Origin: Squalus acanthias
Taxonomy: Eukaryota
DNA length: 64,000 nt
Direction: 5' to 3'
Assembly: GCA_030390025.1 (NCBI GenBank)
Contig: CM059453.1
Coordinates: 6,138,001 to 6,202,000, forward strand
Each line of letters starts with the position of its first letter. Position 1 is the first letter of the stretch. A program made the position numbers and the translations under genes. The notes beneath the pieces are model-generated. The model was not told the origin of the DNA and did not search any database. It saw nothing but the letters and a program-made list of their open reading frames with translations. Below are positions 1-64,000 of this stretch, piece after piece.

Positions 1-421
1 TCTCCACGATTCTGCTCTATTTACCAGGTAACTTCTGCTTGTATTTCACTGAGTAAAACTGGAACGGAGTAGATTTGAAAATCGCATTTCTCTTTGGTAT
101 CTGTTTGTTTCTTGCATTATATATTACTCATCTGCGGTAGTGATTCGGTCTTACGGCAATAGTGTAAAATGCGCGACATCAGCGTGGCGTGCTGTTAAAA
201 GCCTGTCTAGATTTCCTTTGACATTGCCTTGAATAGAAATCTAAATTTAATCATCAGAAATTAGTGGCTAGCGTGCCTGGAATTTCCCAATGTGTACATC
301 CAGCAGTAAATGCTCCGACACGATAACGTGTGTTCTGAAAATGCATCCCCGGATGACCTAAGCAGTGCCCAAATTGATGGTCTTTACAAAAAAAGTAATC
401 TTGTGATACGGGGGTTGCTGG

Positions 422-1032
422 TGTAAGTTCTAAATGATCTCTTAGAGTTCTTGGACAAGACACAAATAGACAGCAGTCAGTATCTTTGAGCAATAGATCA
501 AGATTTATTAAGCTTACTGCCTTATATACTTAACAACAGGCGATAGTTTAACGAGTAGCTCGCAGCCCATGGTCTCTGGAACCCCTTGAACACTGGTGAC
601 GTCGTCTTCCATCTGTTCCTTTAACTTCGCAGTAGATCTGTGTAAAGTTGTTCTTTGAGTATCGAGGATTTAACCCTTTTCTTATCAAAAGTTCGTTTGG
701 CCAGTGTCCATATGTGGGCTTTAACAAATTCACCTTTAATAATTGGTTCTAATGGCCAAAATACCATTGTCACTCAGACGACGGGTAGTATCTTGGCCCC
801 GACTTTAAAGTGTTTTTCCGACAACTCTGCCATGTTCATCGTTATCTTGTTTGTACGTTCTTCACGTCATTCGAGTTCACCTTATCTCTCTTATTTCTAG
901 CTTCCCTGGTACAACCAGTACAAGGCCTCGTTAGCTGCGTAAGCTGCGTGCAGCCTGTTATCAGAACTAGTCAAGATTGTTTCTGACTGTCCTTGCGGTA
1001 ATATTTTGATCAAGCCTGAGCATTTTAGTTAC
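422..1032 (-). mobile_element. Probable solo LTR (ERV/Gypsy-type)
   Basis: The minus strand has TATATAAG, then AATAAA, and ends ...CTTACA at 422. The other end (GTTACC, ~1032) looks like a mutated TGTAAC. The flanks CTGG/CAGG form an imperfect TSD. No credible ORF. Confidence 0.45.
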
Positions 1033-1134
1033 CCAGGGAATTATGGGTAAGATTAGTTGGTCCAATGGCTGCAATTAAATATTTAAATTATGATTCTCAA
1101 CTACTCAGGACCTCTAAATACTAGTCTTTCGTAA

Positions 1135-1402
1135 ACTGGTAAGACTGGCAGACTTTCCCTTGTTGCCCTTGGTAAGGTGGCGGTGGGCCTTCTTCTTAAA
1201 CATCTGCAATCCAGGTGGCGATAGTTCTCCCACCCTGCTGTTAGCCAGGAATTCTTGGATTTTGACAAGAGGCCATAAAAGACGCAATAAATTTTCAAGT
1301 CAGGATGGTGTGTGTCGCAGAGAAATTTGAAGGTGATAGTGTTCCCATGCACCTCTTAAACTTTTCCTTCTAGGTGCTGGGCCTCGGGTTTGAGAGGAGC
1401 TG
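1135..1402 (-). mobile_element. Degenerate 3' fragment of the same LINE family as 7178-7517
   Basis: Shares 'gcccttg..aaggtgg', 'gtcaggatggtgtgtg' and 'gtgttcccatgc..cttctaggt..cgggtttg.gagg' with 7240-7490. Confidence 0.6.
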
Positions 1403-1637
1403 TAGTAATATATTATATGTCAGAATATTATAGAATATCATATTCAAACGAGGGAAATATGTATAATATCATATGATTGTATACAAGGTACTAACTGATA
1501 CGATTTTATATTTAGCGTTATTTTTGAATATACATGAAGTTGCTCCCACAATAGAAACTCTTACCGATTTTACTAGATCTGATTTGATGTTCCTTGCAAC
1601 ATACTTAAATCTGCTAATATTATTTTCTGATATTTAG

Positions 1638-1731
1638 AAAGATGGTTTGGGGAATTGGCTGTCGGAATCGGAGCAGCAGTCGTGATTTCCATTGTTCTGA
1701 TTGTTATCTTTGTGGCCAGGAAGTTCATGAA
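1638..1731 (+). CDS. Siglec-like gene A, transmembrane exon (RWFGELAVGIGAAVVISIVLIVIFVARKFM)
   Basis: tttag/ acceptor and /gtaagt donor, phase 1->2, uninterrupted hydrophobic stretch followed by RK. Same phase pattern as the TM exon of gene B. Confidence 0.85.
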
Positions 1732-2329
1732 GTAAGTGTTGTTTCGCGATTATAATTACTGTTATACTTAACCCGTAAAATCTAACACGCTGCCTGTTAG
1801 CTTGATTCAGTTGCAGCAACTCTGGTTTAAATGGACAACAGCAGATCGAATTTCTCAAATTAATATTATCTCCAGCACCTGTAAATTAATGTATTACATA
1901 TTAACTGAATGAAAGTAGTTTGCTCACATAATAATCCTTACTCTAAGGCATTACATTCAGATTGTCACCGAACGAACGGTTAGGAGCAAATTTTGATGGA
2001 ATAGTGCATTCGGTATATGACCTGCCCGACTAACCGGAAACGGAAGTGGAAGCAAAGTCTACAATAACTTTTTAAAAGGAAAGTGGATTAAAATTTAGCA
2101 GAATAAAGTGAAAGGAAACGGATAAAAAATGAATAGGATTTGAAGTAATTAAATAGTTCTTTCAGAGGGCTTGTATAGGCACGACAGAGATGCCTGCTCC
2201 TTCTGTGTTGCTAAATGTCATGATCCCATGATCCCATGATTCCCACGGTCGGTCAATCCCTCCTACATTAGGACCAGCGATGCAATAATTGCTAAGACAC
2301 AATGTGGAACACTGACCACGTCCCATTCC

Positions 2330-2495
2330 TCTCAGTGTGCTATGTTCAGTTAGTGGATTCAAGCCCAACTTCAGGATTTAAATATATAATTTAGTCTGAA
2401 CATTCACTGCCCTACTGAGAGGTTGTTGAATTTTCAAAGATGCCATCTTTCACTTGATAAGTGAAACCTACATCTGCTTGTTCAAATTGAGGCTA
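2330..2495 (+). mobile_element. Degenerate Deu-domain-like SINE fragment
   Basis: 'ggattcaagcccaacttcagga..tctgaacattcactg..tactgagagg..tgccatcttt' is the reverse complement of the SINE pieces at 44850 and 61730. Confidence 0.45.
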
Positions 2496-3274
2496 CAACT
2501 GCAATAAGGAAAGGTAGGGTTGGTATTCTGAGAGGATGAGAGCAGTAGCACTTGATGTGCACTGCAAAAACATATCATCAATCCTTATCTGGTTCCTTTC
2601 CATTTTATTGATGAACGTGATCTTAGCAGTCAATCCCCTAAAAGCAAAATTCTACTTTAGTGAGTCATTTCTTAAACAAAGCAGGACATTACTTTATGAT
2701 AGAACGTATCATACGGCAGATATTACCCTCTTTGACTTCTCTGCAATGCGTGCTATTGGTTGATTGCTTATTCAGCCCTACAGCTGAGAACGAACCGGCG
2801 GCCACAGTCGTGTTTCAGTCAATGGCCGGAAAGTGACCCCGTGTAAATATTAGCGCAAGAAGGTTTATAACGTTGGCTTGAAATGTCTTCCTCCTTTTTG
2901 TTGTGTTGATGTCAAGTGAGTTACAATAGCAGGGGGTTATCTATAAAGCGGTCTTGGGCGGCACGTCACAAAAGGGTGAGAGCGAATAGGCACCCTTATA
3001 TGGAAAAAAAAACGATCGGCGTGCAAACGTGCTCCAATTCACTATCGCTCGTTTTCCGTCAATACCACGATGAATTTATACCCCAGTGTAATCATAGTGG
3101 GTAGATTTAACACGGTTCTCATTTACGACGATTTTGGAAATGGGCAGATTTAAATTCCACTGCTAATAGTGACCACAGGAATTCAGTCTTCCACTTGTGT
3201 TTGTTTTTTAAATATTGCAATCATTACATTTTGAAGGCGTGTTATTCTGTAGCCAAGCAGATGAATTTGGGGTC

Positions 3275-3548
3275 AACCTTTTAAGATCGACATGAGGAGG
3301 AATTTCTTCACTCAGAGGGTTTTGAAACTTTGGAATTATCTACCTCAGGGGGCTGTGGATGCTCAGTCGTTGATTATATTCAAGATTGGGATAGATAGAT
3401 TTTTGGACTCTACGGGAATCAAGGAATATGGGGATCGGGCGGGAAAGTGGCGTTGAGGTCGTGCGTCAGCCATGATTTAATTAAATGGCGGAGCAGGCTC
3501 GAGAGGACGTGTGGCCAACTCCTGCTCCAAATTTTTACGTTATTATGA
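3275..3548 (+). mobile_element. CR1 LINE 3' end
   Basis: 'atgaggaggaatttcttcactcagaggg...tggcggagcaggctcg...ctcctgctcc', the same as the 3' end of the 41287-43958 element. Confidence 0.85.
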
Positions 3549-3602
3549 ATTCTTGACATTTAAATTCGTGTGATTTTATTTAACTTAGTTTTTTTTTCTC
3601 AG

Positions 3603-3648
3603 CAGAAAACGAAAGAAATTCTCTCTACGATATTGGCGTGCCGAGAAG
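3603..3648 (+). CDS. Siglec-like gene A, probable juxtamembrane cytoplasmic exon (RKRKKFSLRYWRAEK)
   Basis: Polypyrimidine tract + ctcag/, /gtaat donor. Phase 2->0 joins the TM exon to the terminal exon in frame, and it starts with a basic cluster. Confidence 0.55.
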
Positions 3649-3715
3649 GTAATAGCTGACTGGAGCGCCATTCAATACAAACAGGTGTCATTTCTGAGTC
3701 CGCCTGAAAAATATT

Positions 3716-4327
3716 CGCCCTGAATTTCCGATCGGAGGCCTCCTGCGGGCGGACACCTTCGATCGGAAAAAAATCTACGAACTTACCTGCTGGTTCCGTA
3801 GATCCCGAGGCTTGCGATCCTGTGACTCTCGTCTTCGAAATGCGCAAGCGGCCCTGGGATCACGTGGGCCAGGCGAACCACTCAAAGATGGAAATTCCCC
3901 TTCATACTTTTGACAGGTCCGAACGCACAGAACTGTCAAAAGTATGAATGGCGATCACATTTAAAAACACACTAAAACAGTACATATTTTTAATTACATA
4001 TTCAACATTAAATAAAATTGCATTTAATTAAATATTTTAAACAAAATTTTAATTTTTTGAAAAAAATAATTCAATGATTTTACGGGGCTAAAAATAAACT
4101 TACCATTCTCAAGTGTATTTTTACTTCATAAATTAGTGATCAAATTTTATTTTTCTATTTGTTAAAACACTTATGCTGGTAAAAGCTGGCCTTCCGAGAA
4201 TTCTTGACAGATCGCAAGCGCTGGGATTCAGCGCATGCGCTTCGCATTCCTGAAACCGGCTCTTGCGCGGCGCCTGAGGGCACTTTCGCACTTCATACAC
4301 ACCCGTGGGGGTCGGAAATTCCGGCCC
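3716..4327. mobile_element. MITE (PIF/Harbinger-like), family A
   Basis: Imperfect TIRs (GCCCTGAATTTCCG...CGGAAATTCCGGCCC), AT-rich core, GGGATCACGTGGGCC motif. Inverted relative at 39118-40584. Confidence 0.75.
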
Positions 4328-5143
4328 AATACATTTATCTAGCGCCTTTCAATTCTTCAGGATGTTCCCAAGTGCTGTGTGACCAATGGATTCATTACAA
4401 TGTCCTAATTGCCTCGCTGGTTTATATCAGAAATAACACATGTGTTCTGAGCGTAAAATCTGCGCCTGGTGTAAGGTGATCGCAATCTTCAATCTCAGGT
4501 CTGTGCCAGGCTGACAGTGGCCTCTAAGTATAGCCTCGACGCTATTGGAAAAATGGCAACATCATTCCAATCCCTGATCACTGTAGAGTGAGTCGTTCCC
4601 GGATGGGCAACGTGCCCAGGTCATGGGCGGTATAGCAGAGGATCAGGCGCAACTGTGAGCACGTATCCCACTGGCAACCAATGTGCGCACGCGTTAACAA
4701 TGTCCACTAGATTACAAAGAACAACTGAGATAACTAGAGCTGTGTGCTAGCCACGGTCGAAATTCACCGCGGGCGATAGCGTAAAAGGAGCGATATTGCA
4801 TCGCTCGCCAGTTTTACGCCCCGTGCAATATTGAGTTCCATTGTTGTCAATGGAATTTAATATCATGTGCGCTTTATTACAGGCGTTCGATTCAGTACCG
4901 CCCATTTTGCGCCAGCGGCCAATACAAATTTCGACACCAACTTGTTCTGAACAAGAAGGATGCATTGGGAAGGAACACGAACAGTCACTTTAGTGGCAAA
5001 TGGCAATAGAGCTGTTGTGTGCTGACTGTGCATCACCGGATAAATTACAGTTGGAACAACGCGCCACCTAATGGCCGCATCCCGAAGCTACACCTGCTTT
5101 AGATACGGCCACAATAACTATATATACATGTCGCTAACGCATT

Positions 5144-5800
5144 GGCCTAGAATTTGCGGTAGGAGGAGTACCTCCAGAGCACGCCACCGACCCGCGAAAA
5201 AAATTGAAAGTGCCTCCTGGCGCCCATGCTGCGAAGAGTTGTGGTCTCAGACCTCCAGGGGGAAGGCAGCGTAATGGCTCATGGAGGCACGGGGTTCGGA
5301 AGCATACCTGGGATCACCGGGCCCAGTCCTCCTTTGACAAACGAGAAATCCATTTAAATCATTTAAGAAGGGAATCCGCTATTGACATTCAAATGAATCC
5401 CTAAATCTAATAATTAAATAATGTAGAAAATTACAATTTTATTCATAAGTTCCTTCATTGCGCCAACCTCAATAAAAGTGTAATTTGTATTATAATTTTA
5501 ATCATTAAGACTGAAATCCGGGCCAATATTTGCCTATGCTCATTCAATAAAGTGTACGAGCATAATTTAGGCTATAAAATGTTTAATTTTACGCTTATAT
5601 ATCCACTTACGCTGATGTAAGCAGGCCCTACGCTTGCTTGCATCAACCGTAAGGATTAAGTGGGCAACTGCTGGCCAGTCCCTAGGCAAATAGACCAACT
5701 CTGCACCAGCGATTGCTTTTGCTGAGCCACGTAAATGGCCTGTCAATGCCTACGCTGCAAGTTCCGGATTTCACTCCTGCGCATTCAAAGGCATTACGAT
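5144..5800. mobile_element. Truncated Harbinger-like MITE
   Basis: Starts GGCCTAGAATTTGCGG like 29612, has the GGGATCACCGGGCCC motif and an AT-rich core. Right end unclear. Confidence 0.55.
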
Positions 5801-5986
5801 GGTATACTCTGAGTGTGAAAAGGTAAGAGTAACCAGAGCGAGTCCTTCCCTGCTCTCCCCCCTTCCTAGTATGTGTATCCCAACACTGAATATGATTAAA
5901 TCGAAGCAGATTTATGCAGCACGTGTTCTTTGTGTATCTGTAACAAGTGTTGTTTTTAGTCGTGCCACGGATTCTTTCTGTTGCAG

Positions 5987-6148
5987 ACGGAATTTCCAGA
6001 CAGTGACGGCGGAGGAGTGATATCCAACTCGACGGAGCAGAACGACGAAATTACTTACGCCAATGTGCAATTTGCAACTATTCCTCAAGATCACCAATAT
6101 GTGCATCGCAAAGAGAGGAGCGAATTTGCAAATATTGCATTCACCTGA
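5987..6148 (+). CDS. Siglec-like gene A, terminal exon (TEFPDSDGGGVISNSTEQNDEITYANVQFATIPQDHQYVHRKERSEFANIAFT*) with ITIM ITYANV
   Basis: ttgcag/ acceptor, open to TGA. It has an ITIM and a distal SEFANI motif homologous to SEYAAI and CEYATI in the paralogs. Confidence 0.85.
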   Translation, partial: TEFPDSDGGGVISNSTEQNDEITYANVQFATIPQDHQYVHRKERSEFANIAFT

Positions 6149-7177
6149 AAAGCACCAGAACTTGTAGAGGACGCCTTGCCTGAATCCTAACATTTCACTT
6201 TAAAAACCTGGAGACACGACGCGTTTTTACAATCAGGTCTTTGGAGACGCTCGCTGTTCTTGCTTGCCGTATTTGCCCCAATATTCTCCACTTCCAACTT
6301 GCACGCTAGCTGGGCTCCGATTCCTAAAATCTCTTCCATAAGCTGCTCTCTTGCAGCTGGCTCCCTTCACCATGCGATATGTCGCGAGTCTTTTCCTGTC
6401 CTCACTAAATATCAAAAAGGCTACTTGCAGTAGGGTTCACTGAACAGCGATAAAAAAAAAACAATGGATAAATTGCCTATCTCTAACCCAGGGCTCAGAG
6501 TGCATTTGGACTCCTTCAGAGAGATTCATCAATGAGCAAATTGATTATTTTCGGAGCTGCATTGCTCAACTGCATTGCTTAAAGCCATTGAGAGCAATTG
6601 TGCGATGCAACCCACTGCCACCCCCGGGTAATCTAAAGCTGATTTATTACCTAAGGAGGAAGCGTCCGCGGACGAAGGAATGGGTAGGAACGGGAAACCG
6701 TGCACTGTGGTCTCCATAATGCTACATTTCCGAGTGTCCAACCGATAGATACAGTGTAAGGGAAATCTGACGGACACTTCACAGCCTTCTCATTGGATTA
6801 GACATGTGAAACACGCTGTACACTGATGGAAGATCTGGACAATTGGTTGCAGTGCAGACCAATATTTCGGCCTCTGAGCACAATAAAATTCAAGCTACTG
6901 CCTTGGTCTTGACTATTGCCTGTAATTGAATCACTCTCAGCTGCTTCCAACCATATAGACAAAGTATTAATAGACTATTAATCAGCAGAGCCAACCGGAT
7001 TATTAAAGCGCTTTCGCTGTAAGGATGATTAATAAACATTTTTGGGGCAATTTTGCAGCTCCACATAGTAGTTATGTTACTGGAGTGATAATCCTGAGTC
7101 GTGGTATAATGGTCCGGAGATATGAGGTGAAATCCCAACACGGCAGCTGGAGAATTTAAATTGAGGTAATAATTTTT

Positions 7178-7517
7178 TGTTCGTTTATGGGATGTGGGCA
7201 TCGCTGGCAAGGCCATTATTTATTGCCCAACCCTGATTGCCCTTGAGCAAGTGGTGGTTTGCCGCCTTCATCAACCTCTGCAGTCCGTGTGGTGAAGCTA
7301 CTCCCACAGTGCTGTTCCGGAGGGAGTACCAGGATTTTAAACCAGCGACAATGATGTAATCGCGATGTACTTCCAAGATAGGATGTTGTGTGACTTGGAG
7401 GGGAACTTGGAGGTGGTGGTGTTCCCATGCGTCTGCTGCCTTTGTCCTTCTATGTGGAAGAGGTCGCGGGTTTGGGAGGTGCTGCCGAAGAAGCCTTGGC
7501 GTGTTGCTGCAGTGCAC
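7178..7517 (-). mobile_element. Non-LTR retrotransposon (CR1/L2 group) ORF2 C-terminus + 3'UTR
   Basis: ORF HCSNTPRLLRQHLPNPRPL...KSWYSL...HHLLKGN followed by the tail GGGCAATAAAT..GGCCTTGCCAGCGATGCCCACATCCCA. Confidence 0.8.
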
Positions 7518-10500
7518 TTTGGTTAACCATTTGTTCCATTGACATTTGGTTAACCGTTTGTCCCATTGACACTTTGGTTACCCATTTGTCTCTTTGACTT
7601 TTCAGTTAATGAGTTCCCACTTTTGATACTTTGGTTAATCATTTGTCCCTTTGACATTTGGTTAACCATTTGTCCCATTGACACTATGGTTAACCATTTG
7701 TCCCTTTGACATTTCAGTTAACGAGTTCCCACTTTTGAGACTTTGGTTGACCATTTGTCCCTTTGACATTTGGTTAACCATTTGTCCCTTTGACATTTCA
7801 GTTAATGAGTTCCCACATTTGAGACTTTTGTTATCCATTTGCCCCATTGAAACTTGGGTTTACCATTTGTCCCTTTGACTTTTCAGTTAATGAGTTCCCA
7901 CTTTTGAGACTTTGGTTAAACATTTGTCCCTTTGACATTTGGTTAACCATTTGTGCCTTGGACATTTCAGTTTATGAGTTCCCACTTTTGACACTTTGGT
8001 TATCCATTTGTTCCTTCGATATTTGGTTAACCATTTGCCCCTTTGACATTTCATTTACTGCGTTCCCACTTTTGACTCTTTGGTTTACCATTTGTCCCTT
8101 TGACATTTCAGTTAATGAGTTCCCACTTTTGGGACTTTGATTAACCATTTATCCCTTTGACATTTGGTTAACCATTTGTCCCATTGACATTTGGTTCACC
8201 ATTTGTCCCTTTTCATTTCAAATACTGATTTCCCACTTTTGATACTTTGGTTATTCATTTGTCCCTTTGACATTTGGTTAATCATTTGTCCATTTACACT
8301 ATTCAGTTAATGATTTCCCACTTTTGAAAATTTGGTTAATCATTTGTCCCTTTCCCTTTTCAGTTATTGAGTTCCCACTTTTTGGACTTTGGTTACCATT
8401 TATCCCTTTGATATTTGGTTAACCATTTGTCCCATTGAAATTTCAGTTACTGAGTTCCCACTTTTGGGACTTTGGTTTGTCATTTGTCCCTTTGACATTT
8501 GGTTAATCATTCGTCCCTTTTCATTTCAGTTAATGAGCTCCCGCTTTGAGACTTTGGTTAGTCATTTGTCCCTTTGAAATTTGATTAACCATTTGTCCCA
8601 TTGACACTTTGGTTCATCATTTGTCCTTTTGAAATTTCAGTTAATGAGTTCCCACTTTTGAGACTTTGGTTAGTCATTTGTTCCTTTGACATTTAGTTAA
8701 CCATTTGTCCGTTTGACATTTCAGTTACTGAGTTCCCACTTTTGACTCTTTGGTTATTCATTTGTTCCTTCGACTTTTGGTTTACCATTTGTCCCTTGGA
8801 CATTTCGGTTACTGAGTTCCCACCCGGCAACTCGTTAACCAGTGTTCGGAACACTTGCCAGAAAATGCACATGTCTATTTGCCGGGAGCAATTCGCTTCC
8901 CCAAGCGGGAAATCATCACCCGATACCCCGGTAAGGCGGCCGAATCCGACACCTTCGGACCTCCGGAACAACTTTGACCGACCATATCTCCGCACTCCGG
9001 CGTCGGAGCCAAGCGGTTTTGACACCATTAGACGCGGCCTCCCTTGCCCAGTCGAACGCCACCCCGGCCGGCGGGCAGGGAATTTTTTTTAAATTTTCGG
9101 CCGATTTCGGAAAAAGAATTTCCGCCCGGAACTCGGGTCGCCCGGCCTCAATCGGTGCGGTTACGGTGCCTTACGCAAGGGAGGCGAAATTTCGGCCTCT
9201 GCCGGGCGTCAGGCGGCCTTTTTTTAAGCCCGAGCAAAACCCGAAAAACTTGCAAAAATGGTAAAAAATTTCGACCCAAAAAGGATATAGAATGACGTCC
9301 CTTTGACATTTGGTTATCCATTTGTCCCTTTGACATTTCAGTTCATCAGTTCCCACTTTTCAGATTTGGTTAATCATTTGTCCCTTTGACATTTGGTTCC
9401 CCATTTGCCCCTTTGACATTTGGTTAACCATTTGTCACTTATAAATTCTGATGTATCATTTATCACTTTGACATTTTGATTAACCATTTGTCCCATTGAC
9501 ACTTTGGTTTACCATTTGTCCCTTTGACTTTTCAGTTAATGAGTTACCACTTTTGAGAGATTGGTTAAACATTTCTCCCTTTGACATTTGGTTACCCATT
9601 TGTGCCTTGGACATTTCAGTTTATGAGTTCCCACTTTTGACACTTTGGTTATCCATTTGTTCCTTCGACATTTGGTTAACCATTTGTCCCTTTGACACTT
9701 TGGTTAACCATTTGTCCCTTTGACATTTCAGTTACTGCGTTCCCACATTTGACTCTGGTTTACCATTTGTCCCTTTGACATTTCAGTTAATGAGTTCCCA
9801 CTTTTGGGACTTTGGTTAACCATTTATCCCTTTGACATTTGGTTAACCATTTGTCCCATTGACATTTGGTTAACCATTTGTCCCTTTTCATTTCAGTTAC
9901 TGAGTTCCCACTTTTGATACTTTGGTTATTCATTTGTCCCTTTGACATTTGGTTAATCATTTGTCCATTTTCACTATTCAGTTAATGATTTCCCACTTTT
10001 GAAAATTTGGTTAATCATTTGTCCCTTTCCCATTTCAGTTATTGAGTTCCCACTTTTGGGACTTTGGTTACCATTTATCCCTTTGATATTTGGTTAACCA
10101 TTTGTCCCATTGAAATTTCAGTTACTGAGTTCCCACTTTTGGGACTTTGGTTAGTCATTTGTCCCTTTGACATTTGGTTAATCATTCGTCCCTTTTCATT
10201 TCAGTTAATGAGCTCCCACTTTGAGACTTTGGTTAGTCATTTGTCCCTTTGAAATTTGATTAACCATTTGTCCCATTGACACTTTAGTTCACCATTTGTC
10301 CTTTTGAAATTTCAGTTAATGAGTTCCCACTTTTGAGACTTTGGTTAGTCATTTGTTCCTTTGACATTTAGTTAACCATTTGTCCGTTTGACATTTCAGT
10401 TACTGAGTTCCCACTTTTGACACTTTGGTTATTCATTTGTTCCTTCGACTTTTGGTTTACCATTTGTCCCCTGGACATTTCGGTTTCTGAGTTCCCACCC

Positions 10501-11860
10501 GGCAACTCGTTAACCAGTGTTCGGAACACTTGCCAGAAAATGCACATGTCTATTTGCCGGGAGCAATTCGCTTCCCCAAGCGGGAAATCATCACACGATA
10601 CCCCGGGAAGGCGGCCGAATCCGACCCCTTCGGACCTCCGGAACAACTTTGAACGACCATAGCTCCGCACTCCGGCGTCGGAGCCAAGCGGTTTTGACAC
10701 CATTAGACGCGGCCTCCCTTGCCCAGTCGAACGCCACCCCGGCCGGCGGTAGGGCATTTTTTTTAAATTTTCGGCCGATTTCGGAAAAAAATATTCCGCC
10801 CTGAACTCGGGTCGCCCGGCCTCAATCGGTACGGTTACGGTCCCTTACGCAAGGGAGGCGAAATTTCGTCTCTGCCGGGCGTCAGGCGGCCGTTTTTTAA
10901 GCCCGAGCAAAACCCGAAAAACTTGCAAAAATGGTAAAAAATGTCGACCCAAAAAGGATATAGAATGACCTCCCTTTGACATTTGGTTATCCATTTGTCC
11001 CTTTGACATTTCAGTTCATCAGTTCCCACTTTTCAGATTTGGTTACTCATTTGTCCCTTTGACATTTGGTTCCCCATTTGCCCCTTCGACATTTGGTTAA
11101 CCATTTGTCACTTATAAATTCTGATGTATCATTTATCACTTTGAGATTTTGGTTAACCATTTGTCCCATTGACACTTTGGTTTACCATTTGTCCCTTTGA
11201 TTTTTCAGTTAATGAGTTCCCACTTTTGAGACATTGGTTAAACATTTGTCCCTTTGACATTTGGTTACCCATTTGTGCCTTGGACATTTCAGTTTATGGG
11301 TTCCCACTTTTGACACTTTGGTTATCCATTTGTTCCTTCGACATTTGGTTATCCATTTGTCCCTTTGACACTTTGGTTAACCATTTGTCCCTTTGACATT
11401 TCAGTTACTGCGTTCCCACTTTTGACTCTGGTTTACCATTTGTCCCTTTGACATTTCAGTTAATGAGTTCCCACTTTTGGGACTTTGGTTAACGATGTAT
11501 CCCTTTGAGATTTGGTTTACCATTTGTCCCATTGACATTTGGTTAACCATTTGTCCCTTTTCATTTCAGTTACTGAGTTCCCACTTTTCAGATTTGGTTA
11601 ATCATTTGTCCCTTTGACATTTGGTTCCCCATTTGCCCCTTTGACATTTGGTTATCCATTTGTCACTTATAAATTCATTTATCATTTATCACTTTGAGAT
11701 TTTGGTTAACCATTTTTCCATTGACACTTTGGTTTACCATGTGTCCCTTTGACATTTCAGTTAATGTGTTCCCACGTTTGAGACTTTGGTTAACCATTAT
11801 TGCCTTTGACATTTGGTTTACTATTTGTCCCATTGACTTTTGGTTAGCCATTTGTCACTT
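7518..11860. repeat. Satellite array of 27-29 bp units (CCATTTGTCCCTTTGACATTTGGTTAA / TGAGTTCCCACTTTTGAGACTTTGGTTAA) with a ~1.67-kb higher-order repeat; probable rDNA spacer
   Basis: Direct tandem repetition. GC-rich cassettes at ~8820-9295 and ~10496-10970 are 1675 bp apart, and ORF-track duplicates fall at 8389/10064 and 9496/11169. Confidence 0.9.
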
Positions 11861-14800
11861 TCCGACTTAGTCTCTGTGTGCCACTTTTCCAAGAAATTTC
11901 GTTCGTATGGACGACTTTGTTCAAAAATTTCACGGCTTTGCAGATGACCGTTTCCCACTCGGCTCGTGCTCCCCGTGTACTTTGTGCAGCATTTTGCACC
12001 TTTTCAGCGGGGAGGGTCACCCTGCTCCTGCCGACAGGCTCCCCGGTGCGCCACCGCTCTGGTTCTGGTACCGGCCGATGCCCCTTGCACTCGGCTTCAG
12101 CAAATGGCGCCCCCCAGCAGATCGGTGGCCGGCCTGCCGATTTAGCAGTCGGAAAGCGAACTGCAGCCTGACTGCCGTCACCAGGCCGGGCAAAGGCCCA
12201 GCTACACCGGGTCGGCACTGGTCTCTTCAGCCCCGCAAGTCCAGTCAGGCGCCGTTGACCCGGTGGGAATCCGAATTTCTGGCCAGAAGTTATACCCGAC
12301 GACGTGCCCGCTGACCGACGGCCCGGCAGGCGGCAGGCTATCCCGACAATTTCCCGAAAGGGCCCGGGGCCAGCGCAGCAGTATAGTGTACGCCAGCGCC
12401 GGGGCTTTCCAGCGAGCCATGTCCGACCGCAATCGTACACGCCAGTCCGGAACAGTGTCGCACCGACTCCGTTCATGTACCGCTGCATGCCCCTTGCTCC
12501 CGGCCTGCCCAGGCCACTCGGCCAACAAGGTCGGTGGCCGGCCCGCCGACTCAGCTGTCGGAAAGCGGTCTGCAGCCTGACTGCCGTCGCTCGGCCGGGC
12601 AGAGGCGCAGCTACACCGTGCTGGTGCTGGCTTCTGCAGCCCCGCTAGCCCATTCAGGCGGCGTTTACCCTGTCCGGAACCGACGTTCCTGCCCGAAGTT
12701 ATGACCAACGACGGCCCCGCACACCGACGGCACGGCAGGCGGCAGGCGATATCGACGCTTTCCCGAACTCGCCCGGGGTCCGCGCAGAAATATAGTGTGC
12801 GCCGGCGCCGTAGCCTTCCAACCAGTCATGCCCGACCGAAATCGGACAAGGCAGACCGGACTGGAAGCGTTTGACTCCGGCATTGATCATCTTTCTGCAT
12901 GTACCCCAACAACCGCCAAGTACAGAAATGACAAGTGTCAAGTCAGCGGCTCGAACGACCAACTCCGACCGATCAGGAGCGCCCAAAACCCGCAAATGGC
13001 AAGTTTTATTTTCTCCATCCAGACTTCCGATTGAATTCAAGATTTCCCGCCCGCCAACTCAGTTACATTGTTCTGAAAACTTGCCAGAAAATGCACATGA
13101 CCATTTGCCGGGAGTAATTCGTTCGCCAAGCGGGAAATCATTACCCGAAGCCCCGGTAACGCGGCCAAATCCGCAATAATTTTCCTTCGGATGGACGTCT
13201 TTGTTCAAAAATTTCACGGCTTTGCAGATGACCGTTTCCCACTCGGCTCGTGCTCCCCGTGTGGTTATTGCGTCATTTTCCACCTTTTCCACCGGGGTAT
13301 GGTCACCCTGCTATGTTTCGGCGACTGCCGACACGCTCCCCGGTGCGCCACTGCTCTCGTTCTGCTACCGGCCGTTGCCCCTTGCTTCCGCAAATGGCGC
13401 CCTTCAGCAGATCGGTGGCCGGCCCGCCGATTTAGCAGTCGGAAAGCGGTCTGCAGCCTGACTGCCGTCAGCAGGCCGGGCAAAGGCCCAGCTACACCGG
13501 GTCGGTACTGTTCTCTCAGCCCCGCAAGCCCATTCAGGCGCCGCTCACCCGGTGCGGACGCGACCTTCCGGCCTGAAGTTGTACCTGACGACGTGCACGC
13601 TGACCGACGGCCCGGCAGGCGGCAGGCGATTCCGACACTTTCCCGAACGGGCCCGGAGCCAGCGCAGGAATGTAGCGTGCGGAAGCGCCGGGGCTTTCCA
13701 ACGAGCCATGTTCGACCGAAATCGGACACGCCTGTCCGGAACGACGGCCGTTTGAGCGCCGCCCCGCCGACCGGGGCAAACGGTAATTGCACACGAAAAG
13801 CTGCAATGGCAGGATTCCACCACTGGAGGGCAACACTCATTCCCGTCATTTTAAACGGGAAAACACAGGCTGGACTCGGAGAGAGTGACACCCGGCTTCC
13901 CGGTGTCGCACCGACTCCGTTCCGGTACCGCTGCATGCCCCTTGCCCCCGGCCTGCCCAGGCCGCTCGGCTACCAAGATCGGTGGCCGGCCCGCCGACTC
14001 AGCTGTCGGAAAGCGGTCTGCAGCCTGACTGCCGTCGCTCGACCGGGCAAAGACGCAGCTACACCGGGCTGGTGCTGGCCTCTGCAGCTCCGCAAGGACA
14101 TTCAGGCGGCGTTTACCCTGTCCGGATCCGACGTTCCTGCCCGATGTTATGACCAACGACGTGCCAGCACACCGACTGCCCGGCAGGCGGCAGGCGATTT
14201 CGACGCTTTCCCGAATTCGCCCGGGGCCAGCGCAGCAATATAATGTGCGCCGGCGCCTTCCAACAGTCATGCCCGACCGAAATCGGACACGGCAGACCGG
14301 AACCGGAGGTATTTGACTCCGGCGTTGATCACCTTTCTGCAGGTACCCCAACATCCGCCAATTACAGAAATGACAGGTGTCAAGTCAGCGGCTCGAACGA
14401 CCAACTCCGTCCGACCAGGAGCGCACAAATCCCCGCAAATGGCCAGTTTTATTTTCTCCATCCAGACTTCCGATTGAATTCAAGATTTCCCGCCCGCCAA
14501 CTCATTAACCAGTGTTCTGAAAACTTGCCAGAAAATGCACATGACCATTTGCCGGGAGTTATTCGTTTCGCCAAGCGGGAAATCATTAATCGAAGCCACG
14601 GTAACGGGGCCAAATCCGATCCCTTCGGACCTCCGGTACAAATTTGAACGGCCATATCTCCGGACTCCGGCCTCGGAGACAAGCGGTTTGGCCACCGTTA
14701 GACGCGGCTTTCCGTGACCAGTCGAACGCTGCCCGGTACGGCGGACAGGGAAAAAAAAAGTTTTTTGGGGCCGATTTCGAGTAAATAAATTCCGGCCTGA

Positions 14801-17746
14801 GATCGGGTCTCTCGTCCTCAAACGGTTCGAACACGGTCCCTTACGCAGGGGAGCCGAATTTCCGGCCTCTGCCGGGTGTCAGATTGCCGTTTATTAAGCC
14901 CGACCAAAAACCCGAAAAATGGGCAAAAATGGCGAAAACAAATTCCACCCGAAAAGGCTTAAATGTCGGACGGACGGCAGTGCGGGTCGGTCTCTGCAGT
15001 CCATTTGTCCCTTTGGACATTTGCATAACTATTTTCCCATTGACTTTTGGTTATCCATTTGTCACTTTCCGATACCGTGCCCGCTTACCGACGGCCCGGC
15101 AGGCAGCGCAGGATTCCGACACTTTCCCGAACTCGCCCGGAGCCAGCGCAGCAATATAGTGTGCGCCGGGGCGTTCCAACGAGCTGTGCCTGACCGAAAT
15201 CGGACACAGCAGTCTGGAACCGGAGGCGTTTGACTGCGGCATTGATCACCTTTCTGCAGGTACCCCGCCAACCCCTGAGTACAGAAATGACAAGTGTCAA
15301 ATCAGCGGGTCGAACGACCAACTCCGTCCGACCAGGAGCACCAAATCGCCGCAAATGGCCAGTTTTCATTTGTCCATCGCGGCTTCCGATTGAATTCATG
15401 ATTTCCAACTCAGTAACCAGTGTTCTGAAAACTTGCCAGAAAATGCATATGACCATTTCCCGGGAGCAATTCGCTTCGCCAAGCGGGAAATCATTACCGG
15501 AAGCCCCGGTGAGGCGCCCAAATCCGATCCCTTCGGACCTCTGGTAGAACTTTGAACGGCCATATCTCCGGACTCCGGCGTCGGAGCAAAGCCGGTTTGC
15601 CACCGTTAGACGCGGCTTCCCGTGCCCAGTCGAACGCCGCCCGGCACGGCGGTCAGGGAAAAATAAAAATTTTTTGGCCGATTTCTGAAAAAAAAATTCC
15701 GGCCTGAAATCGGGTCTCTCGGCCTCAAACGTTTCCAATACGGTCCGTTACGCAGGGGAGCCGAATCCACGGCCTCTGCCGGGTGTCAGATTGCCATTTT
15801 TTAAGCCCGACAAAAAACAGAAAAATGGGCAAAAATGCGAAAAAATGTCCGCCTAAAAAGAGTATAGAATGTCGTCCCTTTGACATTTGGTTCACCATGT
15901 GTCACTTTTCAAAATCAGTTAATGAGTTCCCACTTGTGATACATTGGTTAACTATTTGACCCATTGACTTTAGATTAACCATTTGTAATTTTCCGACTTA
16001 GTCTCTGTGTGCCACTTTTGCAAGAATTTTCGTTCGTATGGACGACTTTGTTCAAAGATTTCACGGCTTTGGAGATGGCCGTTTCCCACTCGGCTCGTGT
16101 GTTTTTTGCGGCATTTTACACCTTTTCCAGCGGCGGTGCTCACCCTCCCCAGTTTCGGCGACTAGCGACACGCTCCCCGGTGGGCCACCGCTCTGGTTCT
16201 GGAACCCCCGATGCCCCTTGCCCTCGGCTTCCGCAAATGGCGCCCCCCAGCAGATCGGTAGCCGGCCCACCGATTTAGCAGTCGGAAAGCGGTCTGCAGG
16301 CTGACTTCCGTCACCCGGCCGGGCAAAGGCGCAGCTACACTGGGTCGATACTGCTCCCTTCCGCCCCCCAAGCCCATTCAGGCGCCGTTGACCGGATGAG
16401 GATCCGGCTTTCCAGCCCGAAGTTATACTCGATACCCGGCCCGCTGACCGACGGCCCGGCAGGCGGCACGGGATGCCGACACTTTCCCGATCTCGCCCGG
16501 AGCCAGGGCAGTAATATAGTGTGCGCTAGCACCCGTGCTTTCCAACGAGCCATGTCGGACCGAAATTGGACAAGCCAGTCCGGAACGTTAGGCGTTTGAC
16601 TGTGCCCCGCCGACCGGGGCAAACGGTGATTGTATACGAAAACTGCAACGGCAGGATTCCAACTCCAGAGGGCAGCACTCATTCCCGTCGTTTTAAACCG
16701 GAAAACCCCGGCTCGCTTTTGGAGCGGTCGGCACCCGGTTTCCCGGTGTCGCACCGACAACGTTCCACTACCGATGGATGCCCCTTGCCTCTGGCCTGCC
16801 TAGGCTGCTCGGCCACCAAGGTCGGTCGCCGGCCCGTCGACTCAGCTGTCGGAAAGCGGTCTGCAGCCTGACTGCCGTCACTCGGCCGGGCAAAGGCGCA
16901 GCTACACCAGGCTGCTGCTGGCCTTTGCAGCCCCGCAAGCCCATTCAGGCGCCCTTTACCCGGTCCGGATCCAACATTCCCGCCCGAGGTTATTCTCGAT
17001 ACCCGGCCAGCTGACCGACGGCCCTGCAGGCGGCACGGGATTGCGACACTTTCCCCAACTCGCCCGGGGCCACCGCAGCAATATAGTGTGGGTCGGCGCC
17101 GTGGCGTTCCAACCAGCCATCCCCGACCAAAATCGGACAGGGGAGTCGGCAACGTAAGGAGTTTGACTGCCGCCCAGCCAAACCGGGGCAAATGTATAAC
17201 TGAAAACTAAAAGTCTTGCACCGCCAGAGGGCAGCACTCAATCTCGTCGTTTTAAACGGGACAATTCCAGGAAAGCTTCGGAGCGGTTGGTACCCGGCTT
17301 CCCGGTGTCGCACCGACACCGTTCCTGTACCGCTGGATGCTCCTTGCGCCCGGCCTGCCCAGGCCGCTCGGCCACCCAGGTCGGTGGCCGGCCCGCTGAC
17401 TCAGCTGTCGGAAAGCGGTCTGCAGCCTGACTGCCGTCGCTCGGCCGGGCAAAGAGCCAGCTACACCAGGCTGGTGCTAGACTGTGCAGCCCCGGAAGCC
17501 CATTTATGCGCCCTTGACCCGGATTGGATCCGGCATTCCTGCCCGAAGTAAGACCACATAACCGGCCCGCTGACCGACGGCCCGGCAGGCGGCACGGCAT
17601 TCCCATACGTTCCCCAACTAGCCCGGAGCCAGTGCAGAAATATGGTGTGCGCCATCGCCCGCGCTTTCCAACCAGCCGACCCCGACCCAAATCGGACATG
17701 GGGTTCGGGAAGAAAACCCATTTGACTGCGGCCCTGCAAACCGGGG
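11860..17746. repeat. GC-rich subrepeat array (~410-570 bp units); probable rDNA intergenic spacer
   Basis: The core GTCGGAAAGCG..CTGCAG.CTGACT.CCGTC recurs near 12150, 12560, 13440, 14005, 16280, 16850 and 17410. The cassette from 8820 recurs at ~13055, 14497 and 15407. Contiguous with the 28S 3' end. Confidence 0.8.
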
Positions 17747-18288
17747 TGTTGGGGAGAAAATAAGATTCTCAGAGTCTGTGTAAAGTCCAAAAACACATAG
17801 TTTATTGACAAAGTACTTTGGGAGCAGGAGCCAAAAGGTCCCGTGACCTTTGTAACATCCTTCTCGTTTAACCTTTCTTCAGTACAGCTTATATTCAATA
17901 TTTCTGGCGACATGCCATCATACATCGATTTTTGTCCAATTATATGGTATTACATTAATCACCTGATTATATTTTGCCTTTATCTATATTTATTTGTCAA
18001 CAATCATAAAAGCAGTTACATCTTGTTATGCCTTTTTGAGCATGGTCTAATCCCACAGTTTACTACTGTATGTTATCTGTGATTGGCACCGTGCCTACGG
18101 TCTCTAGCTAACTTTGTAAAAGGCCTCTTTCAATACCGTTTATTAAACACCGAACCCTCCCTCAAAAATCTGTCTAGCAGCTGTAATTATATCTATTCCT
18201 CATCTCGTTTTGCAAAACCTTCACTGCACATGGTTTTATTGCAAATTGTGTAGAAATTGAATTTGACCATTTCAAATTAACTCTTTCA
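17747..18288 (-). mobile_element. Solo LTR (542 bp) with 5-bp TSD CGGGG
   Basis: Minus-strand ends TGAAAGAG...CTCCCCAACA, with TATAAG then AATAAA near the 3' end. CGGGG lies at 17742-17746 and 18289-18293, interrupting the spacer motif CCGGGGCAAA. Confidence 0.85.
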
Positions 18289-18379
18289 CGGGGCAAATGG
18301 TTAATTGGACATGCTTCAACCACGCTTTCTACTCATTTCGGGCGCTTTAAACAAGCCGACCACGCTCACTTCCGAGCAG

Positions 18380-18910
18380 CGGCAAAGAGTACAGCTTTCC
18401 ACCGCTCATTCGGCCGACCAAGCGCGCTTCCGAGGTGCAGACGCTAACTACAAATACTCCAGCCCAGCTTTCCACCGCTCAGACAGTCATTCGGACGACC
18501 AAGCGCGCTTCCGAGGAGCAAACGCTTAACTGCCAATACTCCAGCCCAGCTTTCCACTGCTAACACTAAACCTGGCCCATCAAGCTCGCTGCCGAAAACG
18601 GACACCCGTTTCCCCCTTCGCCCTCGCAGGAAACGCTGAACTGCAAATACTCCAGCCCAGCTTTCCACCGCTGACACTAAATCTGGCCGATCAAGCACTG
18701 CAAATACTCCATCCCAGCTTTGCACCGCTGATACTAAACATGGCCGATTAAGCTCGATTCCGAAAACGGACACCCGGCTTCCCTCTTCGCCCTCGCAGCA
18801 AACACTTACCTGCAAATACTCCAGCCCAGCTTTGCACCGCTGACGCTAAACCTGGCCGATTAAGCTCGCTTCCCAAAACCGACACCCTGCTTCCCCCTTC
18901 GCCCTCAAAA
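18380..18910. repeat. Spacer subrepeats (CTGCAAATACTCCAGCCCAGCTTTCCACCGCTGACACTAAACCTGGCC)
   Basis: Five or more imperfect direct copies. Confidence 0.85.
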
Positions 18911-18949
18911 TCACCCTCCGTCAGCCACATCGACAAAAACAAAAAAAAC

Positions 18950-19445
18950 AAGACCGAAATAACACCCTCCATCCCGGCTACGCCCGGCTATGCAACCCCT
19001 TAGCGCGTATTAAGCCTGACAACACTAATTGGAACCAACCGCAGCCGCAAGTTAAAGTGGCAACTAATAAACCAACTTGTTTTTTGTCAGCAACTCATAA
19101 ACCAACGTCTTTCTCTGTAACTCATAAACCAACTTCTTTGTCAGCAACTCATTAACCAACTTCTTTACTAGCAAATCAATAACCAACTTTTTTGTCAGCA
19201 ACTCAGTAACCAATTTCGGTGAAGGCAACTCAGAAACAACACCGACATAACTCCCTCCATCCCGGCTACGCTCGGCTATGCACCACCTTAGCGCGTATTA
19301 AGCCCGACAACACTAATTGTAACCAACCGCAGCCGCAAGTTGAAGTGGCAACTAATAAACCAAGTTGTTTTTTTGCCAGCAACTCATAAACCAACTTCTT
19401 TCTAAGCAAATCATTAACCAATTTCATGTTTGGCAATTCAGTGGT
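18950..19445. repeat. ~290-bp duplicated unit with clustered GCAACTCA(T/G)(A/T)AACC boxes downstream of 28S
   Basis: CCCTCCATCCCGGCTACG...AGCGCGTATTAAGCC at ~18964 and ~19253. Confidence 0.8.
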
Positions 19446-19950
19446 TAATGATTTATCTGATGCTACACTTCACCGCACGTATTTAATAGGTAGCACCTGC
19501 CTGCCCAGCGCGAGTGAGTGAGTCCCGGCTGCAGTCTGTGAGCTGCACTATGTGAGTGTGACAAATGATTTACCGGAGGTCCTGCCAGTGGCGGAGGGAG
19601 AGAAATCATTAACCAAAAGTACTTTTGGTAGGAAAGGAGAGGGAGAGAGAGGAAGAATACCTAAAGTCGAAAACCTGGCCAAGGTGACGCGACCCAAGTA
19701 CCACCCTGGCCTTAGTCGAATAAAGCGGACCATGCGAAGTCCTCGAACTGCAACTGGCCAGGAAGCAGAAGAGGCTTTCGCAAGGAACGTGCTTGTCTCC
19801 GAAGAAGGACACGGTGTGTTCCCGTCGAGAGGAGGTGGCAGAGACTTCGGGCAAGGAGCTCCACGGTCCACCTCCACTCTCTCCCCCCACGGCGAGCATC
19901 CTCCCGGCGAGGAGCGTCCCGGTGGAGAGGAAAGTGTTGCACACGGTAGC

Positions 19951-20401
19951 GACAAACGTTTGGCTCGAGGGCTGACTTTCAATAGATCGCACCGAGATAG
20001 CTGCTCTGCTACGTACGAAACCCTGAGACAGAATCAGGTCGTCTACGAATAATTTAACAACAGGTCCCCCACGAACATGCTATGCGTAAACAGGAGAGAG
20101 GCGGCACCCATCCGTCCGCACTCCAGCCCCGAAACGAGCGGCACTACACACCGATCGGAGTCGGCTATCCCAGGCCAACTAGTGATCCGCGGCGCTACGG
20201 TATNNNNNNNNNNNNNNNNNNNNNNNNNNNNNNNNNNNNNNNNNNNNNNNNNNNNNNNNNNNNNNNNNNNNNNNNNNNNNNNNNNNNNNNNNNNNNNNNN
20301 NNNNNNNNNNNNNNNNNNNNNNNNNNNNNNNNNNNNNNNNNNNNNNNNNNNNNNNNNATCATCAGTAGGGTAAAAATAACCTGTCTCACGACGGTCTAAA
20401 C
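19951..20401 (-). rRNA. 28S rRNA 3'-terminal segment (degenerate, displaced copy)
   Basis: The minus strand reads ...GCGATCTATTGAAAGTCAGCCCTCGAGCCAAACGTTTGTC (28S 3' end) and GTTTAGACCGTCGTGAGACAGG (peptidyl-transferase region). The 154-nt N-run matches the expected intervening length. Confidence 0.95.
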
Positions 20402-21593
20402 GGACAAGTCCTAGCGAATCATCACAGCCAAGGAAGGTGGCGAATTCTATGCGCTAAGCAGACCAGGTAAATTTTGCGAATACGGGCGGCCAAGGACAGG
20501 TCTACCAAGCGTGGAAGTCACCATAAGAGGTTCCAGTGAAACTGAGTTATGTCGTGAATTTTAACAGTTAATCACCCGATCATCATTTGATGTGACTAGC
20601 TTCATTATAATAGACACTCATAATTATAATACATTCAATACATCAATGGTTAACAGGCAAAATAACCAGTAACAACAATAACAACAATTTACAAGCACAC
20701 CCCCGTGTGGAATCCGACCTGGTTCCATACCCACATTTGGGGCTCTGGTAGTTATATCTCGGACAGTCATTGGATAGTGCAGGGCTCTTCCACCGTTTCA
20801 AGAGTTGCTTCTCCTGTGTCCTTTAAGACATCATCATCTGTTGGTGAATCTTCTCAAGGCCCCTGGTCCCTTGGAATAGCGGTGTCTTCCTATCCAGGTA
20901 ACCCGAATTGATAAACCTCGGCTGGTAGCGTACAAATCGTCAATGCTCTCGCCTATTCTTGGGTCTTGATTGGCAGAGTCTTTTTCTTGTCAGCCTCTTA
21001 GGAGCGAGTCTGACAAAGGCTCTTAACTGAGGCCTCGTCTCAGTTTGAAACCCCGCGGGGTATCAAAAGTTCGTTTTCTTTGTTCAGTCCGCTCCTACGG
21101 GAAGGAAAGTTCGCCGCCGATCATTTGAGTTACTAAGGTGTCGGTTTGGCAACACCGATGTGTCGCCGGCAGGACAACGTAATGGTACGACCCGCCATGG
21201 CTCACCACTCAAAAGAAGCCACAGCTACTTGTAACACCGGCTCCCCAGCATTGAGACGGAAGACTTACACACCTGAGCTGCTCAAGGCCCTGCGGTAACT
21301 CTCAAGCGGTTGAGGAGGTTTGCATACTATTTGTGGAGTTACTCGGCCAGTCGTTTTGCCACCGAAGTGTGGCCCAGCGGGACCACGTGGAGGTACGACT
21401 CACTGTGATATAGAACTCCGAAGATTGTCACAGCTACGTTGTAACCCTAAACTCAACTCATGGGAGCCTAAGAGAGTCCTCAACTCAATAGAACCCCAAG
21501 CGGACACTCACCTCAATAGATCCTTGAGGGAGGCCTACGCCTGGAAGAACCGTGAGAGAGTCCCCAACCTAAGCCGCTCGAGGTAGCAGTTGC
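20402..21593 (-). mobile_element. Non-autonomous, internally deleted R2-type non-LTR retroelement (SIDE-like) inside 28S
   Basis: Non-rRNA sequence between 28S segments, in the same orientation as 28S, with its 5' end next to the masked segment containing the R2 target. It has an HDV-like ribozyme core, decayed RTFDTPRGF and YATSRGLSI finger-like motifs, a RTQEKQLLKR Myb-like motif, an AT-rich 3'UTR-like region, and no RT. Confidence 0.8.
21349..21401 (-). ncRNA. HDV-like self-cleaving ribozyme core (R2 type)
   Basis: AGTCGT(P2)-ACC(P3)-TCCACGT(L3)-GGT(P3')-CCCGCT(P1')-GG(J1/4)-G-CCAC-ACTTCG-GTGG(P4)-CAAA(J4/2, catalytic C)-ACGACT(P2'). P1' can pair with the 28S GGCGGG upstream of the R2 site (masked here). 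Confidence 0.85.
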
Positions 21594-22995
<1,402 letters not shown>

Positions 22996-23275
22996 TGGGT
23001 CCAGCCTACATGTGACTCCCGAACCACAGCAATGTGATTGACTCTTAGCTGCCCTCTGAAATGGCCTAACAAGCCAATTAATTATGGGAAGTTAGGCATG
23101 GGCAATAAATACTGGCCTTGCAAGCGACCCCCACATCCCGTGACTGAATAAAATATATATATATTGCAACTGTTGAAGAAGGCGGCCCACCACCACCTTC
23201 TCAAGGGAAACTAGGGATGGGCAATAATTGCCGGCTTTGCCAGCCATGCCCACAGCAGAGAGCTATTTAAAAAAT
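22996..23275 (+). mobile_element. SINE 3' half plus a duplicated LINE-derived tail
   Basis: CCTACATGTGACTCC..CTGCCCTCTGAAATGGCCTA followed by two GGGCAATAA..GCTTTGC/CCTTGC..CCCACA tails shared with 7178-7270. Confidence 0.75.
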
Positions 23276-23814
23276 GTCCCTGCGTTTTCCCAAGTCCAAT
23301 TTTCCAATTATGCCCCCCTTCTGAACATCTTGTTTCTTGTTGAAATGTGATTCTCGCCGGTAGCTCTCAAATGATGAGATCTTAGCTTGCAAGCATCAAA
23401 GCGAGTGTCGGCGGGATTTTAGACAGGAGCGGGTGCCCTGACTGACCTTGAAGTGCCTAACCCAGTTTAGCTAGACGGCGAACAGACTAATTGCTTAATT
23501 GGTTCTTGGTTTTACAGAATTTTGGACAATCTATAATCTTAATTAAATTGCAGTTTATTGTAACTTGTCTGATTCATCCTGCAGCCCGGGGTTTTGCTTG
23601 TTCCATGTTACGTGAGAATGAAGGATTTTCAATCCAACAGCGCCACACAGTGCCAGCTCGACAGCATTGCACAGGCGATCGGTCAGTGTGTCAGACACAT
23701 TTGAGTCCAACAGAGGCAGACATCCCGTATCTTGCGTAGATATAGTCTCAGTTAACCTCACCTACCCCAACATAGACGTCTATAATGTGTACAGGTGTTT
23801 TGAACGAAACAGAT

Positions 23815-24968
23815 GTGCCGCATGGCAGACTGGTCAGGAGAATAAAAGCACATGGGATCCAAGGCAAAGTGGCAAATTGGATCCAAAATTGTCTCAGAGG
23901 CAGGAAACAAAGGGTAATGGTCGAAGGGTGTTTGTGTGACTGGGAGGCTGTTTCCAGTGGGGTTCCGCTGGGCTCAGTACTGGGTCCTTTGCTTTTTGAG
24001 GTATATAGCAATGATTTGGGCTTGAATGTAGGATGTATGATTAAGAAGTTTGCAGATGATACAAAAATTGGGCGTGTGGTTGATAATGAAGAAGAAAGCT
24101 GTAAACTGCAGCAAGATGTCAATGGACTGTTGAGGTGGGCAGAACAGTGGCAAATGAAATTAAATCCGGAGAAGTTTGAGGTAATGCATTTGAAGAGGGC
24201 TAGCAAGGCAAGGGAATAAACAATAAATGGCAGGACACTGAGCAGTGCAGAGGATCAGAGGGACGTTGGAGTGCATGTCCACAGATCCCTGAAGGTAGCA
24301 GGACAGGTAGATAAGGTGATTAAGAATGCATACGGGATACTTGCCTTTATTAGCCGAGGCATAGAATAAAGAGCAAGGAGGTTAAGCTTGAACTGTATAA
24401 AGCACTAGTTAGTCCGCAGCTAGAATACTGCTTGCAGTTCTGGTCACCCCATTACAGGAAGGATGTGATTGCACTAGAGGGGGTGCAGAGGAGATTTACG
24501 AGGATGTTGCGTGGGCTGGGGAATTTTAGCTATGAGGAAAGATTGGATAGGCTGGGGTTGTTTTCTTTGGAACAGTGTAGACTGCGGGGTGACCTAATTG
24601 AGGTGTATAAAATTATGAGGGGCCTAGATAGATTAGATAGGAACGTCCTATTTCCCTTAGCAGAAGGCTCAATAACCAGGGGCCATAGATTTAAGGTAAT
24701 TGGTAGGAGGTTTAGCAGAGATTTGAGGAGCATGCTTTTCACCCAGAGTGTGGTGGGGGTCTGGAACTCACTGCCTTAAAGAGTGGTAGAGGCAGAAACT
24801 CTCATCACATTTAAAAAGTATTTGGATGTGCACTTGAAGTGCCGTAACCTGCAAGGCTACTGATCAATTGCTGGAATGTGGGATTAGGCTGGATAGCTCA
24901 TTGTCGGCCGGCACCGATAAGATGGGCCGAATGGCCTCTTTCTGTGCTGTAAATTTCTATGTTTCTAA
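23815..24968 (+). mobile_element. CR1 LINE, 5'-truncated RT region + 3'UTR
   Basis: GVPLGSVLGPLLF, KFADDTK, QFWSPHYRKD; tail GGGCCGAATGGCCTC..TTTCTATG. Confidence 0.95.
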
Positions 24969-25047
24969 GAATGTGTTCTACTTGCTGCACTTGCTACCTT
25001 TGTCCATTAGATGGCGTGTGTTGTGATATGGTCGCTTTCCACACAAT

Positions 25048-25777
25048 GGCCCTGAAATTCTGGTCGAAGGCTTCACGCGGACGCAACCCCCCACCTGCAC
25101 TTAAGAAGCGCGCCTACCATTATGCTCTGGGCCCGCGCAGAATTCCGTTCCTGTGCCTGCTCCAGCTGCCGGTGCGCAGGGAACGCGTATCCCAGGGGCG
25201 AAGCTAGTTCGCAGCTTCCCTGGGATCACGTGGGCCATGGGGAGCTATTCGGAGCAGGGAACCTCCATTCATAGATTTGACAGGAAGATCTGTCAAATCT
25301 ATTGATAGAGATGGGCCCCAAAACCGAAATAAAATTTCAAATACATTTTTTTTTATCACATTTTTAAACTAACTATAAATTACATAAATTAACTACTTTA
25401 AACAAAAAACATTAATTATTTAAAAATATAATTAATGTTTTTAACGGTGCTAAAAATAAACTTACCTTTCTTTAAAGTACTTTAAAATGATAAATCTGTG
25501 GAAAAAATGTTTTACTTTTACTTTCTTCACCTCTTACCTTGTTGAAAGCAGGCCTTGCTCCTGCTTTTTCTACACGCAGCTGGTAGGGACTTAGCCACAC
25601 TGCATCAACAGAGAAAAACACGGAAGTTCGATGCGTACGCGCTGCCTCTCCGGCGCACGCGGTTCACCTCCGAACCCCTTCCTTCAAGAGAACGGAAGTT
25701 CCGGTTTCCAGCGCATGCGCACTTCCGTTGGCCCTACACAGCGCGTACTCACACGGAGGGAACGGAATTTCAGGTCC
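25048..25777. mobile_element. MITE (Harbinger-like), family B
   Basis: TIRs GGCCCTGAAATT...AATTTCAGGTCC. Related to 32954-33718 and 39338-40077. Confidence 0.8.
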
Positions 25778-25823
25778 ATCCTCTCAATAAAAGACACAAC
25801 GCCAAAGGCCATTTGAACCACTT

Positions 25824-26960
25824 TGTACACAAAGAACAGGAATCTTCGGCTTTTTAAGGGGAATCACAACCGGAAAACCTATTAATGCTTGTAAAGTTCC
25901 TCTTGGAATTTCTGTTCCTATTAGCAACACAGTCTGGGTGTATTGGGTTGAATTATAAAAAAGGGTGGAGATTTACCAAGGTGATTCTTTGCTACTTTTC
26001 ATGCAAATTACCTGGCTGTGGCTTGGAACATAGCGCCATTTTATGGAAATCAACGTGCTTTTTAAATTTCATAAGGACATTGGAGGCAATGTGAGGCAAG
26101 TAATTTATTTCATATTTTGTACTGAGTTTCAGTAACCAATCGTTAGCAGCCTCTGTAAGAACAAGCCATTAGCTGCAAGAACTTGCTATAACTTGAGCAA
26201 ACTTAAAAAGCTGACCAAATGTTATATCCCAGCATACTTCGGGAGGCTGAGAGGTCAGTTCCTGTAGGAACATTGTATGAAAGCTGTTAATCAGATAAGG
26301 ATGCAACAGACGGTTGGGCGTTACAAAGACAGGAACACCTTCTGGCATCTGGTGTGAAGGGCCTTGGGGGCCCACTGATAAGAGGAAAACAGCCGCCGAC
26401 CATTTGTCACACAGTTTGGGACACAGACGCATAGAGGAGCCTGCCCAAGTTTTTAGGGTATAAGATATGCTGTTTTAAGACACTCGGGGTTACTGCAGTT
26501 GGGGGCAAGCGACCTGGTCAGTTGCCCATTAAAGACGTACGTCTAGCCATCTCCGAACTGACCACTCGCTGGTGTTAGTACGTGTGTAGTGTTAGCTTAT
26601 TATCGTTTGAGCATAAACTAAGGGAATAAACCTGTGCATGCTTAAATATAATCGTGAGTATTATATGCAACAGTTTTGTGTGAGCTTACTTGTAACCCCT
26701 TGCTCAATTTAAGAAAGTTATTTTTCCTTGATTTTAAAGTAAGCGAATAAACCTGTGTATGTTGAGATATAATCAGGTGTATTATATGCAGCAGTTTTGT
26801 GTGAGCTTATTTGTTACCTCTTGCCGATTTTATTTAAAAAAAAGAAAGTAATTGTCGAATACTTGTGTTTTGTGTTGTCTGTTCCACGGGTCTGAACTTT
26901 GTAAACTGTCGGACGGTTAAGGGACAAAAGTGAATTTAAACGTCATCATTGGGCTGAACT
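25824..26960 (+). mobile_element. LTR-like repeat with an internal ~120-bp duplication
   Basis: TATAAG, two AATAAACCTGTG..TATTATATGCA.CAGTTTTGTGTGAGCTTA copies (~26625, ~26746). Termini and TSD not resolved. Confidence 0.35.
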
Positions 26961-26965
26961 GTATT

Positions 26966-27190
26966 CATAGAATCCTAGAATAATACAGCACAGAAGGGGA
27001 CATTCGGCCATATTGCCTGTGCCGGCACTTTGAAAGTGCTATCCGATTAGTCCCACTCGCCTGCTCTAACCCCATAGCCCTGCAAATTATACCTTTTAAT
27101 ATATGTATCAAATATCCTTTGTAAAATTACTATTGTCTCTGTTTCCACTATCCTTTCAGGCAATGCATTCCAGAATATAACTATTCTCCG
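26966..27190 (-). mobile_element. CR1 3' tail fragment
   Basis: CATAGAATCCTAGAA..ACAGCACAGAAGG..ATTCGGCC is the reverse-complement CR1 tail. Confidence 0.75.
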
Positions 27191-27947
27191 TCCATTCACT
27201 GCAACATTTTCCCAAATTTACTTTCCAGCACTTTTTAGTGTTCTGACAGTGGCTTTCTGTACATTTCCCCATACCATCACCCCACATATGTGATCAGCAG
27301 TTACAGTCGCTTAGGTCATGCAGTGTGAAACTCCCTTGCCATCCTCCTCGCCTCTCTACTTCTCTATCTTCCGTCAAAACATTCTAACGGTCCTAGCATT
27401 CTATCTACTCTATCAAAACCCCTTAAACATTCTTCAATGTCTTTGCGTTCTGCAACACAGTAAAGACAGTGGCTCAAATGAACGGACAGATGATAATCAA
27501 AAGTGAACTGATTTCGCATACTGAAAAGGAGGCAGAAATAACCAGTGACCCATTATTATAACACATTATAATCTTAGTTCATCCTTTTAGCTTCTCTTGA
27601 ATTGACATAGAGAATGAAACAAATCAGATCACAGGAAGATTCCTCTGCTGCCCTTGTTTTATTGACAGTTAAACATATTGGGAGGATTTATTTCTATTAA
27701 AAGCATAACATGCCTTATACTCATGTTTCCTGCAGTTGTTCAAGTCTCACTTTAAATTAGAAACTGATTTTCAGGCGCAGCAACCAATACAGTCATTTTC
27801 TGGTGCTTTGTTGCAAAATTTCTTTGCAAACTAGTCCCCAGTTGTGAGGGTTCATATTGTGGGCCAATGCATTTCAACAGATTGACAGACAAAACGATGT
27901 TAGAAGTGGTTTGTAAAATAGTTATTTGCACAGAATAGGGAAAAAAA

Positions 27948-28815
27948 TGAATCATAGAGTCAGAGAATGGTTGCAGAACGGAAGGAGGCCATTCGGTCGT
28001 CGAGTCCGTGCCGGCTCTCTGCAAGAGCACTTGAGCTAGTCCCACTCCCCAGCCCTTTCCCCGTAGATATGCAATCTTTTTTCTTTCAGGTGCTTATCCC
28101 TTTTGAAAGCCACGATTGAGTCTTCCTCTGCCATTCTTTCAGGCAGTGCATTCCAGATCATAACATTTCGCTGCCTCAAGAAGTGTTTCCTCATGTTGCC
28201 TTTGGTTCTTCTGCCAATCACCTTAAATCTGTGTCCTCTGGTTCTCGACTGTTCCACCAATGGGAAAAGTTTCTCTCTATCCACCCTGTCTAGACCAATT
28301 ATGATTTGAACACCTCTATCAAATCTCCTCTCAATCCTCTCTGCTCTAAGGAGAACAATCCCAGCTCCTCTAGTCTATCCACGTGACTGACGTCCCTCAT
28401 CCCTGGAACCATTCTTGGAAATCTTTTCTGCACCATCTCTAAGGCCTTCACATCCTTCCTAAAGTGTGCTGCCCAGAATTGGACACAATACTCTAGTTGT
28501 GGCCGAACCATTGTTTTATAAATGGTTCATCATAACTTCTTTGTTTTTGTACTCTATGCCTCTATTTATGAATCCCAGGACACCGTTTGCCTTTTTAACC
28601 GCTTTCTCAAACTGCCATGCCAACTTCAACGACTTGTGCACATATACCCCCCAGTTCTCTCCATGACCCCCTTTTAGAATTGTACCCTTTGGCTTGTATT
28701 GCCTCTCCTCGTTCTTCTTTTCAAAATCTGTCAATTCACACTTTTCTGCGGTAAATTTAATCTGCTGCGTGTCCGCCCATTCCACCAGACTATGTATGTC
28801 CTCTTGAAGTCTATG
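27948..28815 (-). mobile_element. CR1 LINE 3' fragment
   Basis: VRPQLEYCVQFWAAHFRKDV, KANGVLGFINRGIEYK. Absent from the paralogous site near 40740. Confidence 0.92.
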
Positions 28816-28987
28816 GTTAATGTTGAAAAGCAAAATTGACCAAAAAGTCACATTCCCTACTCTATTTGAACTAACTCGAGCTGTGAATTTAAATAAAAAA
28901 ATGTCACTTATTTTCTGAACGAAATCCATTCTCATTGTCCTTTTTGCAATGCAATGGTGTCTGTTTTACTTCATAACATCAGGTGTG

Positions 28988-29200
28988 TTAATGTGTTGTC
29001 AGTTTCAAGACCATCCGCCCTGGCAGTATAAATCCTGTTATCTTTATTGTTGCATATTCGCAGATCTCCTCATCTTGGATATAACACTCATGAAAGCGGA
29101 TGTTTGAGACAGTGATAGTCGAGAACAAAATCTCCTCATTCTGAGCTGCTTCAGTCAATTGTGCGGCGCCCCGACCAGCCTCTGGAAACTGATCGTCCCT
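28988..29200 (-). pseudogene. Orphan Siglec-like terminal exon (RDDQFPEAG...EEILFSTI...EICEYATIK...)
   Basis: ttgcag/ acceptor; paralog of 40952-41125; ITIM Tyr replaced by Phe; native stop lost. Confidence 0.8.
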
Positions 29201-29479
29201 CTGCAACGGATGACATTTGCTTTAGATATGGAGCTATTGCAGATATGGAGCTGAACGCGATGAGAGTATGCTGTCTGCACCAGAACAAATCTCACAATTT
29301 TTACCTCGTTAGTGTTCTATTGGCACTGGTCCATGAGATGAGCGCTGTGAAGTTTTGATGCAATAAACACAGATCGTCCAATTATATATTCGGACGAGTT
29401 CATAGAACTGGGGTGTGGGACTAAATTTGATACATCATTCACAGGTACGGTGGGCCGACTGGCCTCCTTGTGTGCTGTA

Positions 29480-30915
29480 CAATTCGATGAAGCCAAGGCT
29501 GTTAAATGGCATACTGGATCCTGGGCTTTATATATTGAGGTATAGGGTACGATAGCAAGGGAATTACGCTTAACCTTTCTAAATCAGTGGTTCGGCATCG
29601 GCTGGAGTATTGGGCCGAAATTTGCGGTTGGGGGCGTCTCTCCGGAGTACGCCTCCCACCGAGAAAAATACGAAACTTTCTGGTGTCTCCGGAACGGCGA
29701 AGTCTTGCTTTCCTGGGCCTCCAGGCGTACGGCTGCGTCATGACCCACGTGATCCCAGGGACACAGTCGATTCGGAACAGTCCCTAGGATCATGCGGGCC
29801 AGTTCAACCAATTAGAAAGGGGGATTCCTCGTCAGCTTATGGGGATTCCATTTACGAAGGGAATCCCCATAACCTTATGAGAAATCCCCAAATAAATAAT
29901 AATTAACACAATTCTAATAAAAATAAATATTTCCATGTTCAAAATCAATTCAAAATCAAATTGATTAAGCATTTAAAATAAAAAATATTTTTTTGGAAAG
30001 TAATAAAAACTATTTTAGTCTAGCCGAAATTTACATGAATTAATTTTAAATGTTTTTCTATATTTGAATCATGTTTAAACTTTTAACTTATCATTCATTT
30101 TAGCACTTACACTGGTAAAAATAGGCCCTTCGCCTACTTGGACCTGGCGTAAGGGTTTCATGGGCATTCGTTCGGCAGCGGTTAGGCAAATAGTCCAACT
30201 CTGTACCAACGAAAGTGTTTTTGGGGTGGATACGCACGATTTGTCAGGAGAACCTTGACAGAATGCAAGCACCGGGTTTTCGCGCATGCGCACCTGCGGA
30301 TACCTTGAAATTGCGTGGTCTTTTTGAGGGGTTGTGGCGGCGTTCGCTGTGCATTCACCGTCATTGGCTCCGCAAAATCCGGGCCATTATTACGTGCAAT
30401 TCTGTGTGCAATACTGTCGGAAGGATGTCAAGGCTATACAGAGGACACAGAGGAAATTTACTAGAATTATAGGAGGGCGGTGGACCTGCATTTAAGTGTA
30501 GAATCTAGAGAATCTGGGATTGTTCTCCTGAAACCACGAAGTTTTACGGGAGATCAGATAGAGGTGTTCAAAATTAAGCAGAATTTTGATAGAGTAAATA
30601 AGGATTCACTGTTTCCATTGGCAGGAGCGTCGCTAATCAGAGGACACCGTTTTAAGACAATTGGAAAGGAACCAAATGAGAAATGAAATGTTTTTTAAGC
30701 AGCGAGTTGGCAGTGTGATGCACTGCCTGAAAGGGTGTTGGAAGCATATTCAATAGTAACTTTCCAAAGGAAATTGAATACAGGCATGAACATGAAAAAT
30801 AAAAATTAGGGCTAAGCAAAAATCAGGGGAATTGGAAAACTTGGTTAGCTCCTTCAAAGGGCCAGCACAGGCACCGTGGGCGGAATGGCCTCCTCCTGTA
30901 CTGAATGATTCTAAG
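29480..30915 (+). mobile_element. Old CR1 fragment interrupted by a MITE
   Basis: CR1 RT-region text on both sides of 29612-30385. The uninterrupted paralog is at 44110-44745. Confidence 0.8.
29612..30385. mobile_element. MITE (Harbinger-like) with ATT target duplication
   Basis: TIRs GGGCCGAAATTTGCGG...CCGCAAAATCCGGGCC, ATT on both sides, empty site at ~44212. Confidence 0.85.
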
Positions 30916-31667
30916 ATTATTAAGACGGAAGCGCTGCTATGCAATTACCGATTGGTCAAAACCTTCCATCAGTGTACAGCGTGTTAAACATGTCTAATCC
31001 GCTGAGACGGCTGTGAAGTGTCCGTCAGATTTCCCATACACGGTTGGACACTCGGAAATGTAGCATCGTTGAGATCAGAGTGCACGGTTTTCAGTTCCTC
31101 CCCATGCCTTCGTCCGCGGACGCTTCCTCCTTCTGTAATAAATCAGCTTTAGGTAACCCGGGATGGCAGTGCGCTGCATTGCAGAATTGCTCTCAATGGC
31201 TTTTACCGATGCAGTTGATCAATGAAGCACCGAAAGTAATCAATTCGCTCATTGATCAATCTTTGCTGAGGAAATCCAAATGGACTCGGAGACCCGGGTT
31301 GGAGAGGGGCAATTCAACCATAGTATTTATCGCTATTCAGTGAAGCCTGCTGCAAGTAGCCTTTTCCATATCCTGTGAGGACAGTAGCAGACTCCGTGGT
31401 ATTGGGCCTCGGGACAAACCCCGTAGTGAAGGGAGGCATTGCAAAAAAGCATCTTAAGCGAGAGATTGGAGACATCGAACTCCAGCAAGCGTTCAGGTTG
31501 GAAGTGGAGAATATTGGGGCAAATACTGCAAGCAAGAACAATGAGCGTTTCCAATGTCTTGAATGTAAAAACTTGTCGTATCTCTTCGTTGTTATAATTG
31601 GTTCGGTTAGACAAAAAACTGAATTTTGGAGATTCAGAGAAACGTCCTCTCTAAGTTCTGGTCCTTT

Positions 31668-31710
31668 TCAAGTAAATTTAATCGCTGCATATTCGCTCCT
31701 CTCTTTGCAA
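31668..31710 (-). pseudogene. Internally deleted Siglec-like terminal exon remnant (KERSEYAAIKFT*)
   Basis: Homologous to 6108-6148. The flanks 30950-32860 are an inverted paralog of 4330-6850. Confidence 0.8.
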
Positions 31711-31719
31711 CAGAAACAA

Positions 31720-32042
31720 CACGTGCTGCATAAAAAAGAGGACACGTGGTGCAGATACAGAAATAACACGTGGTAGAGATAGACATAGAGCACGTGGTAC
31801 AGATACACAAAGAACACGTGATACAGGCACACCAAGGAAACGTGGTACAGATCCAATAAGAACACGTGGTACAGATAGACAAAGAACACGTGGTACAGAT
31901 ACACAAATAACACGTGATACAGGTACACCAAGGACACGTGGTACAGATCCAATAAGAACACGTGGTACAGACAGACAAAGAACACGTGGTATAGATACAC
32001 AAAGAACACGGGATACAGATACACAAATAACACGTGGTACAG
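31720..32042. repeat. 24-bp minisatellite (CACGTGGTACAGATACACAAAGAA), ~13 copies
   Basis: Direct tandem repetition. Confidence 0.95.
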
Positions 32043-32953
32043 CGATACTAAGAAGGTTTACTGCTTCGATTTAACCAGAATCAGTGTTAGGAAACACAAC
32101 ATACGGGGATAGAGCGACTCACTCTGTTCTCTCTTACCTTCGCATTCTGTGTGTTAGCGACATGTAAATATAGTTATTATGGCGAATTCGGATGTATGTG
32201 CTGTATCTGGCTATGGCCAGTAGGTGGCGCGGTGGGTACACTGCATTTGATTCCGTTACACACTGTCAGCACACGGGAGATCTAATGCTACTTACCACTA
32301 ACTGACTGTTCTTGTCAGTTCCCAATGTATCCTTCCGTTTCAGAACACGTTGGAGTAGGATTGTTCTTGGACGGAAGCGTAAAACAGAACGCCCGCCTGT
32401 CATACGTCCCTCTTACTATTTAATACCCTGCGATGCGATAATGCCAGTTTTTGCTGCCGCCCGCGATGAATTTCTAATCTGGCTGGCGCACGGTTATAGT
32501 ACTTTCAATTGTTCTCTCGGATCCAGTGGACATTGTTAACTCAAGCGCACTGGCTACCAATTGTTTCCGTGCTCACAGTTGTGCCTGGCCCCAGACATAC
32601 CCAGCCAAGTGGGCCGGTGATCAGGTTGGAAGGGGTCACTCTGCAGTGACCAGGAATTGGTTCACTGACTTTTTCATTCCATTTAGCGTCGATGTCATTC
32701 AGAGTGCGGCCGCTGCCAGCCTTGCACAGACCTGCGCTTGAAGCATGGGACCTCCTTACACCTGGCGCGGACTTCACCCTCAGAACTAATGTGTTAGCTG
32801 TGATATAAGCCAGCAAGGCAATTAGTACATAACTAATCCATTGGTTGCACAGCACTTTCTATATATAAACCACACGAATCCCTCGATTAGATTCCAGCTT
32901 GTAACTCACTCACCGAGTATCCGTTATTCTATATATAAACCACACAAAACAAT

Positions 32954-33718
32954 GGGCCAGAAATTCGGCTGCCTGGCTTCCCGCGGGTGCAAGGATCGCG
33001 CGCGCACCTACCTACCGCGCCTGCCGTTGACCACTGGGCCCACGGCGACTTCGGCTCCTGGACTCCTGCAGCTGCAGGCTGGCAGTGCTTCTGTTTCCCA
33101 GGGGCGTAGTTAGTGCGATGCGTCCCCTGGGATCACGTGGGCCATGGAGAGCCAATGGCAGCAGACCATCTTTCATTCATAGATTTGACAGGAAGAACTG
33201 TCAAATCTATGAATACAGATCGGCCCCAAAACATCCCTAAAACTACAAATATTTTTTTTTAAGAACATCACATTTGTTAAATAAGTATAAATTACATTAA
33301 TTAACTACTTTAAGGAAAAATTTAAATTTTTGAAAGAATTAGTTACATTTTTTAACGGGGCTAACACTAAACTTACCTTTCTTTAAAGTAATTAAAAAAG
33401 ATAAATCTGTGAAAAAAATGTTTAAATTTTAATAAAATCAACACTTACCTTGTTAAAAGAAGGCCTTGCGCATCCTTTTTAATAGTGTGTCATCTCCGTG
33501 CTTACCTTCACGGAGGAACCTGTAAAAATATCCGAAGTGCGAGGCGAACGCGCTGGCCCTCAGGCGTGCGCGTTCGACCTGTGAACCCCTTTCCTCAGGG
33601 GAACGGAAGTGCCGGCTTCCCGCGCATGCGCAGTGCATGTAAGATACCGGCACTTTCGTTCCGCCCACGGTTGAGTACACAATGCGTACTCACCCGACAA
33701 CAGCCGTATTTCTGCCCC
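32954..33718. mobile_element. MITE (Harbinger-like), family B
   Basis: TIRs GGGCCAGAAATT...ATTTCTGCCCC; homologous to 25048-25777. Confidence 0.8.
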
Positions 33719-34306
33719 ATGATATCACAATCCAATCGCGAAGTCATTGTTGGGTATCTGTTAATGTACACATAAGCCATTCGAACCTCCTCGTTAGATT
33801 TCAGCATATGACCTATATTTAGTTGTGCTTTTACCCATTTATAAACAGTGCAAACTGCTAGATTGGATCCATTAGCCAATACTTTTGGCTGGTATGCGGT
33901 CTGTCTTCAACACTTTTCGATTTCACTGGGAATACAAATTGGAGATAATCTTCACGAACCATTGCAGGTGCCAATGCATACATCTCTTGTCACAGTTACG
34001 TTTACAACAGTCGCAGATCAACAACTCTTCTGCTGAAGTTTGACGTTTAATAGTTTCACGCCTTCGTAGCCTCGCTCTGAATTACTGTCAGTTCAACTAT
34101 GAATTAAAGATGACCCATTTTGATATGTGTCCCATTCCCTATCATGGTACTGCTCAAACTCTGCAGCTGAAACTCTTATAGCTATCAACAAAAAGAGATC
34201 GCATCGCATTTCACTGAGTTAGTTTTCAATTGGTGAAGGTAGGCGATGTAAAAATTAGTTCTCTCACTTTGCACTCCCATTGCCCTTTAGCCACAATATT
34301 GTATAT

Positions 34307-35020
34307 TGGCCCGGATTTTGTAGTTGGTGTTGTGGGGTAGAGTACGGTGCAATTCCTCCTTTGAAATCCACCGCAAGTTAGGGATTTCCGCATGCTCTTT
34401 CTGGAACTTGCGGGTTGTCAGTTTACGTGCTGACAGGCCAGCCACGCGGACCAAGAGAAAGCAATTACTGGCCAGAAATTGCACACGGAAATTTTACGGT
34501 TGATGCGCACAGGCGAAGGGTATGTTTGCATCTGCGTAAGGGGATTTTTCAGGCATGATTGCAACATGTTAATGCCGTAAATTATACACATACACTGCAT
34601 AAAATGAGTTTCCGCAAATATTGGCCCAGTTTATAGTTTTAAAGATGTTGAAAAATATTATGAAAAAATAATTTTTTTAGTGAGGTTGGTGGAATGATGC
34701 TAATTACGATCTAAATTCCAATTCTGTAAATTGTAATTGGCCTGGTTTTGTGATTATATTACATCTCATTACTGGTATCCCTTCGGAAATGATTAAAATC
34801 GAATTCTGCTTTGTGATTGGAGGACCAGGCCCACGTGACCACAGGTACACTTCCGCACCGCCTGCGTCCCTGGGATCATAAAGCCCTTTCATTGCCTTCC
34901 GCCTCCCATTCTCAGACAGCAAGTTTTCGCAACCTCGCCGCCATCAGGTCGGTGCCTAATTCTTTCACCTGTCGGAGGCGTACACGGGACGTACACCACC
35001 AAGCGCAATTTCTTCCCCAT
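34307..35020. mobile_element. Harbinger-like MITE(s)
   Basis: GGCCCGGATTTTG start, internal GGCCAGAAATTGC, ATTGG..GGCCCACGTGA motif, end GCAATTTCTTCCCC. Confidence 0.6.
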
Positions 35021-36403
35021 TAGGCCCAGTCTTTTCCTGAATTAAAACTATTAATAATAATCGACAACATTCGCCTCAGTTTATTGCTGGCTCTGCATTT
35101 CCAACAAGCAGCAGTCCAGGAATTCATGAAAAGTCAAAAAGAAAATCGATGAGCTCAAATTTCATTCAAGAGACACAGATGGAATTCTTCTCTTTGATTA
35201 TTCGAGTTTTGTTTGCATGATAAGAAATTGAAAATTTACAGCATTTAAATTATATTGTTCGATCATGTACAAGTACAGAAGTGGTTTTAAATGGCGCAGT
35301 GTTATACTTGTGCATTAATAATTCACTAGCCTCAGATTAATACTGTGCGACAATAACTTACGAATGTTAAAAACATACACAACTTGAAATGGCACTCGGA
35401 GGATCGGTGCAAGGGAGAAACTACTGTTGAGATGTCACTGTGTCAGAATACCGTTGGAATTCTAAACAGCACATTGAAAAGACATCGGTGTAGATTATTA
35501 ACATGAGCTCGCCCTTTTAAATTGGAATGTCCATTAGTATTAAACAAATTAACGTGGAATCCACAGCTCCACTTTTGTGGCGGGGTGTAATTGATGATAT
35601 AGNNNNNNNNNNNNNNNNNNNNNNNNNNNNNNNNNNNNNNNNNNNNNNNNNNNNNNNNNNNNNNNNNNNNNNNNNNNNNNNNNNNNNNNNNNNNNNNNNN
35701 NNNNNNNNNNNNNNNNNNNNNNNNNNNNNNNNNNNNNNNNNNNNNNNNNNNNNNNNNNNNNNNNNNNNNNNNNNNNNNNNNNNNNNNNNNNNNNNNNNNN
35801 NNNNNNNNNNNNNNNNNNNNNNNNNNNNNNNNNNNNNNNNNNNNNNNNNNNNNNNNNNNNNNNNNNNNNNNNNNNNNNNNNNNNNNNNNNNNNNNNNNNN
35901 NNNNNNNNNNNNNNNNNNNNNNNNNNNNNNNNNNNNNNNNNNNNNNNNNNNNNNNNNNNNNNNNNNNNNNNNNNNNNNNNNNNNNNNNNNNNNNNNNNNN
36001 NNNNNNNNNNNNNNNNNNNNNNNNNNNNNNNNNNNNNNNNNNNNNNNNNNNNNNNNNNNNNNNNNNNNNNNNNNNNNNNNNNNNNNNNNNNNNNNNNNNN
36101 NNNNNNNNNNNNNNNNNNNNNNNNNNNNNNNNNNNNNNNNNNNNNNNNNNNNNNNNNNNNNNNNNNNNNNNNNNNNNNNNNNNNNNNNNNNNNNNNNNNN
36201 NNNNNNNNNNNNNNNNNNNNNNNNNNNNNNNNNNNNNNNNNNNNNNNNNNNNNNNNNNNNNNNNNNNNNNNNNNNNNNNNNNNNNNNNNNNNNNNNNNNN
36301 NNNNNNNNNNNNNNNNNNNNNNNNNNNNNNNNNNNNNNNNNNNNNNNNNNNNNNNNNNNNNNNNNNNNNNNNNNNNNNNNNNNNNNNNNNNNNNNNNNNN
36401 NNN

Positions 36404-36459
36404 TGGAGACTATCCTCGCCTGTTACGTGGGATACCGCGGTTCAATTCCCCGATGGAGG
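36404..36459 (+). pseudogene. Degenerate tRNA-Asp-like sequence (3' two-thirds visible)
   Basis: TGGAGACTATCCTCGCCTGTTACGTGGGATACCGCGGTTCAATTCCCCGATGG resembles tRNA-Asp(GTC) ...TATCCCCGCCTGTCACGCGGGAGACCGGGGTTCGATTCCCCGACGG. The 5' part lies in the N-run. Confidence 0.7.
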
Positions 36460-36519
36460 GCACGATTTTTCCGACATGGAGTCGCTGGCCGAATGGCCTC
36501 CTTCTTTGCCGTTATGACG

Positions 36520-36576
36520 ATCTATTTTTCTATCTGTCTGTCTAACTATCTATCTATCGATCTATTTATCTATCAT
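36520..36576. repeat. Imperfect (TATC)n microsatellite
   Basis: Direct observation. Confidence 0.7.
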
Positions 36577-37587
36577 CGGCTGTCTTTCTGGTTTATTTCT
36601 GTATTGTAAGATAATTTCCTTTCCTAAAAAAAAGGTTGATTTTGAAGTCAAATTGCATCTTTTAGGGCAAGAAAGAGGAAAGGAGGATAGGAACGTGAAG
36701 GAAAGGAGCCCGGGAAAACAGGCTGCGAGAGAGGGAGCTCTGACTTTACCCTTGTGAAAAACTATTCCAATGAACGGACGGTTAGAAAGGAGCACGTCGA
36801 AGTTGACAGATTAGTGGGTAACTTTGTACTGTGGCGATTATAGAAAAGTGTGGGAGTAGTGGGAAGTTGACGGGGTAGGCGATGTGATTGGATTGAAGAT
36901 ATTGGGGAAACATAAATGATTGGGGAACAGATGGGAAGGGCATTGTTGTCGAAGCATTTTCCCTGAATATGTCAGGACAAATTCAAAATACAGGCATTGG
37001 TGAGTCCTTTCCGCAACCGGACCATGCAATAACAACGACACTGAAACGAGATAAGAAAGTTACAGAAATATAGAGAATTAGAAGGCGGCGAGACAGAAGT
37101 GGAAAGAGTTAATGGATGAGAAGCAAAAGAGATCAGAGAACGAGTGAACGAGAGAGTGAGAGTAGCGAAAGAGGAGATAGAGGAAGCAAACACGCAATGA
37201 GAAGTCCTCAGAGAAACGTAATAGAGACCAGACTCTCTGACCTGACACGCGTCGAGTGACTCGGAAGGTCGAATAAGAAAATATTTCAAAAATGCATCTG
37301 ATGCAATTACTGTCAACATTTCCCACCATAACTTCCTGTGGGCTTATTTCTAATGGAACCTGGCTGTGTGAACTGATCAAACTGTAATTACACCCTCCCG
37401 CAATTTCACCTGGGTACATGGCCAGCTATGTGGGTGGAGCATGATTGGAGCCAATTAAATCGTCAAAAAAGGCAGAAAGTCACGTGTTTTCGTGAGTGAG
37501 CGGAAATCGGATTGACTGGTCCTGAGATTTTTTTTTTAGCGCTGATGCACATTCAGGGCTCAAATCAAATACTTCAGAATAAATGAT

Positions 37588-39000
37588 GGGCTGGAAATAC
37601 GCCTCCGACGCGCCACACAATTACAAAAGTACCTGCTGGAGCCAGGCTCTGAAAAGTTGCGATCTCAGGCCTCGTGCCGAACGGTAGTCTAATGGCCCAC
37701 GGATCCCCAGGGTCACAGGCAGTGCGGAAGCGTATTTTGGATCACATGGGCCTGGTCCTCCAATGACAAACGAGAATTCCATTGCAGTCATTTACGAATT
37801 GAACTCCCTAATGACATGCAGTGGAATCCGAAACGTGAAACTTACACAATTAACAGAATTGGAATTGTATGCATAATTAACTTCATTCCACCAAACTCAA
37901 TGGACCAGAATTTATGGTGTCTTTGACGGCATACGCTCAGGCTATGCGATTCTAATCCTTCAGTTTGGACCCCGCAAATCCGGGTCTACAAATGTATTCC
38001 GCATGCACGCAAACGCGGAACTTGCGATCTGTCCAGGTACGCATTGACAGATCTAAAAAACCGACAGATAAATCACATTCACTGGCGTACAGTTGAGCTA
38101 TTTATCCAACTACTGCCCAGCAATTGCCCACGAAACACGGAAGGTTGGTAAACGCAGGCATAGGGCCTGCTTTCAATTGCGTAACTGTTAAATTAAATCT
38201 TGATTTAAAAATGTAAAAATAAAAAAATGATGCACAGACAGTTAAAATTCGTTTATGCAAATATTGGCCCGGCTTAAAATGTTAAAATAATTTTTTGAAA
38301 AAATATTTATTTATTTTGTTTGGTGTGATTGAGGGACTTTGAATTAAATTTGAAAAAAAGAACTTTTATATTTATTAGAGTTGTCTGAATTGTATAATTA
38401 TTTGTGGATTCCGTTGCACTTTATCAGTGGATTCCCTTCGTAAATGACTGCAATGGAACCCGCCATTCTCATTGGAGGACCCGGCCTACGCGATCCCACG
38501 GACGCTTCCGGACTCTCTGTGTCCTTGGGATCCAGGAGCCTTTAGCAGGCGTACGCCGCGATGCCCAGGATCTGAACTCTCCGTAGCTGTGGAGCCAATG
38601 GGTAAATTCAGAAATGTTTCGCACGTGAGAGGTGAACTCCGGAAGTAAGCCTCCGACCACAAATTCAGGGCCAACAAAAATATATTTATTTGATAATAAT
38701 TTCATACATCTTCAAAACTGGTATCGGGCCAGTATTTGCATAAACACATTTAATTCAGTGTATATGCATACAATTTGGATTTTGAAATGTTTTATTTAAG
38801 CCTTAGATATGTCCTTACGCTGATGTAAACAGGCTCTTCACGTGCATCATTCGTAAGACTTACATGGCAAATAGCACAACTCTGCGCCAGCGATTGCTTC
38901 ATCACAGCACCTGCAGATGCCCTGTCAATACTTACGTTGACAGCTCGCAAGTTCCAGAAATCTGGAATTACAGCACATCTCAAAGGGATTACGAGGGCAT
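37588..39000. mobile_element. Nested Harbinger-like MITEs
   Basis: An outer element starting GGGCTGGAAAT (37588) is interrupted at ~37901 by GGACCAGAATTT...AAATTCAGGGCC (ends ~38672), then resumes. Confidence 0.6.
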
Positions 39001-39117
39001 ACTCTGCCAACTCAGACAATGCAATTCCAGGGCTTACAAATTAAAATTAGTTGGATCTCTGCCAGAACTCGTCTATGTGCATAATTATGGATCTCTTTAA
39101 ATTAGCACCTGATTTTT

Positions 39118-40584
39118 AGGCGCCGAATTTTGCGTCCACAATGGGCGTGTACGCACCCGTAGGGGCCGCGCAACTTCCGGGTTGAGGCATGCGAAGCGAA
39201 TGCGCTAATACCCAGCACTTGCGATCTGTCAAGAATCTTCTTGACAGATCCTCCGCATCACCGGGAGTTGGGCCTTTGCGAGTGGAGAGTTGCGCTTTTT
39301 GCGCAACTTACGCCCGATGAAAGGCCATAGAATTAATGGCCCGAAAATTAAACCTAATAGGCGAGAGTATTACGTCCCGAATTGCCGGTTTCCTGCATGC
39401 ACTGCTCATGCGCGGGAAACCGGCACTTCGTGAATTGCAAAGGGGGCCGTTCCGAAGTGAACCGCGTGCGCGCTACAGGTTGTGCGCACGCAGTGCACTT
39501 AGTTTGTTTTTCAGGTTTGAACGCGCAGGTAAGTGGTGAAGATTTTACACATAAAGAAAGCAGGCGTAGGACCACCTTTTAACAAGGTAAGTAGTAATTA
39601 AGTGTTATTTTAAATTTTTTCAACAGGTTTATCTTTTTTAGAGAATTTAAAGAAAGGTAAGTTTATTTTTATAACTTTTAAAAAGATTTTAAATTTTTTC
39701 AAAACTATAATTTTTTGTTTAAAGTGGTTAATTTTTTTAACTATACTTATTTTATTAATGTGATGGCCTTTTTTAAATTTAATTGAGGTTTAGCTGTTCT
39801 TTTCTGGGTTTGTAGTATTTATAGCTTTGACAGCCCTTGCTGTCAAAACTATGAATGAAAGGTGGCGTGCTGCCATTGGCTCCAACTGAATCACGCGATC
39901 CCAGAGCTCGCACAAACTAATTGCGCCTCTGGAATGCGCAAGCACTGCACGGTTGCAACAGGGAGAGGCTCTGAAACTAAAGTTCGTGTGGGCCCCAAAC
40001 AAAAAGGTAGGCGCAGAGTGCGATAACGCGGGGAATCCTTACCCCCGCGGGAACCATCGATGTTTAATTTCTGGGCCAATACGTCCAGTTTAAAATAACA
40101 TTAGCAATATTTTTAAAATCTTTTAAACATTAACAAACCTTTTCAATAATGTAAGGTTATTTGCAGCTGCTTTAAAACAATTAAAATTAATTTTCAAAAA
40201 ATAATGTTTTTGTTTCAAATATTTAATAATATTGCATTTTAATAAATTTTACATTTGTGTTAGTTTTTCTTTATTTATTTCAGTGTGTTGGTGCATTTTT
40301 GTTGTCATCCCCATTCATACTTTTGATAGTTCTGTGCTTCAGGAACAGTCAAAAGGATGAAGGGGGTTTCTACTCTTCCATTGGTTCGCCTGGCCCACGT
40401 GATCCGAGGGGAGCTTGCGAAGCGCATGCGCCCCTGGGATATTTGGAGCTCTGCGCATTTCGAAGAGGAGAGGCCCAGGATCGCAAACCTCGGTATCTCC
40501 GGAACCAGCAGGTAAGTTGGTTGATTTTTTTTCCGATCGGATGCATCCGCCCGCAGGAAGCCTCCGATCGAAAATTCAGGGCCA
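39118..40584. mobile_element. MITE family A (inverted relative of 3716-4327) containing a nested family-B MITE
   Basis: The ends match both ends of 3716-4327 in reverse orientation. Confidence 0.75.
39338..40077. mobile_element. MITE family B with AAT TSD
   Basis: TIRs GGCCCGAAAATTAAAC...GTTTAATTTCTGGGCC; AAT at 39335-39337 and 40078-40080. Confidence 0.85.
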
Positions 40585-40951
40585 TTGTCTCTGGTGTTTC
40601 ATTGCAAGCTTTTTTGGCAACCTGGTCCCCAGTTGTGAGGGTTCACACTGCGGCCAATGGATTTCAATAGATTAACAGACAGAGACGATGGTATGCATGT
40701 TTTGTAAAATTGTTATTTTCAAAGAATAGATAAAAAAAAAGATAAGATACATTGATGAAAAAGTCACACTGTCAAATCTATGCCAATGAACTCGACTTTG
40801 GGAACGTAAATCAAAACATGGGACCGATTTTCTGAAAGACCACAATTCTCATAGTCATTGTTGCAAATCAATGTTTGATTTATTTTCCGTCATCAGGTGT
40901 TTTAAAGTATTGTCAGTTTCAAGACCATCCGCGCTGACAGTATAACGCCTG

Positions 40952-41125
40952 TTAACACTCAGTTCTGTTTAATTGCTGCATATTCGCAGGTCTCCTTATT
41001 TTGAATATATTGATCTGTTTGCGGAAGTTGGAGACATTGACGGTCGCATACGCAATCTCTTCATTCTGAGCTGGTTTAGTCGATTGTGCGGCGCCACGAC
41101 CAGCCTCTGTACACTGATCGTCCCT
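40952..41125 (-). CDS. Gene B terminal exon with ITIM IAYATV; distal motif frameshifted
   Basis: ttacag/ acceptor; RDDQCTEAG...EEIAYATVNV. ETCEYAAIK lies in a shifted frame. Confidence 0.8.
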   Translation of the reverse strand, partial: RDDQCTEAGRGAAQSTKPAQNEEIAYATVNVSNFRKQINIFKIRRPANMQQLNRTEC

Positions 41126-41286
41126 CTGTAATGGAAGGTATTTGTGTTAGATATGGAACTATTGCAGATATGGAGTAGAATGCGATGGGAGTGTGCTGTC
41201 TGCACCAGAAGAAATCGTACTATTTTTTCCCAGGAAAGTTTTCTAATGGTGCTGATCCAGGAGATGAGCGTTGTCAAGACTTGATG

Positions 41287-43958
41287 GAAGGATATTAGCT
41301 CTGATGATGTGGAATCTGTATGGGTTGAACTGAGAAATAACAAGGGGCAGAAAACGTTATTGGGAGTGATATATGGACCTCCAAACAGTAATGCGGAGGT
41401 TGGGGATGGAATTAAAAGGAAATTAGAGAAGCGTGCAATAAGGGCACAGCAGTCATCATGGGTGACTTTAATCTACATATAGATTGGGATAACCAAATTA
41501 GGAACAATACTATGGAGGAGGAATTCCTGGAGTGTTTACGGGATGGTTTCCTGGACCAATATGTCGAGGAACCAACCAGAGATCAGGCTATCTTAGACTG
41601 GGTATTATGTAATGAGAAAGGATTAATTAGCAATCTTGTTGTGCGAGGCCCCTTTGGTCGGACCGATCAAAATATGATAGAATTCTTCATTAGGATGGAA
41701 AGTGAAGTCGTTGACTCAGAGACCAGGGTCCTGAATTCAAATAAAGGAAACTACGATGGTATGAGGTGCGAGTTGGGTAGGATTGATTGGGGAATGACAC
41801 TCAAAGGGTTGACGGTGGATAGGCAATGGCAAACATTCAAAGACCGCATGGACGAACTACAGAATTTGTTCATCCCAGTTTGGCATAGAATAAAACCAAA
41901 ATTGTGACTCAACCATGGCTAACAAGGGAAATTAGGGATAGCATAATATCCAAGGAGAGGGCCGATAAATTGGCCAGAAAAAGCAGTAACCCTGTGGATT
42001 GGCAGCAGTTTAAGATTCAACAAAGGAGGAAAAAGGGATTAATTAAGAAGGGGAAAATCGACTACGAGAGTAAGCTTGCAGGGAACATAAAAACTGATTG
42101 ATAAAGGTTTTATAGATATGTGAAGAGAAAATGATTAATGAAATGAAGCATAGGTCCATTGCAGTCAGAATCAGGGGAACTTATAATGGGGAACAAAGAA
42201 ATGTCAGAACAATTAAATACATATTTTGGTTCTGTCTTCACAAAGTAGGATACAAATAATCTCCCAGAGATGTTGGGGAACATAGGGTCTGATGAAAGTG
42301 TGGAACTGAAAGAAATCAGTACTCGTAGGGAAATGGTGTTAGGGAAATTGAAGGGATTGAAGGCTGATAAATCCCCAGGGCGTGATAATCTACATCCTAG
42401 GGTACTTCATGAAGTGGCCCTAGAAATAGTAGATGCATTGCTGATCATCTTCCAACATTCGATGGAAGCTGGAACAGTACCCATGGATTGGAGGGTAGCT
42501 AATGTTACCCCACTATTCAAAAAGGGTGGTAGATAGAAAACGGGGAATTACAGATCGCTAAGCCTGACATCGGTAGTGGGGAAAATGCTAGAGTCCATTT
42601 TAAAAGATGTAATAGCTGAGCAGTTGAAAAACAGTGACAGGATCGGACAAAGTCAACATGGATTTACAAAAGGAAAATCATGCTTGACTAATCAATTGGA
42701 ATTTTTTGAGGATGGAACTGCGAAAATAGATAAGGGAGAACCAGTGGATGTGGTGTATTTGGACTTCCAAAAGGCTTTTTGATAAGGTCCCGCATAAGAG
42801 ATTAGCGTGTAAAGTTAAGGCTCATGGGATTGGGGGCAAGGTATTGACTTGGATAGAGAACTGGTTGGCAGACAGAAAGCAAAGAGTTGCAATAAACGAA
42901 TCTTTTTCTGACTGGCAGGCAGTGACTAGTGGGGTACCGCAGGGAACGGTCCTTGGACCCCAGCTATTCACAATAGATATCAATGATCTAGAAAAGGGAA
43001 CTGGATGTAATATCTTCAAGTTTGCAGACGACACAAAACTGGGTGGGAGTTTGTGCTGCGAGGAGGATGCCGAAAAACTCCAGGATGATTTGGACAGTTT
43101 GGGTGATTGGGCAGCAGCGTGGCAGATGCAATATAACGTGGACAAATGCGAGGTTATCAACTTTGGTATCAAAAACAGAAAGGCAGCTTATTATCTGTAT
43201 GGCAATAGATTGGGAGAAGGGGAAGTGCAACGAGACCTGGGTGTCTTTGTGCATCAGTCGCTGAAGGTAAGCATTCAGGTGCAGCAGGCGGTTAAGAAGG
43301 CAAATGGTATGTTGGCCTTCATAGCGAGAGGGTTTGAGTGCAGGAACAAGGATGTCTTGCTGCAGTTGTACAGGGCTTTGGTGAGACCACAGCTTGAGTG
43401 CTGTGTGCAGTTTTGCTCGCCTTATCTGAGGAATGATGTTCTTGTCATGGAAGGAGTTCAGCGAAGTTTCACAAGGCTGATACCTGGGATGGCACGAATG
43501 ACGTATGAAGAGAGATTGGGTCGATTGTGCTTATACTCGCTGGAGTTTAGAAGTATGAGAGGAGATCTCATTGAAACTTATAAAATTCTGACAGGACAGG
43601 ACAAACTAGATGCAGGAAGGATGTTCCCGATGGTCGGGGAGTCCAGAACCAGGAGTCACAGTCTAAGGATAAGGGCTAAGCCATTTAGGACAGAAATGAG
43701 GAGGAATTTCTTCACCCAGAGAGTGGTGAAGCTGTGGAATTTCTGCCACAGAAGGCAGTAGAGGCCAATTAATTAAACAGATTCAAGAAGGAGTTGGATA
43801 TATTTCTTAAGGCTCATTGGATCAAGGGATATGGGGAGAAAGCAGGGACAGGGTAGTGAATTTGGATGATCAGCCATGATCGCATTGAATGGCGGAGCAG
43901 GCTAAAGGGGCCGAATGGCCTACTCCTGCTCCTATCTTCTATGATTCTATGATTCTAT
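41287..43958 (+). mobile_element. CR1 LINE, 5'-truncated ORF2 (endonuclease part + RT) with stops and frameshifts
   Basis: MGDFNL, KSPGRDNLHP, QHGFTKGKSCLT, YLDFQKAF, GVPQG, KFADDTK; (TTCTATGA)n tail; empty paralogous site at ~29360. Confidence 0.97.
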
Positions 43959-44109
43959 AAGAAATAAAGAACATGCAATTGTATATCCGGACGAGTCGAT
44001 AAGGCTGGGCTGTGGGATTAAATTGGAAACCTCTTTCAAAGAGCCGGCACAGGTACAACGATCCGAATGGCCGCCTTCTGTGCTGTAAAATAATTCTAAG
44101 GCTTCTAAA

Positions 44110-44745
44110 TAACATACGTGATCCGGGTTTTTATAAATTGAGGTACAGATTATGAAAACAAGGAAGATACGCTGAACCTTTATACATCAGTGGTTGGACC
44201 TCGGCTGACGTATTGTGTCCAAGTCTGTGCATACCACTGTCAAAAGGATGTCAATGCCTTAGAGAGGGTACAGAGCAAATTTGTCAGAATTATAGGAGGA
44301 ATGAGGGACTGCACTTAAACGGAGAGTCCAGGGAAACTGGGATTGTTCTGTTCAGTGTAGAGAATGTTAAAGTGAGATTAGATATTGGTGATCAAAATTC
44401 TGCAGAATTTTTATACAAAATTTAGGAGAAACTGTTTCCACTGGCAGGAGCGTAGCTAACCAGAGGACACAGATTGAAGATATTTGGGACAAGAACCAAA
44501 TGGGAGGTGAGAATTTTTTTTAGCTCAGCGAGTTGTTGCGATTTGGAATGAGCTGCCTGTAGGGCGGTGGCAGCAGATTCAATATTGACTTTCAACAGGG
44601 AAATGAATATATGCGTGAATATGAAAAAAAAAATCAGGGCCAAGGGCAAAAAGCAGTGTGGTGTGACTAAATATTTAGCTCTTTCAAACAACCAGCACAG
44701 GCACCATGGGCTGAATGGCCTCATTCTGGGCTGCATGATTCTGTG
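44110..44745 (+). mobile_element. Old CR1 3' fragment
   Basis: Paralog of 29480-30915 lacking the MITE. Confidence 0.8.
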
Positions 44746-44849
44746 ATTATTAAGACCGAATCGATGCTATGCAAATAATAAATTTTGACTTCTTGCCGCT
44801 GTTGTAGAAAAAATGCAACAACCAGTTAATGGGATGAATGGCGAATTAA

Positions 44850-45110
44850 TCAGTTTTAGCTGGTGTTCATTGAGGGAGAAATGTTTGCAAGGGCACTGGG
44901 AAAACTCAACCGTCCGCACAGTAGCACCATACGATCGTTTTCCTCCATAAGAGGAAACAAAGGGGGCCTCGTTTAACATCCAGTCGAAAGAACGGGACTT
45001 CAGGCAATGTTGCACTCCTTCAGTATTGAAATTAAGTTTCAGCCCAGATTATACGTTCAAATGTTGGAGCGATGCTTGAAGCCACAAACTTCTGAATGAA
45101 AGGTGAGGAA
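44850..45110 (-). mobile_element. Deu-domain-like SINE fragment
   Basis: GGGGCCTCGTTTAACATC..CGAAAGA..GCACTCCTTCAGTA..CAGCCCAGATT. Confidence 0.55.
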
Positions 45111-45520
45111 CATGGGTCCACATCGGCAGCAAGATGCAATTCCGAGTTTCAACTGAGGAACTAAAATGTTTATCCCCTCTGTGTCGCCAACACTTTGTGA
45201 TCGTGTTGGACATTTAACACGTGAAACCTAATTGGTAGGAGGTAAGATAACATTGGAAACGCATTCTTATAGAAATAATTTGCTTTGAGAAGGAACGCCA
45301 AGGTGAGAAATACTTTCCAATTATATTTAGTAGGTCACTTAATGTCGAGCCGGCAGCTCTGTTGCAGTCTTCGCGACGTGAGGCGGTTAATCCACCATTA
45401 AATGCCAACAAGTTTCTGTAACTCCCGTTTATCTGTTGGGTATTGACCTTTATTGGTCACTTGCCGATTGAAAGCACACCAAACATCCTACAATTGTCAG
45501 CCCAGCTTGGCAATACTTAC

Positions 45521-45608
45521 GTCATCGTTTAATGCCTTCTGCACCGTAGTGTAAATCACCAAATCATCGTGTGCGTCGGAGACACGTGCAGCTTCTCCAT
45601 GTTTCTTC
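45521..45608 (-). CDS. Gene B cytoplasmic exon (RKKHGEAARVSDAHDDLVIYTTVQKALNDD), ITIM VIYTTV
   Basis: ttcag/ and /gtaagt; phase 2->0 links the TM and terminal exons. Confidence 0.8.
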
Positions 45609-45717
45609 CTGAATAATAACAAATGCAAATGAGGCACTTCTCTTAATTAACTGGAATGTTTAGTGAAAGCACACTGCGCCTGCGCGATGAAGGACGTGAG
45701 GGGGACAGGAAAGACTT

Positions 45718-46885
45718 AAGAACATAAGAAATAACAAATAGGAGCAGGAGTCGGCTATACGGCCCCTCTGGACTTTTCCGCCTTTCAATAAGATCATGGC
45801 TGATCTTCGAACTCAGCTCCAATTTCCCGCCCAATCTCCATATCCCTTGATTCCACAAGAGTCCAAAAATCTATCTATCTCAGCCTTGAATATAATCCAA
45901 GACTCTGCATTCACAGCCCTCTGGGGCAGAGAATTCCAAAGAATCACAATCCTCAGGGCGAAGAAATTAATCCTCATCTCCGTCTTAAATGGCCTACCCC
46001 TTATCCTGAGACTATGCCCCCTATTTCTAGAGACTCAGCCAGGAGAAACAGCCTGTCAGCATCTACCCTGTCAAACCTCTTCAGAATCTTGTCTGCTTCA
46101 AAGAGATCACCTCTCATTCTTCTAAACTCCAGATAACATAGGCTCATTCTTCACAATCTGTCATCGTAAGACAACCCTCTCATCTCAGGAATCAATCTAG
46201 TGAACCTTCGTTGCACGCCTCGAGGGCAAATATATCCTTCCTTAGATAAGGAGACCAAAACAGTGCACAGTACTCTAGGTGTGGTCTCACCAAGGCCCTG
46301 TACATTTGTAGCAAAACGTCCTTACTCTTAGACTCCAAACCCCTTGCAATAAAGGCCAGCATGCGATTTGCCTTCCTTATTGCTTGCTGTACCTGCATGC
46401 TAGCTTTCTGTGTTTCTTGCACGAGGACACCCAAATCTCCCTGAACACCAACATTTGAAAGTTTCTCACCATTTAAAAAATATTCTGTTTTGCTATTCTT
46501 CCTAACGAAGTGAATGACCTCACATTTCCCTACATTATTCTCCATCTGCCACTTTACTGCCCACTCCCTTAGTCTATCTATATCCCTCAGCAGACGCTTT
46601 GTGTTCTCCTCACAGCTTACTGTCCCACCTAGTTTTGTATCATCAAAAAAATTGGATACATTACACTCTGTCTCTTCATCTAGATCATTAATATGGATTG
46701 TAAATAGCTGGGGCCCCAACACTGATTATTGCGGCAGCCTACAAGTTGCAGCCTGCCAAACTGAAAAAGATCCGTTTAGACCTACACTGCTTTCTGTCTG
46801 TTCACCTCTCCTCTATCCATGCAACTTTATAACCCCCAACCGCATGAGCCCTAATCTTATGTAATAACCTTTTATTTGGCACCTT
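45718..46885 (-). mobile_element. CR1 LINE 3' fragment
   Basis: LGPQLFTIHINDLD..DDTKLGG..VRPHLEYC..FWSPYLRKD. Confidence 0.95.
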
Positions 46886-48186
46886 GTGTCTTTTACTTCT
46901 CCCGATTACCACAGAACAGATCCGCAACCAAATTCTTTTCAATTTCCACCAGCCAACATTTCAAAAGGGTACATTTTAATTTATCTATGATTGGTGTTAA
47001 TGCTTCCGTGCTGATTGCGCTAGCTGAAAGTTGAGTGTGACAAATAACGGTCAGTGGGAGGTTTATTAATGATTTAAACATGGGTAAATAGCACATGCAA
47101 GTGTTTCAATGTGTCAACGCAATCCTTTCTATTATTAGGTAGACCACTTCAACACATTGGAGTTAGAAATTAGGAATACATTAATATTCCTCATCAATCT
47201 TTTTGCGATAATTGATTAGTTGATATTATTATGCAAGGAATTCCCTTCTTTAAATATATCATGGTACATGAAGGATTAAAAGCTAAAAGAGTGTTCTGGC
47301 ACATGCTGTTGCGGTTGTTGTCGAAACATTGTCTGTTGAGGGGATGCGTCATAGATTTCAATTGCACACATCTTGTCCGATTGGTTGAAGGATAAATTTG
47401 ATTGGCAGCAGATTGTAAACCTAATTGGGTGTTATTTGAATTCAGTTGGAGCCGGTCACAACTCTGAATGTAATTATCAGCCTGTCTATCAAAAGCAGCG
47501 AGTCTCTCCAGAGCTTTGAAAGAAAGCTAGTCAGACGAAATAGCTTAATCAGTGGGAAGAATAAGATAAGAAGCGCAACATAAATAAGTGCTTGTATCAT
47601 ACTTTAGCACTTCAGTCACACCCAATTTTGAAATATAATGTTCTACTCCTTGAGCGATGCAACCTTAACAACGACTGTAAACGTCTGTGTCACTTTAATT
47701 TTACTGTTTGCTTGTTGGTTTACAGTTTGCTGGATCAGCTTGATTGATAGAATTTAAGTGTCAATCTGGTGTAGTGTTAAGCTGAGAGTCAGTCATGACA
47801 AGGAGGCTCGTCTGAGGGTGCCGCATAAAAGCAGCAACAGAAACAAACTAAAAGGGCTTGTATGCCCATTCTTTGAGCCTGCTGAAAACTTTATCCAGAT
47901 TGCACGGGAAGCGTAAACACTCCCTGGCACAAAGAGCGCCAGCGATCATAACAGGAAGAATGTACAGACAGTCTGATTCAAGCAGCCACTAATATTACTC
48001 TGTATTTGATCCTTGGAGATGCGAGCGACTGATCAGGGATGATTGACCTTCCTACTTTACGCACCAGTTTAGGCTGATGCCCACTGTACTCACGGGAGTT
48101 TAATTTAAAGGAGATTTTGATAGACAAACGTTCTGATGCAGGTTTCCTTTGAAACTTAATTCTATATAATTAATAATCACACCTAC

Positions 48187-48274
48187 CTTTTTATCTTCAG
48201 CTTCAGCACGATTGCAATTAGAATAACAAGCCGAATGGCTTCTAATCCTATTATGACTGTCAAGGAGAATATTC
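48187..48274 (-). CDS. Gene B transmembrane exon (GIFSLTVIIGLEAIRLVILIAIVLKLKIK)
   Basis: ttacag/ and /gtaggt, phase 1->2, hydrophobic. Confidence 0.8.
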
Positions 48275-49096
48275 CTGTAATGATGGATAATATTGCTCTA
48301 TATAAGGAATTTGGGATTAAACAACAATCTTGGAAGCACATTTATGAGTGTGAGGAAGCAAGTTTCCATCATGTTTGGATCACAAAACTAATGATAATTT
48401 ATGAACTCCACTTGTCTCAACCTGATGATCCTTGCGTAAAAGCCTTTTATTCCTGTGTTGCGGCCAAGCTTAAATTGGAATCAATAAATTAATATTCACT
48501 GATGTAAAAATCTCAATTGACGAATAAAGTTCACTCCACAACCCACCCTAGGAAAAACCGTGCGCTTAATCTGATCGGAATACAGGCCCGCCAAGGTCAC
48601 AATTTACAGCGGTAAGATTTATAATCTATGGCGAAAATTTAAATTTCGCTTCGGTTATTCAATATCGGCTCTACTTACCCAAATGAGTCTGAACAAGATA
48701 GAAATGAGCATGTTGCTACAAAAGGGTAGATTGCAGTTTGCTATCATGTATTGAGATAATTTAGGATTTTCTAAAGGGTTTATCTTAATTCAGAAGAATT
48801 TGTTTTCCAAGATTACTGGCTATTTCAGGTGCTCAGATAATTTCAACTTATCTTGAAAATATAAACCGAACAAGTTGCATAAGAATGAAAGTTAAAATGG
48901 ATAATGCCGACCGCACCTTTCAGTTGCAGATTGACCACTGATGGAAAGGGGTCCTAACACTAATTCGAGAGAGATCCAGTATGGGCCTGCTGAATGGAGC
49001 TGGTATGTGCTGACACTAACACCGTTCAGTTAGTGACTGACCAATGATGTACCAACTCCCTTATAGTTTTACATTACAGATAGATTAAAAACGTAC

Positions 49097-49384
49097 CGTT
49101 AGAGTGGAGATCGTATATACTGATAGATTCACCGTGCTCGTTTGCTACAACACATGAGATCAGGTTTCCGTTTCCGGTTGGGTGAGTCAGTCTTAGGGAG
49201 CTCTCCATGATGTGACTATTCACCGCCCAGGAGATGATTTCCACATCTGACCTGTCCCCAGTGAGGATCCTCCCATTGAGGCCCCACGTGATGTTTCCCG
49301 TGGGATTGGCTCTGATCCGGCATCTGCAATCCGTCCAATTCTCAGAGTTTGTGCATGTCGGGCCTGTTAAAATTGTGGGTTTAC
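49097..49384 (-). CDS. Gene B membrane-proximal Ig exon (KPTILTGPTC...DCRCRIRANP...ITW...LISCVVANEHG)
   Basis: 288 nt, phase 1->1. The CxC..ANP..W..C..N.HG pattern is typical of MAG/fish Siglec-like membrane-proximal domains. Confidence 0.85.
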
Positions 49385-50311
49385 CTAAAAAAAAATGGAA
49401 ACTTCAATAGGAAATGATCATGAAAACAGTTGTAGTGTCAAAATACAATTAAGTAATGAGTTGAAATAACAATAATAGTTCTGGCTGTTATATTTTAAGA
49501 TGAAGCAGTCAATGTTGCACCAGTTCATGGCTTATTAGATTTTTACATATAACAGGTGAGCTCGTTAGGAACAATTCCATATTAAATCCAATGAGTGTTC
49601 AGTCCATCAATACATCAACTGACGGATGTTGTGAGGGACCCTCAGACGGAGCTAGCTCAGAGATTTGATTATGTATAATAGCCCACAAAGGTGTCTCACC
49701 CGTCAATGTTTTAAAAGTTCAATTTATTTCAATGTCTTCACTTTGTGTACTGTTTTAAACATCTTCATTTGTGGTGGACTGACGTGATTCTTCAATAAAC
49801 GTCCGGCTCACAAGGCGACATTCAAAGGTCCAAGACGCGAGAATATTACACTATTAACTCAACGTTAATACAAGTAACAGGAGTTGGCTGAACACCATTT
49901 TATCACACTTTTTTTGGAAATAATTGGTACTCATCAAATTGCGGCAAGTCAGCTCTAAGGATTGGAAAATTGTTTATTTCAGATGATGAGTATAATTTAT
50001 GAACAATTAGTTGTAGATTAAATATCCCAGGAAATGTGCTTGTGTCGCAACCTCATAAATGTAAGACCTGCTGCATTTATGAGACATTGTGCGATATTCC
50101 ACTCCTGTTATACTGAGCGAGATGCCAGGTTACTTTCCATTATTGAAGCCGTCGAGGTAGTTTGCCGCTATTTCCGCGGGAAGGGGTGAAACTGTCCCAA
50201 ACTCATACACATGGGCGCCTTCTTGCAAGCAGGCAAGAGAAAATTGGAATTTAATCCATAGTTCGTGACATGAAAGGCTACTGTCTAATTGATAAATTAA
50301 TACATACCTAC

Positions 50312-50569
50312 ATTGTACAGAAATTTATGTGGAACGTTTTTTGGTGCCCAGGGCATTTTCAGCTATGCACCAATATTCACCGCCGTCCTCTGAACGAATG
50401 TTGCGCAATATCTGCTTTAGTTCACCAGTGGAAGACCTGCTGATCTCTTCATCATTTTTAACCCATCTTAAACTGACCAGGGGCTTCCCGCAGGCCGTGC
50501 AGTATAATAATAATGACCTTCCTTCCACAGCTACTATAGAGGAGTTGACGGTTGTGATTTCCAGTCCCT
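50312..50569 (-). CDS. Gene B Ig C2 exon with in-frame TAA near its end
   Basis: EGRSLLLYCTACGKP..W..DGGEYWCIAENALG; 258 nt like its paralog 63731-63988. Confidence 0.85.
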
Positions 50570-51154
50570 CTGAATCAGACGTTAATGCAAAACTTGATTG
50601 TAGAATAAGCATAATTGAGCTCCTAATTAATTAATTATATTGGGTCTGGGGAGCTGCGGGAAATTGGAGTTAACTTCAATGATCAGCCATGATTGCAGGA
50701 GTGGCGGAGCAGGCTCGAAGGGCCGTATGGCCTACTCCTGTTCCTAATTCTTAAGTTCTTATCAATCGCAACCAGAGGTGAGATCTGGTGTTATAGCTTC
50801 AGATCCGAACTCGGCATGGCCTTTGTTGCTTCCATTTATGAATGACTAAACTCAGAACCTGACTGGAAGTTCATAGAATAAAGATTAACAATCACATTAA
50901 AAAATCTGTTGTAGGCACCATAATTGATTCATGGATATGAATGATTCTAATGTAATCTGAATGATGAGAATTAGATGAGAGCCATTCCGAACGTTTGATT
51001 ATCGAAGTAAGCTCTCCTGGTACAGAGGCTGAGCTTTTCATGATTCATCCTCTGATGCAGTTCTAACCCCTAATAAATTACTTGTGCTAAAATTGCAGAT
51101 TTGGAGCCCGTTGTCCGACAGGATAAGTCTGTTTACTTTAGACCGGATACTTAC

Positions 51155-51466
51155 CTTTCAGCTCCAAGGTAATATTTTGTGCTGAAGGAGTTGGGATATC
51201 ATCAATTAGAATTGTGCATCCCAGAATTTCCCCTTCATGAGCAGATGATGGTTTTAAGGTGATCACGGATGAAACTGTCCGAGAACCTGAACTTTCATTT
51301 CTAATTTCTGCTACAACTTGAGTATCCATTGGGGGAGAACGGGACACATTGTAGTTAAGCCACTTCAGTTTCAGGTTGCCTTCCGGGCAGTTGTGCGTGA
51401 TGGAACAGTTCAATCGTGCAGTTTGTCCAGCGATCAATTCCCCATCACCTGAAATCTCTGGCTTTT
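51155..51466 (-). CDS. Gene B Ig C2-set exon (domain 2)
   Basis: KPEISGDGELIAGQTARLNCSITHNCP..W..LGC; extra Cys for the interdomain bond, as in Siglecs. Confidence 0.88.
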
Positions 51467-52309
51467 CTATAAAAACGGGAGAAAACCAGCTTGTTTCAAT
51501 GTTAAAATGGGCTTACAACTAAATCTGAGCAAGAAATAACAAGGAAATCACATTTTGCTCATTTTTCTCTGCCACGTGTTGCAAGTGTGTCACCATTCTG
51601 AATTACTCCTCGCAGTTGTAATGCAGTTTTATGCCTCATCGGGTAACAAATGGCCCCACTTAAATAACCATTAGTCGTTATATATCCAAATTATTTGTAT
51701 CATGGATATTGTCCAGTGAACAAATTTTGCACCCTGACTTCGAATCAACGTTAACTCCTCAAATGTCACGAATATTTCATCCTATCGTATACCTTGTTCT
51801 GCACCAGGAATTGCCTATGCGATGGTGATTAATGCAGACCCAGAGAAATCTCGATTCTGTTGTCAAGAAACGTCAACATAGAACGATAATGCTCAAGACA
51901 TAGACAGACCAGACAAACAACGGGAAACACCAACGTGTGTGGGAGAAGCAGAGCAGGTTCCTTGTGTGTAAATCTGAAGAAGGCTTCCGCAGAAATAGTA
52001 TTTGTAACCGTGGGATTTGAATGAACAAATAAATTATAGCTTGAACTGATTTTCACGTTACTGAAATATTTAATTTTTATTTAAGATCTAATTAAAAGCG
52101 GGGTAAATGAGCGTTGGATAGGGAAAGGCACGAACAAAGACTGCATTAATTCAACGCCTTTTTAGTCCTCGCTACGTCAAAAGACGCTTCACCAAAAAGT
52201 AACTTGAAATGTAATCAAGCAGCCATTACCGACGGTAAATAGAGGAGATTATTGCAGAAGATATCAAAAGTTTGGATTTAAGGATATGGTAGAAATTGCA
52301 ATACAAACG

Positions 52310-53460
52310 GTTTAGAAGGGACGATGCAGCGAGTCGCTGTTAAGCGCAGTTGTTCAGAATAGTTGGATCCCAGTACGGTTTTCCATAGGGTTGTACTGTG
52401 GGATTGCTTCTACTCACTGTGTGCATCAATAATTTGGAGAAGGCGCTAAAGAGAAAAATGTCAAAATTTCCCGGCAGGAATTATTTGGATTTCATCAAAA
52501 TGAATATTGGGCGGGGTGTACAATTAGAGGCGCATCCAAAATCGTAGGTTTGAAACCCATGCCAACCTTGCAAGTACAACTCCCAGTTGATAACTAGAAA
52601 ACTTAAGCGATGTTACAAAAAGATACTGGAGATATAGTAGAATGGGGACATAAGAGGCAGATATAATTAAAGGTCAGAAAATGTGATGTGGTAGATGTTA
52701 ATTTGAACCGTAGGAAGCTGGGAGATGTGGAATCAGCAGAGGAATTTGGGTCAGGTTCATGAGACAGTAAAAGTGGCACCTCCAGTGGGAAAGTGTATGA
52801 AGATGTTTCTGGAGCTCTGGGTTTAATGGCAAGAGATCAATAATATAAATTCGAGAATAGTGGAGATTCTAACGAGAGCCGTAGTCAGTTCACATTTGGA
52901 GTAAGAATGCGGGTATTGGGCTCCAGACTATAGGAAGGATTTAGGGCGGATTCGCGTGGTTTCTGGCTGGTATGAGGATGTATAAATACCAAGCAAGTAT
53001 TTAATAATTGGTGCAGATATTATAAGGCTAAAACAGACTTTGGGACGATTTGATAGATGTGCTTCAACTTATTAAGCAACACGACAGAGGAGGTAGAAGC
53101 AGACTGAAGTAGAATTTGAAATGGCCAACGTGGTCAAAACTCTCATTCCAGATAAGTCACCCATTCTAGCAATCGCTCTCGTTTCATTATCTTTCATTTC
53201 ATTGGAAATAATGAGTTGCTGGTGAAGAACGACCTACAACGTCAGTTTTAGGTTCAGTAAGCAAGTACTAATCTATCCTCATGTGGACATTTCTTCATAG
53301 GTTCGACACGTGTTGGAAGGGAATTGCAAAACAGGGCTATGGGAACTTAGCAGGCAAATGCAATTCGGAGTGTTGCTCATGTGAAGGTCAAACAGCAACA
53401 CGGACTGTCTGGGCCAAACGGCCTGTTTTACTGCTGTAATTTCTATATACTTATGTGTTT
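52310..53460 (+). mobile_element. Highly decayed CR1 fragment(s)
   Basis: Recognisable 'gtactgtgg..ctactcactgtgtgcatcaataatttgga', 'cacatttggagta..tgggctccagactataggaaggat' and a CR1 tail at ~53410. Confidence 0.65.
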
Positions 53461-53627
53461 AGGATATCAGACATCTGCGACCCTTATCAGTATCCCTGCA
53501 ACCATTGTTTCAACTAACCTTTGAGATCCGTCAGAGATATTATAATATTTGCCCACTTTTCACATACGTTGATTCATACTGAAGCGCTGGAGTGAAAATG
53601 TACAAAAGGAACAAAGGGAAAACTCAC

Positions 53628-54008
53628 CTAAAACAGAAAGAAATACGTGAGGACGCTGATTGCGACGTCCATTAATATACCAGGCCGAAGAGAACTCGAA
53701 GCTGAGTTCGTATGTAGCCTCATCACTCTTCCTGATATCCTTTAGCCGGAAGGAACATTGATTCTTTTCAATGTTACACTTGAACTCAGCTCTTCCACGA
53801 TAGTTAAAATGCTGCCTGTATGGATCTTTAGAATCATAGATAATGGAGAAGCCAGGGATACGAGGAGCATGTTCCTTCTTTAACCACGTCACATCACCGA
53901 TCTTCCGATCGTCTGGATAATCAAACGTACACCGGATCTCTGCACATGAACCGGGCACCGCCGACACAGCTTTTGGTATCATCACAGAGAATTCAGCACT
54001 AAAAACAA
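53628..54008 (-). CDS. Gene B Siglec-type V-set exon
   Basis: GSCAEIRCTFDYP..W..YRGRAEF..CSFRLKDIRKSDEATY: Siglec cysteine pattern (B-E strand disulfide plus extra N-terminal Cys). Confidence 0.9.
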
Positions 54009-54647
54009 CTGAGCAAAATAAATTAGACACCCTTTAATTAGTCATTCAAAATGCATTTCAGCATCTTTATAATCCATTAAAGTATTTGTTAATTGACAAA
54101 TAATCGCCCATCACAATAGCAAATAAAATATCAGTCTTTTAAAAATCAAGAAAAAATACTGAATCATTTCCAATTACAACACCTATGGAAACGGCCATAG
54201 GAGTACCTATTTGATGGGAGATTTATGAACCGGTAATATACATAAACAACATATTTAATAATCATCTAAAAAACGAATACATATCCACTAACTAGTAAGC
54301 GAACGCCGAATAAATTTTCTCTTTAATTAGGTATTAAAATATTGATCAAAATAAATATTAAACATCGGATGAATCTCCTTTAAATCACTCAATCAATATG
54401 AAGTAAATTTTATTACATGTGCTTTACAATAAAAATAAGTTGAAAATCCTGTATTTAAATATTATTTGAATAGGCTGTATACGCTATAATACAACAACAA
54501 CGCACTTGTTAAACAATCATGACATTCCTATTTCACAAGTTCTGAAATGAATAACAAAACAATCATTCATATTCGTTATTATGCTGTTCCTTTCCCACAA
54601 GATATTAATCACTTGCAGAAATTGTAAAAAAAAGATCAGAAATGTAC

Positions 54648-54690
54648 CTTCTGTCAACATTATGAGAGGCAGCAACGTGCAACTCCTCAT
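54648..54690 (-). CDS. Gene B signal-peptide exon (MRSCTLLPLIMLTE)
   Basis: GCCATG start, 43 nt, /gtacat donor, phase 1. Confidence 0.75.
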
Positions 54691-55794
54691 GGCTAGAAAA
54701 TGCTGCCGATTTCACTCGCAAAATGAAGAACCCAATTCACAATTTACACCATTCAGATTTCAGCATTCTTCTTTCCAGTCACATCTTGGATTTCTTTGCT
54801 AATCAGCATCAGACTATCGGGGAAGTCCGATTCGAGAATACTGATCTGCAGGAACAGTGCTCACTCAATCAGCTCCGTTGGTGAGGTATAAGCTGGCACA
54901 TCATGTACATGGGCTGCGTGTGAACGACTGTTACAGAATATGATGTTATGGTATGTTTAACCGTTGCAAAATAATACTTAATACAGAAACAACATCTCTC
55001 TCTCTCTCTCTCTCTCTCTCGAACAAACACATAGAAACACCAAATGTACAGTTACTTATGATGCTGATATGTCGACGGCTGCCTCAGAATGTGCAGCCCA
55101 CGCTTGCATTTGACTCACATTTCACACATATTCAGCTTGCTGGCAGCTAATACGAGATGAATGTTGCAGAGGTGTAACTACAGTTAGTTAGCTTGCTGCA
55201 GTCTGTGGAAGTGCGGTTTCGTCACTTTCGTTAAGGAGCGCTACATATGCATCTCTGACGTCATAGATAGGAGCTGTTCCACAGTAAACCGTTTTATGCT
55301 GTGGTAAATAGCCTTTCTTCTGCTTAAATTAAATCTTTACATTCACACTCAAGCTCGCTAATTTTGCAGAACTTAAAAGAAAATCTACCCTATTTGTTGC
55401 AGTGCTTTTATTGCAAGTTAGGTTTGAGGTCTGGGACGTGTAAAATGGACTTGTAGCTTTTTGTCGAAAATGCAAACACCGCTGGAAAATATGTAGCTGA
55501 AAGTGATTGAAACAACAGGTCCTGCAACATGATCAGTGTGGGCAGAATCCTGGATACATAGTAATTCTCAGCCATTTTTTCTCCAGTTTCACTGGGAGCA
55601 AGTGCAATGAAATTGACGTGTGTTCAGGATCGAACTAATTATTCCAATTGGGGACAAGAGGCTCAGATCTTAAAATCAACTTCGCCAGAATCAGTCATCA
55701 GTTGATTTATTATTTGAATTCAACGTGAATGAACATCGGGCGGGGTGATTTATGTTGGGCTGAGCCCTCCCACACGTTTCCCACCCGGCCAGGG

Positions 55795-56642
55795 ATATTA
55801 TAATATTTGCCCACTTTGCACATAGATTGATTCATCCTGAAGCACTGAAGTGAAAATCTACGAAACGAGCGCACAACTCCTCATGGCTGGAATCTGCTGC
55901 CGAATTCACTCTCAAATTTAAGAACCTGTTTCACAATTAAACCCATTCAGATTTCTGAATTCTTCTTTCCAGTCACATCTTGGATTTCATTGCTAATCAG
56001 GATCAGACTATCGCGGAAGTCCGTTTCGATTCCTACCGATCTGCAGGAACAGTGTACACTCAATCAGGTCCGTTGGTGAGGTAGGCAGCTAGCACATCTT
56101 GTGCACGGTCAGCGTGTGACCGACTGTAAGAGAATATGATGTTATGGTATGTTTAACAGTTTCTAAAGAATACTTAATACAGAAACAACATCTCGCTCTC
56201 TCTAATAAACACACACAAGCACCAAATGTACTTTTACTTATGATATTGATATATTGGCGTCTGTGTCAGAATAGCACCGCCCACGCTTGCAGAAGCCTCT
56301 GACTCACAATTCACACATATTCAGCTTTCTGCCAGCTAATACGAGATGAATGATGGAGAGTGGTTAACTACAGTTAGTTAGCTTGCTGCAGTCTGTGAAC
56401 GTGTGGTTTCGTCACTTTCGTTAAGGAGCGCTACATATGCATCTCTGACGTCATAGATAGGAGATGTTTGACAGTTAACCGTTTTACGCTGTGGTAAACA
56501 GCCTTTCTTCAAATTGATTTAACTCTTTACATTTACATTTATGCTCAGTAATTTTGCAGTATTAAACACAAATTCCAACCTATTTGTTGCAGTTCTTTTA
56601 TTAAAATTTAGTTATGAGGTCTGGGACGAGTGAAATGGACTT
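55795..56642 (-). pseudogene. Duplicated promoter/exon-1 remnant of gene B with the V exon deleted
   Basis: 55795-55865 matches 53537-53610 and is fused directly to a copy of 54680-55452. Confidence 0.8.
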
Positions 56643-56699
56643 AAGGTTCTATCGTAAATACAAATATTGCTGTAACAGACACAGATAAAATTGATTGAA

Positions 56700-57040
56700 C
56701 CGTTCGTTTCGGCCAAACAGATCAGTGTGGTCAATATGGGGAGACACAGTAATTCTCATTGGCCACCTGGTGCGGAGGGGAAGTCGCCGGACCACCTCGT
56801 GGGTCAGCTCCTGGGCTTGGCCAAGGTGGCCATTCACAGGTCCAGGCAGTACCCGGTCCAGGGGAACATTTGGTCTGACTGCCTGTTTCGCAACACGTTC
56901 CTGTGTCCCTGGAGTGGGAGCATGCGGTGATTCCCGGTATGCCTGAGGCCTTCCGCGAGCGGTGGACACCGGAGGGTCGAGAGAGCATTGTCCATACGGC
57001 CAAAAATGATATAATTTCACAAAGTTTCTCCTTATATTTA
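56700..57040 (+). mobile_element. Tx1-type (L1 clade) LINE ORF2 C-terminal fragment
   Basis: LLGLAKVAIHRSRQ...SLEWEHAV..EAFRERW.PEG. Confidence 0.75.
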
Positions 57041-57694
57041 ATGACAAATTGGACCTTTTTGATTCTGCGTAAAAGTGGGGCAATTGCGTTAATTTTTATT
57101 AGATTGGTGACACGTCGTCCTCACTGGCCAATCAGAGAAACGTAAGATTGGCACATTTCTCAAGAAACACACCCCGCTTTGTGATGCTGTTGAAATGCCC
57201 CCTGTTTCAGTCACGCATCGATTCCGCTCAATTGCCCAGGTTCATGGGAGAGTTTACATTAGGGGCTTATGCTGATGAGTGTGAGTGGAAACTTGAACGT
57301 AACTTTAGCTAGTCAAAAGTGGCACAATTTCCTCTGTGTTCTGGGTGCAGTTTGCAATTAAGCCACCAGCGGAAAATCCCTGCCAGCTTTACTAAACTAG
57401 GTAGATCTAGGCACACAGAGAATGGGAGAGGAAGACAGCGAGAGGGAGACAGTAAAGTTATGCACAGTGAACATGAAGGGATTAGCTACAAATTGAGAAA
57501 GTAACGGTAACAAGAGATGAACTTTTGAAAAACAAGTATATCCTTAGTGGCCTGTAAACAGAGAGGAAGTGAAATAAAGGAAGGAAGCACAGCAAACTGG
57601 GCCTTGTGTGGAGCTTCATTGAGCAGGGTGCATTGCACCAACCGCCACTGTGGGATTGACCAGACATTATGGTTTATTTTATTGTTAAAGCAAA

Positions 57695-58121
57695 CTGAGA
57701 CCTGGACTGAACAAACATTCCTGAACTAGTGAGTAAAGCCAAGCTGAGATCTGGGTCTGAACTCACATCCCTAAACTAGTCAGTAAAGCCAAGCTGAGAC
57801 CTGGATCTGAACACACTTCCCTAAACTAGTCAGTGAAGCCAAGCTGAGACATGGGTCTGAACACACCTCCCTAAACTAGTTAGTAAAGCCAAGCTGAGAC
57901 CTGGGTCTGAACACACATCCCTGAACTAGTCAGTAAAGCCAAGCTGAGACCTGGGTCTGAACACACATCGCTAAACTAGTCAGCAAATCCCAGCTGAGAC
58001 CTGGGTCTGAACACACATCCCTAAACTAGTCCGTGAAGCCAAGCTGAGCGCTGGGTCTGAACACACATCCCTAAACTAGTCAGTAAAGCCAAGCTGAGAC
58101 ATGGGTGTGAAAACACATCGC
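57695..58121. repeat. 50-bp minisatellite (CTAAACTAGTCAGTAAAGCCAAGCTGAGACCTGGGTCTGAACACACATCC), ~8.5 copies
   Basis: Unit starts at 57721, 57771 ... 58071. Confidence 0.95.
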
Positions 58122-59904
58122 TGGGATTTGTTCTCGTAGATAAAAATATCCACATTCTTTCTAGCAGCGCTGAGACTCGAATCTAAAAGCTCAAGTCACA
58201 CCTCACAGTTCTAACACTAAAGTCAGAAATTTCATAAACCATTCATTGTTTCAACTCGGCTCTCATTGAGTTAATTTCAGCAGATTTCAACTCGCTGGTC
58301 TGTTAATATAAACAGCTGAAGTCACTTCTAAAAATATCACTTTACGCTCTTGTAACTGTTTTATGAGAAACACTTAAACTTTTGACATTTCAGATATGTG
58401 CTGTGCCCCCGAAATACTGAAGGTGATCAACCCACACGTCTGTCGACAACGGCTACAGAAATACCCACAGCTTCTGACTTGAAACACTCGCAGTTCAAGC
58501 GCTGATAAATAGCTCGGTGTATGGGAGTTGAGAGTCGAGGCGTCTAAAGTTGATGTAGAGGCTATTTTTGCTATTGCAAACTAAAGTACCACTGACTGTA
58601 CTGTAACTGTGCAGATGATGAGAGGGTTGGGTGCATCTCTGCTCAGGGTTCTTTAGCAGTAAGTGAGCCTCATATATCCTGCAACAGCGGGCCACACAAT
58701 GATGTAAACAGTTATATTTGAGGAGCCCCAGATTTCCAGCAGTTTCGATCACCAACATTTGCGGAGTGGCGAAAGCTGTGTGAGCTACCACGGTTCCCAA
58801 TGATTGGTGGGTGGCGAACAGCTGCACTCCTAATACTCTGAATCGATTCATTACGAACTCCAATATATTACTGGCGAACCGAACACAGAAACTACATCAC
58901 TTCTATCTGAGATAACAAAATTTTATGTCATTCTGATATCGTCAACCACCTCCAGTCATGAAGAGTATTCTACTTATTTCCATTCTGATATTTAGCGAAG
59001 GTTAAATATTCATTTATAATAATTTATGTCAGAAAAATAACAATGCTTTAGACATAGCATACGATTAGTCAATGATTTGTGCATTCACACAGTGGGTATT
59101 TACTGTACATTTTATTCGGAAATTTTGTTGTGTATTATATAGGATTGATTTGATAATTAGACTATGATTTATTGGCTTGCAATGGAATATTTAATATTAT
59201 TTAAAGTGTTTTGGTGAAAATTGCACGAATTTCATTAGATGTACTAATGAATATGTTAGTGGGTGTTTAACGGTTAAATTAATAGTATTTAACTTGACGG
59301 TCAGTGTATGTTTAAATTGCTTTTTTCTTGCAGATTTCAATGGGTGTACAATTTCTATTTTTTCAGCATTTGTCCACAGTTCACATGGTCTGTGAGGATG
59401 CCGTGGAAGGTGTCGGCGCTGAACGGGTCATGTGCAGAGATCCCGTGTACATTTGATTATCCCGCCTTTGGACGCAGTCCACAGTGTATGTGGTTAAAGT
59501 GGGGTCCTGATCCTGGAACCTCAGGGGTGTCGATTATCTATGATTCCCGGGATTCAGAAAACGTGCCCTTGAAATATAGCGGTCGAGCTGAGTTCACCGG
59601 CGAATTTATAAAGAAACAATGTTCCTTCCGGTTAAAGGACATCAGCAAGCGCGATCAAGGTGCCTATTATTTCATATTGAAGATCGTCACTGCCCAGAAT
59701 AATATAGAAGGATATTCTTCCGGATCTAAGGTCACTCTTTCTGTTTTACTTAAGTTTTTAAAATTGTTCATTTATAGTTTATATTCCATCTCCTCAGTAC
59801 CATTTAACTTGAGCTTAAATGTGATGACTTCTTGTTACTCTTGGCCCAAGTTACAGGCTACAGAAGCAGTGCTGGTACACGGCATAATACCCATGAGTGT
59901 GTTA

Positions 59905-61500
59905 TAGAATAGAATCATAGAATCATCCAGAACAGAAGGAGGCCATTCGGCCCACCACGCCTGTGACGGCTCTTTGAAAGAGCTATACAATTTAGTCCCA
60001 CTGCCATCTTTTTCCACAGAACCTTGTAAATCAGCCTTTTTTTTAGGACTGCTCCAATTGCTTTAAACAAATCCCATTGAATCGGATTCCACAAGACTTT
60101 CAGGTGGTGCATTCTAAATCTTAGCAACCCTCTGGGTGAAGAAATTTCTCCCCATTTCCCCACGAGTTATTATTCCAATTGCTTTAAATGTGAGACCTTT
60201 GATTACCAACCCAAATGCCAGAGGAAATGGTTTCTCCTTAATTATTCTACCAAAACCCCTCAATTTTGAATAGCACTGTTAGGTCTCCCGTTATCCGTAT
60301 CTGCTATAAGGAGAATAAGCCCAACTTCTCCAATCTCTACACGTTTCTGAACGTCCTCGTCCCTGGTATTATCCTGGCAAACTTCTTCTGTACCTCCTCC
60401 AGGGCCTTGATCTCCTTCCTCAAGTGTAATGCCGAGAACTGTACACAAAACTCCAGCTGAGTCCGAACCAGAGACTTGTGAAACTTGAACATGACTTCCT
60501 TGTTTTTGTTTTCAACGCCCCTATGTAAAAAGAACCGAAGTATCCTATGTGCTTTCTTTTTAAACGCCTTATCAATTTACCCTGACATCTTCAAAGTTTT
60601 GTCAATATGTACCCCATGTCCCTCTGTTCTTGCAGCCTCCCTCAAAATAGTACTATTTAGAGTATGTTGCCTCTCCATATATTTCTCCCAAAGTGCATTT
60701 GTGCTTCACACTTATCCGCAGTAAATTGCTTCTGCCATGTGCCTGCCCATTTTAACAGGCTGTAGATGTCCTCCTAAAGTCTGCTGCAATCATGCTCACT
60801 ATTTAATACGTTGCCAAGTTTTGTATCACCCGCAAACTTCGAAACGTTACTCCCAATACCCAGTCCAGATCATTTATATAGAACAAGAATAGCAATGGTA
60901 CTACTATCGACCCCCTGGCGGATCCCACAGCATACTTCGCTCCTGTCAGAAAAGCAGCCGTTCACTACGACTCTCTGCCTCATATCAATTAACCGATTTC
61001 GTAATCACGTTGCCACCATCCCTTAAACACACTGTTCTTCTATTTTCCGAATAGTTTGTTATGAGTTACTTCATCTAATGCCTTTTGAACGTCCACATAT
61101 ACAACATCTACTGCACAACCTTCATCAATCCTCTCTATTACTTCATCAAATAACTCAATCAGGATAGTCAGTCACGATTTGCCTTTAACAAAGCGATGCT
61201 GGCTGTCCCTATAAAATCCATGCGTCTCCAAGTGAGAATTAATCTCGTCCTTCACAGCGGACTTATTTAGCTTTCCCAACACTGACGTTTGACTGATTAA
61301 GCTTTAGTTCCCAGGTTCATCCGTCTCCACTTTTTTGAACAGCGGTGTAACATTTGAAATGCTCTAGTCTTCTGCCCCACTCCAATATCCAAGGAGGATT
61401 GAAAGATTGTGGTCAGAGCTTCTGCTATATCCATCCTAGTTTTCGAGCAACCTCGGATGCATCCCATCTGGACCAGTTGATTTGTTACTTTTTGACCTGA
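59905..61500 (-). mobile_element. Decayed CR1 LINE fragment
   Basis: Reverse-complement CR1 tail at 59905-59960 and RT-region text through ~61480. Confidence 0.85.
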
Positions 61501-61729
61501 ACAGATATTCAGTACTGCCATTCTTACACACTTACAGAAGTTCGCTTTAATGTTCAGTTAGAAAGAGAAACACTAAATGTTTTATTCAGATGTACAGACT
61601 GCCGGGTCAAAATTCAATAATTAGTGGATTCGGGACAAAAATGTCAAGGTTTTTACTTCTGAGGAGAAAAAGAGGACAAGATTTAAGGATAGGAGGGATA
61701 TCTAAGCAATGCAATAGTGACCAGATGAT

Positions 61730-61950
61730 CTGATTTAGTTGCTGGTTGATGCAAAATATTAACCAGGACACGGGTCATTTGAAATAATACATTGGGATAT
61801 TTTACATCCACCTGTGAGGGACGACGGGACATCGGTTTAACGTTTCATTCATAAGATGGCATCTCCAGCATTGTAGCATTGCATCTGTACTGCAATGGAG
61901 TGTCAGGCTACAGCTTGTGCTTTAGTCTCTGAAGTGGGGCTTAAACCCCG
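61730..61950 (-). mobile_element. Deu-domain-like SINE fragment
   Basis: GGGATATTTTACATCCACCTG..CGGTTTAACGTTTCAT..AAGATGGCATCTCC..GGAGTGTCAG. Confidence 0.65.
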
Positions 61951-64000
61951 AAACGGGTCTTGCTTTCTTCTGATATCTTTGCACTTTCCCGCTGTTGTTA
62001 ATGGGAACAAACGAAGATAGTTAACCTTTTCCTCTCCCTGAAGACCATCTGCAGCGCTCCTATCAGGACCTTAAATGAGGTCAAATTAATTATAGCCAAG
62101 AGTTAAATTCACCCCTGTGCCTCATAGGGTAAATTAAGCGTTTCACGTCACACTGAGCCATTAGTCTAAGAGTATCCAAGATTCTATCCCAACTGCAGAT
62201 ATGGAACATAATCTTGGACCCAGTTTTCTATGTTTTGTCGGACCTAATTTTGAGTTGAAACACTTCTGTGCAATAGAGTGGTGACTGAACTATACTAAAC
62301 TGGCCAACAATGAATAACTCATGTTATATATTGGGTCATAATTAGGTTCAGGAACACATATAACAACCGATTGCTTACGTAACCATTAAGTAATAACTGA
62401 CAATAGGTTCCTTCCCCTGCACCATAGAGTCATAACGGCACAGAAGGAGGTCATTCGGTCCATCGAGTCCGTTCCGTCATAAGATATTAAGTGCAAAAAA
62501 ATATTGTTTTTATTCAAGCTATTATCTAAGGCGTTGGGCTGAATCGCCTTGACTTTCACTACACTTTTTTTGCATTGAAAGGCACTGTAACGCGAATTCC
62601 TTTCCCTCCTTACAGATAAGTCATGGATATCAGTCTCTGGGGAACTGATTGCTGGACAACCAGCACATTTGATCTGCTCAGTCACCACCAGTTTCCCGTC
62701 CGCCAAACCTGAACTGATGTGGATTCAGGACGAGGATAAACTTCCTTCACTGCAAGAGACTAAAACTTCAATACACAATGGCGAAAGTTTGGAGGGTTCC
62801 TGGACGATTTCATCAACTTTCACCTTCTCCCCATCACTGGACCATAAAGGGAGATGGATGGGATATAAGCTTGTAGTCGATGGTGTCGTGGGTACTGTTC
62901 AAGAAACACTTACACTGGACTGTAAGTAACTGCTGTACCCTTCATTTTCCCATCGTGTTGTTAAATCGAATCCAAACATGTCTTTATTCTCAGTGGAGTG
63001 ATAGCTGGCCTGGAAAATTGAAAAATTCAAAACTGCGATGGATAGATTTTTTTTGTTAAGTTTATTAAGGGTTACAGTAAAGCAAATGCGGGTAGACGGA
63101 GTTACGATATGGATTAACCATGATCAAATTGATTAGTGGAACAGACTGGAAGTGCTGAATGGCCTATGTTTCTATAATCAATGAATCAAATTGACGAGCT
63201 GAGATTTATTGTAAGTTGTATTATTTAACATTGATACAGACACATGGAGTAATATTGGTCGCTCCGTGGTTGTCGTTTACGTCAAATATTACTCCAAAGG
63301 CTCTTAATTCCTGATATAGTTGCAGACAGAGAGTAGCTGACACAGAGGGTCTGTGTCGAGTTGGCTAGGGCGGTGTCCAGGTTACTAGAATTGACCTAAA
63401 CAGCTCTGTTTAAAAAGGATGTGAGAGCCCATTGTTCTTGCTCTGGGAGGAATGGCCGCTTGATTGACGTATCTGTGGAGCAGAAACACGTCCAGGCAGT
63501 CACTACAACTCTTTGAAGAGAAGAGGAGGAAAGGTTCAGTTAAAGCATGTTTCAGATCTAAATATGCTTGTCGGTGGAACATCAACAATCTCAAGCTGGC
63601 TTTTCAATTTACAGTTGACAATATAACCATCAAATCTGCTTCAATATTCTTCGTTGGTTGTCAACCGGATTTTTTTTTAAACCTCTGCTCCGACATTCTC
63701 CAATAACATCAATAATCTCGCTTGTTTCACATGCACTGTGGAAACCAAGCGTCAATTCCTCTATAGTAACAGTGGAAGGAAGTTCATTATTATTATACTG
63801 AACGGCCATGGGGAACCCGCCGGTCAGTTTAACATTGCTCCGAGTTCGGACAGAGATCAGCAGGCCTTCCACCGGTGAACTAAAGCAGATATTTCACAGC
63901 ATTTGTTCTGAAGATGAGGGGGAGTATTGAGGCGTGGCTGAAAACAACCTGGGCACCGCAAACAGCTCAACTCAGATTTCTGTACAAAGTAAGTGTTATG

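What the first reader, a model, noticed from the sequence alone, without database searches (positions are those of the whole stretch)
20402..21593. Candidate non-autonomous R2 'SIDE' in a cartilaginous-fish 28S gene: intact ribozyme, dead protein
Seen: 1192 nt of non-rRNA sequence inside 28S, co-oriented with it. It carries a complete HDV-like fold near its 5' end, then one frame with many stops that still shows KRTFDTPRGF and LYATSRGLSI (C2H2 finger-like FxTxRGL). RTQEKQLLKR (Myb-like WTxEExxLL, ~20795-20822) follows in another frame, then an AT-rich UTR-like tail; there is no RT or endonuclease. Known: R2 elements insert at AAGG/TAGC in 28S, are co-transcribed with rRNA and freed by an HDV-like ribozyme; short internally deleted R2 derivatives (SIDEs) are described in Drosophila. 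Inference: the ORF is far more decayed than the flanking 28S while the ribozyme pairings are intact, which suggests a lineage kept by selection on RNA elements and mobilised in trans. I am not aware of such an element described in chondrichthyans.
Basis: partly seen in the sequence, partly recalled or inferred. Interest (0 to 1): 0.9.

Follow-up and report, generated by a model that had tools for sequence, protein, structure and literature searches.

The report
Dead R2 fragment in stray 28S
A stray, decayed copy of the large ribosomal RNA gene carries the front 1.2 kb of an R2 jumping gene with a recognisable self-cutting RNA core, but nothing shows that it is a member of a separately mobile short family.

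Summary
The 1.19 kb of non-rRNA DNA is real and lies on the same (minus) strand as a 28S gene. An HDV-like ribozyme core sits at 21400-21348, 193 nt from the insert's 5' edge. It has P2, P3, L3, P1.1, P4 and a J4/2 cytosine (Rfam drz-agam-1, 15.3 bits, below gathering; strict descriptor 1 of 5000 shuffles). Its P1 3' strand fits the published "-28" R2 type. The 28S partner strand would lie in an N run, so the fold is not shown to be complete.

A second, degenerate copy of the ribozyme unit lies 208 nt downstream. The zinc-finger and Myb "remnants" exist as strings, but Pfam, phmmer and stop density give them no support.

The host 28S is a decayed, 5'-truncated orphon. At least about 640 model positions of 28S are missing at a non-R2 3' junction. 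One deletion explains both the missing element body and the missing 28S.

The SIDE reading is not supported and not excluded. Other first-stage notes of this scan report full-length R2 copies elsewhere in this genome. R2 is already published for cartilaginous fish.

The parts
20403..21593 (-). Non-rRNA insert (element sense = minus strand).
   Evidence: No rRNA match inside at E<=10. No other copy in the window.
21348..21400 (-). HDV-like ribozyme core, unit A. P2 21400-21395 pairs with 21353-21348. P3 21394-21392 pairs with 21384-21382. L3 is 21391-21385. The P1 3' strand CCCGCU is 21381-21376. P1.1 GG is 21375-21374. P4 21372-21369 pairs with 21362-21359. The putative catalytic C is at 21358.
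   Evidence: Rfam drz-agam-1, 15.3 bits, E 5.9 over 4227 families, model 16-79 of 82. Strict descriptor hit, 1 of 5000 shuffles. Loose descriptor, 179 of 1000 shuffles.
21401..21593 (-). Long J1/2-like 5' region. It holds a 14-nt direct repeat (21568-21555 and 21484-21471, each containing GACTCTCT) and a visible 5-bp candidate P1 strand AGCGG (21578-21574).
   Evidence: Repeat D1. The fold is a long imperfect hairpin, z -1.23, not significant. A given 5-mer is expected by chance about once per kb, so the internal P1 is a candidate only.
21336..21445 (-). Unit A of an internal duplication (hairpin, ribozyme core and a short tail ending in AGTAACTC).
   Evidence: Local alignment to unit B scores 46 against 14.5 +/- 2.1 for shuffles, 0 of 500 reaching it. 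Sliding-window self-comparison.
21127..21235 (-). Unit B, a degenerate paralogue of unit A 208 nt downstream. P3 is ACC/UGU (one pair broken). L3 is AUUACGU and lacks the CC needed for P1.1. P2 is reduced to 4 pairs. P4 and the upstream hairpin are kept with changed letters.
   Evidence: alignment. Letters read. Fold (z -1.97, 6 of 200 shuffles fold as well).
20701..21100 (-). There is no open frame and no family match.
   Evidence: phmmer.
20403..20700 (-). AT-rich 3' part (GC 0.40) that ends at a non-canonical junction with 28S. It has no A-rich terminal tract and no unusual fold stability.
   Evidence: (z -0.74).
21742..23026 (-). Upstream 28S of the orphon (interrupted by an N run). It is 5'-truncated at about Rfam LSU model position 956-972 and joined to non-rDNA repeat sequence.
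19960..20203 (-). Visible 3' end of the same 28S, followed by spacer sequence.
   Evidence: I recognised it by eye as a 28S 3' end (recollection); Rfam reported no match for it.

Best explanation
This is the 5' portion of an R2 non-LTR retrotransposon, left as a dead relic in a stray, decaying piece of rDNA (an orphon).

Shown:
- The host 28S lacks its first roughly 950-970 model positions, and no 18S or 5.8S lies nearby.
- The host 28S deviates from the eukaryote consensus at roughly 8% of highly conserved positions.
- The insert is co-oriented with it.
- The insert carries an HDV-like ribozyme core whose P1 3' strand is of the published '-28' R2 type. A degenerate second copy of the same unit follows.
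- About 0.8 kb with no detectable coding signal comes after that.
- At least about 640 model positions of 28S are missing downstream of the insert.

Inferred:
- An R2 inserted at the R2 site of a 28S gene.
- One deletion or rearrangement then removed the rest of the element (reverse transcriptase, endonuclease, 3' UTR) together with the adjoining 28S.
- The rDNA segment came to lie outside the array, before or after that deletion.
- In a co-transcript with intact 28S, unit A would fold with the 28S leader and cut 28 nt upstream of the insertion site. Here there is no rRNA promoter context and no 3' module, so the copy is most likely inert.
For: Ribozyme core: drz-agam-1, 15.3 bits; per-family E is about 5.9/4227; strict descriptor, 1 of 5000 shuffles on either strand; the observed hit is on the sense strand only.

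P1 3' strand: CCCGCU is the wobble complement of the start of the 28S leader strings printed for arthropod R2 junctions. The '-28' type is described as the most common R2 type. Long structured J1/2 regions are known for R2 ribozymes.

Orphon and decay. By eye I counted about 23 mismatches at about 290 upper-case consensus positions, and many non-standard pairs are flagged.

Missing 28S: model position 2120 is at window 21796 and model position 2961 is at the 3' junction. Only 202 letters, 148 of them masked, lie between the first point and the insert.

Parsimony: one deletion accounts for both the absent element body and the absent 28S.

No coding signal.

No near-identical multi-copy family visible: 0 of 20 listed runs hold half of the words, and the best hold 0.26. 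No second copy in the window.

Unchecked notes of this scan report full-length R2 copies with a 28-nt 28S leader elsewhere in this genome.
Against: - The 5' junction and the 28S strand of P1 are hidden in an N run, so placement at the R2 site and a complete fold are not shown.
- Rfam's score is far below gathering (15.3 against 37).
- My strict descriptor was written after I had seen the hit.
- No full-length R2 of this or any shark could be fetched. Colinearity with the first 1.2 kb of R2, which is what this reading predicts, is untested.
- Runs of five other coded organisms share 5-9% of exact 31-letter words with the insert. That means some part of it is well conserved between species. This fits a constrained RNA module and could also fit a family.
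- CpG observed/expected is about 1.0 in the 28S flanks and the ribozyme units. This sits oddly with long decay under methylation.
Confidence: 0.6

Rival explanations
1. It is a copy of a true non-autonomous R2 derivative (a SIDE): ribozyme module plus 3' module, mobilised in trans by the resident R2. This copy was later damaged at its 3' junction, or was integrated aberrantly, in the orphon.
For: Short length with a ribozyme and no RT or endonuclease. The middle part has no coding signal, like the unrelated 197-bp centre of R2Dwi_SIDE. Exact words are shared with runs of several organisms. The ribozyme core is intact although the host 28S is decayed.
Against: The 3' junction is not the R2 site and 28S is missing, so a second event is needed. 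The 3' end shows no A-rich terminal tract and no unusual fold stability, features described for the R2Tg and R2Bm 3' modules. 0 of 20 runs hold half of the words. The published SIDE had about 70 reads under 3% divergent. No second copy in the window, and none noted by the scan so far (a blank there means little). An intact core is expected by chance in roughly 6-12% of cases at about 8% decay (my estimate).
Confidence: 0.15
2. It is the product of one aberrant retrotransposition. Reverse transcription was primed at a nick about 0.65-0.7 kb downstream of the R2 site. The 5' end was then attached through annealing of the 28S leader carried by the RNA, which deleted the 28S in between.
For: For '-28' type R2s the 28S leader on the cDNA is postulated to anneal upstream and prime second-strand synthesis (abstract). 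That would give a normal 5' junction together with a displaced 3' junction.
Against: It requires the insert's 3' end to be a genuine R2 3' end. That end is not recognisable and the body is missing, so an internal deletion is needed as well. The 5' junction cannot be seen.
Confidence: 0.08
3. It is a hybrid, like the Drosophila R2/R1 SIDEs: an R2 5' ribozyme module joined by recombination to the 3' part of another element inserted further downstream in the same 28S gene.
For: R2/R1 hybrid SIDEs exist (abstract). The 3' junction lies at a distinct, highly conserved 28S position. The 3' part differs in composition from the 5' part.
Against: No similarity of the 3' part to anything was found. No target-site duplication can be examined.
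Confidence: 0.07
4. It is not R2-derived. It is filler or unrelated repeat DNA captured during repair of a broken rDNA fragment, with a chance HDV-like motif.
For: The Rfam score is below gathering and E is 5.9 over all families. A loose descriptor hits 179 of 1000 shuffles. There is no R2 protein signal.
Against: Strict descriptor: 1 of 5000 shuffles. The P1 3' strand matches the published 28S leader type. The motif has the same strand as 28S and a position next to the expected R2 site. A significant paralogous second unit is present. An independent eukaryote-like metagenome contig, L001, carries the same core with a 10-bp P2.
Confidence: 0.07

Closest known systems
R2 HDV-like ribozymes of the '-28' type (earwig, Nasonia giraulti, silkmoth and TriCasA shown; the avian ZoAl R2 predicted). 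Sources: PMC3774820 (abstract and sections 12, 14, 16 read) and PMC11331408 (passages read).
   Same: Nested core with P2, a 3-bp P3, an L3 of U-CC-N-C-G-U form, P1.1 GG/CC, a variable P4 and a cytosine in J4/2. The GC-rich P1 3' strand is complementary to the 28S leader. J1/2 is long.
   Different: The 28S strand of P1 cannot be seen here. J1/2 would be over 190 nt and contains internal repeats. A second degenerate unit follows. No cleavage assay has been done.
[quoted passage not shown]
   Same: A short insert in 28S with an R2-type ribozyme, no ORF and an unrelated middle part.
   Different: Those have canonical junctions, a 3' end 81% identical to the R2 3' UTR, poly(A) tails, about 70 reads under 3% divergent, and shown self-cleavage. 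None of these is shown here, and the 3' junction test fails.
R2 elements of Chondrichthyes: R2Sqj of Squatina japonica (PMC5035012, one passage seen) and sharks and stingrays in PMC13188248 (passages seen; its tables are supplements that I could not open).
   Same: Same host group and same element family. Both lineage A and lineage D R2s are reported in sharks.
   Different: Those are full-length or RT-bearing elements in rDNA. This is a 1.19-kb fragment in an orphon. I could not compare sequences.
Degenerate R2 copies kept in rDNA, as in the stick insect Bacillus rossius (PMC4370867; search listing and start of abstract only).
   Same: Non-functional R2 copies persisting within rDNA-derived sequence.
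   Different: Those are copies replicated by rDNA turnover within the array. Here a single copy lies outside the array.

Membership tests
R2 non-LTR retrotransposon | Inserted at the specific R2 site of 28S, in the orientation of the rRNA | tested here: inconclusive
   Orientation met. The 5' junction is hidden in an N run. The 3' junction is not at the R2 site: 28S resumes at model position 2961, and at least about 640 positions are missing.
R2 non-LTR retrotransposon | HDV-like self-cleaving ribozyme at the 5' end | tested here: inconclusive
   Core met. The 5' strand of P1 is visible only as a 5-bp candidate. The Rfam score is below gathering. No assay.
R2 non-LTR retrotransposon | Single ORF with N-terminal zinc finger(s) and Myb, reverse transcriptase and a restriction-like endonuclease | tested here: not met
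   Longest sense open stretch is 59 codons. Pfam: 0 relevant families for the 10 pieces scanned. phmmer found only a false positive. A fragment of an R2 would fail this feature too.
R2 non-LTR retrotransposon | 3' UTR module recognised by the R2 protein | not testable with these tools
   No reference R2 of this host could be fetched. No A-rich terminal tract, and fold z -0.74.
[quoted passage not shown] | Both junctions canonical at the R2 site | tested here: not met
   The 3' junction is displaced with loss of 28S. The 5' junction is masked.
[quoted passage not shown] | 5' and 3' ends related to those of the resident autonomous R2 | not testable with these tools
   No resident R2 sequence was available. 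Handles through spurious ORFs found nothing.
[quoted passage not shown] | Several copies of low divergence with junction variation typical of target-primed reverse transcription | tested here: inconclusive
No second copy in the 64-kb window.
HDV-like ribozymes | Nested double pseudoknot P1, P1.1, P2, P3, P4 with a catalytic C in J4/2 | tested here: inconclusive
   P2 6 bp, P3 3 bp, P1.1 2 bp, P4 4 bp and C21358 are present. P1 is 5 bp internal, or a 6-bp pairing with masked 28S that could not be read.
HDV-like ribozymes | Rfam gathering score for a curated HDV-like family | tested here: not met
   drz-agam-1 scored 15.3 bits against a gathering score of 37. No hit at gathering in the window.

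The most novel reading that the evidence does not exclude
The insert is a copy of a cartilaginous-fish R2-derived non-autonomous family. It would be built from tandem ribozyme modules that carry their own 28S-leader-like P1 strand (AGCGG in a leader-like context at 21578-21550). Such a module could be cut out of any transcript, not only from 28S, and could be mobilised in trans by the R2 copies that other notes of this scan place outside rDNA in this genome.
Probability: 0.1. Interest if true: 0.65.

Novelty: new member of a known kind. Interest (0 to 1): 0.3.

Why it matters
As it stands this is an annotation point. It is a dead R2 5' fragment with a recognisable '-28'-type ribozyme core in a shark-like rDNA orphon. 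R2 in cartilaginous fish is already in print, so the fragment adds one more vertebrate example of that ribozyme type.

Two details are worth a short follow-up. The first is the tandem, diverged duplication of the whole ribozyme unit. The second is the displaced 3' junction with loss of 28S, which bears on how R2 copies are damaged or mis-integrated.

It would matter more if long reads showed a family of such short elements. That would be the first R2 SIDE outside Drosophila. My searches found none in print. The supplements of PMC13188248 could not be opened and may list relevant elements.

Tried and rejected
Tried without result:
- Rfam at gathering over the window. Rfam at E<=1 over 17000-30000. 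Rfam at E<=10 over the insert and over its 3' part. The only hits in the 3' part were JPX_1 (E 2) and a fungal snoRNA (E 8.3), which I take as chance.
- tRNA scan, 0 genes.
- Tandem repeats, two short AT-rich arrays only.
- BLAST of the insert against the window, no other copy.
- Pfam on 10 of 20 sense pieces of at least 22 aa. Only chance-level hits appeared: SNARE, P_proprotein and MS_channel, E 0.15-0.26.
- The search for homologous proteins with two antisense open stretches (90 aa and 81 aa), used as handles to fetch related copies. No hit in either.
- phmmer of the 51-aa piece that holds LYATSRGLSI against 1.84 billion representatives. The one hit, P0001 (E 2.9e-06, 11 stretches), is a 1395-aa repeat protein with the motif SISDLYATKRSTG. 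It has no R2 domain and I rejected it as a repeat-inflated chance match.
- Motif scan of public collections with the ribozyme core. Metagenomes gave 7 loci, of which only L001 has a ribozyme fold. Viral contigs gave 0. Prokaryote genomes gave 7 chance hits.
- Findings search by sequence, blank.

Considered and rejected or left open:
- A second descriptor hit at the very 5' edge (P2 CAACU from 21592). I take it as chance because that loose descriptor hits 179 of 1000 shuffles. The stretch folds as a plain long hairpin.
- The two [FY].[ST].RG[LF] strings in one frame are unusual (0 of 5000 shuffles). The pattern was written after seeing them. They lack all Cys and His, and no profile supports them, so I do not read them as zinc fingers.
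- The last 30 nt of the insert reminded me of the reverse complement of a 28S stretch from the missing part. That is recollection only, and Rfam gave no support.
- The alignment of unit A, unit B and L001 was not structure-aware in its 3' half. I did not run pair counts on it.
- The third homologous-protein search was not used. The length filter excludes full-length R2 proteins, and two handles had already found nothing.

Full report
WHAT IS THERE. The window holds one 28S rRNA gene fragment, on the minus strand. At gathering threshold Rfam reports only LSU model positions 956-1444 at 23026-22544. A permissive scan adds 1507-1846 and 1925-2120. A focused scan aligns 972-1657. No 18S or 5.8S match was reported in the 64 kb. 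Upstream of about 23026-23040 the sequence is non-rDNA repeat-like DNA. The 28S is therefore a 5'-truncated stray copy (an orphon). This agrees with another first-stage note on this window (s1-890890).

The copy is also decayed. In the alignment I counted, by eye, about 23 mismatches at about 290 upper-case (highly conserved) consensus positions. There is a 2-letter deletion in a universally conserved hairpin, and many pairs are flagged as non-standard. CpG observed/expected is nevertheless about 1.0 in the 28S parts, against 0.44 in the neighbouring non-rDNA. I cannot explain that.

THE INSERT. Between an N run and the point where 28S resumes lie 1192 letters with no rRNA match. On the 5' side, the last aligned 28S is model position 2120 at window 21796. 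Only 54 visible and 148 masked letters lie between there and the insert. At least about 640 model positions of 28S are therefore absent. By my recollection of 28S, not tested, the R2 site would fall inside the N run. The 5' junction cannot be read, and I did not try to recover it. The 3' junction is certainly not the R2 site. Note s1-890814 says the same.

THE RIBOZYME. A permissive Rfam scan of the insert alone gives one ribozyme hit: drz-agam-1, an HDV-like family, at 21400-21349 on the minus strand. The score is 15.3 bits against a gathering score of 37, with E 5.9 over 4227 families and model positions 16-79 of 82. Read from the sequence, the parts are as follows.
- P2: AGUCGU (21400-21395) pairs with ACGACU (21353-21348).
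- P3: ACC pairs with GGU.
- L3: UCCACGU.
- P1 3' strand: CCCGCU (21381-21376).
- P1.1: GG pairs with the CC of L3.
- P4: CCAC pairs with GUGG.
- J4/2: a cytosine (21358) followed by AAAA.

A loose descriptor of this architecture is not informative; it hits 179 of 1000 dinucleotide shuffles. A strict one requires a 6-bp Watson-Crick P2, an L3 of the form U-CC-...-G-N, and a P4 that abuts the cytosine. It hits only this site, on the sense strand, and 1 of 5000 shuffles on either strand. I wrote the strict version after seeing the hit, so that figure is generous.

The architecture and the long J1/2 fit published R2 ribozymes. In those, the P1 stem is 6-7 bp, P2 is at least 5 bp, and P4 is variable. 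28S sequence forms the 5' strand of P1, and cleavage is often 28 nt upstream of the insertion site. J1/2 can be long and structured, and the '-28' type with its GC-only P1 is the most common. The strand CCCGCU is the wobble complement of the first six letters of the 28S leader strings printed for arthropod junctions.

The corresponding stretch of this window is masked, so the full fold is inferred and not shown. Inside the visible insert the best partner is 5 bp (AGCGG, 21578-21574). A 5-mer match in about 200 nt is not evidence by itself. It does sit in a segment that, by eye, resembles a decayed copy of the leader, with GACTCTCT at the fitting distance. That 8-mer occurs twice, in the repeat.

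A SECOND UNIT. The stretch 21445-21336 (a hairpin, the core and a short tail) has a paralogue at 21235-21127. The local alignment score is 46 against 14.5 +/- 2.1 for shuffles, with 0 of 500 reaching it. Unit B keeps the upstream hairpin and P4 with changed letters, including one change on both sides of a pair. Its L3 reads AUUACGU, which has no CC for P1.1. Its P3 has one broken pair and its P2 is down to four pairs. I read it as an inactive duplicate. None of the folds is significantly more stable than shuffles (z -0.74 to -1.97).

NO PROTEIN SIGNAL. The three peptide strings exist. The sense frames of the 3' 698 nt carry 11, 17 and 11 stops in 232 codons, against 13 expected from composition. 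Pfam finds nothing relevant in the 10 pieces scanned. phmmer of the 51-aa piece against 1.84 billion representatives returns only a repeat protein unrelated to R2. Two matches to [FY].[ST].RG[LF] in one frame are unusual (0 of 5000 shuffles). The pattern is post hoc and all zinc ligands are absent. With about 8% decay, real fingers would be expected to keep most of their Cys and His.

COPIES ELSEWHERE. No second copy is in the window. The run index lists 20 runs. 17 of them hold some part and none holds half of the words. The best are five runs of one coded organism at 0.23-0.26. Runs of five other coded organisms hold 0.05-0.09. The shares fit either partial coverage of a single locus or relatives about 4-9% diverged. 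I cannot tell which.

Depth, junction reads and the position of the shared words are therefore unknown. Attempts to fetch related copies through spurious ORFs found nothing.

A scan of metagenome contigs with the core motif found one eukaryote-like contig, L001. Its GC is 0.40, it has no Rfam hit, and it has no ORF of 100 aa. It carries the same P3-L3-P1 strand and a 10-bp P2, but no 28S upstream. The other 6 metagenome hits and the 7 prokaryote hits lack P2, apart from one weak 5-bp case.

READING. One deletion with one end inside an R2 and the other in 28S explains the missing RT and endonuclease, the missing 28S and the odd junction together. This is my best explanation (0.6). The SIDE reading needs an internal deletion, a family and then a second event at the 3' junction. 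The features that define a SIDE in print are canonical junctions, a 3' end like the R2 3' UTR, and many copies under 3% divergent. Each of these either fails here or is untestable (0.15). Aberrant priming downstream with leader-guided 5' joining (0.08), a hybrid with another 28S-specific element (0.07) and a non-R2 origin (0.07) remain possible.

The argument that the ribozyme was kept by selection does not hold. With about 8% decay, 25-33 constrained letters stay intact by chance in roughly 6-12% of cases (my estimate). The sister unit B has in fact decayed.

LITERATURE. R2 in Chondrichthyes is in print: R2Sqj (PMC5035012, one passage) and several sharks and stingrays, some with two lineages (PMC13188248, passages). 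'Non-autonomous' does not occur in the main text of the latter. The 7 papers that hold 'short internally deleted' plus 'retrotransposon' do not, by title and start of abstract, describe an R2 SIDE outside Drosophila. Supplements were closed. Table S2 of PMC13188248 may name this species.

VERDICT. This is a new member of a known kind. Interest is low to moderate.

Noticed in passing
window 18800-23040: The 28S is part of an rDNA orphon. It is 5'-truncated at about LSU model position 956-972 and is followed by spacer. No 18S or 5.8S match appears in the 64 kb. Non-rDNA repeat sequence abuts it at about 23027.
   Followed up: partly
window 22314-23026: The orphon 28S differs from the consensus at about 8% of highly conserved positions (by-eye count), and many of the changes are transversions. 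Yet CpG observed/expected is about 1.0, against 0.44 in the flanking non-rDNA. This is an odd combination for an old pseudogene.
   Followed up: partly
L001 5080-5300 (metagenome contig Ga0181612_149744): A eukaryote-like contig (GC 0.40, no ORF of 100 aa, no Rfam hit) carries an R2-type HDV-like core with the same P3, L3 form and P1 3' strand, and a 10-bp P2. It has no 28S upstream. A leader-like AGCGG segment lies about 150 nt upstream.
   Followed up: partly
   Followed up: no
window 20412-20440: The last 30 nt or so of the insert reminded me of the reverse complement of a conserved 28S stretch from the missing part. That would point to an inversion during the rearrangement. Rfam gave no LSU hit there, so this is recollection only.
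   Followed up: partly
window 19000-19450: The spacer downstream of the 28S contains repeated short units of the form GTTGGTT(T/A)ATGAGTTGC and two longer repeated blocks.
   Followed up: no
window 21289-21293 and 21168-21173: Unit B's P1 3' strand (CCUGCC) also has a visible 5-bp upstream partner (GCAGG), about 100 nt upstream of its P2. It would still pair, with one wobble, with the published 28S leader type. This hints that whole leader-plus-ribozyme modules were duplicated.
   Followed up: no
P0001: A 1395-aa repeat protein (motif SISDLYATKRSTG, weak DUF4152 match) reached E 2.9e-06 against a 51-aa query only through 11 repeated short matches. It is an example of repeat-inflated significance.
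   Followed up: yes
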